DNA of 63,236 bases, counting the filler, from Dimorphilus gyrociliatus (lineage: Eukaryota > Animalia > Annelida): assembly GCA_904063045.1 (NCBI GenBank). It is 4 parts of 4 records of this genome, joined end to end, with 100 filler letters (N's around TTAATTAATTAA, not from the genome) between each part and the next. Parts side by side here need not be neighbours in the genome. Positions count along the whole stretch, not along the records: positions 9,450 to 28,230 come from CAJFCJ010000222.1; 3 more parts are not named here. One strand, 5' to 3'. A program made the translations under genes and the position numbers. Below the pieces are notes generated by a model. It was not told the origin of the DNA, did not search any database, and saw only the letters and a list, made by a program, of their open reading frames with translations. This document shows, piece after piece, positions 1 to 63,236 of this stretch (its first letter is position 1; the number at the start of each line of letters is the position of its first letter).

Positions 1-684
1 CCAATCTTCTCCATTGTCGGCAATCTCTTCAGTAATTTTACCAGACACTAAATAGAATAGATTATTGTAGAGCAACTCAATTCTTGGTGATATCATTGGT
101 TTAAGAAATCTTGTCTTTTTGATGATATTTTCCCTAGTCTGCCCTCCTAAACTCCAGATTGTATCGTGTCTACTTATACCAGTTTTATGAGCAAGAAAAT
201 CTCTTAGAGTGTAATCATGATATCTATAACCAGACCAAGCTGTGAATCCTGACCATAAATCTTTAACTTTTGTATCAATACTTAAACTTAAAAAGAAAAA
301 GAGATGGATTTTGGCCTAAATTCGTTAATTTTTGTTTAATAAATCTCTTTATTCTTACTGTTTTTCCGTTAATAACTTCATTATTAATTGAGCTGTAAAA
401 CTTTTAGTTATTGAACCAATAGGAAATTTAGTATTTGGTGTTACAGGCTCATTTCTTCTTATATTAGCCATACCATAACCTTTAGTTAAAATAATACTTC
501 CATTTCGAACAACAGCTAAATTAGCTCCAACAAAATTTCTACATTTTACTAAGCCACCAACATATTCATCTATTTTTGTGACCACCTGTGCATTGGTTAG
601 TCTCCATGAAATACTTGAACTATAAATAACTGTAATAGCTGAAAAGAACAAAAACAAAATAATTTGCTTTCCTACCATTTTCAA
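1..684 (-). CDS. Secreted beta-lactamase/penicillin-binding-protein family serine hydrolase (5' part; runs off the window; intron ~292-354)
   Basis: ORF 355-684 has a hydrophobic N-terminus, GANLAVVRNG...KGYG and the SxxK motif FPIGSITKSFTA. The next exon translates to TLRDFLAHKTGISRHD...LLYNN (LLxHxxG and YxN motifs), with small frameshifts. Confidence 0.85.
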
Positions 685-839
685 ATGTCTGTTTAACCTT
701 TAGAACAAATTTGAGCGTATTTATTGCTTTAGAAAATTATCTTATCAAAATTGACGTTAATCTTAAAAGATAAACTGGAACTGTCTTATCAATATTTCTC
801 ATATGATTAGACTGATCCCCTAAAACTTTACCTTTAGAT

Positions 840-1010
840 TATCTTTTGAGTCATATAATGGCAGTTTTCCCAGAAAAATTTCTTAAAATCTGATTCTTGG
901 AAATATCTCTTAAGGTGACCCCACAAATGCTGCAATGGAAAGGCCTCAGTCTGAGGAGGCTACCTTGTCAATCGTAGCAATTCCTTCTGCTTAGTAAGTA
1001 TGCTTAATAT
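840..1010 (-). mobile_element. Decayed Tc1/mariner transposase C-terminal remnant
   Basis: Minus strand gives R*PPQTEAFPLQHLWGHLKRYF, resembling WPPQSPDLNPIEHLWGHLKR. Confidence 0.4.
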
Positions 1011-1559
1011 ATTTTTCAACGGGTAAAAGTTGCAAACTGCTATTAAAACATCACCAGCTGGTTTATTACAATTTGCAAAATTCTTTTCAAACTAAACAAA
1101 TTTTATCTTGCAATTTTTAATCTCTCTTTTATTAAATTTTTACAATGATTGGTAGCATATGTCGATTGTTTAACCATAATAAACTCAAGAGTTTTCAATG
1201 CTTCAACCATGTTTGGAACACAGGTCACATAAAACATTGGTAAATTCATTAAATTTAAATTAAAAAGTGATGAGAGAGGAGAGATGGTGAAAGAGAAAGA
1301 AAGAGAGAGGTAGTAAAATTTCAAATTTAAATAAATTTTTTGCAGCATTACCTTATTTATTAAGTAAGATTGGAATGATTTATAAATTTTGTTGTAATTT
1401 TACATTTGATTAATAAATATCATTGATACTGTCTATAAATCTTACTTGATTATTAAACTTTCATTAGATTCTATTAAGCCATCAAAAATTTATTTTAGTG
1501 TAAGTATTTATTGGAATTTGTAAACATTTAAGAAGCTGTTTCGAGGATGAGGACTCTGA

Positions 1560-1697
1560 GCAGAGATTCAGTAAGAAGGTGGGTGGCTATCTAACATCTA
1601 AGGGTTAGGGCTATTCAAAAAGGTTAGGCAAAAACAAGGGCTGGGTTAGGGTTAGGATAAAACCATACATTTATGGCCGTTTTCTACCACATCCGTG
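1560..1697 (-). repeat. MITE-like repeat with GGGTTAGGGTTAGG tract; inverted homolog of 2196-2401
   Basis: The reverse complement (GTAGAAAACGGCCATAAATGTATGGTTTTATCCTAACCCTAACCCAGCCCTTG...) aligns by eye with GACAGAAAACGTCCCCAAATGAATGGTTTAACCCTAACCCTAACCTAGCCCTTG at 2202. Confidence 0.55.
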
Positions 1698-1804
1698 AAA
1701 AACTCTCTTTAATAAAATTAGGAAATTATCATTAAAAAAAGTGTATGAATCATTCCAATTGTACTTAATAAATAGAGATTTTATCAATGACTCAAAATGT
1801 CTAA

Positions 1805-2161
1805 ATGGTATATTTAATATTAAGTTTTCTTCATAGTTCTGTTGAAATTGTTTTTGTCACATATCTTAATCACAGAGATTATTCATCAAATAAAGAATTT
1901 CTTCTATATCAAGAAATGAGAAACATTCTTCAATGTAAAGTATGCTTATGTCAACTTGCTAATATTCTTATTTTGCCATGCAGTCATGTTGTGTGTTGTC
2001 AGGAATGTCTGAGCAATCTTCCTAAACCTCAATGCCCATTATGTCGTGAATATACTCGAGGATATGTTATAACTAAAACAGATCTGCAAATGCTAAACTT
2101 GGACTTTGAAAGTAATTTATTAATGGATAAGGGTGATGGGAAATTTATTGGAAGTGAATGA
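1805..2161 (+). CDS. RING-HC (IAP/MDM-like C3HC4) zinc-finger protein or terminal exon
   Basis: CKVCLCQLANILILPCSHVVCCQECLSNLPKPQCPLCR fits the C3HC4 RING pattern. Confidence 0.75.
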   Translation: MVYLILSFLHSSVEIVFVTYLNHRDYSSNKEFLLYQEMRNILQCKVCLCQLANILILPCSHVVCCQECLSNLPKPQCPLCREYTRGYVITKTDLQMLNLDFESNLLMDKGDGKFIGSE

Positions 2162-2195
2162 AACAATTGTATCATTTATAAAGAAAAAGTACAAG

Positions 2196-2401
2196 GAATA
2201 CGACAGAAAACGTCCCCAAATGAATGGTTTAACCCTAACCCTAACCTAGCCCTTGCCACTTCCTAACCTTTATGATTACCCCTAAGCTTTAGATGGAACC
2301 CCTCTAACTATAAATTAAAAGCTACTTTACCCCTCCTAACCATTTTTAAATCCGAAATGTTACTTTCAAAAATCTCACTTGGGGACATTTTCTGTCGGCC
2401 C
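2196..2401 (+). mobile_element. MITE (~200 bp) related to the MULE TIR family of this genome
   Basis: Inverted repeats CGACAGAAAACGTCCCCAA (2201) and TTGGGGACATTTTCTGTCG (to 2397). The start GAATACGACAGAAAACG is identical to the left end of the MULE at 45444. No clear TSD. Confidence 0.65.
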
Positions 2402-2919
2402 CGTTGTCTTTCATGAACTTGATATAATAAGCAAATCCAGTAAAGAGTAGAATATCCTTTCCTTTCTAACTTCCTCCAGTTGTAATTTCAATTTTTTGTG
2501 ATATCAGAGCAAATATTACATTTGAAAACAAATACATCTATTGTGAAAATATAATTATTCTAACAGAATTAATTCATAAATTTGATATAAAAATTGGGCT
2601 ATCAGAATTAATGGTGTCCGGATTTTTTAGTCAATTACTTAATGTTTATATTCCTTATAGAAAAGTAAATGATTAAATGATAAAAGATAAGAGTAGTTTA
2701 TCAGAAATGTTGTAGTTTTTTTTAAAGATAATAAGAAACAAAATTAGATAATAGTGTTCACACCAATTAAAATTTAATTATTCAATACGTGACTTTTATA
2801 AACTCTGTCAGGAATTTGCCCTGACACAATTTCTAGTTTAAATAAAAATGTAATTCTAGCGAAATTGTTGAAAATTTATCACGTGACTTTGCTAAATACA
2901 TTACAATAACTACTTTTGT

Positions 2920-3403
2920 ATTATATATTGCAGTATTACTGTTTGGTATAGCCGTTTCAGATTTGGTTAGATTGATTGATGTAATGCATTTGGAGGATGT
3001 TTAATTCCAGCTTTTTATACTTATAATAATTAATAGTAAAATTGTAATTACATTGGTAAAAGTTAATAATCAAAGAGCCCAATTAAATGAACTCAAAGTT
3101 GAAATGACATCTGATAAAAAGTTTAATCAAATGACTATAACTTTACTTTTTTTTATCTCTATTTACTATATAATATCTTCATCACCTTGGCACATTACTA
3201 ACGTGATTTACTACTTTAATGACACATTTGTATCTTTAAGATATAATGATATAAAAGCTGTAAGATATTCGAGATTACTTGGTCCGCTAATGCTCAGTAA
3301 AGTTTTGTATGGGTGCCATCAAGCTACTAAATTTATTAAAAATTGTAACTGTATTGAAAAAATCTCCTCTTCTGAAACATTCTTTATCACTTTTGCTTAT
3401 TAA
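2920..3403 (+). pseudogene. Rhodopsin-family GPCR fragment
   Basis: IAVLLFGIAVSDL (TM2-like), then LIIINSKIVITLVKVNNQRAQL...MTITLLFFISIYYIISSSPW (TM5-ICL3-TM6-like); stops and missing segments. Confidence 0.5.
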
Positions 3404-3457
3404 TGAAAAGAGAAACAAAAATGACCTATTTTTAGGACATTTTACAATCCAATTATT

Positions 3458-5800
3458 TCAAAATATACCTACAGATGTAATGATTTTTTCCAATACATTT
3501 TGATATATTATAATATCATAGTGCAATTTGTTGCATTGATAAAGAAATTGATATTGTGAGTTCCATTCATTGTCTATGATTTTTATATAATTACAAAAAG
3601 ATATCCATAAATTTGTTCCATTTTTTGGAGTAAGAATTGAAATGTGCTCATCAATATTTCTGCCTTTAATTAAAACATAAAAAAAGAATGGATTCAAGCT
3701 ATTTGTTGCCTGTTTCCCTGGATAGATCAGCTTATTAAAGTTTTTAATACAAGAAGATGCAACTGCAAATATCAAAACAAATGAATATTTGAAAACATTT
3801 TTTTTTATTATCTTACAAACCTTTATGACTTATTTTTGAAACTGCAAAAATATCAACTTCACTGATTCCTATATTGTCTTGTGAGATTAGTTGTATTTCC
3901 TTTGTCAGCATAAATTCAAATTCCAAACATACAGTATGAGAAAATAAGAAATTTCCAGATGTTACTTTTTCACTAACATTGTTATGTAGGTAATTTTTTA
4001 CTTTTACTAAAATTCCAGATTTATAGGTTGGACCATTGAATGCTAAAAGAAAAGAGAAATTGCAGTTTTTACTCGAATTTGATAAAAATGGTAAAAAAAA
4101 AAGGGATTCGAACCTGTTATACAAATATAATTTAAGTGGATAAGCCTAGTTGTTAATACAACTTTGTTATTTATAGCTAAGCTTATCTTTCCAGTTGAAT
4201 CAGAAAGATAGTAGATACCATCTTTTAATAATATGAAATTACTATTAGACAATGCAACATCGTCAAGTTTTGCATCAGTGATATACGAGTTGAAATTTTG
4301 TCCATTTCCTTTCATTAATCAATATGTTTCTCAGTGTTAGATTTTTTTTTAAATTACATCTATTTACTCACTTTGTAGCTCATGTTCATCGAGTAGAGAT
4401 ACATAGAGGTTTACTTCACTAAACTCTAAAAATCTATCTCTGGGAGGTGAATCATTCTGAATAATAAGTACATATCTTCCTTCAAGTGTGGGATTGCATT
4501 GAATATTGATTAATTCATAAACTGTTCTAAATGTTCCATTAAAATTTTGAACACAAAATTGATGATTTGGATTATAAACTGATTCAGGTATTTGATTTAT
4601 CGATATATAAACATTTTTGAATCTCTTTAAAGTAACTAAGGAATAAAAATGAAAGGAGAGAAAAAGAAATGAATCTATTGAACAGTATAAAATACGAACG
4701 ATCATTGTGCAACGAGACAAAAATGATCCGATGAAATCTCTTTGTAGTTATAGTATCAATTAGGTAAAATGGATAGTGATATTCACCCATTATATGATTT
4801 CTAGAGTGAAAGATGGTTCTAAAATTATTATCAAAACCTCCTCTTGGTGGTTGATTTTCACCAATTCCTCCATGTATTTCTTTCACATTTGACATATCTA
4901 GCTGATGAAAATCTTTATGGTAAAAATTTGTATTAGTATTTCTTGTCTAGACAAAGTTTAAAGAACTTTTTTTTTTGTTTCACCTCTATCCTTTTTAATT
5001 AGATCTCCATAAATTTCAACATCACACAAAATCAACACTACATTGTTTCTTGTTAGTTGTATAGTAACAAAGGAACCAATTGATCCTGTATTACAGCTAT
5101 AACAATTGTATTGCGAAATGTCTGTTGAAATTGGTCTTTTAACCGGACCAGTTACATATTTACAAATGGTTTGATGGTCTTTTGGGAAATTTCCAACAAA
5201 AATATTAAAATCTTTCAAATTTTCATCTGAATTAAATAGAATATGTGAATGTTTTTTTCAAATATTTTTTTAAAAGTCAATTATAAACGTACAAGAAGAA
5301 TCATCTACACTTAAAATGCAGACTTTCGTAACGGAATAAACCTTTTCAAGATCAACAGACCACCAAGATACATCTAAAGGGTCTGCATCCGTAACTGAGC
5401 AGTAATCCGTCTGTAAACAAATGAAAAAGTGCAAAGACAATTACTCTACTTTAGGAGATGTTTTTCAAGTGTAAATGTGAAAGGAGTGTATAGAATTTTC
5501 ATTTGATCTTGAATATCTCTTAGAGATACAAGAGAGATTGTCGACTCTAATTGCGAGCCTTAAGAATATTTGTCTTTGACACTCAACATAGCAAACAAGC
5601 TTTATTTTGTTCACATTTTATCAGGGAAATACTTTTAGTTTAACTTACGCCATCACCAATAACAATACCATTGTTAAAGTTAGTTGCAAAATGGGGTTTC
5701 TTTGGTACAGTTTCGCGTCTAGTTGAGCTCTGAAAACAAAATTTTCCACTTGCCAAATTTGTTGTTGATGATATTTGTATTTTAATGTTGAAACCTGAAA
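3458..5800 (-). CDS. Multi-exon F-type lectin (fucolectin / F5-8 type C-like) domain protein with an additional beta-rich C-terminal region
   Basis: Exons translate to CSVTDADPLDVSWWSVDLEKVYSVTKVCI, CNTGSIGSFVTIQLTRNNVVLILCDVEIYG, GFDNNFRTIFHS...PFYLID, and CNPTLEGRYVLIIQ...FLEFSEVNLY, giving at least two FTP-type repeats. Exon boundaries are approximate. Confidence 0.7.
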
Positions 5801-6982
5801 ATCCAAATAGCTTAGAGGTTTTTTAAAAAAAATTTTTCTCTAAAATCAAGAAATACAAACAAAGAAAAAGTAAAAGAATTGTGTAGATTTCCATAGTCCT
5901 TATGGTATTTTTGTGCGATTTAATTAGGCCTTTCACCTTTTGTACAGTTTTTATGTTAAAAGAAATTCTAATGGAATTTATTTTTCATAAGCTTTATCAT
6001 TAATAAAAGCAGTTAATCAATTGTAATATTAATTAAGACAAAAGAAAACGTCTATATCTAGACACAATATGATCAAATAAATTCATTGCAATTTTAAATT
6101 CTGGTAAATAACTGCATGCGACTTTTTCACAATAGCAATAGTCATTTTTAATATCATTTTCCATTGATTTTTCCTTAATGGCGCGAGAGTGGAGACATCT
6201 AACGGCGAGGAGATATACTTTATTGTTACATGTATCTTAACAGATCTCTGTAGCGCCATCTTAAAACGGACTGATAAAGTCTCCTGTCAGCGAGTCTGGC
6301 AAGTTGGGCATCTGAAATATCGTTTTCTTCTGGTTGTTAGCTAGACAGATTTTTATCTTTTCAAAACATTCTTTATGCCTATTATAGGGTATATGGAATG
6401 TTCGCATTCGGCCAGTTTCATCCAGATTACTTTGAGAGATGTATGATTGTATCCCTAATTCTTAATATTTCAAGTTTTTCCAATCGGCCATATTGTTTCA
6501 ATGAGTTGTTTGTTTGTCTACTAATTTACATATTAAAATGGCGACGACTAATTGAAAAATATTTTTTCAATAATTAATATATTTTCAACAATTTGAGCTG
6601 AAGCGTGTTGTTTATAAAAGCCTATTGTTTTCTTTGTACTATTCAATACCATCTTTGTACTATTGCAGTTATTTCAAGAGTTTGGCGGATTATCATGAAA
6701 CATGTAATATATTTCCATGGTGAATTCTCTTTAGAAAACTTTACATTTCAGACGAGTTTTTAATTAAAAGAATGTTTTATTGAAAGAGAACAAAAAGACG
6801 AACAATCACCACATTTCATATTTCTTTTTCTATAGAATTTAGCTATAGAATTTAAACTTTCAATTGAAAACGCCTTCATATACTTGGTTCAATTACCGAA
6901 ACTTTTTATGCTACATTTTCATTTTTGTTGTTGAATAAATATCTCTGATTAGTCAAAATTAAAATTGAAATTGTATTCCTTC

Positions 6983-7004
6983 TCTCTCTCTCTCTCTCTC
7001 TCTC
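6983..7004. repeat. (CT)n microsatellite
   Basis: Direct sequence. Confidence 0.9.
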
Positions 7005-7045
7005 TTTTACTCTGGTGAGTGCAGTGGAGACATTAGAATTCATCA

Positions 7046-7525
7046 ATGCATCAGTCGTCCATCTTGTTATTTTCGATACTGTTGGTATCCTTCCAACCAG
7101 CTTCCTCACGTTTGTCTATACTATGCAATTCAATTATTGAAAAAATCGAAGCGGATCCATTCGATTCTAAACAAGTAAAGTACTCTATCGAAGCGCAGGA
7201 TGAGACTGAGTACTTTATATATGGTGTATTGAAAGTGAAAGTACATAGTTTAAACAAAACGTTTCTGTTGGATGTAAAATCTAGCATCATATCTTCGGAG
7301 TATAAAGATATTTGTAGTCTAATGGGTTACGATAATCTTCATTTCTGGGCTGAGAGATGTCATTCAGGAAGGGAAAGTACGAATATCGTCAATTTCATCT
7401 CCCAACACTCGAGTTTATCAATAGCGTTTTTATTTGTATTTTTACAGGAAGAACAGAACTATTTTTACATTTTGATAGAAATAAAAAGAAAGTGTTTCTG
7501 TTGGTTTAGCAATTTAATAGAATAG
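7046..7525 (+). CDS. Hypothetical secreted protein
   Basis: 159-aa ORF with signal-peptide-like MHQSSILLFSILLVSFQPASS; no recognisable domain; the 3' end probably runs into an intron. Confidence 0.4.
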   Translation: MHQSSILLFSILLVSFQPASSRLSILCNSIIEKIEADPFDSKQVKYSIEAQDETEYFIYGVLKVKVHSLNKTFLLDVKSSIISSEYKDICSLMGYDNLHFWAERCHSGRESTNIVNFISQHSSLSIAFLFVFLQEEQNYFYILIEIKRKCFCWFSNLIE

Positions 7526-7733
7526 ACTGGTTAAATTGATTTGAATTTTGCTTTATTATAGATTTAAACACATTCGCCCACAACATAAAACACCAACAGA
7601 ATTTTGTATGAAATGTTACAAATCAAATAAGCCACGTAAGTTAGAAATTATCGGAGAAGGAATTCGTATAAAATGAAAAATTTTCAAAATTCCAGATGTA
7701 TTTGGAATTATTAAAAAGATAAGAGCAAAAATT

Positions 7734-8325
7734 ATGGATTTCGATCATCATTCGCACTATTATTCAAATATCTATGTCAGACACAAAAATAAAACGTACA
7801 GATTTGAGAGAGTTAAGAGAAAGTACAAAAAAGACGTTTGTTTTGAATCTCTCTTTCAGATTTATATAAATAGACGCCATATAAAATTTGAATGGGACAA
7901 ATCGTATAAAGTGAAAAAAAGGTCGAATGGAAAATTTAAATATACTGCAGATGATGATGATGAGGGTGATGACGTCAGTTGTCATAATATGTACTTCAGA
8001 GCAGACATCTTCAGGCAATCGCCAATTTTTCCTCCTCCTTCGCATTATCAATACGAAACACCGGAAGGTGTTGTTAACATTCCTCTGATATATACAGAAA
8101 GCTACGGAACCGTTCCTATGTTGCTCAACTTTGGTTAGTCCATTAAAAAATCTATTTATAGATTTAGCTTCAAATCTATATGTCTTTCACAAATTAGAAT
8201 ATATCGCTTTGGGAACATTTCCAGTTGATTTATGCGAAAAGGCCAATAGAACCTACTATCCAGGATTGAAAAAGTTTGTTGTTAAACCCTTTGAAAAGGA
8301 GGTAAAAATGAAAATCCGTTTCTAA
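7734..8325 (+). CDS. Hypothetical protein (two overlapping ORFs, frameshift or intron)
   Basis: 134-aa plus 64-aa ORFs with protein-like composition in AT-rich DNA; may continue the gene at 7046. Confidence 0.35.
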
Positions 8326-8516
8326 GACAACAGGTATAGAAGAGATTACTTATTTGTTTGTTTTTTTTTCCAGTATTGGAAATGCCGTCCTTTGTTTAAT
8401 TATCATTTAGTTGACAAAAAAAAACCAGTTATTTACCGCTGCGACTACAGCAAAATGAGACTGGTAGAATGTTTTATTGTTGCTGTAGAGACTTTAAGAG
8501 TTAGTGGAGAATTTGT

Positions 8517-8996
8517 GTGCGAAGACAGAAAAGGTCATCACTTTCAAGGTATTTTTTTATTTTTATAGTCATTCCTACAGAATTTCTATTAAGACTATGC
8601 GTGTCTGTAGACGGGGATCTAGCTCTATTCAACGGTGAAAATATGTACTACGCTCCGCCCCACAGTCATCTAAATGGGAACAACTACCTAGAGTTTGTAG
8701 GAAATGCTCATATATTCTCAAATAATGTTTGGTATCAAATTTGCCCCAATTATTTTAATCATAAAAATACGAAATTCATATGCCAAAGACTAGGATTTAA
8801 TTCGGGTGTTGGGGTTAAAGGTCAAAGGAGTATCTCGGAAAAGATATCGTTTACGGAAACGACGAGTGCCTGTAAGAATGCGAATGAAACGCAGTTGCCT
8901 ATTTGCCTTGAAACGTGTCCTTCTATTCGGTACAATCTGGAAATTCCTCAGGCTATTGCCTATTATAATAGTCTAAAGTATGATGGATTAATATGA
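8517..8996 (+). CDS. SRCR (scavenger receptor cysteine-rich)-like domain protein
   Basis: GNAHIFSNNVWYQICPNYFNHKNTKFICQRLGF matches SRCR GxVEVxxxGxWGxVCxxxWxxxxAxVVCRQLG; preceded by a hydrophobic segment. Confidence 0.6.
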   Translation: MRRQKRSSLSRYFFIFIVIPTEFLLRLCVSVDGDLALFNGENMYYAPPHSHLNGNNYLEFVGNAHIFSNNVWYQICPNYFNHKNTKFICQRLGFNSGVGVKGQRSISEKISFTETTSACKNANETQLPICLETCPSIRYNLEIPQAIAYYNSLKYDGLI

Positions 8997-9102
8997 AAAT
9001 GACCTTGTATGTTGTGATTAAATAGCAGAAAATAGTAGATTTTTGTTGACATTGACATAAAAAGAGATTAAATTAGTACTTTTGCTTTCCTCTCTTTGCC
9101 TT

Positions 9103-9105
<3 letters not shown>

Positions 9106-9134
<29 letters not shown>
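9106..9134. repeat. (CT)n microsatellite
   Basis: Direct sequence. Confidence 0.9.
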
Positions 9135-9138
<4 letters not shown>

Positions 9139-9349
9139 AATAGATGTTTTCTTACAAGTAGAGCTGGACTTTTCATTCAAAGAGTATACAGCTACATCTC
9201 CTTCAAACTAGACAATAGATTATTTAGGTGTTAGGGTTAGGGTTAGAAAGGTCCAACTCTGTTTAGAGAATATAAAATACCATTAATCCATATTGTTTAC
9301 AGACCAGGCATGTATCATTTATCCAACACTATGAAATCAATTATTAAGT

Positions 9350-9449
9350 NNNNNNNNNNNNNNNNNNNNNNNNNNNNNNNNNNNNNNNNNNNNTTAATTA
9401 ATTAANNNNNNNNNNNNNNNNNNNNNNNNNNNNNNNNNNNNNNNNNNNN
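9350..9449. other. Artificial scaffold-joining spacer (44N-TTAATTAATTAA-44N)
   Basis: Exactly 100 bp with an all-frame-stop 12-mer; repeated identically at 28231 and 55426. Confidence 0.97.
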
Positions 9450-9509
9450 TTTTCTTAATTAAAAAATTACTTAAATATAAAAAAATTAGAAACATTTTTT
9501 TTAACCAAG

Positions 9510-9996
9510 ATGAACAAAAACAATAGGATAGAAAATAGTAATAACATTAATAATATATCAATAGATGAAGAAAACAGCTCAATAGAAAATAATAATAATA
9601 AAAAAGAATATAAAAACTCAAAAATAGAAAAAAAAAGGAAGTTAAAAAATTTATAAAAAGTAAAGAAGATAAGAAAAGTAGAGAAAATGAAAAAAAGAGG
9701 TATAACCAAAGAAAGGCTATTCAAGATTTCTTAATTTCAGAAAATGGATTTAATTTAATTATAGATCAATCAAAAATAGCATCTGATAATTTAATAAAAG
9801 ATATTAAAAACAAATCTACTAATAAAAGTGATATACTAAATGACATAGACAAATTATTAGTTTCTACTCAGATTTTCTATTACAAATTCCTATAAAAAAG
9901 GTATATGAATCTGATTTATATGAAATAAGTAAAACAATAGAAAAAGTATGTGAAAGAAAAGAAGTTGTAGATAAATTCAAGTTTATATTTTATTAA
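9510..9996 (+). CDS. Possible Swi3/Csm3/TIPIN-like replication-fork protection protein (frameshifted in homopolymers), microsporidian
   Basis: Joined frames read FLISENGFNLII...DIDKLLVSTQIFYYKFPIKKVYESDLYEISKTIEKVCERKEV, similar in spacing to the Swi3 domain (LLSExG..L...DL..LL..YQ.W...FP.....D....IEK.G.K..V). By-eye match only. Confidence 0.4.
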
Positions 9997-10034
9997 AAAA
10001 TGTCTTGTTTAGTTTTTTTCAACTATTTTTAATT

Positions 10035-10205
10035 TTTAAAAAGTCAAACTTAAAATAAATTTAAATCTTTATAAATTTTTTTAAAAAATCAAACTAAAAT
10101 AAATTTTAGTTTTTATAAACTTTTTTAAAGTCAAATTCAAACTAATTCGTATTTTTATAAATTTTTTAAAAAGTCAAATTTATAGAATTTTGTATTAAAA
10201 AATCA
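10035..10205. repeat. Degenerate ~43-bp AT-rich tandem repeat (~4 copies)
   Basis: AA(G)TCAAA recurs near 10041, 10086, 10128 and 10171, each followed by ...TTTTATAAA.TTTTTT-like sequence. Confidence 0.55.
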
Positions 10206-10246
10206 AGTTTTTTTTTTCTTTAAAATCAAATTAAAAAAAATTTTTA

Positions 10247-11323
10247 ATGTTTATCTTAGGATTGGGTTTAATTAAGTCTACAAATAAATTAAATACTAAA
10301 GAACTACCTACTGATTTAATAAATATAGAACCAAGTAAATTTATAGAAAATAATATAAACTTTCAAAATTTAATAAAAGATTACGAAATTTCAGATTATT
10401 TAAGTATAGAACCTACTAATAGAGATAAATATTTCAATATTGATAATTATATAAGTGATATTAATAAAATTGATAGTAGTTTATATGTTAATCAATTAAA
10501 TATCAAATTTAATAAAAATGATATAAATAATGAACATTTAATACATTCTAATACAACTACTAATAATAGTAATAATAATTTCTTTTATCCGTTTGTATTC
10601 CCAGAAGAGTATATAAAAACAATATTAACATATGAATTAGAAAATAACATAAAAATAAAAAAAATTATAAACAAAGAAGAATTCATTAGAAGAATAGAAA
10701 AAGAATATGAAATTAGAAATAGATCAAATCTTTTAGAATCTTTTATTTTTAACTTTTTTTGTCACCTACCAAAGCTAAAGAATAATACTTATAACAATGA
10801 ATACAATACTTATAATACTAGTATTTCTAATATTTCTAGTATTTCTAATAATGAATATAATATTTGTATCACATGTAAAAATAAATTGAAGTTATTTTAT
10901 AAAAGACTAAAAATGAATTTATTTTATTTAAAAAATCAAAATAGTTTTGTATTTTTATGTTTAAACAAAGATTTAAAATATTCTAATTATTCGTTGAATT
11001 TAAAAAATAATAAAATAAATTTACTTAAGAATCGTATTTTAACCTATGATAAAAATAATAGAATAAAGGTGTTTTATGGATTAGATTGTATTTTTAGAAA
11101 TAAAAGTAAAAAAATTAATGTTATTAAAAATTTAGATAATAAATGGAATAAATTAATTAATAGCTCTACTAAAGATATACTAAACTATACTAATCAATAT
11201 AATAATATTGAAAATTTATTATTGATATTAAATTTTATTATAAAAGATATCTCTTATACTAAATTTAGCAATAGAAATAATTATTTTTATGAAGTTTCTA
11301 TAATAGAAGAATTTCTATTATAG
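10247..11323 (+). CDS. Hypothetical Asn/Ile-rich protein, intronless (microsporidian scaffold)
   Basis: 358-aa ORF in extremely AT-rich DNA where long ORFs are unlikely by chance; true start uncertain. Confidence 0.5.
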   Translation: MFILGLGLIKSTNKLNTKELPTDLINIEPSKFIENNINFQNLIKDYEISDYLSIEPTNRDKYFNIDNYISDINKIDSSLYVNQLNIKFNKNDINNEHLIHSNTTTNNSNNNFFYPFVFPEEYIKTILTYELENNIKIKKIINKEEFIRRIEKEYEIRNRSNLLESFIFNFFCHLPKLKNNTYNNEYNTYNTSISNISSISNNEYNICITCKNKLKLFYKRLKMNLFYLKNQNSFVFLCLNKDLKYSNYSLNLKNNKINLLKNRILTYDKNNRIKVFYGLDCIFRNKSKKINVIKNLDNKWNKLINSSTKDILNYTNQYNNIENLLLILNFIIKDISYTKFSNRNNYFYEVSIIEEFLL

Positions 11324-11454
11324 AAACTTCATAAAAATGCAAAATTTGAAAAAGAAAAAAGTTGACAGTTTTTATTCTGAATATAATTTTGAGATTTTAT
11401 TCAAATTAGAATTTAATACAGATTTTACTAATTCTGAAGTTATGGAAATAATTA

Positions 11455-11486
11455 NNNNNNNNNNNNNNNNNNNNNNNNNNNNNNNN
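11455..11486. other. Assembly gap (32 N)
   Basis: N run. Confidence 0.99.
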
Positions 11487-12368
11487 AAAGCATTTAATTA
11501 AACATCAACTTACATAAAAAACTCATCAACTAACTATCAAAGAAAATTTTCAGCAAACATCAACTAAAGCATCTGGGGATATATCCCACCTTACCTTTCC
11601 AGGCATTGGTTCTCGGAGGTCTAAAGTTTAACTCTCCTGATTAGAAAGGCTATAAGCCCTTCTCTTCAGGATAGCTTGAAGATACCTGGCTGTTGAGGCC
11701 AGGACCAAATAACACCGAGGACTATCGGCATCCCGCTCCCCTCCTAGGAGCACCCGACTGTGGTATCACGATCGAGGTTTTTGTTAAGTATTGAGGAGTA
11801 TATTTCTATACTCCTCCTATCCTCTTCGTATCCAGGACAATCAAGAAGTAGGTGATAGATATCTTCTCTACTCCTCTCTTGCACACTGGACACTTAGAGT
11901 AAAATTCACTGGATACCTTTCCTAGCATGACTAGGCGAGGTACAAAGTGGAATGCTCCTGCCCTCAACTTGAGGAGAGCATACCATCCAGCGCCTCTGTA
12001 CCTCAAGGATGCTCTGGGCACGTTCACATCAGCGACTCGCCACCTATCTCTCATCCTTGAGATAACGCTAGAGTGTCTAGCGATTTTCCTACTCTCCAGA
12101 CTCCGCTTGGCAATAGAAGGAGCTTGCCTTGCCTCACTGTCCAGTGCAGTAGGCGCATACCTTTTGAGCCATCGGGTTGTACGCGTCACCCATGTTGTTT
12201 TCTTTGCTTTTATAGGGTTCAATGAAGCTACTCATGTATGTACGTGAGTATCTCCACTTCCTATAGGCTCTGGTTCGCATCCTGGCAGCGAACACATCGA
12301 CCATCTTCATGCATAAGTCCTTATACATTGATAGTCTATTGAACATCTTGAGACATTCATTGCCATTG

Positions 12369-13256
12369 CTACTCCATTGTCCATGATCCTCTGTAGTTCT
12401 TCTGCATCGAGTGGAGTTCATACCAATCATTTCTACCACCATAGGTTACGATTGGCATGAGCACTCCTCTGAGGACCCGTACCTTGTGGTACATTCCAAT
12501 GGAGGGATTGCGCAAAGTGTTTGACACTGGGAGCAGTGCCAATCGACCCTGCTCCACTCTCCTGTCTAGATGAGCATCGTCACCCAGGTCATTGGATATC
12601 TGGATACCAAGGTAGGTATAGGACTGCACCATCGGAATCACTTGATTACCATAGTGTATGTCACCATCTACCAGTGGCTGGGACGCTCCTACTATCATGT
12701 AGCCACTCTTGGCGACATTGACACCCATCCCCCATTTGATACACCACTGTTGTAGTTTAATAAGGTTGAATGCCATATCCTCAGCGCTTTCTGCTAGCAG
12801 TACGGTGTCGTCGGCGAAGAGCAGTCCAGGTACTCTTTCAGCCAACCCATCTACCTCTACACCTCTCATTCCTGAGAAAATGTCATTAATATAGAGGTTG
12901 AATAGGAGGGGAGAGAGTGGGCAGCCTTGTCTCAACCCCACAGTATAGTCGAAGCTATCTGTCACGGAGTCCCCTATTCGTACTCTACACTGCACATTCC
13001 TGTACAGTCTCCTAACAAATGCGCGGTAGCATGCAGAGACTCCAATATCTGCCATCTTACCAAGCAGTTTATCGTGAGGCACCATGTCATAGGCTTTCTT
13101 AAAGTCTATGAATACTACAAAGGTGTCCTTACCTTTTATTTTTCTTCTCTTTAGAAGCTCTGTGAGTGTGGATGCTTGTGTTACGCATTCCTCGAGACTT
13201 CTGAATCCTGCCTGGTATCTACCTAGGAGATTATTCTCTTCCACCTCTTGTCTCAT
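12369..13256 (-). CDS. LINE ORF2 reverse transcriptase core (fragment)
   Basis: QAGFRSLEECVTQ, VVFIDFKKAYDMV, GLRQGCPLSPLLFNLYINDI, GLLFADDTVLL. Confidence 0.95.
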   Translation of the reverse strand: MRQEVEENNLLGRYQAGFRSLEECVTQASTLTELLKRRKIKGKDTFVVFIDFKKAYDMVPHDKLLGKMADIGVSACYRAFVRRLYRNVQCRVRIGDSVTDSFDYTVGLRQGCPLSPLLFNLYINDIFSGMRGVEVDGLAERVPGLLFADDTVLLAESAEDMAFNLIKLQQWCIKWGMGVNVAKSGYMIVGASQPLVDGDIHYGNQVIPMVQSYTYLGIQISNDLGDDAHLDRRVEQGRLALLPVSNTLRNPSIGMYHKVRVLRGVLMPIVTYGGRNDWYELHSMQKNYRGSWTME

Positions 13257-13934
13257 TTTTATTTCTACTATCTTAGTAGCAATCTTGAGCTGGGAAGAGA
13301 TTAAGGAGATCCCCTGTAGTTGGAGGGATTGCTCCTCTCTCCTTTCTTGAAGATAGGAACAATGATGCTCACATTGTCCCTAGAGGGAATGTCTTGGTTA
13401 ATCAGTTCATTCATCTGAGAAACCATTGCTTTAGCCATTAAGCTACTTCCCTCTCTATCACCCTCCAGGAGCTTGTAGAACTCTGATGGTATCTCGTCTG
13501 CTCCTGGCGCCTTGTTTCGCGGTGTTACTTTGGTTGCTAAACGTACTTCAGGCCATTTTACGGTGATAGATCCTTGTATTACTGGGATGTCTCTATATTG
13601 ACCTTGTGAGAGTGACTTGAAGTAGCTGTACCAGGAGTTTAGGATTTGCTCCTTGGTGACTGCTAGCTTATTAGTCTGTGGATCTCTGATAGCAGCATTA
13701 CTGACTGCACCTCTTACAGCTCCTCTGAGGGAGTTGATCCACCTCCACATGTCCCGAGACCTGTTGGCAGTCGTAAGGTCTATGCCTTTCTGGACATACC
13801 TATCCCAGTTTTTTTTCGACAGGCTAGTATGAGTTTTTTGGATCTAGTCCATAGTTCCTCATACTTAGCTTTGTCTTCTTCAGTGTTCAGTCCTGATGCT
13901 CTCAGCCTCCTTCGCTGGTCAATGCATCTGATTG

Positions 13935-15026
13935 TCACCTTGTCGAGGATAACTGACCTCTTCTCCTTTTGAAGTCAGAGAGGTTGAGGTTATTCAGCAT
14001 CCTCTTTGCAGTGGGCACCATCTCTGGTTCATCTGTCCAGTGCTTATGATGGATGATCCTTTCCCACTGCTGGGCCATTCTTTTCCTGCTTACTATACTC
14101 TTTGGCTGTTCAGCAGGTACTTGCCGCCCTGTGATCTTGATTAGAACTGGCTTATGATCAGACAGATCCCAGTTCTCGACCACTTGTTGACTAACAGGGC
14201 TTTCGCCTTTAGTCTGGACGAGGAAGTCTATCGGAAATCCTCGTCTGTTCCCGTCGACTCTCCATCGAGTCCTCCTCGTCATGGTGAGAATTTCAGGGGT
14301 AGCAAGGGGTATTTGCTCCGCTAATAACCGCTTCTGCACAGTCTCAGGCTTGGAGTTCCAGTCCCCTACAGTGACTACCTCATCAAACCGATCCTTGTGC
14401 TTCCTCAGCAACGCACCAAGTCTCTTGTATGCCTGCTTGCGGTTATCGAGTCCGTGAGGAATGTATACATTGATGCACAGTACCTTCTTAGGTCTTGTGT
14501 CAAGAGCAACTGCTATGAAATTGCTATCTACATGGATTAGGGTGGACTGGTTCCTAATCCGGTTCCTGACAGCAAGGAAGAGTCCTCGCTTGCCCAGATC
14601 ATCCTCTTTGTCTGAGGAGTATATGGTGTAGCCACCTACTTTAGGTGTTCTGCCTGCCCATAGAGTCTCCTGTATGGCTACAATGTCAGGCTTCTCGCGC
14701 GACAAGTATAGCCATATTTCAGACAATTTGGTTCGGAAGCCATTGATGTTATAGCTAAGGATCTTGAGAGTTTCAATCTCTTGCTTACAACATTGTATGG
14801 TCTTACTCCGACCCATGGTGGACTCTTTGATCCACCAATTCTCTCTTCTAGCTAAGGCCTTTAGCCTATCATTGCTACAAAGAGGCTGTTTGTTGACTAT
14901 TACATCTAGTCTTTGGCAACCATTTGGTTGCCTTATTCGCTTCACCTTGGCCTGCTTGAGGCCGAAGGTGTTTTCAAGCTTGGAGCTCACCAGGTCCCTT
15001 TGACCATGGGAGCTCCCCACAAACAA
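13935..15026 (-). CDS. LINE apurinic endonuclease-like domain preceded by an RRM-like segment
   Basis: LKILSYNINGFRTK, DIVAIQETLW, INVYIP, VGDWNS, IDFLV, SDHKPV are exo-endo-phos motifs. Confidence 0.9.
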   Translation of the reverse strand: MFVGSSHGQRDLVSSKLENTFGLKQAKVKRIRQPNGCQRLDVIVNKQPLCSNDRLKALARRENWWIKESTMGRSKTIQCCKQEIETLKILSYNINGFRTKLSEIWLYLSREKPDIVAIQETLWAGRTPKVGGYTIYSSDKEDDLGKRGLFLAVRNRIRNQSTLIHVDSNFIAVALDTRPKKVLCINVYIPHGLDNRKQAYKRLGALLRKHKDRFDEVVTVGDWNSKPETVQKRLLAEQIPLATPEILTMTRRTRWRVDGNRRGFPIDFLVQTKGESPVSQQVVENWDLSDHKPVLIKITGRQVPAEQPKSIVSRKRMAQQWERIIHHKHWTDEPEMVPTAKRMLNNLNLSDFKRRRGQLSSTR

Positions 15027-15087
15027 TACTTTCTTCCAGTCTCTAGGCTCTTATTCCCAGCCCCTGGTAAGCCAGGCTGGCGGCCAT

Positions 15088-16070
15088 TCATGATCGTCGG
15101 GCTGAGTCAACCTTCTCAGCCCGGTAAAAGAACCTTTCTGGGTTCTCTAGAACCCCTTCAGGGCTGGCCTTATCCAACACCCTGGAGAATGCTATGTTTG
15201 GGCCTCTTTGGCCCATCAAATAGACATTGTGGCTCCTCGCCCTTCGGAGCCACTCTTCGAGCTGGGCCCCTTTTGGGTGCCTCAGCATAACGAAGCCTTC
15301 ATTGACCAGAGCAGCATAAACCCTCTTTATTGTGAGGTTAGCTGCTCTGATCTCCAGCTTGTCCATCCATGTCCTCACCTGACAGGTCATGGATATTCTT
15401 ATTTTCTTTCTTTAGAATATCCATCACCTGTTCAGGTGAGGTAAAGACTGGTACCTGCAGATATGCATACTTCCAGTATGACTTCATATCTGAAGGCACC
15501 AGGCCCTTCTTTGTCATTTTTTTAGTATTCTTTGCACCTATTACTTTTTTACTTTGGTTTTTACTATTTTTTTTTATCTCTCTTTTTTTTATTTCCTATT
15601 TTTTTTACTTTTTTTTTTATTATTTTTTTTTCATTTTTTTTCATTTCTTTTTTTACGCTGCAATTTATTTTAGTATTTTTTTTTGTACTATTTTTCATGA
15701 GGAAGGAGTCTAGATCACTTATGAAGTCATCTAGACTCATTTCCTTCTTTATTTTTTTTATGGTTGTCCTAGAAGAGGAGGGACTTTTCCTCTTCATAGG
15801 TTTTATAGTCTTATGATTTTTTTCCTCATTTTTTTTATTATCAACATTTTTTACTTTGTTTTTTTTATTATAAATTTTTTTTTCTTTATTTTTTTTATTA
15901 TTAATAGTTTTTTTTTCCTTTTTTTTAATTTTATCCTGTTTTACTTTCAGGACCTCCAAAGCTTTCTGAAGGCGGCTAATGTTAAACATTAGCTCTTTTT
16001 CTCTCGTTTCATTGTACTTTTTTTTGTTTTTTAGTAAGATATTCTTCCTAGATTGGATTACCCCTTGCAT
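15088..16070 (-). CDS. Putative LINE ORF1: Lys-rich coiled-coil N-terminus plus a GC-richer C-terminal part (two frameshifts)
   Basis: MQGVIQSRK... (ATG 16070) joins through a single-base shift in the A-run near 15566 to MTKKGLVPSDMKSYWKYAYLQVP, then +1 near 15405 to the ORF at 15088-15390. Confidence 0.5.
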
Positions 16071-16099
16071 TGCATTACTCAAAAAATTTTTTTTTAAAA

Positions 16100-17205
16100 T
16101 AAAAGCATTTAATAAACACATAACCTACATAAAAACTCACCACTACTGCAAAAAAAAAAAAAAAAAAAAATAAACATACAATAAAAAACTCACCACTACT
16201 GCTAAGAAAAAGTTTCAGCTACACATCTACTAAAGCATCTGGGGATATATCCCACCTTACCTTCCAGGCATTGGTTCTCGGAGGTCTTGAGGAATGGCTA
16301 TTACCACTCCCCACAGTTTGCGGACAGGTCTGCTCCCTTCAGAGCTAGCACCCACCCATTCCACATACACCTTGCGGTGCCTGCAGCGCGACACCTGTGC
16401 ATCTCGAGTTACGGCAACAGCTGCACAGGCCACCGAGGACTATCGGCATCCCGTTCCCCTCCTAGGAACACCTCCATCCAGCTACCCGAAGACAGAGGTT
16501 TTTAGTTGTTGGTTTGACTCTTAGCTACTCATAATCACTGCTTACTGGACTTAGGTCTCTGCCAGTTATACTCAACATCTACACTTCAATCAGCTTGCCT
16601 ATCTTCATGGCAAGGAGCTTAATCATTGCATCTCCATTCCTAACTAGTTCTGGCGAGCGGGTCCAGCTAGGCCATCCAGATACCTCTTCTATTGCCAGAC
16701 TCCGCTATGATAACTGCCTCTACATGGTACTCCTGCCGACCACTTCTACTTTGTTTGCGGCGCTGACCTAGGCAGGGTCTGGGGCGTTCCTTTGCTTGGG
16801 CAATCCCCGGCCGTGGGTCGTGAGGACTTCGACCCAGTCGTGCAGATACCTTCCCATCCTGAGTGATCCTACCGTCCCTGTGTCAGGGGTGTCTACTCAT
16901 ACCCAACCACAGGCAGGCTCACTGACTTCCCTGTCTCTGCCCCATACACAAGCCTTCACTAAGCTCTTCAGCTCATCTGCCTTCGAGTCCCTGCATGGTA
17001 CTCTGCACACCCCACCTCACTACTAGTCACGCATCCTACTACGCTAGTTTTATAGTATCTTACCAAGGAGTATCCTCACAGTATGACTCAGACCCAGATA
17101 GATTGTGGGTATCTGGGGGTGCCTAGTATCCATGCTTGCACTGTCATTAGCCGTCTCCCGACGTTACCAAGACGAACCACGTGGAGGTTACAGTGCTGTC
17201 GTCTC
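16100..17205 (-). mobile_element. Non-autonomous (SINE/SIDE-like) element: 5' HDV-like ribozyme, ~650-nt non-coding body, 3' tail shared with the adjacent LINE
   Basis: Blocks 16431-16472 vs 11713-11754 (40/42 identical) and 16229-16287 vs 11563-11622 (one indel), plus a similar U-rich tail ending ...TTAAATGCTTT; no intact ORF. Confidence 0.7.
17138..17205 (-). ncRNA. HDV-like (CPEB3/R2-type) self-cleaving ribozyme
   Basis: P1 GAGACGA/UCGUCUU with G1.U wobble; P2 GCACUGU/ACAGUGC; P3 ACC/GGU; L3 UCCACGU; P1.1 CC/GG; P4 CGUC-GGGA-GACG; J4/2 GCUAAU containing the catalytic C (plus-strand position 17150). Confidence 0.88.
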
Positions 17206-17259
17206 CACCATGCGTTCATTTTATCTCTCTAGATAAGCTTTCAATTTCTACAATGTGTA

Positions 17260-17516
17260 GGATAGAACGACGGTAAGGACTGCGCCGTGCCTCAAATGCT
17301 CGCTTGCGCTCGCACCTTACAGCAGGCCGTCCATGTCGTGTCGTTTTCACGTCCGCCTTCCGACCTTGGGCCCGGTTTCTAGCTTAGAGGCTTTCAGCTA
17401 TACTCCGGTAGACGTAGCTCCGCGACATGCCCGTCCGGACAATCGCTCCACCAGTGGTCTCATAGGTCCTTCCTTTCGTACTACTCCCTACTCCCCGCAG
17501 TCGTCTGTAGGTAGGA

Positions 17517-17563
<47 letters not shown>

Positions 17564-18148
17564 ATTAGTGGGTGAACAATCCAACACTTCGGCGCTCCTG
17601 CACGCCGATGGTAGGAAGAGCCGACATCGAAGAATCAAAAAGCCGCGTCGCTTTCTGCGCTCGACGGCCACAAGCCAGTTATCCCTGCGGTAACTTTTCT
17701 GTCACCCACCTCACAACTGCGGTGTCAAGGTGGGATCCCTAGGCCTGGGTTTCCCCGCACGTACTCATCATCGTACGCTCAAGCACTCTCAAGCCCTTAT
17801 GCTCCACGCGGGTTTTCCCGTCCCGCTGCGAGTACCTTCGGTCAGCTGCGTTCTGCTCCTGCAGCTGTGCCGCCCCAGCCAAACAGTCCATCTAGCATCC
17901 ATCCCCAAGGGTGTGCCATGAGCTCCGACGCGTAGTGGTCTTTCACTTCCGCGTTGCCGCTCCCACCTCCCTACATCACGTCGCAGCTCACCGCTCTGCT
18001 ACACTACTGTGAAGCTCAACAGGGTCTTCTTTCCCCGCCTACATCGCCAAGCCCGTTCCCTTGGCACGTGGGTTCGCTAGTCTGCAGGTAGGGACAGTGG
18101 GAATCTCGTCTTTCCATTCATGCGCGTCACCAATTAAGTGACGAGGCG

Positions 18149-18187
<39 letters not shown>

Positions 18188-19898
18188 GACCCGCGCTTAA
18201 GAGAGTCTCCTCTCCTTCACGTAACGAGCACCGGGCAGAAATCACTTCGTATCCCTTCACGAAGCTATGTTTTTATTAAACAGTCAGATTCCCCATGCCA
18301 CCTTGAGTTCCATAAGAACCAACACTTCTCCCGAAGTTACGCATCCATTTTGCCGAATTCCCTTACCTGCGTTCAACATACGCCAGAGGCTTCTCACCTT
18401 GGAGACCTGTCGCGGTTTAAGTACGGTCCCGGGGCCCGCTCGCGCGTCCTTTTCACTGCTGGGCCCGGCGGCCGCAGGGTCGCCCCTTGCCAGCGGCCCG
18501 CGCCCTTCGCTGACTGACTCATCTCCACGCGCGCGCCGCACGCACCAGAGCCGGATGCTCTGCGCGGCCGGACGGCCCATGTCGAACGCCCGATCTCCCG
18601 TCGCCGCTCGGCCCCGAGGGATAGGACTCTTAACCTATTTCTCTTTCGCTACAGACCGTGCTCCGTCGCTTAGCACCGCCTCACTCCCTTCTGATCTACA
18701 TCGCCAGGGAAAACCTTCTCCTCCTCGGCCTTCGCCATTCTCAGACGAATTACAACTACTGCCACCAAGATAAGCGCTGCCGGCACCTCCACCGCACCTC
18801 GCAGTGCGCCTTCCACAGTCCCGGCACGCCCCCCTACCCGCGGGCGCGCATCGGTCGACGCGTCAGCACCGTCAATTTTAGGGCCAGCTGAATTCCGTAG
18901 GTACGTTGTAACACGTTTCTTACCGGCTGCCGACTTTCATGGCCACCGCCCTACCGTCTTCATTCACCTACCGCCTTCCCTCTCTGCCACGCCGTTCGGT
19001 ACCTTATCGCGCCGCCAGGTTGAATCCTCTTCGCCAGTCCTGCTTACCAAAACAAGCCCACTACGCTCGTCCAAGTCCGCGCTGCGTATGCCACGCCGCG
19101 CTGAGCACGTTCGGAGTTCGTTCGTCGCCTTAAGGCTAAATGATCCTAGTTCTACCGCACTCCTCTTCCACTCGCGCGCTGTCCTGAGAGACATTTCGGG
19201 GGGAACCAGCTACCAGACTGTTCGATTGGTCTTTCGCCCCTACACCCAGTTGACGTCAAAGAGTTGCATATCATTACGACTCGCCACCTCCAGCGCATTT
19301 TCATCCGCCTTCGTAGCCACCAGGCATAGTTCACCAGTCTATCGGGTCTTAACCACGCCTCTCCACCGCTCTCGCGCGCGTCCGGGGCTCTCTCCCTTCC
19401 ACTCGCTGCGTAGTTAAACTCCTTGGTCCGTGTTTCAAGACGGGACCGACTCTGTCGGCTCCACATGCAATTTCACTTTTTCATCATATTCTGTCTTCGG
19501 TCACCCTACTAATACGCTATCGGTGTCCACCTGTATTTAGCCTTAGATGCGCACTGCCACCTCTTCACGCTGCACTACCGAGCAACGCTACTCACTTCCT
19601 AGCGCGGCGTCCCTACGGGGCTAACACCCTCTCAGGCCGGCCCTTCAAGGCTCGCTCGGGCCGCCGCTTCGCTGACATCTCGCCGGGGCGATTACACCGT
19701 CGGGCTCCTTCCTCTTCGCTCGCCGCTACTGGGGAAATCCTCGTTAGTTTCTTCTCCTCCCTTTACTCATATGCTTAAATCAGAGGGGTTCTCGTCACTA
19801 CTGACCATTCAGGCACGCGCCGTCCTCGCTGCCGCTCCGGCCTCGCTTCCTGCCGCGCCCTTCCTCGCCAGTGGACCCAAACGATCCCTTGCATGTGG
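17260..19898 (-). rRNA. Microsporidian LSU rRNA with the 5.8S-equivalent fused at the 5' end (~2.6 kb)
   Basis: Conserved LSU motifs on the minus strand (GATTTAAGCATAT, TGACTCTCTTAAGGTAGCCAAA, GCTGGGTTTAGACCGTCGTGAGACAGGTTAG). 5' start ACATGCAAGGGATCGTTTGG with no ITS2. Both ends approximate. Confidence 0.95.
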
Positions 19899-19919
19899 CT
19901 CTTCTATCTCCATTCCTCG
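19899..19919 (-). other. Very short single ITS (~20 nt)
   Basis: Lies between the SSU 3' end (..GTTGGATCA) and the LSU 5' motif. Confidence 0.7.
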
Positions 19920-21269
19920 CTGATCCAACGACAGGTTCTCCTACCGTTGCCTTGTTACGACTTGTATCAGATCTAGAACCCTGCGCTCACTCACTCGTTG
20001 TTCGTTCGCACCTGATTCCATCTTCGATAGCGACGGGCGGTGTGTACAAAGAACAGGGACTCATTCATCGCTCCATACTGAGACAGCGATTACTAGCAAT
20101 TCCTCGTTCCTGCGCCCCTTCCAGGGCACATTCCCTCTCGATCGCATTTCTCTCTCCTTCCTTCCTCCTGCGACCACTGTAGTGCGCGTGCAGCCCAGTC
20201 CATCTAAGGGCATCACTGACCTGTTCTTGACCCCTCCTTCCTGCGCTTGGCGCGCCAGTCACTCCGGTCGAGGGTCTCACTAATTACCAGACTTAACCCA
20301 AGGATCACTCCATTTGTCGTTAACGGCCATGCACCACTTTCCGACCTATCGCGTACCACGCTCATCCGGTCGTCGGCACTGGTAAGCTGTCCCGCGTTGA
20401 GTCAAATTAAGCCGCACACTCCACTCCTTGTGGTGTTCTTCCGTCAATTTCCTTTAAATTTATCGCTTGCGCGCGTACTCTCCCCGTAGCTCTACTCTAG
20501 ATTTCTCGTCCCCGTCACACTCGTAACAGGGCGTAAGCATCGTTAACTGCTGGAACTACTACGGTATCTAATCGTATTCGATACTCCAGCCTACGTCCTT
20601 GATCATCGGACTCGCCCCTGGCCAGCGCTTTCGCCTCAGTTTCTCCTAGGCAGGTCATCGAATTTCACCTCTAGCTGCCTAATAGACTGGCCCCTGGCCG
20701 CTCCTCATCCTCTACCGTTCTGGGACATTCCACCCCTTGATCGGATGTTTTATACACCAGTTGGCTAGGCAGACTACGGACCTTTTAATCGCAGCAAAAA
20801 TCATAGACACCCCTGGAGCTGGTATTACCGCGGATGCTGGCACCAGACTTGACCTCCAGTTACTAGCATCTTGTTTACAAATCCTTCTAAACAAACGTTT
20901 CTTCACTACCGCCCTGCTTGCAGGCTTCGGTAAGTTTCGTGCCTGCTGCCGTCCTTGGACCTGGTAGCCGTCTCTCAGGCTCCCTCTCCGGAATCAAACC
21001 CTAATTCCCCGTACCCGTATTCGTCTAAATAGGCCTTTACCCTACTTACTAACTGATGGGCTGACTTCTTACTCTCCGCCGCTCCGCTATACCTGTAGCC
21101 CACTGGCTACACGCCTTGCGTATTCCCCTCAGTTTCCCGAGGTTGTCCGCCCGCGCAGATCAAATCAAAGTCCGTTACTGAGCCGTACGCCGCTCCCCCG
21201 AAGGTTCGCTTACACATGCATGGCTAAATCTGTGAAACTAGCGTCCACGTCAGACAGAATCAATCTGAT
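19920..21269 (-). rRNA. Microsporidian SSU (16S-sized, ~1350 nt) rRNA
   Basis: 5' ATCAGATTGATTCTGTCTGACGTGG; GTGCCAGCATCCGCGGTAATACC; AAACTGTCCC-region motifs and 3' AAGTCGTAACAAGG...GGATCA; reduced length typical of Microsporidia. Confidence 0.96.
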
Positions 21270-21781
21270 TCTCTTCGTAGTTTACACTACACTCTCCGCA
21301 CTCCGAGCTCCTCACCTTTCACCAAGGCCGTCCCGCTCACTACACCTATTACCTTCACTTTTACTGCATATTCGTCAATTTAGTATGACACTCGAAAGAG
21401 TTTTTGAAAAGTACTTTTTTCCTCCTCATTATAGGCGAATTTTTTAGTTACATCTGTCTGCGATTCACTACGAGTCATCCCAAATTTCCGAATCCGAGTT
21501 TTCGGGTATGAGGTCAGCACCACTACTGATCAGAACACTCTATATACGCACGATCTAAAAGCTGTCACAAAATTGACAGCATTTTTTGACACAATATGAC
21601 ACATATCGCGCACAAAATAATACACATATGTAGGTAGTGTATAGTAGATGTTGTGTCGGTTGTGTATTTACATTTGTGTAATATGAGGTGGTATACTTAG
21701 GTAGATACGTTTTAAAACATAAAAATTTTCAAGCAAGTAGGGGTTAGAATAATTTTAAAAAATCACAGAATATATCATGTA

Positions 21782-23263
21782 CAGTAGGGGAAAAAAAATG
21801 AAAAAAAAATAATTAATGAAAAGTCGTATTTTACGATGTAATTAAAGCAATGTTTATATTATGTTTTCATTTATATATGGATAAGCTATTCAAATTATTT
21901 TTCTCTTGGTTCTAGTATTGTTTTTTAATCAAAACATCATAAAAATATCAACGAATTGCTCCTGATGGGGAAAAAAAATGAAAAATTTTAAATTAATAAG
22001 AAATATGGTGTCCTTTATTTCTAATACATTCTATTATTCTTTTATTCATTGAAAGACATAGATTTTTGCACAAATCACTGCTTATATTATTCCAAAGCTC
22101 CATAATTTTTGACTTTAATTCATCGCCAGTAGAGAAGGATAAACCTCTTAATTTGTACTTGAGAATAGACCAAAGGTTTTCAATAGGATTCAAATCAGGA
22201 GACTGAGAGGGCCAATCTAACACATCAATATCGTTTGTCCTAAAATACTCCTTTGTCAGTCGACTTGTGTGTTTTGGATCATTATCCTGTTGAAATTTTA
22301 ACCTGTTTACACCTAGTTTTTCTTTTATAAAGGTAAATTAGTAGCTAGTATATGTACGTACTGTACTGCATCCATTATTCCATCAACAAAATGTAACCTT
22401 CCTACACCTTCATAGCTAAATGATCCCCAAACCATCAATTTCTTAAATCCAAATTTTTTAGTAAAGTTTAGAGGTGTCTTATCAGAGCTTTCTTTCCATA
22501 CTTTGAACCGACCAGAGTCATTATAGTAAGAAAATGATGTTTCATCGCTAAAAAAACATCATTCCAGTAATTTTGACCAAGAAACAACCACTTTTTGTTA
22601 CCTCCAATCTTCTCTTTATATGAATGGGTTTGAGAAAAGGTTTTTTTACTGGGATAACAGCTTTAAACCCATTTTTATTTAAAAAGTTTCTTATTGTTCT
22701 GGGATTCACAGCCAAACCTGTATTATTTTCTATATTTCTAGCTATTTTAGGACTAGAAATCAAACTATCATTTTTGATCAAAGACTTAATCATTGATAAA
22801 TGCTTTGATTTAAGAACTTTGGGCCTGCCAGAACCAAGTTTTCTATCAGTATTATTATGCTGTTGAAATTTAGTGACTATTCTACTGATAGTCGATACAC
22901 TAACACCTGTTTTTATCAAAATTTCTTTATAAGTAAACCCCTCATTTCTTAGTGTAAGAACCTGACCCTTGACTACAGAAGAATAGTGATGTTTCATAAG
23001 GTCATATATACGAAGTTTTTTCATATGATTATGGAGGGAAATTTGACTTTTTTTAAATTTTTCATTTTTTTTCCCATCAGGAGCAATTCGTTGATATTTT
23101 TATGATGTTTTGATTAAAAAACAATACTAGAACAAGGAGAAAAATTTATTTGAATAGCTTATCCATATATAAATGAAAACATAATATAAATATGCTTTAA
23201 TTACATCGTAAAATATGACTTTTCATTCAATTATTTTTTTTTCATTTTTTTTTTCCCCTACTG
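21782..23263 (-). mobile_element. Tc1-family DNA transposon (DD34E) with ~210-bp TIRs and TA TSD; frameshifted transposase
   Basis: TA|CAGTAGGGGAAAA ... TTTTCCCCTACTG|TA. The transposase has RKLGSGRPK, FSDETSF, FQQDNDPKHT and WPSQSPDLNPIENLW, with 34 residues between the second D and E. Confidence 0.93.
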
Positions 23264-23337
23264 TATGTAATTTTTTTGTTTAATTGTAAATTATTATCAA
23301 AATCATTAGAAAATTAATTTATGGAGTTCAAAAGTTT

Positions 23338-23830
23338 GTGATAGCTTTCGATTCGAATATTTATAGACCTTCTACAACCAATTTAGAAAAAACTGTTCTG
23401 GGAGCGCTAGCATATCACATGGAACAATCTTCTAAAGATATTGGTGGAGTTGATGAAAATAAAGAAAGTAAATTTGTTGAGATGGATGAAAGTCTCGTTT
23501 CTAAAAGAAAACATAATAGAGATAGACTACTAGAATAGAGGTGGTATATTGGTGATATAGAACGCGATAATAATTATATTTTTGTAGTATAATTTTATGA
23601 TAGAAGAAGCCGGATTATGAAAAATATAATATTACAAAATATTCTTTCAGGTATAAGAGTGATAACAGACAAATGAAGAGCATATAGTAGCCCCTATCCT
23701 AAAAAAGTAATTAATAGGATTATGATAGTATTAATCGTAATAGATAATTCGTAAGTCCAAAAGACCCTGTAGTCCATACCAAAAATATAAAACCTCTATG
23801 GAGTGTGACTAAAAGATATATAAGAAGGTA
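23338..23830 (+). mobile_element. Decayed Merlin/IS1595 (ISXO2-like) transposase
   Basis: FVEMDESLVSKRKHNRDR, VITDK*RAY, DPVVHTKNIKPLWSVTKR are the D, D and (E) motif positions of Merlin; multiple stops. Confidence 0.75.
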
Positions 23831-24283
23831 AACCAATCGTAAAGACCTGTAATTCTTTTATTTACTGCAACCTTTATATTTAAAAAGTTCGAAAGGTTTA
23901 AACGATTACGAAGTATTTATTGTATTTTCAGGTAGTGAATATGAGAATGATTTATTTAAGATAAGTTAATAAAACCAGTTTATAAATACTTTTGAAAAAT
24001 TTTAACCCTACGCTATTCTTTACGTGAACCATGTTATTTATTTATTATATATAGGTATATCTTTATATTCAATTTATTTTCATTATATCATTAATTAACT
24101 TTTTTTTACTTTTATTTAAAGATATATTTATATTATTATCTATAGATATATTTTATTTGTTTCTATTAATAAAATATTATAAAGTGATGTTAAAAAAAAT
24201 GTGCCACTAAAATTTAATTATCAGTATGTCTTCCTTTAACCTTATATATAGCCAACGTTTTTTTAAAAAAGCTTATTATATTT

Positions 24284-26125
24284 TGTTGTAGCATAAAGTG
24301 TCCGGGTTGCAAAAAGTGTCCGGCCTTAAATAGCATTTATTTATAAAAATAAAGTGATTTGTAAACTTTTTTATTTTTTTTTCAATTATAAATTTACTAA
24401 AAAGAGTAAGAGCTTCGTGACAAAAAGTGTCCTGGTAATTTAATAGAGGTCTCCTTTAATAAATTAATAGGAAAAAATGGATAAGTGTCAATGGCTGACA
24501 AAAAGTGTCCGGGGTATTTTTTTAGAGATTTTATCAACATTATAAGGTAAATTTAATAGATATTATGATTTTAATTAAAAATATAGTTTTTCTGAATTTT
24601 TTAGATAATTTTCTTCACACAGCGTATTGAAGTTTGTTTTGTCTCTTCAGAGTTTTGACTTTTAATAATGATTCTTTCACCATTTATTTCTTCAACTACA
24701 TAAATATCATCAAAATAAAGTGACTCAAGGGCCCTTCTTCTTATAGTTGGGCTATATGGCTTAACCAGTAACACTCTATCCCCTATTCTTATTTGCTGAG
24801 ATGATCTAATGGAAAATTCTCTGCGATATGTTTCTACATAGTTTAATAAACTTAATCTTGCTTCATCAGAGAAAGTTGTTGTATTCATATTATTCAACAG
24901 CTCGTTATCGAATCCTTTAAATAACAGAAATAGTTTGATTCCTGTGCTTCTATGAGCTGTATTATTGTAATAATATACAATCCTATCAATATGATTATGC
25001 CAATCAAATTGGTTAAAGCCAAAAGATTTTCTTATTCTCGATTTAATTGTACGATTAAAACGCTCAACTTGCCCTTGTGATTGGGGATGATATGGTCTGC
25101 CATGTGTAGAAATTACATTAAATCTGGTTAAAATACTCTCTACTCTATTGTTTCTGAATTCACCTCCATTATCACTATGAAAATTTCTCACGTTCCTTCT
25201 TTATAAAAATGTTGTTCTAGAATAGCAGAAAAGTCTCTGAGTTCTTATTATTAGCCGTGTAAACCCATCCAAATTTAGTAAAACTATTAATCATTGTGAA
25301 AACGTATTTCAATCCATTGTTATCTTGGGAATATATACTGAGGTCAATAGTATCAACTATCAACCTTTCCCTTGGGTATGATGGTATTATAGGTGTAATA
25401 GATTCAACAAAAGCTGGAGGCGTCTCCCTTAAACAATTTTCACATCTTTCTAAAAGACTATTAACATCATTTATGGTAATCCCCACATATCTTTGTCTTA
25501 CTCTATTAAACACAACTCTTCCCCGGGCATGATCAACGTTATGCTTCTCCATTATTATTTCTTTTCTTTTATTTATTTCTGATCTTAGAATTATGTCTTT
25601 CTCTATCCTATCATCAACCATCTTCAATAGTCCATTTCTTAACACTAGGTTTTTTACACTTTCTACGTAACACTCTCTTTTGGGAATCGTCAAAGGTCAT
25701 AGGATATGTTTTATTAGATAGATAAATAATTATATTATTTTTTTCTTCATCGTTCTCAATTAGTAAATTTGTAGACATGGGATACTTTATAAGTAAATTT
25801 TTATCTAAAAAATTAAGAAAAACTATATTTTTAATTAAAATCATAATATCTATTAAATTTACCTTATAATGTTGATAAAATCTCTAAAAAAATACCCCGG
25901 ACACTTTTTGTCAGCCATTGACACTTATCCATTTTTTCCTATTAATTTATTAAAGGAGACCTCTATTAAATTACCAGGACACTTTTTGTCACGAAGCTCT
26001 TACTCTTTTTAGTAAATTTATAATTGAAAAAAAAATAAAAAAGTTTACAAATCACTTTATTTTTATAAATAAATGCTATTTAAGGCCGGACACTTTTTGC
26101 AACCCGGACACTTTTTGTTGCAACA
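24284..26125 (-). mobile_element. Ginger2/TDD-like DNA transposon with gypsy-type integrase, ~320-bp TIRs, TGT...ACA ends and 5-bp TSD (TATTT)
   Basis: The left and right arms are near-perfect reverse complements with internal AAAAAGTGTCC(G)G repeats. Flanks are TATTT at 24279-24283 and 26126-26130. ORFs give HHCC (HNVDH...CENC), LIVDTIDL, HSDNGGEF and HPQSQGQVERFN (DD35E). No RT or RNaseH. Confidence 0.85.
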
Positions 26126-26229
26126 TATTTGATTGCAACATCTCCAGGGTAATGGAATTTCACATTTTAACTGTTTCTTCTATTAACCACGTTTTCTTAA
26201 GCTTCCTTTTTTTTCAAACAACGCTTTAT

Positions 26230-26945
26230 GTACGTACACTCATATATGCTCTATCGGATTTAAATCAGGACATTCCAGTGTCTTTAGTATTCTCTTCAGC
26301 TAACCACTGGCTTACAAGCTTAGATATATACTTTAAATCATTATCATGTGAAAATAAACTGATTAGCCCCATTCAGATACGAAGGAACGAGGATATTGAG
26401 CTAAAACTTCTATATGCTGATCAGGTCATCATGTCCTCTATATGATATTGTATCCTATACCATAACGTTTCTACCACCATATTTAACTGTGGGAACAATA
26501 TTCTCTGTACGACGTCTTCCACCTTTATAATACGTAACATATTTTGCTCCATTATTATTAAAAAGGTTAAATTTAACTTCATCTGAAAAGCAATAGTCTA
26601 TAAAGTTTCATTAGACATGCCTAAAAAGTTCTCTGATGACTCGATTCTTTTTCCTATATTTTTTGGTTTTAATAAAGGCTTTTTTATACTATATAAATTA
26701 TTAACACAATGCTTTTTAGTGTCATTGATACAATTGATCTTGATATTATGATATTTAACACATTACTTACCTCTTTTGTAACTTATAGTGATATTACAAA
26801 TAGATTTTCTTGATGCTTTCGTATAATAATGCCTAAAATATAATACACAATTCGGGAAATCTTCCAGAGTCATATTTTCGGTTATAGGAGACCCAGTTCG
26901 ATATAATTTTGCTTTTTTTGTACCGTATATCTCCCGATTTTTCAT
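26230..26945 (-). mobile_element. Heavily decayed Tc1 transposase
   Basis: FSDEVKFNLF...PTVKYGGRNVMV and HDNDLKY motifs across shifting frames. Confidence 0.65.
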
Positions 26946-27667
26946 TTAACAAATGAAATTGCATATCATTCTATTCCTTAAACATTCAGTTGTCAGGGAG
27001 TTTTCTATATTAATGAGATGTTTAGACATAGAGCAAGAAAAATTCTACTATATAAGTCAAAATGGAAGGAAATTTACAAAAGGTCCATTTTTCCGAATAC
27101 TAGTTATTTTCAATTTAAGTAAAACTAAACGAAAAAAAAATTAAAAAGAAACACTTATGTATATAAGTGCCTATTTATTATTAGATAACTCAACCATAAG
27201 ACTTCATTTTTAAAACAGTCTAACATGTCTTATATTTATAAAAAAGGGGACTATTTTTTTAAGAACACTACTGGTATACAATTCTATTAATATTTAATTT
27301 ATTCTATTTAAAAAAAATCTTTTTATAATTCGATGATATTAAAGGAAGTTTTTATTTCTTTTTTATAATTTTTCTATAAAATTTATTTTAAATAGAAGTT
27401 TTTATTTCTTTTTTATAATTTTTATAAAAATTATAATAAATTATAACTTTTTAAAGTTTTTTGAATTTTTAAATTTTTGTAATTTTTTTTTATTATTTAA
27501 AACAAGAAATAAACACAACCAATAAAACTTTAAACACATTTGTAATTTTAAAAAAGAACTTAACAAATGAAATTTTAAAGGTTCCAAACATATTTATAAT
27601 TTTATTTGTCAATGCATTGATAAATCACTTATGTTTATAAATAAATTAAAACCCATAACTCTTTATA

Positions 27668-28230
27668 ATGAAGTCTAAACAAGAAGAGAGTAGTGATACC
27701 AACAAGAATTATAGTTTATTTGAACAAAACAATATAATAGATTCTATTTCTTCAGAATGTTCAGAAAATTTGAAAAACAAAACTTTTTTTAAGAAAATAA
27801 AAAATAAAATTTTTAACAAAAAGAAAACGCATAAACAACAAGAATCTGTATTTTTAGGTGGTGTTGAAACATCAACTTTTTCAGATAATGGAAGTGCTTA
27901 TGATAATGATAGTTTATATGATGGTTGTTGTAGTGATTCTATTAAATCTAATAGTTCTGAAGAAACTGATGACTCTTTAATACATTTGAAAAATAGTAAT
28001 ATTTTTACTGAGAATTTTAATTTAAATACGGCAATGCAACTACCCACCGAAGAAGAGGTTTGGATTGGATTGACAGAATTTTGTAGAAGAAGATTTAGTG
28101 TTTATTTTATAAATGACAATACAAAGATAAAATTACTAAAATTGGCAAATTTTAAACTCAAAGAAGTAAAAATATCTCATGGTATTGAATTGTTTTTCTT
28201 TAAATTAAGAATATTTTTTATAGGAGAAAA
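27668..28230 (+). CDS. Hypothetical microsporidian protein (5' part, truncated by the spacer)
   Basis: Open frame of ~187 codons, Ser/Asp/Asn-rich N-terminus; CCC motif ~15 nt upstream of the ATG, as commonly seen at microsporidian starts. Confidence 0.55.
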
Positions 28231-28330
28231 NNNNNNNNNNNNNNNNNNNNNNNNNNNNNNNNNNNNNNNNNNNNTTAATTAATTAANNNNNNNNNNNNNN
28301 NNNNNNNNNNNNNNNNNNNNNNNNNNNNNN
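28231..28330. other. Artificial scaffold-joining spacer
   Basis: 44N-TTAATTAATTAA-44N. Confidence 0.97.
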
Positions 28331-29040
28331 TGCAATAATCTTCAGCATATGCCATACATTCTCTATGGGAGAGTGATCTGGCGAGTAGGCTGGCCATGGT
28401 AAGACTGTGCACTTTCCGTCTTAAAATATTTTAGCATAATTTTGGCCTTGTGGCAAGGGCATTGTCCTGTTGGAAAATGAAACCCTTCCTATATAGTTTT
28501 TTTTAGGAATGGCATGACCTCTTTTTTCAAAAGAGCCAGGTACCATGCCTTTGTGCCTTTTTATTTCAATTCTAGAAATTTGCACAAACCATCTGGTCCA
28601 ATACACCCCAGATTGTGACTCCTCCACTACCCATTGAATGTTGACATCTTAAGTTTTCTCTTTCTGGATTAGACTGCCAGGTTTGGAAGTTATCTGGCCC
28701 ATCCAAACTGAATCTACATTCATCAAGATGATTACATTGTCCAAATTTACCTTATTTTCAAACCACCCTCTACAAATTTCCACTCACTGAAGTTGATTCT
28801 TCTTCTTGAGAGGGGAATGTTTAGGAATTTTTTTAAATTTCCCTCCCATTTCTTTAAGGGCATTTTGAATTGTCATTTTTGAAACAGTAAGGTTGCACTT
28901 AGATGCCAGCTTTGTGCTTGTAACCTCTGTTTCTCTTTCTTCAGTGTGTTTATTTTCTCTTCATGAGGGTCCTATCTCTAATTGACAGAGATTTTGGTCT
29001 CCCAACACCTCCACTCTTTGTATAATTTGGTTTAATAATG
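28331..29040 (-). mobile_element. Decayed Tc1/Tc3-like transposase
   Basis: DECRFSLDGPDNF, MGSGGVTIWG, GFIFQQDNA, PWPAYSPDHSPIENVWHM. Confidence 0.8.
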
Positions 29041-29064
29041 CATTGTATGGAAGATTTCAGAATA

Positions 29065-30170
29065 TTAAAAATCTCCGAAATCTGCCCATAGGATAAACTT
29101 CTTGGTGCTTCTTTTAATTAAAGTCTTCTGCAATGGGACAGCAGATGTAATCATTCCCAATTTGTATTCATCCCAAACAGCAAATACTTGGTTCTGCATG
29201 TGGATGACACTTTTCTTCTGATACTTCTTTAGCCTTTTTTCTGACAGAAGTTTCTCTACAACTGGAATGAAACTTGATTCCTGTTTTAAAATATCTATGA
29301 GCATATAAAATGAGCCTTTTGCAGGAGTATTTTCATTTATTCTTCTGTGCCATCCTTCAACATTATTGTTGGTCCTGATGGCAAGATCAAATACAGACCA
29401 ACAATCTGGTGTCCAAATTGAATGCTTAATCCAAGTACTTTAATGTATTGGAAAAAATCCAAAATTCATTTCTCTCAAAGGCCTCATCTTTTAGCATGTA
29501 AAACTGTTTAGAATGGCCTCATCTGGAAGAAAAGGTAATGCCAAAACTTGTTTCAGCAGTCCTACCTTCTTCTTTTCCCTATTATATTGTTGTGTGTATC
29601 CCAAATTCTACAATAATTTAATAATAAGGCAAACCACTGAATTCAAATAGAAGCTTATGTACTTTGTTGTATTGCAATTGTAGGAATTTCTGGTTTGTCA
29701 CAACTGTAATTGTCCTTTCCAATCATTTACCAATCTGCCAAAGTACTGGTCCAAGTAGAACCTTTCTTGGAAGCAAATAGTAAAACTCTTTGATTTCTTA
29801 CAACAATATCACTTTGAAGAAAATCATCTTGTATAAATGTTGTATTAATTTCAAAATCAATTTTCTTTGGTTCTTTAGGCCTTGATTTTGGCCTATTGAT
29901 TAATATCAATAGGCTAATCTCCTCAGATTTTCCAGTTTTGGTAGGTTATTTTCATTTATATTTAAATTAGTTAATAGATCTTCAGCAATTGCCCTTCCGA
30001 TGTCTTGATGTTACAGATTGCTCTCAATTCTTTTTTAGCACAAATATTCACAATAAGGCTTTTCCTTTTGTTACTCTTTATGAAAATATTTTCTTTTTTT
30101 GTTGAATAATAACTGGACATTGAATATTATTATTTCTAACAGAACATCTCAGCAATAATATCTTATTGAT
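29065..30170 (-). mobile_element. Decayed MULE (Mutator-like) transposase with FLYWCH remnant
   Basis: LRCSVRNNNIQCP; RPKEPKKIDFEINTTFIQDDFL...VLLFAS; LALPFLP; RTNNNVEGWHRRIN; LLSEKRLKKYQKK. Confidence 0.8.
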
Positions 30171-30682
30171 CTGTAAAGTACACGGAGACATTTTCGAAAA
30201 ATGCTAAGGTGAAATAATATGCCTTTGAGGAAAAAAAGCTTTGTGAATGTGTAAATAATGGGATTGGCTGCCAATGTACCTGTCAGCAAATATTTCCCAC
30301 CCTGAAAACATTTTAGGAAAAGATTAGTTTGAATATTTCGATGAATTTATTGTTAGAAGGGCTCCAATTTAGGGTTAGGGAATACAAAAACACAGATATT
30401 ACACTCAACTTCTGATATATTAAGGTAAGCTTCAACCCTCCATGGGTTCGTTTGCACCGCCACCCGTAAATATATCTAGATATGCTGCATAACACATTAA
30501 AAGACATACGTTGATAAAATTCTATAGAATCACACTTACACTACAAATATTTGACTAAAATGGCCAAAAATGAAAGTTGGAAAACACAGAATTAAATATT
30601 CTTAGTTACTTTATTGACAATTCTTCGTTTATTCGTTCGCCTTTGAAGAGAGACAGTTTAAAAGTCTAATTCTTTAAAAAGA

Positions 30683-33600
30683 ATGGCAACTCATCCTCCA
30701 GAATCATCTTTGCCGGTAAATAAAATATTTACAGTATTTAAAACGTTTAATACACTATTTTTCCTATAATCTATTAAAATTTAAAGAAAAATGAATGCAA
30801 AATCTTTAAGAATTAAATATTTCATTTCTTTGACCAGATTGTATTATTAAACAAAATACCTTAAGTTAACTGCTCTTTGCAGGAGATGATTATTTTCGAT
30901 GGAGAAAATCACATTGAAACATACGAAGAGATTGCAAATTTTTCTTCAAGAGTTCAGACCGCAGATTCTTCATTGACAGAAAAGACTGCACATTCTTCAT
31001 CGACAGAAAAGACTGCACATTCTTCATCGACAGAAAAGACTCCAGATTCTTCTTCATCAAGAGATAAAACCGCAGATTCTTCTTCTTCAAAAAAAGAGAT
31101 TGCAGCATCACTTTCAACAATAATTTTATCAAAACTAAAAGAAAACTTTTCTATTGATAGATTTGATCTAACAATTGTCTGTCATCCTTCAAATGACACA
31201 TTTGATGAGCAAAAAGAAGAGATTGAAAACAAATTTATAGAGAATTTTATAGATATTCTTAAAGAAAAGAAGTATTAATAACATCGGATAGTCTTGAATA
31301 TCCTGCATTGAAATTACTATTAAAAAGTATTAAAAAATATAAGGAAAATGGAGGTGGTCCTGTTCCAATAGTTATATATAATCTAAAAGAAAACGATGAG
31401 GGAAATGTTAATTATTTATCGATTGTTGATGATTTGAAGAGAGAGATGGAAAATGATGTAATTCATTTGATTTTTGATGAAAATGATGATAATTTATTAA
31501 AAATACAAAACTGTTTAGCTAAGAGACAAGATGTAATATGGTTGAACAATAAGAATGACCTTAGTTTAGCTGAAAAATTGACAAGCAATACTGAATGGTT
31601 AAGAATAGCCGATGAAAAGAGAGACGACTTTCTCAAGATAATTATATTCAATATAATTAATAAAAAGAAAATATTTGTAAGAAAATCATATTTATCTGAT
31701 ATTGGAGTAAATTGTATGGTTAAAAACTTTACTAATTTCAACATGAAACCAAACTTTATAATACAACTACCATATTCAACTCTATCTGATGATAATATTC
31801 AACAAATTAAGCATCATCTAACAGAAAATGCATCATTATTTTTAACTGATGGAAAATCAAATAGATTATTGACAAAAGCTACAAATGACAACAAATCTAT
31901 ATGGTGTGGATTTGTAAAGGGTGAACATAATACAATCAAAAATAAAGATAGTGTAAGTCAAGAGACATTAAAGGGTGCCGGTTTGGACCTAAATCATCAA
32001 TATTTCTATTTTCTTGGAGAAGATGAGGATGAAATGGAAACTAAAGAAGCATTCATTAACATGTTCAGACACAACATGAAAAGGTTATTGATGTCTTAAT
32101 TAATTTTGAAGGCAATAGTAATGATGAGGTTATTCAAAGGTTAAAGTCTAAAAAAATATATTATTTCTCCAACTGAAATAAAAGATGAGAAGATGAATGA
32201 AGAGTGCAAGAAATATTTGAAAACATTCAAAAAAGAGGAAAATGGTTTAAAAGACTGTCTTCAAGAGATTTATGAAGAAAATTATCCATCCTTATTTATT
32301 GATGAACAGACAACGAAACTGTAAAAAATACTTTGAAAGAAAGGAAAGATATACTGAAAGGCAAACATTTATTTATAACATTTAACAATAATGACGAGCA
32401 CGATAACTTTGATAATCAGTTTATGAGAATCTTTGAAAAGAAATTTAATGTACTTGTAAAAGTATTCAAACCATTGATATTAATTGATGGATGTTCAAAA
32501 TTATTAGGACCCTGTAAAAAGGCGACACAAGAAAAGAAAATTAAATTATATAGTACAGAACCGTCATGTCTTGAACATAGCTCAAAGGAGGAGTGCCCTA
32601 ATCATAAAAAGTTTAAATCACTTAAAAAATCATTTCTCCCTAAAGCAATATTGCAGAAACAAATTATACAAGCGGAAGATAAAATTCCTGATTTCTATTT
32701 AATTTCAATATTAATAGTAATTGGCGGTGAAATATACAAAACTCTACAAGAAATATGCAACATACTAACAGTGAAAAATGATAGAATTGATAAAAAACCT
32801 AATGTATTTATCATTAGAAAATGTGGAAAAACATCATTATTTCTTTATAGATTTATTTCTATAATTAAATCTGAAAAGGCAGAAAGTGAAATTTCCGATT
32901 TATGGAAAAAGAAGATAAAAAATCTTACAATGACAAAAAAAGTAGATGAATGTTTTGAATTGTGTAAAACAATTTCTAAATACAAAGATCAAATTCATAT
33001 AGTTAATTTATATAAAGAAGATTTAAAAACTGCTATTGAAGATGCCTATTTCAACAAATTAAATGATGATGATCAATTTGAATTGGCAATCCGCTGGGGA
33101 ATTACTCATAGACAGTTTAAGGAAGATTTTGATCCTTACATTGAAAAAGAAAAATTTCAAAATTACCAAGAATTCTTTACAGATTCCTTAAAAAGTGACA
33201 ATAAACGTGTCGTTGAAATAGTTCATAGTATTTTTCCAGATGTAACAAAGACTTTCTACCCTGATGAACTTTTTACACTTTCACTTAACAACGTTAAAGG
33301 TTTTAAATTCATTCAGAATTTAGAGAAAAAGCCAATTGTTGTCTTAGAAAAGTTAAATGGTGAAGGGAAATCGATTAAAGACCATATTTGCTTGGTCGAT
33401 TATTGCCAACAAGACAAAAGTCTCAGAATACTTTTGGCTGAAGAGTAACAATCCTTTAAAATTGGCTATATTTGCTTTTGGAATTTTAAAACGGGCTAGG
33501 AAAGAGGCAATCAAGGAATATGATACTTTTTTAGCTACATCCTTGTTAGAGAGGAAACAAGTTTGGAAAGACAAAGCCCTTAGATATTTAAATGATGCTT

Positions 33601-34890
33601 GTGAAAATGATAAAAACATTATTGACAAAAAAGTAAAGGAAGAAGCGAAGCAGAGACCAAATTCCATAGACTGGGCTAGAGCTGTAAGATTTAAAGAATA
33701 TATTGCCAGTGCATTTGGCCAATGGTATTTGAATGAATTATGGCAAGGAAACTTGGGCAACAGAACCAATTTTTCACCAAGAGTAAAATTTTGGATAGCT
33801 CTCGTAAGTATGATATTTAATTAACTGTTCTAATTTTCTAATTTTACCATTCAATCAACAGATACTCCATCTTCTATGTTTATTCACATTCTCCTTCTAT
33901 TATTTAATTGATCTTCAACCAAAAACTGATAAATCTTTACATGGTAGCGAAGTGGCTTTTTACTTTTTCCTTAGTCTTATTGTACTGATGGAAATAAGTC
34001 AGGTAACAAATTCATTCCCATAATTCACTGTAATGACAATTTCTGTCTTCCCCTCCCTCCCCTCTACCTCCCCCATATAAAATAGATAAAAGAGCTGAGT
34101 CTTCTACAATATTGGAAACATTTGACAGATGATATTTGGAATATTCTTGAATTGCTTATATTCATTTTCTGTTTACTATCAGTAATACTTATTTTTGTAA
34201 TACCAAACAAGAACTTTGCAGTTGTAAGAAGCTTTTACGCCATTTCAATTTCGTTGTTTTATTTGAGAACTGCACTATTCTTATACAATTGGCAAGCATT
34301 TGGAATAAGGCTAATTATGATTTTTGAAATGATTAAAGATACAGGAGTAATGATTCCAATATTCTTAATATTTATATTGGCCTATGGAGTTGCCCTACAA
34401 GGACTTTTATATCCCAATTTTCCACTTGGACTTACCCTTTTCAAAAATATTGTATACGTGCCATATTGGCAAATATACGGAGAATTATTTCTTGAAGAAA
34501 TTACGGGAAATGATGAAGAATCGTGTAATTCAACATCTATAAATGGTAGCAGCGATCGTTGTCCACAAAATTCAGCAGTAGCAGTAATACTGATGGCAAT
34601 TTATCTATTTGGAGCTATTATTGTGTTGGTTAATTTGCTTATTGCTATGTTTGCAAGTACATATAATAGAATTGAAGCGAGATCCGAAATTATTTATCGT
34701 TATAAAAGATACGACTTCAATTATAGTTTTCACTATTTTTTCCGCTTAGGAGTAAGTAGTTAACCGACCAATTAGAATTCTTTGTTCACTTTTTATGTTC
34801 AACATTCATTTCAGATTTTCAGGACTGCTATTGAAAAATTATGGTCCTGTTTTAAAAGGTGTTATAAAAGGTCTACTGCAAAAGTGGGGA
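30683..34890 (+). CDS. TRPM-like cation channel, copy 1 (multi-exon; ~270-bp deletion near 33380 and small frameshifts)
   Basis: LDLNHQYFYFL (SLOG/MHR1-2-like), ILIVIGG...FIIRKCGK, FELAIRWG, FAWSII, DIWNILELL, FGIRLIMIFEMIKD, YWQIYGELFLEEI (pore) and NLLIAMFASTY (S6/TRP box). Both ends approximate. Confidence 0.88.
30956..31105 (+). repeat. Coding 27-30-bp tandem repeat (TADSSLTEK/TAHSSSTEK) in the TRPM N-terminus
   Basis: About 5 degenerate copies of GCA(G/C)ATTCTTCATCGACAGAAAAGACT. Confidence 0.8.
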
Positions 34891-35331
34891 CTACAGTGTA
34901 GAGAACCGTTAACATTTTTGTCATCATTAGTAATTCTTTGAGAATGAATGTGTGAACGATTTAGCCTGTTGAAGAGAGTAATATCGCAATAGTGTAAAAT
35001 GTTGATTTATCTAAATAGCTGATTATCACCTGTCAGAGCATGTTCCTTTTAACAAAATATAATATATTTCTACTAGAAGAAACTGGTAATTATTGAATTT
35101 AGAAATCGTTCTCTTTTGGCTGAAACCTTAGACTTAATAGTTTCTGTCCCTATCACCTATGACAACTTTGTTCAATAAGTGACCGTTTAATCAATATCCT
35201 CAAAGGTGAAGGTTATAAAAAAATGCATATTCAGTTCAAATGTGACTACACAATCAGCAAATTTTCTCTATATAGTGTGGCGTAATTTGCAGTTTTTCCC
35301 ATTTTTACAGTTATATAATTTTGAGATCAAC

Positions 35332-38300
35332 ATGACAGAAGAAACTAAAATAGTTCAGAAATATTGTCCTTTAAGTAAATTAACTGCTGATAATCTGAAC
35401 AATTTATCAGAAGAATTCTCAAATATACCGCAAAGAAAATATACAGTACAAACTGTAACAGAATTTTTAAATCTATTGCAGTTGAAGATTTGTAGTAAAA
35501 ATGGATACAGCGAAAATTCACCTGGAGCTAGAGGATTACAAATAATTTTTGATCGCTTTAAATTTATTTATGATAAGTAAGTAGAAAGAATAAGAGAGAA
35601 CAACAGCTCTCTTTCCCCTTCCCTCCTGCTCTTCCCTCATCTCTCTACCATTATTCAATTACATTATGTAATAAAAAGAATTGTTTTCAATTATCTTACA
35701 GTAAAATGTCCGATAATGTTAGTAAATGGAAGCCAATTTGTAAGAAATTAATGATAATAATCCTAGCCGTTTACGAAGAGAATTGCGTATCATGCGGTAA
35801 TATTCCTTTTCTAATGAACTTTTTCGAATTACAAAACTTTGGCGATTATCTACAAGTAATCAATAAATATAGTTTTTAATTAATAATTTAAATTAATAAC
35901 AATTAAACGTCTCTTCTTATCAGAAAGAAATTAAAGAAAATGAGATAAAAAAGCTTTTAAAAGTTCTTTGTCAGGAGGACATTAAACCTTTGGAAAGCGA
36001 TCGAAATGTTCAATTATGGTGTGATACGTACGATTCTATAGCTAGAAGATTCTTTTATGAAATATCGTTAGTATTATTACGTAATAACGATTGTATTGCG
36101 TATAAATTCTACTCTTGTACATACAAAATGTAGGAAATCGAAGGATGCTATTACAAAATGTAGGCCTGAAATATTGAAAGGATTCTTTATATGGATTGGT
36201 AGGATGGCTGAAGATAAAACTACGCAACATTTATCGGCAAATATGATAGTATTATTTAGAGATATATCGGAGAATTCCCTACAGAACAAAGGTGTACATC
36301 TTCTCTTCGAAGTAAGATTTTTAAAATTGAACATTCAATAGAAATTTCATACGCCTATCCAATTACTTAAGAATTCGGACGGAAACTGTCTAAACAGCTT
36401 TGTAACGGAAGTGACAAAACTATTAACTCTTACAAAGTATCCTCCATCGAATAAAGTTCACCAAGCTATTCTATTCTTAATAGACCAATGCTACTTTCAA
36501 TCTATAAAGTGAGTTAAAGCAATAAAGAATCGAAACGAATTTTTCAACGTAATCCTTTGTTTCATACAGAAATTCAACAAATTCAAGATTCTTTGCTAAA
36601 CTCTATGAGTTATATTCGAAATTTGAATATTCATCAAATCGGAAAATTAATGAATTATTTGCGAATATAAGTGAATATTTTAATGATAAATTATCCTTCA
36701 TAAGTATCATTAGATAGAGTAAAGATTTCTTCCTCTTTATCATAATTATCTTCAATGCAGTTGTCCTATTCTGGAAAATCGACTATAGACACATTTCTAG
36801 ATAATATAAGGAATATTAAAAATGGCGAACAAGCCAACTACTTTACTATTATCTTTAGGGATCATTACTTTAATGATATATTACCAATTCTTAAGTAAGT
36901 TGTCTTCAGGGAAAGAAATGAATTTCTCTATCATTTTTTCCATTTTGTTTATACAGGAATGAAAAGAATAAATTAAGACAATTTCTAACCGCAATAATTG
37001 AAAATCCTTTCAAGGATATCTGCAAAGAATTCTTTGAAGATTGCGTAGAACGTTCGCAAATGGTTAATATTCAAGAGGACGCTGATCTATTCTTAATGTC
37101 ATTTAATTTAATGTACATGTACCAATGGGGTAATAGCAGGGAAGCCAAAGAAGCATTTGGAGCAATTGGTACAGGATATTGTCAATTAATTAAGTTGGTT
37201 TAATATCAACAAACAACAATAATGAATTATTAGTAATTAATTAATTAATTAATTAATTTTTAATTAGAAATAATATCGAAATCCCAAAAATAAAGACCTA
37301 TTTAAACGGCATTGTGGAAAAGGCTTTTGATTTTAATAGCGTCGCTTATCAAGAGGCTTGTTCTCAATTTTTATACGAATTAGATTGGAAGGTAAAACTA
37401 AGATAATATGTTTTTGTCATCTAATATACATTTATCTATTATAGGATGACTTTAGAACCTTTCATAATATACTGAAAAAACTTCGAAGGAACGTTGAACG
37501 AAACGCGAATCTTTTCTATAGTCAAGATTCAATTGTTTGGATGACTCAACTTCTCATTGAAAAGATGGATGCTTGTAATAGGTAACGTTTTAAGTTATTT
37601 TAATTAACCATACCTTTCTATTACCATTTCTCTTCGTAGTAAAAATGAAAGGTTTAAGGAATTGACGGATAGTTACGGTAATTTATTCAATGCTTGTTAC
37701 GGTCTTCCGTGGCTATTTGAATTGGATGCTGAAGTATTTTCAAAACACCAAGTTACAAGCGATTATCAAAGGAGAACGTTACCTGGACAAATTCTAGAAA
37801 GTTCTATGAAAAACATTTATCTAAAAGTAAATTTTATGGCAATTTCAATACTCTTGTAAAAACTAAATAGATTTTCATTTCTCTCATTTAGAATAGAAAT
37901 TTACACGAATTCATTAAACCGATTGTTGGTTCATTAAATAAGATTAAAAAGCAGGAAACTGATGAAACTTTACAGGTAATATACAATCAATTCTTACATT
38001 TTGATTTATTCCTATTATGTTTAGAAATTGGCGGCAGAAATTTTAGCCAAATTACCAGAAAATATGGTACTTTTAAGTGATGATGGAGGCAACGATACAA
38101 TTACAGAATTTCTAAATACTAAGAATATTGATTTATTAGGTAAATATATTCTATATTTGAAGTGAAAGATAAAGTAAAAAATTGATGATTTTCCGTCTTA
38201 AGAAACGATTGCGAAAATTTATCCAAGTTGCAGTGATATTATTCATGAGAATCTAGAGTTTTTCATTGAAGTAACCGAAGAGAATACCGAACATTATACA

Positions 38301-40646
38301 TATAGTATGTTACATTTATTGAAAAAAGTAGCCGAACAAGATCCAAGGGAGATTAACTCATCAGTTTTTGATTATTTAATAAATTCTCTTAGAATATCTT
38401 ATGGAACGACGGCTTGTCTAGCTCTTCAGAAGTTGGCTATATCAAAATTCGATTTATTCAATGGCTACCATGACAAAATTGAACAGATTGTTAAATCTTA
38501 TAAGAACGGTGTATTTTATTTACAACTATTGGCTGATTTAAGTCAAACAGCGGCATTAGGGGAAAAGTACGCTAAAGTTATTTGGAAAATGTTCAAGACG
38601 GGAGGTCAAGACTATAGAGCCAATTGTTTATCAGCCCTTCGTAATGTTGCCGTTAGACAAAGGGAGGCTGTTGAACGTTATAAACATGACATTGAACAAT
38701 TAAAAACCGACCTAAGTATTAAAGATTGGGTCATGCTCGTTCTAGATGTTTTGGAAGGTAGATCCTTAGAAAAAGTTTCAAATGACCTCATTGAACAAAG
38801 GGAAGATATTGATAACTTGAACGTTAGAGTTACTAATAACGAAGGAAAGATTGAATATCTCGATAACGAAGTTAAAGACACTAAAGCCGAGATTAAGGTT
38901 GTTAAACTAGACGTTCAAGAAACGAAAGAGCGTCTCAGTCAAATGGAATATACAATGAAAGGACTCGACGAAAGAGTTGAACAACTCGGCTATATGACTC
39001 TTTCCCACGCTCCAGCTTGGTCTCGTCACGTTTCGGACCTAATGAATAATCAAGCTGATAACGATTGGAGATTACTCGCAATGAAACTTAATTATACAAA
39101 TGATGATATTCGTAATTGGGCTACTCAGCCAGATCCATGCCTCTCGCTATTGGACGAATGGTTTGCCACCACAAAACAAGGGAAGCCACTTTCGCTATAT
39201 TAAATAATCTTAAAGATATGAATAGATTAGACGCCGTTGAAGTAGTTGAAAATGCCCTTGCCGCCGTAAAAGATGTTGTTACTGAGGAAACGGATGAAGT
39301 ATTTGAAAAGCCCGAAATATTTCTCAGCTATCAATGGGGACATCAACAAGAGGTGAAATTATTAAAGAAACACCTGGAAATGGCAGGATTTAAAGCGTGG
39401 ATGGATATTGGTCAAATGGGTGGTGGAGATAAACTATACGCAAAAATAGACGATGGTGTTCGATCGGCAAAAGTCATCATTAATTGTGTCAGCGAAAAAT
39501 ACGCTCAATCGGCAAATTGTTGTAGAGAAGTTAATCTATCAACTAATCTTGGTAAACCAATGATCCCTTTACTTATGGAACAGCTTTCCTGGCCTCCTCC
39601 AGGACCAATGGGTCCTATAATGTCTGAATATCTCTATATCAAATTTTTCAAATCCAACGACGTTGAAAAGGATAATAAAGTATTTTGGATGTCGGCAAAG
39701 TTTCAAGAACTACTTATGCAATTGAGATACTACGCAGCTCCCGACGTTGAACTCATTAAGAAGGATTCTCTCTATTACGGTTGGATGACTCCACCGGAAG
39801 AAGTGATTGTAATTCCGATAGAAAGCAGAAAGTTGGAAATAATAATTCTAAGAAAGAAGAGAAAACCGTAGAAAACGAAAAAAGTCCCGACGTTTTCATA
39901 TCTTATCAATGGGATAAACAAGAACAAATTAAACGTCTTTATAAGAAACTTACCGAAATGGGATATCATTGTTGGTTGGATATTATGCAAATGGGAGGAG
40001 GTGATTCGCTATTTGATAAAATTGATAAAGGGATAAGAGGCGCTAAAATTGTCGTATCGTGTGTAACTAAAAAGTAGCTTTGAGCGTCAATTGTAAAAGA
40101 GAAGTTTCCCTATCATCCGCCTTGAACAAACCGATTATACCTCTTCTATTAGAAAATATGTCTTGGCCACCGGAAGGTCAAATGTCAATGATATTTACTC
40201 AACTGTTGTACATAGGATTTCATAAAAAAAGAAATTCAAGTTTGTGGCAAGGAGATGAATTTGATCAATTAACGTCTAAGATTGATACAAACATTACTCC
40301 GTCCAACGATATTAACGATGAAGACGAGCTTGATAATTCTCAGGAAACTAAACAAACTGTTGTGGAAGCAGCGAAAACGGGTAGTTTAAAGGAAAGTAGT
40401 GAAAAGAGGAAAGAAGTTAAAAATAAAATGAACGAAAAGAAGAAGGACGAAGAAGTTGAGAAGAGAAATGCCGAGAGAGAGAGAGAAGAGAAGAGAAATG
40501 CCGAAAGACAAAGAGAAGAGAAGAGAAATGAAGAAAATAAAATGAACAACGAAAGAAAGGTTGCAAAAAAGGAGAATGAATCATCAACAAGAAGAGAAGT
40601 GGATAATCCACCTCCGAAGAAATCTTCAACTTGTACTATATTATAA
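35332..40646 (+). CDS. Helical-repeat / coiled-coil / Death / TIR / TIR / CaaX protein, copy 1 (several single-base frameshifts in the last exon)
   Basis: Near-identical to 47780-53097; indels near 39170, 39815, 40075 and 40240 split the terminal exon into four ORFs. Confidence 0.85.
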
Positions 40647-41088
40647 ATTGAAAGTATAAAACATGACAAAACGTAACTTTCGAGCTTAAAGTTAAAAATG
40701 AACGATCTCAGCGATTGTTTAATACGATTTCTATATGTTTCTCTAACCTTATTAAAGACTTTCCTATCCGTTTTGAATATATAAAAACGTGGCTTAAACG
40801 TTGAGTGGGAGTTGGGGAATTGAAAGAGAGTTTAATGATTGATTAATTCTTTCATAAATTGCTATTGCAGTACCAAATGTTTGGTTGTCATATTTCTAAA
40901 TAGACGTAATAAGAACATTAAAAGTATACTCAATTAAAAAATAGGTTTATATGATTGTCATAAATACATAAAAGATATAAGTACTAATATTTATTCCCCT
41001 TATACTACAATTTAGATGTTAAAATATCAAGATAATGCAGATAAAATTGATAACTATCGCTTGCTTAAAACTTGTATTTATTCCTAGC

Positions 41089-41116
<28 letters not shown>
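41089..41116. repeat. (GA)n microsatellite (homolog at 53543-53575)
   Basis: Direct sequence. Confidence 0.9.
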
Positions 41117-41120
<4 letters not shown>

Positions 41121-41148
41121 CAACATCCAACACCGTAAATCAGCAAAT

Positions 41149-42028
41149 NNNNNNNNNNNNNNNNNNNNNNNNNNNNNNNNNNNNNNNNNNNNNNNNNNNN
41201 NNNNNNNNNNNNNNNNNNNNNNNNNNNNNNNNNNNNNNNNNNNNNNNNNNNNNNNNNNNNNNNNNNNNNNNNNNNNNNNNNNNNNNNNNNNNNNNNNNNN
41301 NNNNNNNNNNNNNNNNNNNNNNNNNNNNNNNNNNNNNNNNNNNNNNNNNNNNNNNNNNNNNNNNNNNNNNNNNNNNNNNNNNNNNNNNNNNNNNNNNNNN
41401 NNNNNNNNNNNNNNNNNNNNNNNNNNNNNNNNNNNNNNNNNNNNNNNNNNNNNNNNNNNNNNNNNNNNNNNNNNNNNNNNNNNNNNNNNNNNNNNNNNNN
41501 NNNNNNNNNNNNNNNNNNNNNNNNNNNNNNNNNNNNNNNNNNNNNNNNNNNNNNNNNNNNNNNNNNNNNNNNNNNNNNNNNNNNNNNNNNNNNNNNNNNN
41601 NNNNNNNNNNNNNNNNNNNNNNNNNNNNNNNNNNNNNNNNNNNNNNNNNNNNNNNNNNNNNNNNNNNNNNNNNNNNNNNNNNNNNNNNNNNNNNNNNNNN
41701 NNNNNNNNNNNNNNNNNNNNNNNNNNNNNNNNNNNNNNNNNNNNNNNNNNNNNNNNNNNNNNNNNNNNNNNNNNNNNNNNNNNNNNNNNNNNNNNNNNNN
41801 NNNNNNNNNNNNNNNNNNNNNNNNNNNNNNNNNNNNNNNNNNNNNNNNNNNNNNNNNNNNNNNNNNNNNNNNNNNNNNNNNNNNNNNNNNNNNNNNNNNN
41901 NNNNNNNNNNNNNNNNNNNNNNNNNNNNNNNNNNNNNNNNNNNNNNNNNNNNNNNNNNNNNNNNNNNNNNNNNNNNNNNNNNNNNNNNNNNNNNNNNNNN
42001 NNNNNNNNNNNNNNNNNNNNNNNNNNNN
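41149..42028. other. Assembly gap (880 N) between the two copies of the duplicated block
   Basis: N run; the sequence left of it matches ~53600 and the sequence right of it matches ~31704. Confidence 0.99.
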
Positions 42029-45000
42029 GAGTAAATTGTATGGTTAAAAACTTTCCTAATTTCAACATGAAACCAAACTTTAAATACAAACTACCATATT
42101 CAACTCTATCTGATGATAATATTCAACAAATTAAGCATCATCTAACAGAAAATGCATCATTATTTTTAACTGATGGAAAATCAAATAGATTATTGCAAAA
42201 GCTACAAATGACAACAAATCTATATGTGTGGATTTGTAAAGGTGAACATAATACAATCAAAAATAAAGATAGTGTAAGTCAAGAGACATTAAAGGTGCCG
42301 GTTTGGACCTAAATCATCAATATTTCTATTTTCTTGGAGAAGTGAGGATGAAATGGAAACTAAAGAAGCATTCATTAAACATGTTCAGACACAACATGAA
42401 AAGGTTATTGATGTCTTAATTAATTTTGAAGGCAATAGTAATGATGAGGTTATTCAAAGGTTAAAGTCTAAAAAATATATTATTTCTCCAACTGAAATAA
42501 AGATGAGAAGATGAATGAAGAGTGCAAGAAATATTTGAAAACATTCAAAAAAGAGGAAAATGGTTTAAAAGACTGTCTTCAAGAGATTTATGAAGAAAAT
42601 TATCCATCCTACTTTATTGATGAACAAGACAACGCAACTGTAAAAAATACTTTGAAAGAAAGGAAAGATATACTGAAAGGCAAACATTTATTTATAACAT
42701 TTAACAATAATGACGAGCACGATAACTTTGATAATCAGTTTATGAGAATCTTTGAAAAGAAATTTAATGTAGTTGTAAAAGTATTCAAACCATTGATATA
42801 ATTGATGGATGTTCAAAATTATTAGGACCCTGTAAAAAGGCGACACAAGAAAAGAAAATTAAATTATATAGTACAGAACCGTCATGTCTTGAACATAGCT
42901 CAAAGGAGGAGTGCCCTAATCATAAAGAGAAATATGACCACTATAAATCACTTAAAAAATCATTTCTCCCTAAAGCGATATTGCAGAAACAAATTACACA
43001 AGCGGAAGATAAAATTCCTGATTTCTATTTAATTTCAATATTAATAGTAATTGGCGGTGAAATATACAAAACTCTACAAGAAATATGCAACATACTAACA
43101 GTGAAAAATCATAGAATTGATAAAAAACCTAATGTATTTATCATTAGAAAATGTGGAAAAACATCATTATTTCTTTATAGATTTATTTCTATAATTAAAT
43201 CTGAAAAGGCAGAAAGTGAAATTTCCGATTTATGGAAAAAGAAGATAAAAAATCTTACAATGACAAAAAAGTAGATGAATGTTTTGAATTGTGTAAAACA
43301 ATTTCTAAATACAAAGATCAAATTCATATAGTTAATTTATATAAAGAAGATTTAAAAACTGCTATTGAAGATGCCTATTTCAACAAATTAAATGATGATG
43401 ATCAATTTGAATTGGCAATCCGCTGGGGAATTACTCATAAACAGTTTAAGGAAGATTTTGATCCTTACATTGAAAAAGAAAAATTTCAAAATTACCAAGA
43501 ATTCTTTACAGATTCCTTAAAAAGTGACAATAAACGTGTCGTTGAAATAGTTCATAGTATTTTTCCAGATGTAACAAAGACTTTCTACCCTGATGAACTT
43601 TTTCCACTTTCACTTAACAACGTTAAAGGTTTTAAATTCATTCAGAATTTAGAGAAAAAGCCAATTGTTGTCTTAGAAAAGTTAAATGGTGAAGGGAAAT
43701 CGATTAAAGACTACAATGTGCGTCTTGAAGAGTTTAATAAGAAACAATCGTGTGAAGGGGCTGAAAAACTCTTAAGCATTTTGAATAATGAAGCCTTTAA
43801 TGAAAATGAAGATGCTCAAAATCATAAAGAAAAGCTTAATAATTTCAAAAAAGAGTTTAAGAATGCTGTACTGAATTTATTTAATGAACATTTTGATAAG
43901 AATTGTTCAGTTTATAGCTCACTGGAAAATAAATTGTTAGATGGTGATGACATAACATTCATATTTGCTTGGTCAATTATTGCCAACAAGACAAAAGTCT
44001 CGGAATACTTTTGGCTGAAGAGTAACAATCCTTTAAAATTGGCTATATTTGCTTTTGGAATTTTAAAACGGGCTAGGAAAGAGGCAATCAAGGAATGTGA
44101 TACTTTTTTAGCTACATCCTTGTTAGAGAGGAAACAAGTTTGGAAAGACAAAGCCCTTAGATATTTAAATGATGCTTGTGAAAATGATGAAAACAATATT
44201 GACAAAAAAGTAAAGGAAGAAGCGAAGCAGAGACCAAATTCCATAGACTGGGCTAGAGCTGTAGGATTTAAAGAATATATTGCCAGTGCATTTGGCCAAT
44301 GGTATTTGAATGAATTATGGCGAGGAAACTTGGGCAACGGAACCAATTTTTCACCAATAGTAAAATTTTGGATAGCTTTCGTAAGTATGATATTTAATTA
44401 ACTGTTCTAATTTTCTAATTTTACCATTCAATCAACAGATACTCCATCTTCTATGTTTATTCACATTCTCCTTCTATTATTTAATTGATCTTCAACCAAA
44501 AACTGATAAATCTTTACATGTTAGCGAAGTGGCTTTTTACTTTTTCCTTAGTCTTATTGTACTGATGGAAATAAGTCAGGTAACAAATTCATTCCCATAA
44601 TTCACTGTAATGACAATTTCTGTCTTCCCCTCCCTCCCCTCTACCTCCCCATATAAAATAGATAAAAGAGCTGAGTCTTCTACAATATCGGAAACATTTG
44701 ACAGATGATATTTGGAATATTCTTGAATTGCTTATATTCATTTTCTGTTTACTATCAGTAATACTTATTTTTGTAATACCAAACAAGAACTTTGCAGTTG
44801 TAAGAAGCTTTTACGCCATTTCAATTTCGTTGTTTTATTTGAGAACTGCACTATTCTTATACAATTGGCAAACATTTGGAATAAGGCTAATTATGATTTT
44901 TGAAATGATTAAAGATACAGGAGTAATGATTCCAATATTCTTAATATTTATATTGGCCTATGGAGTTGCCCTACAAGGACTTTTATATCCCAATTTTCCA

Positions 45001-45443
45001 CTTGGACTTACCCTTTTCAAAAATATTGTATACGTGCCATATTGGCAAATATACGGAGAATTATTTCTTGAAGAAATTACGGGAAATGATGAAGAATCGT
45101 GTAATTCAACATCTATAAATGGTAGCAGCGATCGTTGTCCACAAAATTCAGCAGTAGCAGTAATACTGATGGCAATTTATCTATTTGGAGCTATTATTGT
45201 GTTGGTTAATTTGCTTATTGCTATGTTTGCAAGTACATATAATAGAATTGAAGCGAGATCCGAAATTATTTATCGTTATAAAAGATACGACTTCAATTAT
45301 AGTTTTCACTATTTTTTCCGCTCAGGAGTAAGTAGTTAACCGACCAATTAGAATTCTTTGTTCACTTTTTATGTTCAACATTCATTTCAGATTGTCAGGA
45401 CTGCTATTGACAAATTATGGTCCTCTACTGCAAAAGTGGGGCC
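42029..45443 (+). CDS. TRPM-like cation channel, copy 2 (5' part lost in the gap; retains the segment deleted in copy 1; 3' end hit by a MULE)
   Basis: ORFs 42511, 42981, 43232-44401 and 44698-45339 match copy 1; extra segment YNVRLEEF...DDITFIFAWSII. Confidence 0.88.
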
Positions 45444-47331
45444 GAATACGACAGAAAACGGCCACAAATCAACAGAAAACGGCCCCAACTGAGACAGAAA
45501 ACAGCCACAGGATTCTTCAACCTAAAATATATAAAACAAGAAATGAATTAAATTTTGAAAGTGTGTTTATTTGAAGAGTTGAATACATTATGAGACTACA
45601 ACTTAAAAGATCATGCAATTTAACAACAATTGATTTATTTATTGAGCTACTAAATAAAGTTCAGAACACTTTACTAGAACTTCTGATGAAGTAATCTCAT
45701 GCTTTTCAAATCTTTCCCAAATTGAAAATATTTTATTTTGGAGGTTCTTATAAAACTTTCTTTGGTATCTTAATATCTTCTTTTCTGATAACATTCTTTG
45801 ATATGCTGCTATAAGGTCTGCTTCCCTTTTCAATTCATCTATCACAGAATAAAATGAAACATTCACTCCAACATTTCCATTCAACCTATTGTGAAATCCC
45901 TCAACATCATTATTTGTTCTGATTGCACATTGATAGATAGACCAACATTTTGGTGACCAAACATCATTCAAAATCCAAGTTCTTTCAAAATAATCAATAA
46001 AATCAGCAAGTTTATCAATTGATTTAAGGTAATCCTTATTTTTAATAAACTCTATTGGAATAATGTGAGATGGAAGGAATGGCAAAGCCATTAGCTGTCT
46101 CATTTCAAACCATTGTCCATTTTTTTTGTTGAAGTCTGATGAATAACCAAGCTCCTAAAAAAACAAAATTAAAAATGACTCCAGTTTGAGTTTTAGGTTG
46201 AATAATACCTGAATTTTTCTATAAACTGCCTGATTCCAATGGAATAAGCATCCTGACAGATTTACATTTTCCCAATTATTTAATACAGCTTTCCAAACAG
46301 CTTTTTCAAAATCCATAACTATCTTTTTTGGTTCCTTATATTGTAGCAGTTGATTAATGCACTGAAAAACAGTGAAATGAATATTAAATGCATTAAAACT
46401 CCACATCTCCAAATTATGGAAGTCTTGTCTTTTCTTTTGACAACAAATGAGTGACCATTAGATACAAGTAATTCTTTGCCTTTTTGACTTCCTGTAGGGA
46501 ATATTCTGAATTTACCATTGCTGTCATAGTTCACCTCTGGTATACTTTCAAAGGACTCCTCCATATTGATATCATTCTCATTCAAATGTAATATATTTCC
46601 ATGCAGAGGGCTGCTTTCACTAAGATTATCAACAAGCCTGTACTCTGCATCACAATTCAGTGTTTCAATAAGGGTAACCACTTCTTCATGATCAACATCC
46701 ATTATTATATTTTGCACATCTATCTCTTCTCTTGAATGATTTAGATCTATATTTTCAGCATTTGAGACTTTATTGGTAGATTTATCTTGTAAAATTTCAT
46801 CACATTTGCTCAGAATAATTCTGATTCTTTTTTTATCAACACTTGAACATATAGAACATAATCCATCTACAAAAGAAAGAGCTTAGTTTACATTAAAATC
46901 AATTTGGATCTTACCTGATAAACAAGCCCAATGGACTTTATGATGACAAAGTGAACAAACACCTTGCTTCAGCTTATTAATCTTTTTCTTACATCCAAAA
47001 CAATATGGTAGCATTGTGGCAAAAATCTCCTTTGAGCTGCTTTAACCTATTGGCAGGAATTTAAAAATAGTGCAAAATATTCAACCTCTTAGGAAAAACT
47101 GGTGGACAATTTAATATTTTTTCATCCAATATTTACTAACTAATAGAAAAAAATTTTAAATTAACTTATTCTATTCAATTTATGAGTATTGTATATTTCG
47201 AAATTTTGTGGCCGTTTTCTGTTCTGATTGGGGCCGTTTTCTGTTCCGGTTGGGGCCGTTTTCTGTTCATTTGTGGCCGTTTTCTGTTGATTTGTGGCCG
47301 TTTTCTGTTGGGGCCGTTTTCTGTTGATCCC
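45444..47331 (-). mobile_element. Internally deleted MULE (1888 bp) with repeat-rich TIRs, 8-bp TSD GTGGGGCC, PHD-like finger and FLYWCH start
   Basis: Absent from copy 1 (empty site GTGGGGAC near 34884). TIRs are built of ACAGAAAACGGCC units. Coding remnants: MLPYCFGC...CSLC...H..C (ATG 47014), SQKGKELLVSNGHSF, MDFEKAVW, GCLFHWNQAV, RTNNDVEGFH. Confidence 0.9.
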
Positions 47332-47779
47332 GTGGGGCCTACAGTGTAGAGAACCGTTAACATTTTTGTCATCATTAGTAATTCTTTGAGAATGAATGCG
47401 TGAACGATTTAGCCTGTTGAAGAGAGTAATATCGCAATAGTGTAAAATGTTGATTTATCTAAATAGCTGATTATCACCTGTCAGAGCATGTTCCTTTTAA
47501 CAAAATATAATATATTTCTACTAGAAGAAACTGGTAATTATTGAATTTAGAAATCGTTCTCTTTTGGCTGAAACCTTAGACTTAATAGTTTCTGTCCCTA
47601 TCACCTATGACAACTGTGTTCAATAAGTGACCGTTTAATCAATATCCTCAAAGGTGAAGGTTATAAAAAAAAGCATATTCAGTTCAAACGTGACTACACA
47701 ATCAGCAAATTTTCTCTATATAGTGTGGCGTAATTTGCAGTTTTTCCCATTTTTACAGTTATATAATTTTGAGATCAAC

Positions 47780-50700
47780 ATGACAGAAGAAACTAAAATA
47801 GTTCAGAAATATTGTCCTTTAAGTAAATTAACTGCTGATAATCTGAACAATTTATCAGAAGATTTCTCAAATATACCGCAAAGAAAATATACAGTACAAA
47901 CTGTAACAGAATTTTTAAATCTATTGCAGTTGAAGATTTGTAGTAAAAATGGATACAGCGAAAATTCACCTGGAGCTAGAGGATTACAAATAATTTTTGA
48001 TCGCTTTAAATTTATTTATGATAAGTAAGTAGAAAGAATAAGAGAGAACAACAGCTCTCTTTCCCCTTCCCTCCCGCTCTTCCCTCATCTCTCTACCATT
48101 ATTCAATTACATTATGTAATAAAAAGAATTGTTTTCAATTATCTTACAGTAAAATGTCCGATAATGTTAGTAAATGGAAGCCAATTTGTAAGAAATTAAT
48201 GATAATAATCCTAGCCGTTTACGAAGAGAATTGCGTATCATGCGGTAATATTCCTTTTCTAATGAACTTTTTCGAATTACAAAACTTTGGCGATTATCTA
48301 CAAGTAATCAATAAATATAGTTTTTAATTAATAATTTAAATTAATAACAATTAAACGTCTCTTCTTATCAGAAAGAAATTAAAGAAAATGAGATAAAAAA
48401 GCTTTTAAAAGTTCTTTGTCAGGAGGACATTAAACCTTTGGAAAGCGATCGAAATGTTCAATTATGGTGTGATACGTACGATTCTATAGCTAGAAGATTC
48501 TTTTATGAAATATCGTTAGTATTATTACGTAATAACGATTGTATTGCGTATAAATTCTACTCTTGTACATACAAAATGTAGGAAATCGAAGGATGCTATT
48601 ACAAAATGTAGGCCTGAAATATTGAAAGGATTCTTTATATGGATTGGTAGGATGGCTGAAGATAAAACTACGCAACATTTATCGGCAAATATGATAGTAT
48701 TATTTAGAGATATATCGGAGAATTCCCTACAGAAGAAAGGTGTACATCTTCTCTTCGAAGTAAGATTTTTAAAATTGAACATTCAATAGAAATTTCATAC
48801 GCCTATCCAATTACTTAAGAATTCGGACGGAAACTGTCTAAACAGCTTTGTAACGGAAGTGACAAAACTATTAACTCTTACAAAGTATCCTCCATCGAAT
48901 AAAGTTCACCAAGCTATTCTATTCTTAATAGACCAATGCTACTTTCAATCTATAAAGTGAGTTAAAGCAATAAAGAATCGAAACGAATTTTTCAACGTAA
49001 TCCTTTGTTTCATACAGAAATTCAACAAATTCAAGATTCTTTGCTAAACTCTATGAGTTATATTCGAAATTTGAATATTCATCAAATCGGAAAATTAATG
49101 AATTATTTGCGAATATAAGTGAATATTTTAATGATAAATTATCCTTCGTAAGTATCATTAGATAGAGTAAAGATTTCTTCCTCTTTATCATAATTATCTT
49201 CAATGCAGTTGTCCTATTCTGGAAAATCGACTATAGACACATTTCTAGATAATATAAGGAATATTAAAAATGGCGAACAAGCCAACTACTTTACTATTAT
49301 CTTTAGGGATCATTACTTTAATGATATATTACCAATTCTTAAGTAAGTTGTCTTCAGGGAAAGAAATGAATTTCTCTATCATTTTTTCCATTTTGTTTAT
49401 ACAGGAATGAAAAGAATAAATTAAGACAATTTCTAACCTCAATAATTGAAAATCCTTTCAAGGATATCTGCAAAGAATTCTTTGAAGATTGCGTAGAACG
49501 TTCGCAAATGGTTAATATTCAAGGGGACGCTGATCTATTCTTGATGTCATTTAATTTAATGTACATGTACCAATGGGGTAATAGCAGGGAAGCCAAAGAA
49601 GCATTTGGAGCAATTGGTACAGGATATTGTCAATTAATTAAGTTGGTTTAATATCAACAAACAACAATAATGAATTATTAGTAATTAATTAATTAATTAA
49701 TTAATTTTTAATTAGAAATAATATCGAAATCCCAAAAATAAAGACCTATTTAAACGGCATTGTGGAAAAGGCTTTTGATTTTAATAGCGTCGCTTATCAA
49801 GAGGCTTGTTCTCAATTTTTATACGAATTAGATTGGAAGGTAAAACTAAGATAATATGTTTTTGTCATCTAATATACATTTATCTATTATAGGATGACTT
49901 TAGAACCTTTCATAATATACTGAAAAAACTTCGAAGGAACGTTGAACGAAACGCGAATCTTTTCTATAGTCAAGATTCAATTGTTTGGATGACTCAACTT
50001 CTCATTGAAAAGATGGATGCTTGTAATAGGTAACGTTTTAAGTTATTTTAATTAACCATACCTTTCTATTACCATTTCTCTTCGTAGTAAAAATGAAAGG
50101 TTTAAGGAATTGACGGATAGTTACGGTAATTTATTCAACGCTTGTTACGGTCTTCCGTGGCTATTTGAATTGGATGCTGAAGTATTTTCAAAACACCAAG
50201 TTACAAGCGATTATCAAAGGAGAACGTTACCTGGACAAATTCTAGAAAGTTCTATGAAAAACATTTATCTAAAAGTAAATTTTATGGCAATTTCAATACT
50301 CTTGTAAAAACTAAATAGATTTTCATTTCTCTCATTTAGAATAGAAATTTACACGAATTCATTAAACCGATTGTTGGTTCATTAAATAAGATTAAAAAGC
50401 AGGAAACTGATGAAACTTTACAGGTAATATACAATCAATTCTTACATTTTGATTTATTCCTATTATGTTTAGAAATTGGCGGCAGAAATTTTAGCCAAAT
50501 TACCAGAAAATATGGTACTTTTAAGTGATGATGGAGGCAACGATACAATTACAGAATTTCTAAATACTAAGAATATTGATTTATTAGGTAAATATATTCT
50601 ATATTTGAAGTGAAAGATAAAGTAAAAAATTGATGATTTTCCGTCTTAAGAAACGATTGCGAAAATTTATCCAAGTTGCAGTGATATTATTCATGAGAAT

Positions 50701-53097
50701 CTAGAGTTTTTCATTGAAGTAACCGAAGAGAATACCGAACATTATACATATAGTATGTTACATTTATTGAAAAAAGTAGCCGAACAAGATCCAAGGGAGA
50801 TTAACTCATCAGTTTTTGATTATTTAATAAATTCTCTTAGAATATCTTATGGAACGACGGCTTGTCTAGCTCTTCAGAAGTTGGCTATATCAAAATTCGA
50901 TTTATTCAATGGCTACCATGACAAAATTGAACAGATTGTTAAATCTTATAAGAACGGTGTATTTTATTTACAACTATTGGCTGATTTAAGTCAAACAGCG
51001 GCATTAGGGGAAAAGTACGCTAAAGTTATTTGGGAAATGTTCAAGACGGGAGGTCAAGACTATAGAGCCAATTGTTTATCAGCCCTTCGTAATGTTGCCG
51101 TTAGACAAAGGGAGGCTGTTGAACGTTATAAACATGACATTGAACAATTAAAAACCGACCTAAGTATTAAAGATTGGGTCATGCTCGTTCTAGATGTTTT
51201 GGAAGGTAGATCCTTAGAAAAAGTTTCAAATGACCTCATTGAACAAAGGGAAGATATTGATAACTTGAACGTTAGAGTTACTAATAACGAAGGAAAGATT
51301 GAATATCTCGATAACGAAGTTAAAGACACTAAAGCCGAGATTAAGGTTGTTAAACTAGACGTTCAAGAAACGAAAGAGCGTCTCAGTCAAATGGAATATA
51401 CAATGAAAGGACTCGACGAAAGAGTTGAACAACTCGGCTATATGACTCTTTCCCACGCTCCAGCTTGGTCTCGTCACGTTTCGGACCTAATGAATAATCA
51501 AGCTGATAACGATTGGAGATTACTCGCAATGAAACTTAATTATACAAATGATGATATTCGTAATTGGGCTACTCAGCCAGATCCATGCCTCTCGCTATTG
51601 GACGAATGGTTTGCCACCCACAAAACAAGGGAAGCCACTTTCGCTATATTAAATAATCTTAAAGATATGAATAGATTAGACGCCGTTGAAGTAGTTGAAA
51701 ATGCCCTTGCCGCCGTAAAAGATGTTGTTACTGAGGAAACGGATGAAGTATTTGAAAAGCCCGAAATATTTCTCAGCTATCAATGGGGACATCAACAAGA
51801 GGTGAAATTATTAAAGAAACACCTGGAAATGGCAGGATTTAAAGCGTGGATGGATATTGGTCAAATGGGTGGTGGAGATAAACTATACGCAAAAATAGAC
51901 GATGGTGTTCGATCGGCAAAAGTCATCATTAATTGTGTCAGCGAAAAATACGCTCAATCGGCAAATTGTTGTAGAGAAGTTAATCTATCAACTAATCTTG
52001 GTAAACCAATGATCCCTTTACTTATGGAACAGCTTTCCTGGCCTCCTCCAGGACCAATGGGTCCTATAATGTCTGAATATCTCTATATCAAATTTTTCAA
52101 ATCCAACGACGTTGAAAAGGATAATAAAGTATTTTGGATGTCGGCAAAGTTTCAAGAACTACTTATGCAATTGAGATACTACGCAGCTCCCGACGTTGAA
52201 CTCATTAAGAAGGATTCTCTCTATTACGGTTGGATGACTCCACCGGAAGAAGTGATTGTAATTCCCGATAGAAAGCAGAAAGTTGGAAATAATAATTCTA
52301 AGAAAGAAGAGAAAACCGTAGAAAACGAAAAAAGTCCCGACGTTTTCATATCTTATCAATGGGATAAACAAGAACAAATTAAACGTCTTTATAAGAAACT
52401 TACCGAAATGGGATATCATTGTTGGTTGGATATTATGCAAATGGGAGGAGGTGATTCGCTATTTGATAAAATTGATAAAGGGATAAGAGGCGCTAAAATT
52501 GTCGTATCGTGTGTAACTAAAAAGTACGCTTTGAGCGTCAATTGTAAAAGAGAAGTTTCCCTATCATCCGCCTTGAACAAACCGATTATACCTCTTCTAT
52601 TAGAAAATATGTCTTGGCCACCGGAAGGTCAAATGTCAATGATATTTACTCAACTGTTGTACATAGGATTTCATAAAAAAGAAAATTCAAGTTTGTGGCA
52701 AGGAGATGAATTTGATCAATTAACGTCTAAGATTGATACAAACATTACTCCGTCCAACGATATTAACGATGAAGACGAGCTTGATAATTCTCAGGAAACT
52801 AAACAAACTGTTGTGGAAGCAGCGAAAACGGGTAGTTTAAAGGAAAGTAGTGAAAAGAGGAAAGAAGTTAAAAATAAAATGAACGAAAAGAAGAAGGACG
52901 AAGAAGTTGAGAAGAGAAATGCCGAGAGAGAGAGAGAAGAGAAGAGAAATGCCGAAAGACAAAGAGAAGAGAAGAGAAATGAAGAAAATAAAATGAACAA
53001 CGAAAGAAAGGTTGCAAAAAAGGAGAATGAATCATCAACAAGAAGAGAAGTGGATAATCCACCTCCGAAGAAATCTTCAACTTGTACTATATTATAA
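47780..53097 (+). CDS. Helical-repeat / coiled-coil / Death / TIR / TIR / CaaX protein, copy 2 (terminal 780-aa exon intact)
   Basis: Short-intron 5' exons from [10 protein letters not shown]. Death domain [11 protein letters not shown]...PCLSLLDEW...AT...L..MNRLDA (~51460-51700). TIR1 IFLSYQW...WMD...SANCCREV; TIR2 VFISYQW...WLD...SVNCKREV. C-terminus [10 protein letters not shown]. Confidence 0.92.
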
Positions 53098-53540
53098 ATT
53101 GAAAGTATAAAACATGACAAAACGTAACTTTCGAGCTTAAAGTTAAAAATGAACGATCTCAGCGATTGTTTAATACGATTTCTATATGTTTCTCTAACCT
53201 TATTAAAGACTTTCCTATCCGTTTTGAATATATTAAAAACGTGGCTTAAACGTTGAGTGGGAGTTGGGGAATTGAAAGAGAGTTTAATGATTGATTAATT
53301 CTTTCATAAATTGCTATTGCAGTACAAATGTTTGGTTGTCATATTTTCTAAATAGACGTAATAAGAACATTAAAAGTATACTCAATTAATTAAAATAGGT
53401 TTATATGATTGTCATAAATACATAAAAGATATAAGTACTAATATTTATTCCCCTTATACTACAATTTAGATGTTAAAATATCAAGATAATGCAGATAAAA
53501 TTGATGAACTATCGCTTGCTTAAAACTTGTATTTATTCCT

Positions 53541-53579
<39 letters not shown>

Positions 53580-53710
53580 CAACATCCAACACCGTAAATC
53601 AGCAAATGATACAAAACAGGGAAAAGGTAGGGGGAGGGTCGGATAAATTCTAAAATGAACATTTTAAACTATGCCAAAATGCTGAGGGAAGATTGATATC
53701 TGGAATTCTT

Positions 53711-54591
53711 TCAGTTTACTTCATTATTCATCTTTACAAAGAATATGGATCCTACGTTATCTATAGGATCTTTAACTGATTTTTGCAAGTAACAGATATC
53801 ATTGGTTATGGTAAAAGCCGCACAGGTAACAGACTTTTTACATTCGTCGAAACACTGTTGAAAATCATCATTTTCAACCGTAATCCTTTTCAACTCTTCG
53901 CCTCGATTTGCTTCAAAGTTTCTCTTTTCAAAATCTTTATGATCGAAGAATGCTGTAAGGGAATAATTGTTTTTGTATATTTAACGAGAAGAAAACTGGT
54001 AAAGAGTGGACCTTTTTTATCTTTAATATAGAAAACGTTGTGGGGTCGGGAAGTAAACTCTTCGTAAGATTTAATCTTATCTTTCAACCAGCACATTTTC
54101 CTTACAGTATTGAATGAGAATGAAACGCAATTGGATAGAGTATTGCAGGTATTTACGCAACGATCTAGAAGGGTATTGTTAATAGTTTAATATCATCACC
54201 AGCCGAGCATAGTTGATCGACAGCAAAGTAATTTTTAGCAATAACTGAAATATAATTGAATTAATAGAAGAAACAATTGACAATATTTTTATATAATTAC
54301 TATTTTCGTGTCTGATGAAAAGACTTATGTCATTGTTTGGTTGTTGTAGTGATTTATCAAGACTATCATGTAAGTAGCACCTTTGCGTCTTTCGTCAAAC
54401 GTAATTGCCTTTGACATATACGACCTTTGAGCGTAGACCATACAAGCGTTAAGGTTTGAAACTCTATAAACTGCAATATGCTTAGTGATTTCGTCTTTGG
54501 AACTTTTGTAAATCCAAAATATTCATCGTCAGCTAAAGTTAGAAAAGGTAAGTAGTTTAATTATAAATATAGATATGTAAATATTTTCCAT
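53711..54591 (-). CDS. Secreted PAN/apple-domain repeat protein (multi-exon, frameshifted)
   Basis: CFDECKKSVTCAAFTITNDICYLQ, CWLKD and ACMVYAQRSYMSKAITFDERRKxCYLHD are three PAN-like C..C...F.....CYL units; hydrophobic N-terminus. Confidence 0.55.
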
Positions 54592-55425
54592 GATTACATT
54601 TGGCGTATTGAAATATTCCAATTATTACAAAAATACCAAGTTTAATGAAAAGTTCCATATTCAATATTGTTGAAATTTGAATAGTTTTTAAAAAGTGAGA
54701 TTTCTTAGTTATGCATTTTATGTTTGCATTATATATATATATACATTTTGAACGTTCAAAAAACTATTAAACAGCCGCTTTTAACTAGCAAATAAACTTT
54801 TTTCTTTGTTTTCCCTCTGCGAATTTATTATACGATTATTACTTTTGTATTTTATTCATTTATTACCTTTTTCAAAAATTTATTCTCATTTTTTGCAGTC
54901 GAAATTAAAACTTGAAACTAAAAGTTTCTCTGCAAAGGGTAAAACAATGTTATTGTTGTTCTTGAATAAAATTCCCATGTAAGTTAATGAATCGGGGTGT
55001 TTTTTGACATAAAACGTCTTCTTCTAGGCTCAAGACAAACGAAAAGTAAAAATTTATTGAAAAAAACGTATACATTTAACAGATCAATTATAATTTTATA
55101 AATAATTAAAGGAAGATTATAGGACTACATACTTTTCGACGCGCAATATGACTAATATGAATAAAATAGAAGTATTCTATAGAAAAACATATTTATTTGT
55201 GGTTATATTTTTAAATATCATTTGACTGTGAATTGCTGACTAAATAATTCAATTCAAAACTTTATGAATAATATATGTTGTATGGTGTGGAATATTACAC
55301 CGAAACGTTAATATTCATGGCAGTTTTTATATATATATAGTCGAATAGTTGACAGAATGGAAAGAAAATGTATAAATTAAAAGTATAAAAATGTGGATAT
55401 TCTACTTTAGCAATGTAATGAATTG

Positions 55426-55525
55426 NNNNNNNNNNNNNNNNNNNNNNNNNNNNNNNNNNNNNNNNNNNNTTAATTAATTAANNNNNNNNNNNNNNNNNNN
55501 NNNNNNNNNNNNNNNNNNNNNNNNN
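55426..55525. other. Artificial scaffold-joining spacer
   Basis: 44N-TTAATTAATTAA-44N. Confidence 0.97.
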
Positions 55526-56056
55526 CTTTTAGTACTTTAGAAAGAACTCTATTTTGTAAGAAATAGACTCTTTGACTGTAACAGATGGTGGCTACTTGGG
55601 GAATTAACAAAGGAACAAAGAACATGGAAAAGATGCAGGTCAAACACCAGATGCTGATGAGACAGGCCTGTTTGCTGTGACACATGTTTGGCATGTGGCC
55701 CTAATCTTAGGATTATATTTTATATGTGTGATATAACAGTCTTTCATATTTTTGTTACATGAGAATTATGAGACTGTCAGATTTCAACTTTGTAATCCTT
55801 TGACCACTTGAACCCAAGCTTTGGAAATGTATAAAAGGAAATGCATTTCCTCAGCTTGTCAGTTCAGTTCTTTAACCATTAACTGGTTGTTTAAACTTAC
55901 TTGTTTAGAACTAGAAACTCATTTACTCAATACATATTCTTTGGACGAAATACTGGTATTTTGTTGAATTATTTCTACCGAAATTACATTTGTTAAGACT
56001 ATTTGTGGACGAACTTGAAAGGTTCTAATTGGACCAGTACTTTGGTAAATTGATAA

Positions 56057-57440
56057 ATGATTGGAAAGGACAAATACTGTTCTGAAGAAGCAGAAATTCC
56101 TACAATTACAATACAACAAAGTACAAATATGGCGCAGTCGAGAGCCCACAATTCAACTTTAAGGAATGATATTTTGGTTTATGAAAGTGACAAAACCAGA
56201 GCAAAGGAAATAGATGAGTATCTCTCTAAAATAAATGAATTAATGTTGAGAATTAAGGGTAGTGGAGCCAAAGTTGATGGTAATAGCTTTTTGAAATACC
56301 ATTCATCAACTGGGGCAGCTACAATTCCTGAAGGTATGGCAAACCCTAGTCCTACTCAACCAAAATTCAGTAACTCTGGTATTCATGAAAATGTTTTGGA
56401 AAAGACAATATCAAGTCTTTTAATTGATGCTCATGAGAAACCTAATACTACTTTGCTGAGACCCTATTCTGGTAGCAAAGATACTTGGTCCTTTAAGAGG
56501 AACTTTCAGACAGCTTGTGAATTAAACCTTTAGGACACAGAGGAGAAAAGAATTCGAATGCTGAGAAAATACACTACTGGAAGAGCCAGAGATGTTATTG
56601 AAAGCTTACCCTCCATGGCAAATGAAAATGAAATTTGGGATGCATTGGATGAAGAATTCAATCCAGATCCTATGGCTTTCAAAAAAGATATTGATAGATT
56701 GAGACAGTTTAATGATGAAACTGTTCAAAGTTTTATTAGAAGAAGTAAAGAACTTTTGGAAAAATTCCTACCATTCAATAATACAGAAATGGCTTGTGTT
56801 ACACAAAGGGTTAGAGAGCTTCAACTGTTAACTGTATTCAGGAATGGTCTTAAAGGAAAAATTGTTAATCATGTGGAAAAAGATGGAAAAATTAGCTCAG
56901 TGGACCAGTATATTAAACTGGCAAAAAGAGCAGAGCTTTTTTTTCAACAATGCAAGGAAAGAAGATGAAAAGGAATTCAAACAATTTAAAAGAAGATTTG
57001 ACAATAACCCAATTAATCCAAACATAAATTTTACCCAAAATAGATTTCAACCACATCAAAGAATGGGAAACACAGCAATGGAAAGAGGCACATTCAACAG
57101 ACTAATACATACTGAACCTGATAAACCAAATGAAAGAGAAACTTCTAAAGGAACAATGGCAATCTTTAACCTTAAAGAGGACAAAATTGCACATTTCAAG
57201 TGCACCTCTCAAGTAAAAGGCAGAGATGATTTTCAGTTTAGAATGAAGAACCACAATGGAAGAGAAGTCATTGCATTATGTGATACAGGAGCCCTTATGT
57301 CCTTTATTACAGAAAAAGAAATCAAGTTAATGGACCATAAATTCATTAAGATAGAAACCACTGACTTACCAATCATCACTTCAGCAGATGGAAAAGCTTT
57401 AAAGACTAAAGGAAAAGCAAGATTGAACATCCAGTTTGCA
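56057..57440 (+). mobile_element. Ty3/gypsy LTR-retrotransposon remnant (gag plus aspartic protease), 3'-truncated
   Basis: RPYSGSKDTWSFKRNF...LRKYTTGRARD...LDEEF...LRQFNDETVQSFIRR...FRNGLK (Retrotrans_gag, in-frame TAG at 56531) and ALCDTGALMSFI...ITSADG (protease). Possible PBS TGGCGCAGTCG at 56130. Confidence 0.85.
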
Positions 57441-58974
57441 GTTGTCCTGCATACATATTACAAAAGGGATCAAAGTTCATTGTAAAAAATGAAAATCATC
57501 TTCATAAATTGCATAAAAACATAGAAAGTGTTCTTCAATCAAGAATGGACTTGAAAGAAATGGCAACTGGTGACAATGGAAAAACTGGTAAAAGAATAGC
57601 AGAAGATATTATCCTTAAATTTAAAGACTTGCCAGAACTAGAATCATTAAGAAGAAAAGCTTCTAGATATAAAGAGAGTAAAAGACCAAAGCATCCAAGA
57701 CATTTAGATTTTGAAATAAATCTGGATGAAATTCCAATTGATTTCTTATTGAGAGATATAAAAGAAAAGAAAAATGGTTGTATTATGTTTGGCACAAATC
57801 ATCAAATAGAATTACTGGAATGTTGTAAAATTTGGTTCATTGATGCAACTTTTAAAGTTGTCAGAGATCCATTTTATCAACTGTTTTCAATTCATGGATT
57901 CTTGAAAAAACATGATGAATATCAACAGGTTCCATTGGTCTATGTTCTGATGAGTAGCAGGAAGAAAAGCTGTTATATTGCTGTACTGCAGGTTTGAGAT
58001 ATTTCAGTATTTTAATCACTTTTAATTTATCATTTTTCATTTGAAAATAGGAGATAAGAAAATTAATCAATGATAAAACTCCCAGAAAATGTGTGCTTGA
58101 TTATGAAAAGGCTATATGGATGGCACTTAAAGAGCAATTTCCCAATTCTGACCTTCAAGGATGCTCTTTTCATTTCAAACAAGCAGTTTTTAGGAACATA
58201 CAGGTAGATTAAACAATCATATAAAGAAAATAATTAAATACTTATTTTATTACAAAGTTGGATACATTACTGATTGTAAAGAAAATGGGTACAAAGGAAA
58301 AATGTTACGAAAATTGATGTGTTTGCATATCTGCCTTCAAATTTTATTGAACAAAAGTTTGTCCAACTAAAAGAAGAACTTTGTGAAAAGAAATTGTTTA
58401 CAGATTTGCTTGAATATATAGAACTAACATTCATTAAAAGCAGTACTTGGCCTCAATTCTGGTCTGTTTATCAATTAATTGTGAGAACAAACAATCATGT
58501 TGAGGCATGGCATTCCAGACTCAACAAAAATTTGAAAATAAATGAGAACTTTTATTCTCTAATAAAAGAATTGAGAAGAGAAGCTGAATTAGTAGAGATC
58601 TTTGAAAAGTTATTTTCTGAAAAAAAGTTGAGAAAAATACAGAAGAAGAAGTATAAAGATTTACAATTTAAAATATTCCAGTTGTGGAGTAAATTTGAAG
58701 AAAGAGAACTGAGTTTGGATGAATTATTGGATAGACCTGTTGATTTAAATATCTGTTAAAATTTGTTATTTCTTGTTCTGCATTTTAGTTATTAAACTTA
58801 ACACTTGTTACTATTTGTAAATTAATATAATTGTTCACAAAATAAAAATTATATTTGTCATATTAATCAATTCATAAGTACTAAAGCTATCTTCAAGTGA
58901 GACACAATGCCTTTAGTATGACTACCTTAGAATGGGCCGAAATGTCAAAAAGTGGGCTGAACTGTCCTGACCCC
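57441..58974 (+). mobile_element. 5'-truncated MULE transposase with two short introns and a 3' TIR
   Basis: CPAYI...NH, RPKHPRHLDFEI, WFIDATFKV (D), LDYEKAIW (D), GCSFHFKQAV, RTNNHVEAWH (E); end GAACTGTCCTGACCCC. Confidence 0.88.
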
Positions 58975-59610
58975 ATTTACTTTATACATTATTGAATAAG
59001 AGAAATCAAACAGTCAATTTTATTGATAAATCATGCTTTGTAATTAAGGTTTGTAGAAGAGTCAAAAAACATTTAAATACACTACATTAGACAAAAAAGG
59101 TAGAATAAAACATCTTAAATAAATCATTGATTGCTTATGAACATATATTTCATTTTAACCTTAAAAAAATACTTTTTATTAAAATTCCATCTTCCTTCTG
59201 CTAAGTGAAAATAGAAAAGGAAGTTGATCTTTTCTATTTTCACAGCAGAAGATTTCCAGCAATCATACATTTTTTAAAATTTTGTCAAAAGTGTGAATTA
59301 AAAAATCTTTTTGTTACTATAAACAGATATGTGAAAGTCTTTTGTCATTTAGTAAATGTATTGTTTTTTTTGTGGATATTTTCTGTCTCTTTGTGGATGT
59401 CATGAACCTTAAGTTGAAGTTTATTATTTTTCCTTTTCTTATTAAAGAAGTAATATAAGAAAATTGGGTTTTCAAGAACAGATCCAATTTTTGATCTGGA
59501 ACTTGTATGGAATATTTTCAAAACACTGAAAGTTGATTCCACACTGACCTGTGATTATGGTACAAACAGGACCACACTAGAGAGCTTATGGAGTTTTGAA
59601 AATAAATTTT

Positions 59611-60543
59611 CTATTTTATCCCAAATGTCCATTTTTTTTGCATTATAATCAAATTTTGCCTAAAATTGTCTGTATTTTGTGATTTCGCCTTTAAGAGAAA
59701 GGGATCTGGACAGTTGACCCATATTATAAATATGGATGTTGTCAAAATCTTTTTTCTATTCATTAAGTAATCAATTTTTTGATAATTAATTCGCACTTTT
59801 AGTGCGCAATTGAGTGCAAGATGTGCAAGACAGGTTATGTGATCGACATTTACATAGAAATTTTTTAATAGAATCACATCTTCCATTATGCAAGGTGCCG
59901 CATCACTGGTCAATAGTAAAACGTTCAATGTATTTCTTAAATTCATAGTTTTCTTAAGAAGGTCAGTTATGGATGCACTATTAACTGGTCCTGGGACATA
60001 ATAAATATTCAAGGTATAAATCTCACTAGGATTTGCTATGTCTCCTCCTAAAACTGCAACATACCTTTATTGATTTATTTTGGATTTGTCAAACACAAAA
60101 AAGATGTTTCTATTCAAAATTTTATCAGTCACTGCCAGCATAATCTTAGATACATATTTGCCTAAGATATATCATCACATATCACATCTAACAGTACTCC
60201 TAGATTGCAGAGGATGATTTATGTATTGAAATAATGTTTGTGTATCTGAATTTAGTAATTTTTAAAGCAGAATGTCTTATGAGGTGAGCGCCCTCATTAA
60301 TAGATAAATAAATTCATCTTTTCTTGGAGTCAGGAATGTCTGGCTGTTTTTGCTTTCATTTGCTGTAGACAATCGGCTTTGATGTTTGTTTGTTGCTCTG
60401 TGTTCATCTACTACAGATTTGTGATTGGGATTAATTTCTTTAGCACATATATTACAATACAATTTGCAATTCACAGATAGCACAAATTCTCGAGGATATA
60501 TTTGCATATACAGTATGGGCAGTAAGTCACTGTTACACCTCAA
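59611..60543 (-). mobile_element. Decayed hAT-related (DUF659 / CGGBP1-like) transposase
   Basis: LYCNICAKEINPNHKSVVDEHRATNKH (BED-like C2H2), LLLTSDAAP, HITCLAHLALNCA. Confidence 0.65.
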
Positions 60544-61453
60544 AAAAATGATATTTTCTTGATTTTTTCTCTTTCCGTACTTAAAGAATGAAAATGAAGG
60601 ATATTATTATGTACAACTTTGGTTGTATTTTACATGCTTGAACTCTATTATTTTATGCAACATATACATGTACATCTTAAAACCTACGCAAGAAAATGCT
60701 ATAACATTGGCCAAACATAAGTCTGATTAGTCAGCTTGATGGGTCATCTTTAATTACCAATAAAGGTTTGGCCAAGTTATAATTTAATTAACTTGCCTAG
60801 GGTGTGGCCAAGTTATAATTCAATTAACCTTCCTAAATGTTGAACCTTGTAACATCCTCTTACTAAAGATAAATATGAACTACACATTTTGGCAACTGTA
60901 AAGTGATGATTGGATGTCAGAGACAAACCTCAAAGTATATAAATCCTCACTATTCTCATTTGGCATGCAGCTTCCATCTGGACCCAAGGACCTGGGAAAA
61001 TCATCTGGAAACAACCTCCACTGGAACCATCCATCTACTCCTCAACATTGGAAGACAGTTTGGTAATTTGGCAACCTGCTTTTACAAACTATCTACTCTG
61101 CTATCGAACTCTCATATTGTTACTTGCTTAAGTATTATTATTGCGAATAAACCGTTTTAATTTAAACATTTGTTTAAAGGTTCGAGTAGAACCAGTATTG
61201 TTATAACTTGCAAACGCATAGATTTTGCCAGCAAGAGCGGTACAATTATATTTAGTAATATTCTTCTTATCATTGTAGAGAGAAAATATACATTTTTCAT
61301 TTCAAATCTCTGAATTATTGATATTTTAATGTGGTAGGCCTATTTTCAATGGGAGCATAAGTACTTGTTACAATCACAAAAATTACTCTAAAAGAATATT
61401 AAAAGTATTTTTTTGTTCTTATTTTGACTGTTATTTACAGGATATTATATTTT

Positions 61454-62289
61454 TTAATGCCTTAATATTTTGTGTATACCCTTAGCTTCTACAACTGCCC
61501 TAAGCCTTCTTTCCATTGTCTCATATAAAAATTGAATTTCCAATTCTGAAATTTTAAAAAATTCCTCTCTGAACATCTCCCACAACTCATCCTTGTTTCT
61601 TGGCTTACATGCCATTAAACTTTTTTTGCATATGCCCCATATTTGCTCAATTATGTTCAGGTCTGGGCTGTTTGCTGGCCATGGATCCAGTGTTTCTACT
61701 CCCTTTCTCTTGAGGTATGCTTTTGTTCTGGCTGCTGTATGACAGCCAGCCCCATCCTGCTGGAAAATTTCCCCTCTCCTATAATTTGGGACAACATGAC
61801 TGCTCAAAATTTTGACATAATCCAAAGCTGTCATGTGATTAGACACTAAAGCTAGGCCCCAAACACCATGATATTCCCTCCCACAAATTTTACTGTTTTT
61901 GTGGTATATTTGGGGTCATTCCATTTACCAGGTGGCCTCCTAACAAACTCCCTTCTCCTAGGATGCAGCTCAACCTTTGATTCATCAGAAAAAATTACTA
62001 TTTTCCAGTTTTCAATCCCTCAGTTTTCTCTCTCTCTACAGAACTCTTTCCTACTTATTATCTGCCTCTTAGATAAAGCAGGTTTTTTGGCTGCAATTCT
62101 CCCATTTAAGTTATTTTTTTGTAGTACCTGCTTCACTGTTGTTAGAGAAAGAGATATAGGTATACCAGAATTATATAATACTTGATGGGCCATCCACTTC
62201 CGGTTTGCTTTAGATGCCCTGGTAATTTGCCTTTCCATCTTTGGTGTCACTTTTTTTGGTCTACCACTTCTTTGCTTATCTTTTATCAT
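61454..62289 (-). mobile_element. Tc1-family transposase remnant (DD35E spacing), internally deleted
   Basis: DKQRSGRPKKVT, RIAAKKPAL, IFSDESKVEL, FQQDGAGCHT...WPANSPDLNIIEQIW (35 residues between D and E). Confidence 0.85.
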
Positions 62290-62415
62290 TTTTAGCTCTT
62301 TAAATTTATTTTTTATATTTTGTACAGTAGTTGACTACATTTAAAAAGCTTTGCCACTTTTCCAATGGACATTTCGAATAGGGGTGAAACCGTACCTGGG
62401 TGAAACCTCATCTGA

Positions 62416-62494
62416 GTGAAACTGTACCCATTTTGGGTGAAACTGTACCCATTTTGGGTGAAACTGTACCCATTTTGGGTGAAACTGTACCCAT
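62416..62494. repeat. 21-bp tandem repeat GTGAAACTGTACCCATTTTGG (~3.8 copies)
   Basis: Direct sequence; no spacers; preceded by GGGGTGAAACCGTACC (TIR-like). Confidence 0.9.
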
Positions 62495-62502
62495 AAAAAT
62501 AT

Positions 62503-62880
62503 GGGGTCGACAGAAAACGTCCATGAAAGAAAACATCCATGAAAGAAAACATCCATGAACTGAAAGAAAACGTCCATTAAAATAAATTTCATTTAAATAT
62601 AAATATGTGTTGAAAAAGTAAACCTTTGGTAAAAGAATATGTTAAACATATAATTAATAAATGAAATATTCACAAAAAAAATCACTTAACTTTTCCTATT
62701 AGCTTAATTTTTTAGGAATTATATTTCCTTATGGAGTGAAAGAAAACATCCATAAAGTGAAAGAAAACGTCCATAAAGTGAAAGTAAACATCCATAAAGT
62801 GAAAGAAAATGTCCATACAGTGAAAGAAAATGTCTATAAACTAAAAGTAAATATCCATGAACTAAAAGAAAACATGAATA
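62503..62880. repeat. MULE/MITE TIR-type subterminal repeats: GGGGTCGACAGAAAACGTCC then 14- and 21-bp GAAAGAAAACATCCAT arrays
   Basis: Arrays at ~62510-62580 and 62736-62878; the core motif is shared with 2201 and 45449. Confidence 0.75.
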
Positions 62881-63236
62881 AAAATAAATTTCATTTAAAT
62901 GTAAATCTATATTGAAAAACAAGTTAATAGAAAACTTTTTATATATACAACTTTAGGTTTACCATATAAATTGTGTATTGATTATTTGTAAACAACTTTA
63001 AAAGAAAGACAAACTTTTTTCAAGTTTTACAATTAAATGACCAGTGTTTTCAAGTAAAGTTTTTTGATATCAAGGTATTGTCAACTATTTTTAATAATAT
63101 AATTCTGAGCAAAGCTGCAGAAGCTGCTTTGCATTAATTTCACCTGTTTTAAAATTTTCCCAAATTAAGAAAGAGATCTTTTTGAATTTGGCTATAAGTC
63201 TTCCTTTGAAGTATAATTATCTTTCTCTCACTTAAA

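Follow-up and report, generated by a model that had tools for sequence, protein, structure and literature searches.

R2-type retroelements obtain Pol I transcription at the cost of destroying the host rRNA gene, and the Giardia elements GilM and GilT are telomeric head-to-tail arrays of non-LTR elements. In Drosophila, R2 and the SIDEs, including the R2/R1 hybrid SIDEs, occupy rDNA, where they are transcribed together with rRNA; their 5′ end is set by an HDV-like ribozyme at the first nucleotide, and their 5′ joints are variable (PMC3414825, PMC3774820). SIDEs join this ribozyme head to a 3′ end that is recognized by the reverse transcriptase (RT) of the autonomous element, and the R2/R1 hybrid borrows the tail of an LINE of the apurinic endonuclease (APE) type (PMC3414825, PMC3774820). 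Related arrangements include L1Tc and NARTc of Trypanosoma cruzi, both of which carry a ribozyme and an internal promoter and are dispersed in the genome (PMC3383444); HeT-A and TART of Drosophila, telomeric head-to-tail non-LTR arrays in which each unit adjoins the preceding tail (PMC5537684); and, as a general model, stringent LINE–SINE pairs that share a 3′ tail (PMC5786205).

Here we describe an array that resembles several of these systems. It lies in a 63,236-nucleotide stretch (the window) of the 78-Mb Dimorphilus gyrociliatus assembly, on contig C222 (CAJFCJ010000222.1), which comes from a microsporidian parasite or cobiont. Taken as a whole, the best explanation, which we consider probable, is that the window holds one dispersed microsporidian rDNA unit with a non-LTR retroelement family settled in its 3′ flank. 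The rDNA part comprises:

21271–21781, minus strand: 5′ ETS and probably the promoter, the upstream part of the rDNA unit (from comparison of C222 with C184)
19918–21270, minus strand: microsporidian SSU rRNA (Rfam SSU_rRNA_microsporidia, RF02542, 1178 bits, full model)
17267–19811, minus strand: LSU rRNA of the reduced microsporidian type (Rfam RF02543, 1493 bits)
17206–17266, minus strand: 3′ spacer of 61 nt, from the LSU end to the predicted ribozyme cleavage site, present in C222 and C184

The cobiont is incompletely assembled, and the rDNA sample consists of three loci (C222, C184 and C137). The 99.5% identity of C222 and C184 extends to 511 nt upstream of the SSU, and the sequences farther out are unrelated, which places a sharp edge at 21781; the rRNA of the C184 unit is 99.9% identical. 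On C137, the first 43 nt of the spacer are kept and are followed by a piece of about 18 nt that matches positions of about 270–287 of the non-autonomous element described below. A reading of the window from sequence only had placed the rDNA, a ribozyme, a 1.1-kb element and a LINE in this order on the minus strand, and had described an empty R2 site in the LSU. Rfam and Pfam matches and their coordinates bear out the order, and the canonical R2 site (18149–18162) reads continuously with no insertion.

The ribozyme lies directly behind the spacer, with cleavage predicted 5′ of G17205:

17138–17205, minus strand: predicted HDV-like ribozyme, 68 nt (sub-threshold Rfam matches, foldable helices)
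17205–17199 with 17175–17169, minus strand: predicted P1 of 7 bp, G.U pair at the cleavage site
17196–17190 with 17144–17138, minus strand: predicted P2
17188–17186 with 17178–17176, minus strand: predicted P3
17168–17167 with 17184–17183, minus strand: predicted P1.1
17163–17160 with 17155–17152, minus strand: predicted P4
17150, minus strand: predicted candidate catalytic C in J4/2

Two narrow Rfam models match at 17205–17138, both below their curated cut-offs: RF02682 with 25.9 bits (E 0.11) against a threshold of 44, and RF00094 with 24.7 bits against a threshold of 50. All helices of the HDV-like nested double pseudoknot (P1, P1.1, P2, P3 and P4) can form in this segment. A structural descriptor that demands P1, P1.1, P2, P3 and the C-N-A-A motif in J4/2 matched only at the 5′ ends of the non-autonomous element in 266 kb; it gave 8 matches in 3 Mb of simulated sequence, a chance rate of approximately 2.7 per Mb, so that roughly 0.03 matches would be expected within the array. 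The 78-Mb assembly contains six ribozyme copies, each inside one of these arrays, and each of the three rDNA units has one within 44–62 nt of its LSU end. The four full ribozyme copies are 100% identical and so add no covariation support for the helices. At E up to 10, Rfam gave no match to another ribozyme family, and scans of metagenome contigs with a ribozyme 24-mer and with a 22-mer across the LSU-to-spacer junction returned no match and no relatives of the ribozyme. The ribozyme of the sequence-only reading is upheld, with the sub-threshold matches, the foldable helices and element copies that start at G17205 making it credible as an HDV-like ribozyme placed exactly at the 5′ end of the element that it heads.

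That element, which we call NA, is non-coding, with no ORF longer than 58 aa on its sense strand:

16087–17205, minus strand: non-autonomous non-coding retroelement NA, 1119 nt, its tail partly duplicated and closed by A9 (four copies, full or near-full)
16431–16472, minus strand: 42-nt 3′-UTR block of NA, common to the LINE (family D6, 95% identical)
16081–16086, minus strand: T-run T6 separating the NA A-tail from the start of the LINE (junction reading)

NA copies start at G17205 or its equivalent after four upstream contexts (the spacer, NA position 162, NA position 247 and a short filler); one copy has a 5′ truncation of 7 nt. Sequence common to NA and the LINE is limited to the 42-nt block (95%) and a tail stretch of about 125 nt. 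Folding of the 42-nt block gives a hairpin in which pairing is kept through a T-A to C-G double change, and the 3′ UTRs of NA and the LINE have similar folds, in which compensatory changes are seen from one tail type to the other. NA thus combines a ribozyme at its 5′ end with a 3′ end common to an autonomous LINE, as SIDEs do. We rejected NA as a simple internal-deletion derivative of the LINE, because the LINE has no ribozyme and the two have no 5′ sequence in common (no similarity of the LINE to NA positions 1–730).

The LINE follows immediately:

11487–16080, minus strand: APE-type LINE, its 3′ end cut by an N gap (Exo_endo_phos and RVT_1 domains)
15564–16070, minus strand: ORF1, 168 aa, lysine-rich, low-complexity, 24% G+C, open in the C222 copy only
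14154–14759, minus strand: ORF2 apurinic-type endonuclease (PF03372, E 1.2e-14, residues 90–291 of the piece 15026–13935)
12597–13244, minus strand: ORF2 reverse transcriptase, C-terminal two thirds of the profile (PF00078, RVT_1, E 1.5e-29)
11487–11754, minus strand: LINE 3′ UTR (families D3, D6 and D8; folds, compensatory changes)
11713–11754, minus strand: LINE copy of the 42-nt block (family D6)
11500–11622, minus strand: shared tail hairpins of the LINE (folds)
11455–11486, no strand: N gap at the LINE 3′ end, where the last LINE bases are lost

With the boundaries corrected, NA ends at 16087 (A9) and the LINE starts at 16080. The LINE ATG (16070) is indeed close to the upstream tail, as had been noted, 17 nt after the A-run and 11 nt after the T-run. 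The absence of a LINE ribozyme, also noted earlier, agrees with our ribozyme search, which gave no match at the LINE start. ORF1 matched no Pfam family. The APE domain is N-terminal to the RT, unlike the domain plan of the R2 clade, which has no APE domain and a restriction-like endonuclease C-terminal to the RT; the best solved relatives of the RT are chains of L1 ORF2p and R2 with similar scores (E about 1e-12), and the nearest proteins are 30–38% identical and have uninformative names. ORF2 of C222 is split into at least six pieces in different frames, a point that the earlier reader did not mention, and the frames are broken in four of four LINE copies as assembled, so that no source of RT is visible and LINE activity is unsupported. 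Indels are enriched in homopolymers (45% versus 17% background), and some of the frame breaks may therefore be assembly errors.

LINE copies on C137, C184 and C181 are 95–97.5% identical (2.5–5% apart). At the same loci, the bodies of the four full or near-full NA copies are 1.0–2.3% apart compared with 3.6–4.2% for the LINE (Fisher p from 1e-5 to 1e-3). A conversion gradient spreading from the rDNA, considered as the cause of the low NA divergence, was not seen along the LINE, the divergence of which does not clearly rise or fall away from the rDNA. The LINE copies in the assembly look decayed, and the NA copies younger.

All three microsporidian rDNA units (C222, C184 and C137) have NA and then the LINE directly behind them. 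Throughout the 78-Mb assembly, NA and LINE tail fragments are confined to these contigs and C181, giving four element loci in a single genomic context: three adjoin rDNA, and the fourth (C181) has an N gap upstream. Within this assembly, the array is thus behind every microsporidian rDNA unit, with no copy elsewhere. A-run/T-run joints recur at nearly every unit boundary, which supports the earlier proposal of head-to-tail array growth. On C181, a paralogous locus, the LINE tail is followed by an A-run, a T-run, a second 60-nt copy of the tail and then the same AT-rich flank. Four marine metatranscriptome runs contained 24–29% of the words of 16000–17400, a stretch of which LSU makes up only about 10%. 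On seven contigs with six related LINE proteins, neither an HDV-like ribozyme nor an LSU or SSU gene was found, although on one of them a 5S gene lies 317 nt downstream of the ORF.

The constant position behind rDNA could reflect descent. If one old NA and LINE insertion beside rDNA had been followed by block duplication of DNA, neither targeting nor dependence on rRNA transcription would be needed to account for it. Consistent with this history, the order rDNA–NA–LINE is the same in three loci; C222 and C137 have the identical NA-to-LINE joint, which could therefore be inherited, not made twice; the arrays align collinearly over 5.8 kb at 94%; similarity among the rDNA units stops upstream at a sharp, common edge; and duplication at the DNA level does occur, as the LINE and 2 kb of flank are common to C222 and C181. 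Several features argue against it as the whole explanation, and we consider it unlikely. NA is significantly less diverged than the LINE at the same loci, with no clear distance trend; the spacer is not joined alike everywhere, with 61 nt on C222 and C184 but 43 nt and a filler on C137; additional NA copies have their first nucleotide exactly at the predicted cleavage site, and the stacks of truncated tails differ among loci; and the common block stops at each locus exactly at an element tail, beyond which the flanks of C222/C181, C137 and C184 are unrelated. Chimeric repeat joins in a low-coverage cobiont would be another source of the rDNA, NA and LINE joints, and N gaps are present at 11455–11486, in the 5′ part of the C184 LINE and on C181. 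However, three separate contigs agree on the order, each with differences of its own and with flanks that are unique, and the C222 gap is bridged by C181 sequence, making an assembly artefact extremely improbable.

The sequence-only reading had instead proposed a LINE that recognizes the 3′ external spacer. In the strict version, its endonuclease would nick the rDNA 3′ spacer as those of R1 and R2 nick 28S, and every element would have entered there. In all three rDNA units the insertion points indeed fall within 18 nt of one another, the spacer is separated from the older LINE by the younger NA, as if the newest element entered by the spacer, and the assembly contains no dispersed copies. However, no common target sequence follows the last array element on C222/C181, C137 or C184, where only an A-run and then a T-run recurs, and because the downstream flanks differ between loci, spacer targeting by the LINE itself is unsupported. 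New pieces adjoin tails even distal to the LINE: on C184, a young NA copy (NA3) and several truncated tails were added there, beside tails and not at the spacer, and 2.2 kb past the array there is a further tail piece of 127 nt. An old related LINE on C228 is away from rDNA, and the seven contigs with related LINE proteins have neither LSU nor SSU as a neighbour. Strict site specificity is thus improbable, and we favour reinsertion beside tails. Nor does the ribozyme itself seem to hold the array in place by serving the host, through 3′-end release of the rRNA precursor or Pol I termination. Its regular position past LSU in three units and the 100% identity of the LSU-proximal copies on C222 and C137 would suit such co-option, but on C184 single nucleotides are missing from P3 of the rDNA-proximal copy and the copy after it is without P1, yet the rRNA there is 99.9% identical, and the ribozyme is conserved no better than the remainder of the NA body. 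We regard a host function as very improbable.

A link to telomeres, also suggested earlier, was not borne out: no TTAGG or TTAGGG runs were found, and 18–65 kb of sequence lie beyond the arrays. Comparison by eye of the upstream edge with the array end on C222 and C184 revealed no target-site duplication. Retro-copying of whole rDNA units, from 5′ ETS to LINE tail, out of read-through RNA was not adopted as an explanation, as only two edges bear on it.

Our favoured reading, which we think is likely to be right, is that a LINE and its non-autonomous partner live in the rDNA 3′ flank as a two-member family that reinserts beside its own tails. As copies begin exactly at the predicted ribozyme, we suggest that the elements ride on rRNA transcription without damage to the rRNA gene: read-through from the rRNA promoter would probably include them, and the predicted ribozyme would then release them. 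Transcription from this promoter would run beyond LSU into the array, and the ribozyme would cut 62 nt past LSU to set the exact 5′ end of NA RNA, as suggested by copies that start at the cleavage nucleotide beside four different upstream sequences. The LINE RT would recognize the common 3′ hairpins and tail, to which compensatory changes and mosaic tails point. Target-primed reverse transcription would begin at A-run/T-run joints beside existing tails, so that copies pile up head-to-tail, as the junctions show; template jumps or non-homologous joining could account for messy 5′ joints with extra short NA pieces. The rRNA genes stay intact.

More tentatively, the arrays may represent an undescribed rDNA-dependent microsporidian lineage, in which an APE LINE and a ribozyme-headed partner sit behind every rRNA unit, are expressed only as ribozyme-freed Pol I read-through RNA and reinsert only beside their own tails. 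Such a lineage would parallel R2 and SIDE by convergence, without their destructive effect: an element just past LSU that cuts itself free would gain the same expression at no host cost. It would extend HDV-like ribozymes and rDNA-linked retroelements to Microsporidia and would, as far as our searches show, be the first ribozyme-bearing retroelement and the first rDNA-niche LINE/SINE pair reported there; for Microsporidia, our full-text searches and the consulted review of rDNA and transposable elements gave only MITEs inside Nosema rDNA. It would also offer a natural test, in a highly reduced eukaryote, of how read-through combines with ribozyme processing and with recognition of the tail.

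Among known systems, R2 and SIDE resemble the array in an rDNA location, a proposed co-transcription with rRNA, a predicted ribozyme at the first nucleotide of NA, a tail common to the autonomous element and variable 5′ joints. Unlike R2, the array lies 62 nt past LSU, outside the rRNA, so that no rRNA gene is inactivated, and the LINE has an APE endonuclease where R2 has a restriction-like endonuclease; unlike R2 and SIDE, the LINE has no ribozyme and no 5′ sequence in common with NA, the arrays are head-to-tail and the host is microsporidian. L1Tc and NARTc differ in that here the ribozyme is on the partner NA only and the NA and LINE copies all sit behind rDNA. The head-to-tail arrangement, each unit against the tail before it, is like that of HeT-A and TART and of GilM and GilT; each unit could be promoted by the tail ahead of it, in keeping with a LINE ATG only 11 nt from the start. 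Unlike them, the arrays have no telomere repeats, are anchored to rDNA units and have a predicted ribozyme. NA carries the LINE 3′ hairpins and tail, with a hairpin kept by compensatory changes, as in stringent LINE–SINE pairs, but its head is a ribozyme rather than a Pol III-transcribed small-RNA gene and its copies are not dispersed. We regard the array as a variant of the R2/SIDE kind.

The contig that carries the window's microsporidian rDNA, C222 (window 9450-28286), belongs to a 77.9-Mb assembly with a second rDNA of ordinary eukaryotic type, 18S-5.8S-28S in ~9.1-kb tandem repeats, which lies on Mb-sized contigs of ~34% G+C (C5:626-650 kb, C164 and C223). The microsporidian contigs therefore represent a cobiont inside the host assembly, which is host plus microsporidian; the cobiont sequence set is probably incomplete. 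Sequencing runs containing the C222 stretch were mostly marine. Along C222, G+C was 15-32% in the flanks, ~55% in the rDNA and ~45-52% at 11487-17205. On the minus strand, the LSU end at 17267 is followed by a 61-nt spacer, an HDV-like motif, the non-autonomous element that it heads (NA), a T-run and a non-LTR element (LINE):

Microsporidian rDNA and array in the window
19918-21270, minus strand: SSU (Rfam)
17267-19811, minus strand: LSU (Rfam)
17205-17138, minus strand: HDV-like motif, 68 nt
from the motif to 16087, minus strand: NA body, non-coding, with a partly duplicated tail ending in A9
16086-16081, minus strand: T6 run between the NA A9 and the LINE
16080, minus strand: LINE start, with the ORF1 ATG at 16070
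11486-11455: N gap into which the LINE 3' end runs

The sequence-only reading had named these parts correctly, including the ORF1 ATG; its borders shift by ~15 nt, and in its assembled form the LINE is degenerate.

Microsporidian rDNA occurred three times in the assembly (C222, C184 and C137), as dispersed single units that are 99.6-99.9% identical. Their flanks are unrelated, and their similarity stops abruptly at a common edge 511 nt upstream of the SSU (window 21781, C222 12332; C184 32359). NA then LINE, on the rDNA strand, lay behind all three. The R2 site within the window LSU was intact, in agreement with the earlier statement that it is empty; the suggestion that the array leads to a telomere gained no backing, as no telomere repeats were found at the microsporidian rDNA arrays. 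Upstream of the unit, a Tc1/mariner transposase fragment (HTH_Tnp_Tc3_2, E 1.1e-14) and integrase remnants (rve_3, Integrase_H2C2) at 22548-23024 and 24601-25693, both minus strand, mark the neighbourhood as transposon-rich. Past the N gap, the AT-rich flank (9450-11454) was 94% identical to C181:65724-67864, the flank of a further LINE copy, and the two are a paralogous or homeologous segment; the 358-aa ORF in the C222 flank (10247-11323) had no Pfam match.

Copies at the other loci
C137 array: 43-nt spacer, ~18-nt piece matching NA ~270-287, NA 1-162, full NA, LINE
C184 array, first part: 61-nt spacer, decayed NA 1-134, 16-nt AT filler, NA from position 7, N gap
C184 array, second part: LINE from ~position 619, NA 149-247, full NA (NA3), three truncated tails
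C181: LINE 3' half, downstream flank as on C222 (94% over 2 kb), N gap upstream

A 127-nt tail piece lay 2.2 kb past the C184 array. The rest of the assembly yielded no further NA or LINE matches beyond low-complexity ones; an old, 5'-truncated, AT-shifted LINE relative, whose RT and C-terminus are 43-60% identical in amino acids, sits away from rDNA (C228:24508-25834, L042:5172-6498). We conclude that the family is restricted to its own tails and the 3' flank of the rDNA. Just past the C137 array, a short G+C-rich inverted repeat (21090-21150, minus strand; GGGATGCGAAGTTATCGCACCC ... GGGTGCGATAA) opens the flank after the LINE tail; another mobile element may end here.

All parts of the HDV fold can be built from the HDV-like stretch: P1 (7 bp, its first nucleotide in a G.U pair), P2 (7 bp), P3 (3 bp, 7-nt loop), P1.1 (2 bp), P4 (4 bp, GGGA loop) and J4/2 (GCUAAUG). 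Rfam matches were sub-threshold only (RF02682, 25.9 bits, E 0.11; RF00094, 24.7 bits). Run over both strands of 266 kb of real sequence, a structural descriptor matched four sites, all of them NA 5' ends; 3 Mb of simulated sequence with matched composition gave eight. The chance expectation is ~0.03 in the array and far lower at any single chosen nucleotide. Screening the entire 78-Mb assembly with a covariance model of the copies gave six, all behind microsporidian rDNA. The four full ribozyme copies were identical and showed no covariation. Full-length NA copies start at the predicted cleavage nucleotide whichever of four sequences precedes them (61-nt spacer, C137 filler, NA position 162 or NA position 247), the same pattern as in R2, whose 5' end is set by ribozyme cleavage of the co-transcript (PMC3774820). 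This is the strongest indirect sign, and suggests that the predicted ribozyme works. The extra short NA pieces ahead of full copies have the appearance of 5' junctions made by template jumping or by non-homologous joining.

At the 3' side, all array units share one ending: the tail, then 6-9 A's, then 4-12 T's. The unit that comes after is often no more than a 60-130-nt 5'-truncated tail; new copies were thus added beside existing tails. NA and LINE have in common a 42-nt block (95%) and ~125 nt of tail, and both 3' UTRs adopt a common hairpin set, in which compensatory differences occur (GUUCC/GGAAC in NA versus GCUCC/GGAGC in LINE; in the tail hairpin, ACC..UGCCU/AGGUA..GGU in LINE-type versus GUCG..GCCC/GGGU..UGGC in NA-type tails). 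Mosaic tails also occur, with a LINE-type hairpin in the C222 NA and a LINE-type end in NA3. This would fit a LINE RT that recognises a shared 3' structure, on the model of stringent LINE-SINE pairs.

The LINE encodes APE (E 1.2e-14) and RT (E 1.5e-29) domains. In the window copy, ORF2 is broken into six or more pieces that lie in different frames; 45% of indels among LINE copies fall in homopolymers, versus 17% in the background, so part of this frame damage could be assembly error. The lysine-rich ORF1 is open in the window copy only and had no Pfam match; its region (15450-16070) has 24% G+C, resembling the host microsporidian genome, versus ~47% in the remaining LINE. Between ORF1 and the first ORF2 piece, and also in the C184 copy, is a near-perfect hairpin with a ~28-bp stem (15370-15444, minus strand; sub-threshold mir-392 match, 37 bits, E 9.6e-5, threshold 62).

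The array is a real, repeated, structured feature, and an assembly artefact is the least probable account of it; a co-opted ribozyme is only slightly less improbable. Duplication of rDNA and array as one inherited block deserves more weight, though we consider it unlikely. NA bodies are 1.0-2.3% apart, whereas LINE copies are 2.5-5.0% apart with 15-22 indel events per 3.7 kb, and between the same loci NA divergence is significantly the lower (Fisher p 1e-5 to 1e-3). LINE divergence showed no clear trend with distance from rDNA. On C184, the young NA3 lies distal to an older LINE. The LINE copies had thus already diverged when NA was added or replaced, which speaks against a single frozen block having simply been inherited.

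The earlier proposal of a LINE that targets the rDNA 3' spacer captures the occupation of all three units within 18 nt of one point and the lack of dispersed copies. Taken strictly, with the endonuclease recognising the spacer itself, it is still less likely than block inheritance: no sequence following the arrays is shared among the loci compared, and insertions are documented at tails, distal ones included. Most likely, in our assessment, is a joint mechanism in which transcription from the rRNA promoter would read through into the array, the predicted ribozyme would release the 5' end of NA RNA, the LINE RT would recognise the shared 3' structure, and reinsertion would occur beside existing tails. 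Four marine metatranscriptome runs contained 24-29% of sampled words of 16000-17400, a stretch of which the LSU makes up only ~10%, so RNA-derived contigs include part of NA; because DNA can also occur in such runs, the support for NA expression is weak.

The proteins nearest to the LINE (30-38% identity) come from Smittium, brown algae, Amphiamblys and Nucleospora, and seven contigs carrying LINE-related proteins had no ribozyme, LSU or SSU. On one of them, from GCA_024449815.1, a complete 5S rRNA gene (L045:4789-4906) lies 317 nt downstream of a distant relative's ORF (30% identity), on the same strand, a single case that may be chance. Full-text searches turned up no LINE described as carrying a ribozyme or as linked to rDNA in Microsporidia, for which a review of rDNA and transposable elements has Nosema MITEs as its sole entry. 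The closest known systems are L1Tc/NARTc (PMC3383444) and R2 with SIDEs, including an R2/R1 hybrid SIDE (PMC3414825), and we classify the array as a variant of the R2/SIDE kind.

Follow-up and report, generated by a model that had tools for sequence, protein, structure and literature searches.

A predicted HDV-like self-cleaving ribozyme at the head of a non-coding retroelement behind a microsporidian LSU rRNA gene

In our opinion, a promoterless, non-coding retroelement some 1.04 kb long (element A below) most probably has an HDV-like ribozyme of the active type as its first 68 nt. The element lies 61 nt past the LSU rRNA gene of a microsporidian, in the same orientation as that gene. The co-transcript with the rDNA would be cut by the ribozyme, and the RNA of the element would then be copied in trans by the enzyme of a LINE. 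Read from the DNA itself, this interpretation has before it the predicted fold, its position, the agreement of the predicted cut site with the 5' ends of the element, and a 3' module that the element has in common with the LINE. The features concerned are listed in Table 1; positions count along the window, that is, along the whole stretch of 63,236 nt that was analysed.

Table 1. Positions of the ribozyme, its structural parts, the rDNA and the retroelements in the window
Feature	Position	Strand	Description or basis
HDV-like self-cleaving ribozyme, predicted	17138..17205	minus	sequence reading, Rfam alignments, descriptor, copies, independent contig
P1	GAGACGA 17205-17199 / UCGUCUU 17175-17169		7 bp, first pair a G17205.U17169 wobble
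J1/2	CA		between P1 and P2 strands
P2	GCACUGU 17196-17190 / ACAGUGC 17144-17138		7 Watson-Crick bp
P3	ACC 17188-17186 / GGU 17178-17176		3 bp
L3	17185-17179		UCCACGU
P1.1	GG 17168-17167 / CC 17184-17183		GG able to pair with the CC of L3
P4	CGUC 17163-17160 / GACG 17155-17152		4 bp, GGGA cap (GNRA loop)
J4/2	GCUAAUG		putative catalytic C at 17150
SSU rRNA gene, microsporidian	19918..21270	minus	Rfam RF02542, 1178 bits, full length
LSU rRNA gene, short microsporidian type without separate 5.8S	17267..19811	minus	RF02543, 1493 bits, model 1-3401
rDNA 3' flank, 61 nt, putative 3' ETS	17206..17266	minus	flank upstream of the insertion
Element A, ribozyme-headed non-coding non-autonomous retroelement, about 1.04 kb	16150..17205	minus	ends in LINE-like 3' module and T run
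Tandem 3' fragment, heavily 5'-truncated second copy of the element 3' end with A/T tail	16081..16149	minus	repeat of the terminal module
AT-rich stretch, ~25% GC, with lysine-rich ORF 15564-16121	15531..16080	minus	LINE 5' part or spacer
APE+RT non-LTR retrotransposon (LINE), frame broken into several ORFs	11487..15530	minus	5' limit approximate
LINE 3' module common with element A	11487..11760	minus

The original prediction was a reading of the minus strand as a complete HDV-like fold. Re-reading that strand directly gave exactly the same sequence, and every element of the fold is indeed there. The strands follow one another in the order P1-P2-P3-L3-P3'-P1'-P4-P4'-P2', which is the nested double pseudoknot of the class. 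The G that opens P1 in the Rfam alignments is the same G17205 that stands opposite U17169 in our reading. The C at 17150 is aligned to the consensus C of GGCnAAUG in both RF00094 and RF02682 and so takes the place of C75. Judged by its sequence, 17205-17138 has every structural feature that the HDV-like class demands, and the cut is predicted between 17206 and 17205 (minus strand).

A permissive Rfam search with 251 nt returned two matches in total, both to HDV families and both full-length: RF02682, in the register first proposed (25.9 bits, E 0.0046), and RF00094, in the identical register (24.7 bits, E 0.094). The matched cores include the catalytic C, GGCUAAUG and CCUCC-CGUGG. Both scores lie under the gathering cut-offs of the families (44 bits for RF02682 and 50 bits for RF00094), and for this reason we do not file the ribozyme under either of these subfamilies. 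Further, Rfam scores alone would be non-significant at the scale of the whole window, and in the two models P2 and P1.1 do not count towards the score. We therefore wrote a descriptor in which the complete double pseudoknot is required (a 7-bp P1, a P2 of at least 5 bp, a 3-bp P3, L3 as TYCNCGN, GG, and GCNAA). Within the 18.8-kb piece it has a single match, at 17205-17138. When it was run on 3000 block shuffles with local composition preserved, there were 0 matches; since the descriptor was composed after the sequence had been seen, 0/3000 is to be taken as a bound and not as a formal probability. Of the checks that had been suggested for this fold, the one by Rfam gave full-length alignments to both HDV models below their cut-offs, and the one by descriptor gave a unique match.

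The minimum free energy fold, computed with nested pairs only, recovers P2, P3 and P4 at a stability equal to that of shuffles (z 0.2), as must be expected given that P1 is pseudoknotted and the pseudoknot is outside the model. An error of assembly is not the source of the sequence, since contigs from a short-read DNA run of another study (X1 below) are identical to it over 17128-17205, with 0 differences; raw data contradicting the sequence had been named beforehand as a reason to abandon the prediction, and the independent run does the opposite. Between 17140 and 15000, other ribozyme families had no match.

It is important to consider in whose rDNA the ribozyme is found. The assembly holds two organisms, a main eukaryote and a microsporidian. 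The rDNA of the main eukaryote comprises SSU, 5.8S and a 3.9-kb LSU (C5 at about 622-632 kb, C164 and C223; multi-megabase contigs). The microsporidian rDNA lies on three short contigs, namely C222, which is the one in the window, C184 and C137. Marine metatranscriptomes are among the sequencing runs that contain the stretch. Because Rfam ends the LSU at 17267, the cut site falls 61 nt past the modelled LSU end; an earlier estimate of ~55 nt was right in placing the ribozyme downstream of a microsporidian LSU and somewhat short in the distance. On the promoter side, upstream of the rDNA, fragments of a Tc1/mariner-type transposase (PF01498) and of a retroviral-type integrase (rve, Integrase_H2C2) occupy 22548-23024 and 24601-25693 on the minus strand, so the rDNA unit sits in transposon-rich surroundings.

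The 61-nt flank between the LSU and the ribozyme is common to all three microsporidian rDNA contigs. The ~18 nt directly upstream of the ribozyme differ wholesale between C222 and C184 on the one hand and C137 on the other, with an identical ribozyme behind them. The flank also contains a hairpin, in which 17236-17231 pairs with 17226-17221 around an AGAG loop (TTATCT/AGAG/AGATAA, minus strand). In C137 the same hairpin reads TTGTCT/AGAG/AGACAG, so that pairing is kept through a double change from A-T to G-C. A loop of the AGNN type is reminiscent of the RNase III (Rnt1) signals in the 3' ETS of yeast; the stem here is short.

The DNA that begins with the ribozyme has, in our view, the properties of a mobile element. 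No sense-strand ORF of at least 60 aa was found in element A, which is GC-rich (~50%), and four other copies, full or nearly full, have 96.6-97.4% identity to the copy in the window. Its 3' module resembles that of the LINE in two blocks, 16472-16431 corresponding to 11754-11713 (95%) and 16287-16166 to 11622-11500 (87%), and both elements terminate in the motif AAATGCTTTTATTTT followed by an A/T tail. Behind the tails of element A and of the LINE stand tandem 5'-truncated copies of the terminal module (C222, C137, C184 and C181), and some bodies of element A carry the LINE-type version of the tail (on C184 and on the metatranscriptome contig X9). In the 78-Mb assembly, copies of the 3' module occur on C222, C184, C137 and C181 only. 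Contig X9 spans 16204-17017 and ends short of the ribozyme; in two raw RNA runs there were 0 parasite reads. What one would ask of a non-autonomous partner of a LINE is thus found in element A: it is non-coding, it has its 3' module in common with the LINE at 87-95% identity, and it bears signs of retrotransposition, by which we mean copies truncated at the 5' end, 3' fragments in tandem, and junctions that fall at G1.

The LINE starts ~0.6 kb beyond element A. Its reverse transcriptase (RT; PF00078) is encoded within 12369-13256, and upstream of the RT there is an APE-type endonuclease domain (PF03372, within 13935-15026). The best relatives of this RT are RTs of microsporidian and zoopagomycete LINEs at ~40% identity, and we therefore assign the LINE to the lineage of the parasite and not to that of the host. 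The closest of them, again at ~40% identity, is ELQ74836.1, a non-LTR RT on GCA_000316135.1, which from the accession series we take to be Trachipleistophora hominis; other matches are from Zancudomyces, Smittium, Nucleospora, Dictyocoela and Amphiamblys. Solved structures did not place the LINE in a clade, as the RTs of R2 and LINE-1 match about equally and the APE domain matches only ExoIII, and that weakly. The copies of the LINE have at least three different 3' flanks. The one copy away from rDNA, on C181, lies beside a Tc1-like gene. The copies are frameshifted, which makes current mobility doubtful.

A separate observation concerns the place where the GC-rich sequence of the LINE begins. 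A hairpin of ~75 nt at 15370-15444 (both strands; -48.8 kcal/mol, z -8.5) overlaps the ATG of the ORF 15088-15390 and attracts several weak matches to Rfam miRNA families.

No ribozyme of its own was found in the readable copies of the LINE. This test of the LINE start is limited by masking with N, since the 5' 3.5 kb of the C181 copy (70172-73711) and the AT-rich stretch of C184 (26003-26595) are masked; in the window, 11455-11486 is masked as well. Where it can be read, in C137, the AT-rich stretch is contiguous with the LINE at 95.5% identity, and in the window (15531..16080) it has no Pfam match. Loci of LINE relatives in Trachipleistophora hominis, Nucleospora cyclopteri and Dictyocoela and on an ENA contig, mostly fragments, contained no HDV-like motif by the descriptor, and Rfam found no HDV-like ribozyme in the loci from T. 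hominis and ENA. The ENA contig (L075, 8.3 kb) holds the second-best relative of the RT and carries two LINEs head to tail, with APE and RT twice. Such tandem LINEs resemble the arrays near the microsporidian rDNA; the HDV-like motif was not found in L075.

It is possible to argue that the ribozyme heads one autonomous element of 5.7 kb (17205 to 11487), with what we call element A as its 5' UTR. On that view, the 3'-like module inside the long element would be a duplication, at which reverse transcription sometimes starts alternatively to give the short form. We consider this unlikely, and yet it deserves a careful answer, because in each of the three rDNA contigs element A and the LINE are neighbours on the same strand and because the LINE has neither a ribozyme nor an evident promoter of its own. 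Also, the sequence upstream of the LINE is equal in C222 and C137 despite the differing 3' flanks of the LINE in these contigs. Element A, however, closes with a complete terminal module and an A/T tail, and a copy in C184 (21876 to 20834) is followed by 3' fragments and not by the LINE. The fall in GC from ~50% to ~25% between element A and the ORFs of the LINE likewise speaks for two elements. Hence we continue to treat element A as a non-coding unit with the LINE as its separate partner.

The junctions of further copies bear directly on where the RNA of element A begins. When the whole assembly was scanned for the core pattern, 5 ribozyme copies with an intact core came up and no diverged ones; one decayed copy is present besides. 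Because the copies are nearly identical, there is no covariation within the family. The ribozyme is identical at 68/68 nt in four copies whose bodies differ by ~3%; its conservation over that of the element body is non-significant, with 0-1 variable columns against about 2.8 expected. In C184 a full element A starts exactly at G17205 without microhomology, preceded by a LINE tail and an unrelated 96-nt fragment of element A with its end at 16962. On C137 a copy broken at 17045 comes first, and a full copy from G17205 follows it, with 1 nt (one G) ambiguous. A further copy in C184, adjoining the rDNA, is 5'-truncated by 6 nt; 17 nt of filler precede it, and it starts with base 7 of the ribozyme. 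One contig of the independent run X1 has 17156 directly after flank base 17206 and represents a copy without 49 nt (17157-17205), and the unitigs of that run break at 17205/17206.

DNA copies that start at the cut base are expected if the RNA template began there, and that two breakpoints in an element of 1 kb should both hit the same given base by chance is very unlikely. Copies beginning at the cleavage base are also the pattern known from the 5' junctions of R2 (PMC3774820). As genome copies starting at G1 appear to record the cut site, activity in vivo seems likely to us. The original prediction held that the cut releases the RNA of the downstream retroelement. According to the genomic junctions, the predicted cut is indeed the 5' end of a retroelement, and it is in the identity of that RNA that we differ, since the cut would head element A and not the LINE.

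No empty target site turned up, so that any target-site duplication is hypothetical and the exact point of insertion only presumed. In the three rDNA units the position of the element is the same and there are two upstream junction sequences; these units may, however, be segmental duplicates, and the LINE copy on C181 is not next to rDNA. The family is linked to rDNA; strict site specificity is possible but would go beyond this.

The presence of the ribozyme at the same place in 3/3 assembled microsporidian rDNA units, with none that lacks it, may also suggest a fixed part of the rDNA, i.e. a device for processing or termination at the 3' ETS of the pre-rRNA, followed by nothing but ordinary intergenic spacer. 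We regard this as very improbable. The ribozyme together with the 1-kb body is found also behind a LINE tail with no LSU end before it (C184, 21876). Extra copies start at the base of the cut site, and a 5'-truncated copy lies on the same flank. The body terminates, moreover, in the 3' module of a LINE, and truncated fragments stand there in tandem. That the fold is an inactive relic or a chance look-alike, which no longer cleaves or never did, is hardly credible to us: Rfam scores under the cut-offs and the broken state of the associated LINE would fit it, but it has against it the shuffles without a single descriptor match, the 68 identical positions in four copies with diverged bodies, and exact junctions at the cut base, which require RNA that begins there.

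We thus return to the reading of element A as a ribozyme-headed retroelement, and the following sequence of events may be proposed. Transcription running on from the rRNA gene, presumably by Pol I, would yield a co-transcript that includes element A. The ribozyme would cut it at 17206|17205; by the chemistry of the class, the element RNA would begin at G17205 with a 5'-OH, and the product on the rRNA side would end in a 2',3'-cyclic phosphate. With its LINE-type 3' module and A/T tail, the RNA of element A could then be reverse-transcribed in trans by the LINE enzyme through target-primed reverse transcription. Reinsertion would give the head-to-tail arrays that adjoin the rDNA.

From animals (R2, RTE, Baggins) and from trypanosomatids (L1Tc), non-LTR retroelements are known that HDV-like ribozymes release from co-transcripts with the host. 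The best comparison for the 5' end is R2, a promoterless, sense-oriented non-LTR element of rDNA whose 5' HDV-like ribozyme cuts at the junction between element and rDNA, with variable 5' junctions and some 5' truncations (PMC3774820, PMC3414825, PMC6765202). Element A is like the R2 elements of insects and other animals in having the ribozyme at its 5' end, the predicted cut at the rDNA junction, the sense orientation and 5'-truncated copies. The differences are no less clear: R2 has a restriction-like endonuclease and a site inside the 28S gene, whereas here we have an APE-type LINE, a site ~61 nt past the LSU and a microsporidian host. As the site is past the 3' end of the LSU, the rRNA gene is uninterrupted. 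Because both the type of endonuclease and the insertion site differ, element A and its LINE are not R2, even though the 5' processing would be R2-like.

For the partnership with a LINE, the relevant comparison is with the R2 SIDEs and with NARTc/L1Tc of Trypanosoma cruzi, where non-coding elements combine a 5' HDV-like ribozyme with the 3' end of an autonomous LINE (PMC3414825, PMC3185411, PMC3383444). Like element A, R2 SIDEs and NARTc are presumably mobilised by the LINE with the matching 3' end. Unlike in these systems, element A has in common with the readable copies of its LINE only the 3' module and neither the ribozyme nor the body. L1Tc and NARTc are, further, dispersed and have an internal promoter, whereas the family of element A is found in arrays linked to rDNA and on one other contig.

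In sequence, the ribozyme has the same core and register as RF02682 (HDV-F-prausnitzii), RF00094 (HDV_ribozyme) and the ribozymes of metagenomic tRNA arrays, with the CCUCC-CGUGG of P3/L3, GG-AAC following P1, and GGCUAAUG, which includes the catalytic C. It differs from the two Rfam families in a short P4 (4 bp with a GNRA loop) and in its context, a eukaryotic retroelement in place of a viral genome or tRNA array. The HDV core pattern was found in 52 metagenomic contigs, and 26/52 pass a relaxed descriptor; their P1, P2 and P4 sequences differ, and no relative of element A is among these 52 cores. As for the surroundings of such cores, in the 14 metagenome loci that were checked, matches that come after a tRNA-like 3' end (e.g. 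L022, L025, L033 and L040) belong to dense arrays of tRNAs, a tmRNA being present in some of them, and from the tRNA to the start of the ribozyme it is no more than a few tens of nt. Such loci look like the tRNA-linked HDV-like ribozymes of phages.

The original prediction knew of no such ribozyme in Microsporidia. Full-text literature searches agree with this: no paper was found on HDV-like ribozymes in Microsporidia, nor on non-LTR elements tied to microsporidian rDNA. In a 2024 review, the rDNA-borne mobile elements listed for Microsporidia are the MITEs of Nosema only (PMC10946416).

In our opinion, the interest of the system lies in the combination of an APE-type LINE with a non-coding partner headed by a ribozyme, in which it is unlike R2, and in a natural candidate ribozyme of a compact 68 nt. 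Being placed behind the LSU and not inside it, the element can borrow the transcription of the rDNA without inactivating the gene. Microsporidia are a lineage with a pared-down RNA-processing machinery, and the finding raises the question of how they finish the 3' end of their pre-rRNA with so reduced an apparatus. One may speculate, and we attach little probability to it, that cutting the microsporidian pre-rRNA at its 3' end has become the regular task of the element's ribozyme, with every Pol I transcript that reads through being severed ~61 nt past the LSU. If this were true, only a short 3' ETS tail would be left for trimming, and the ribozyme would replace or supplement a cut of the RNase III type.
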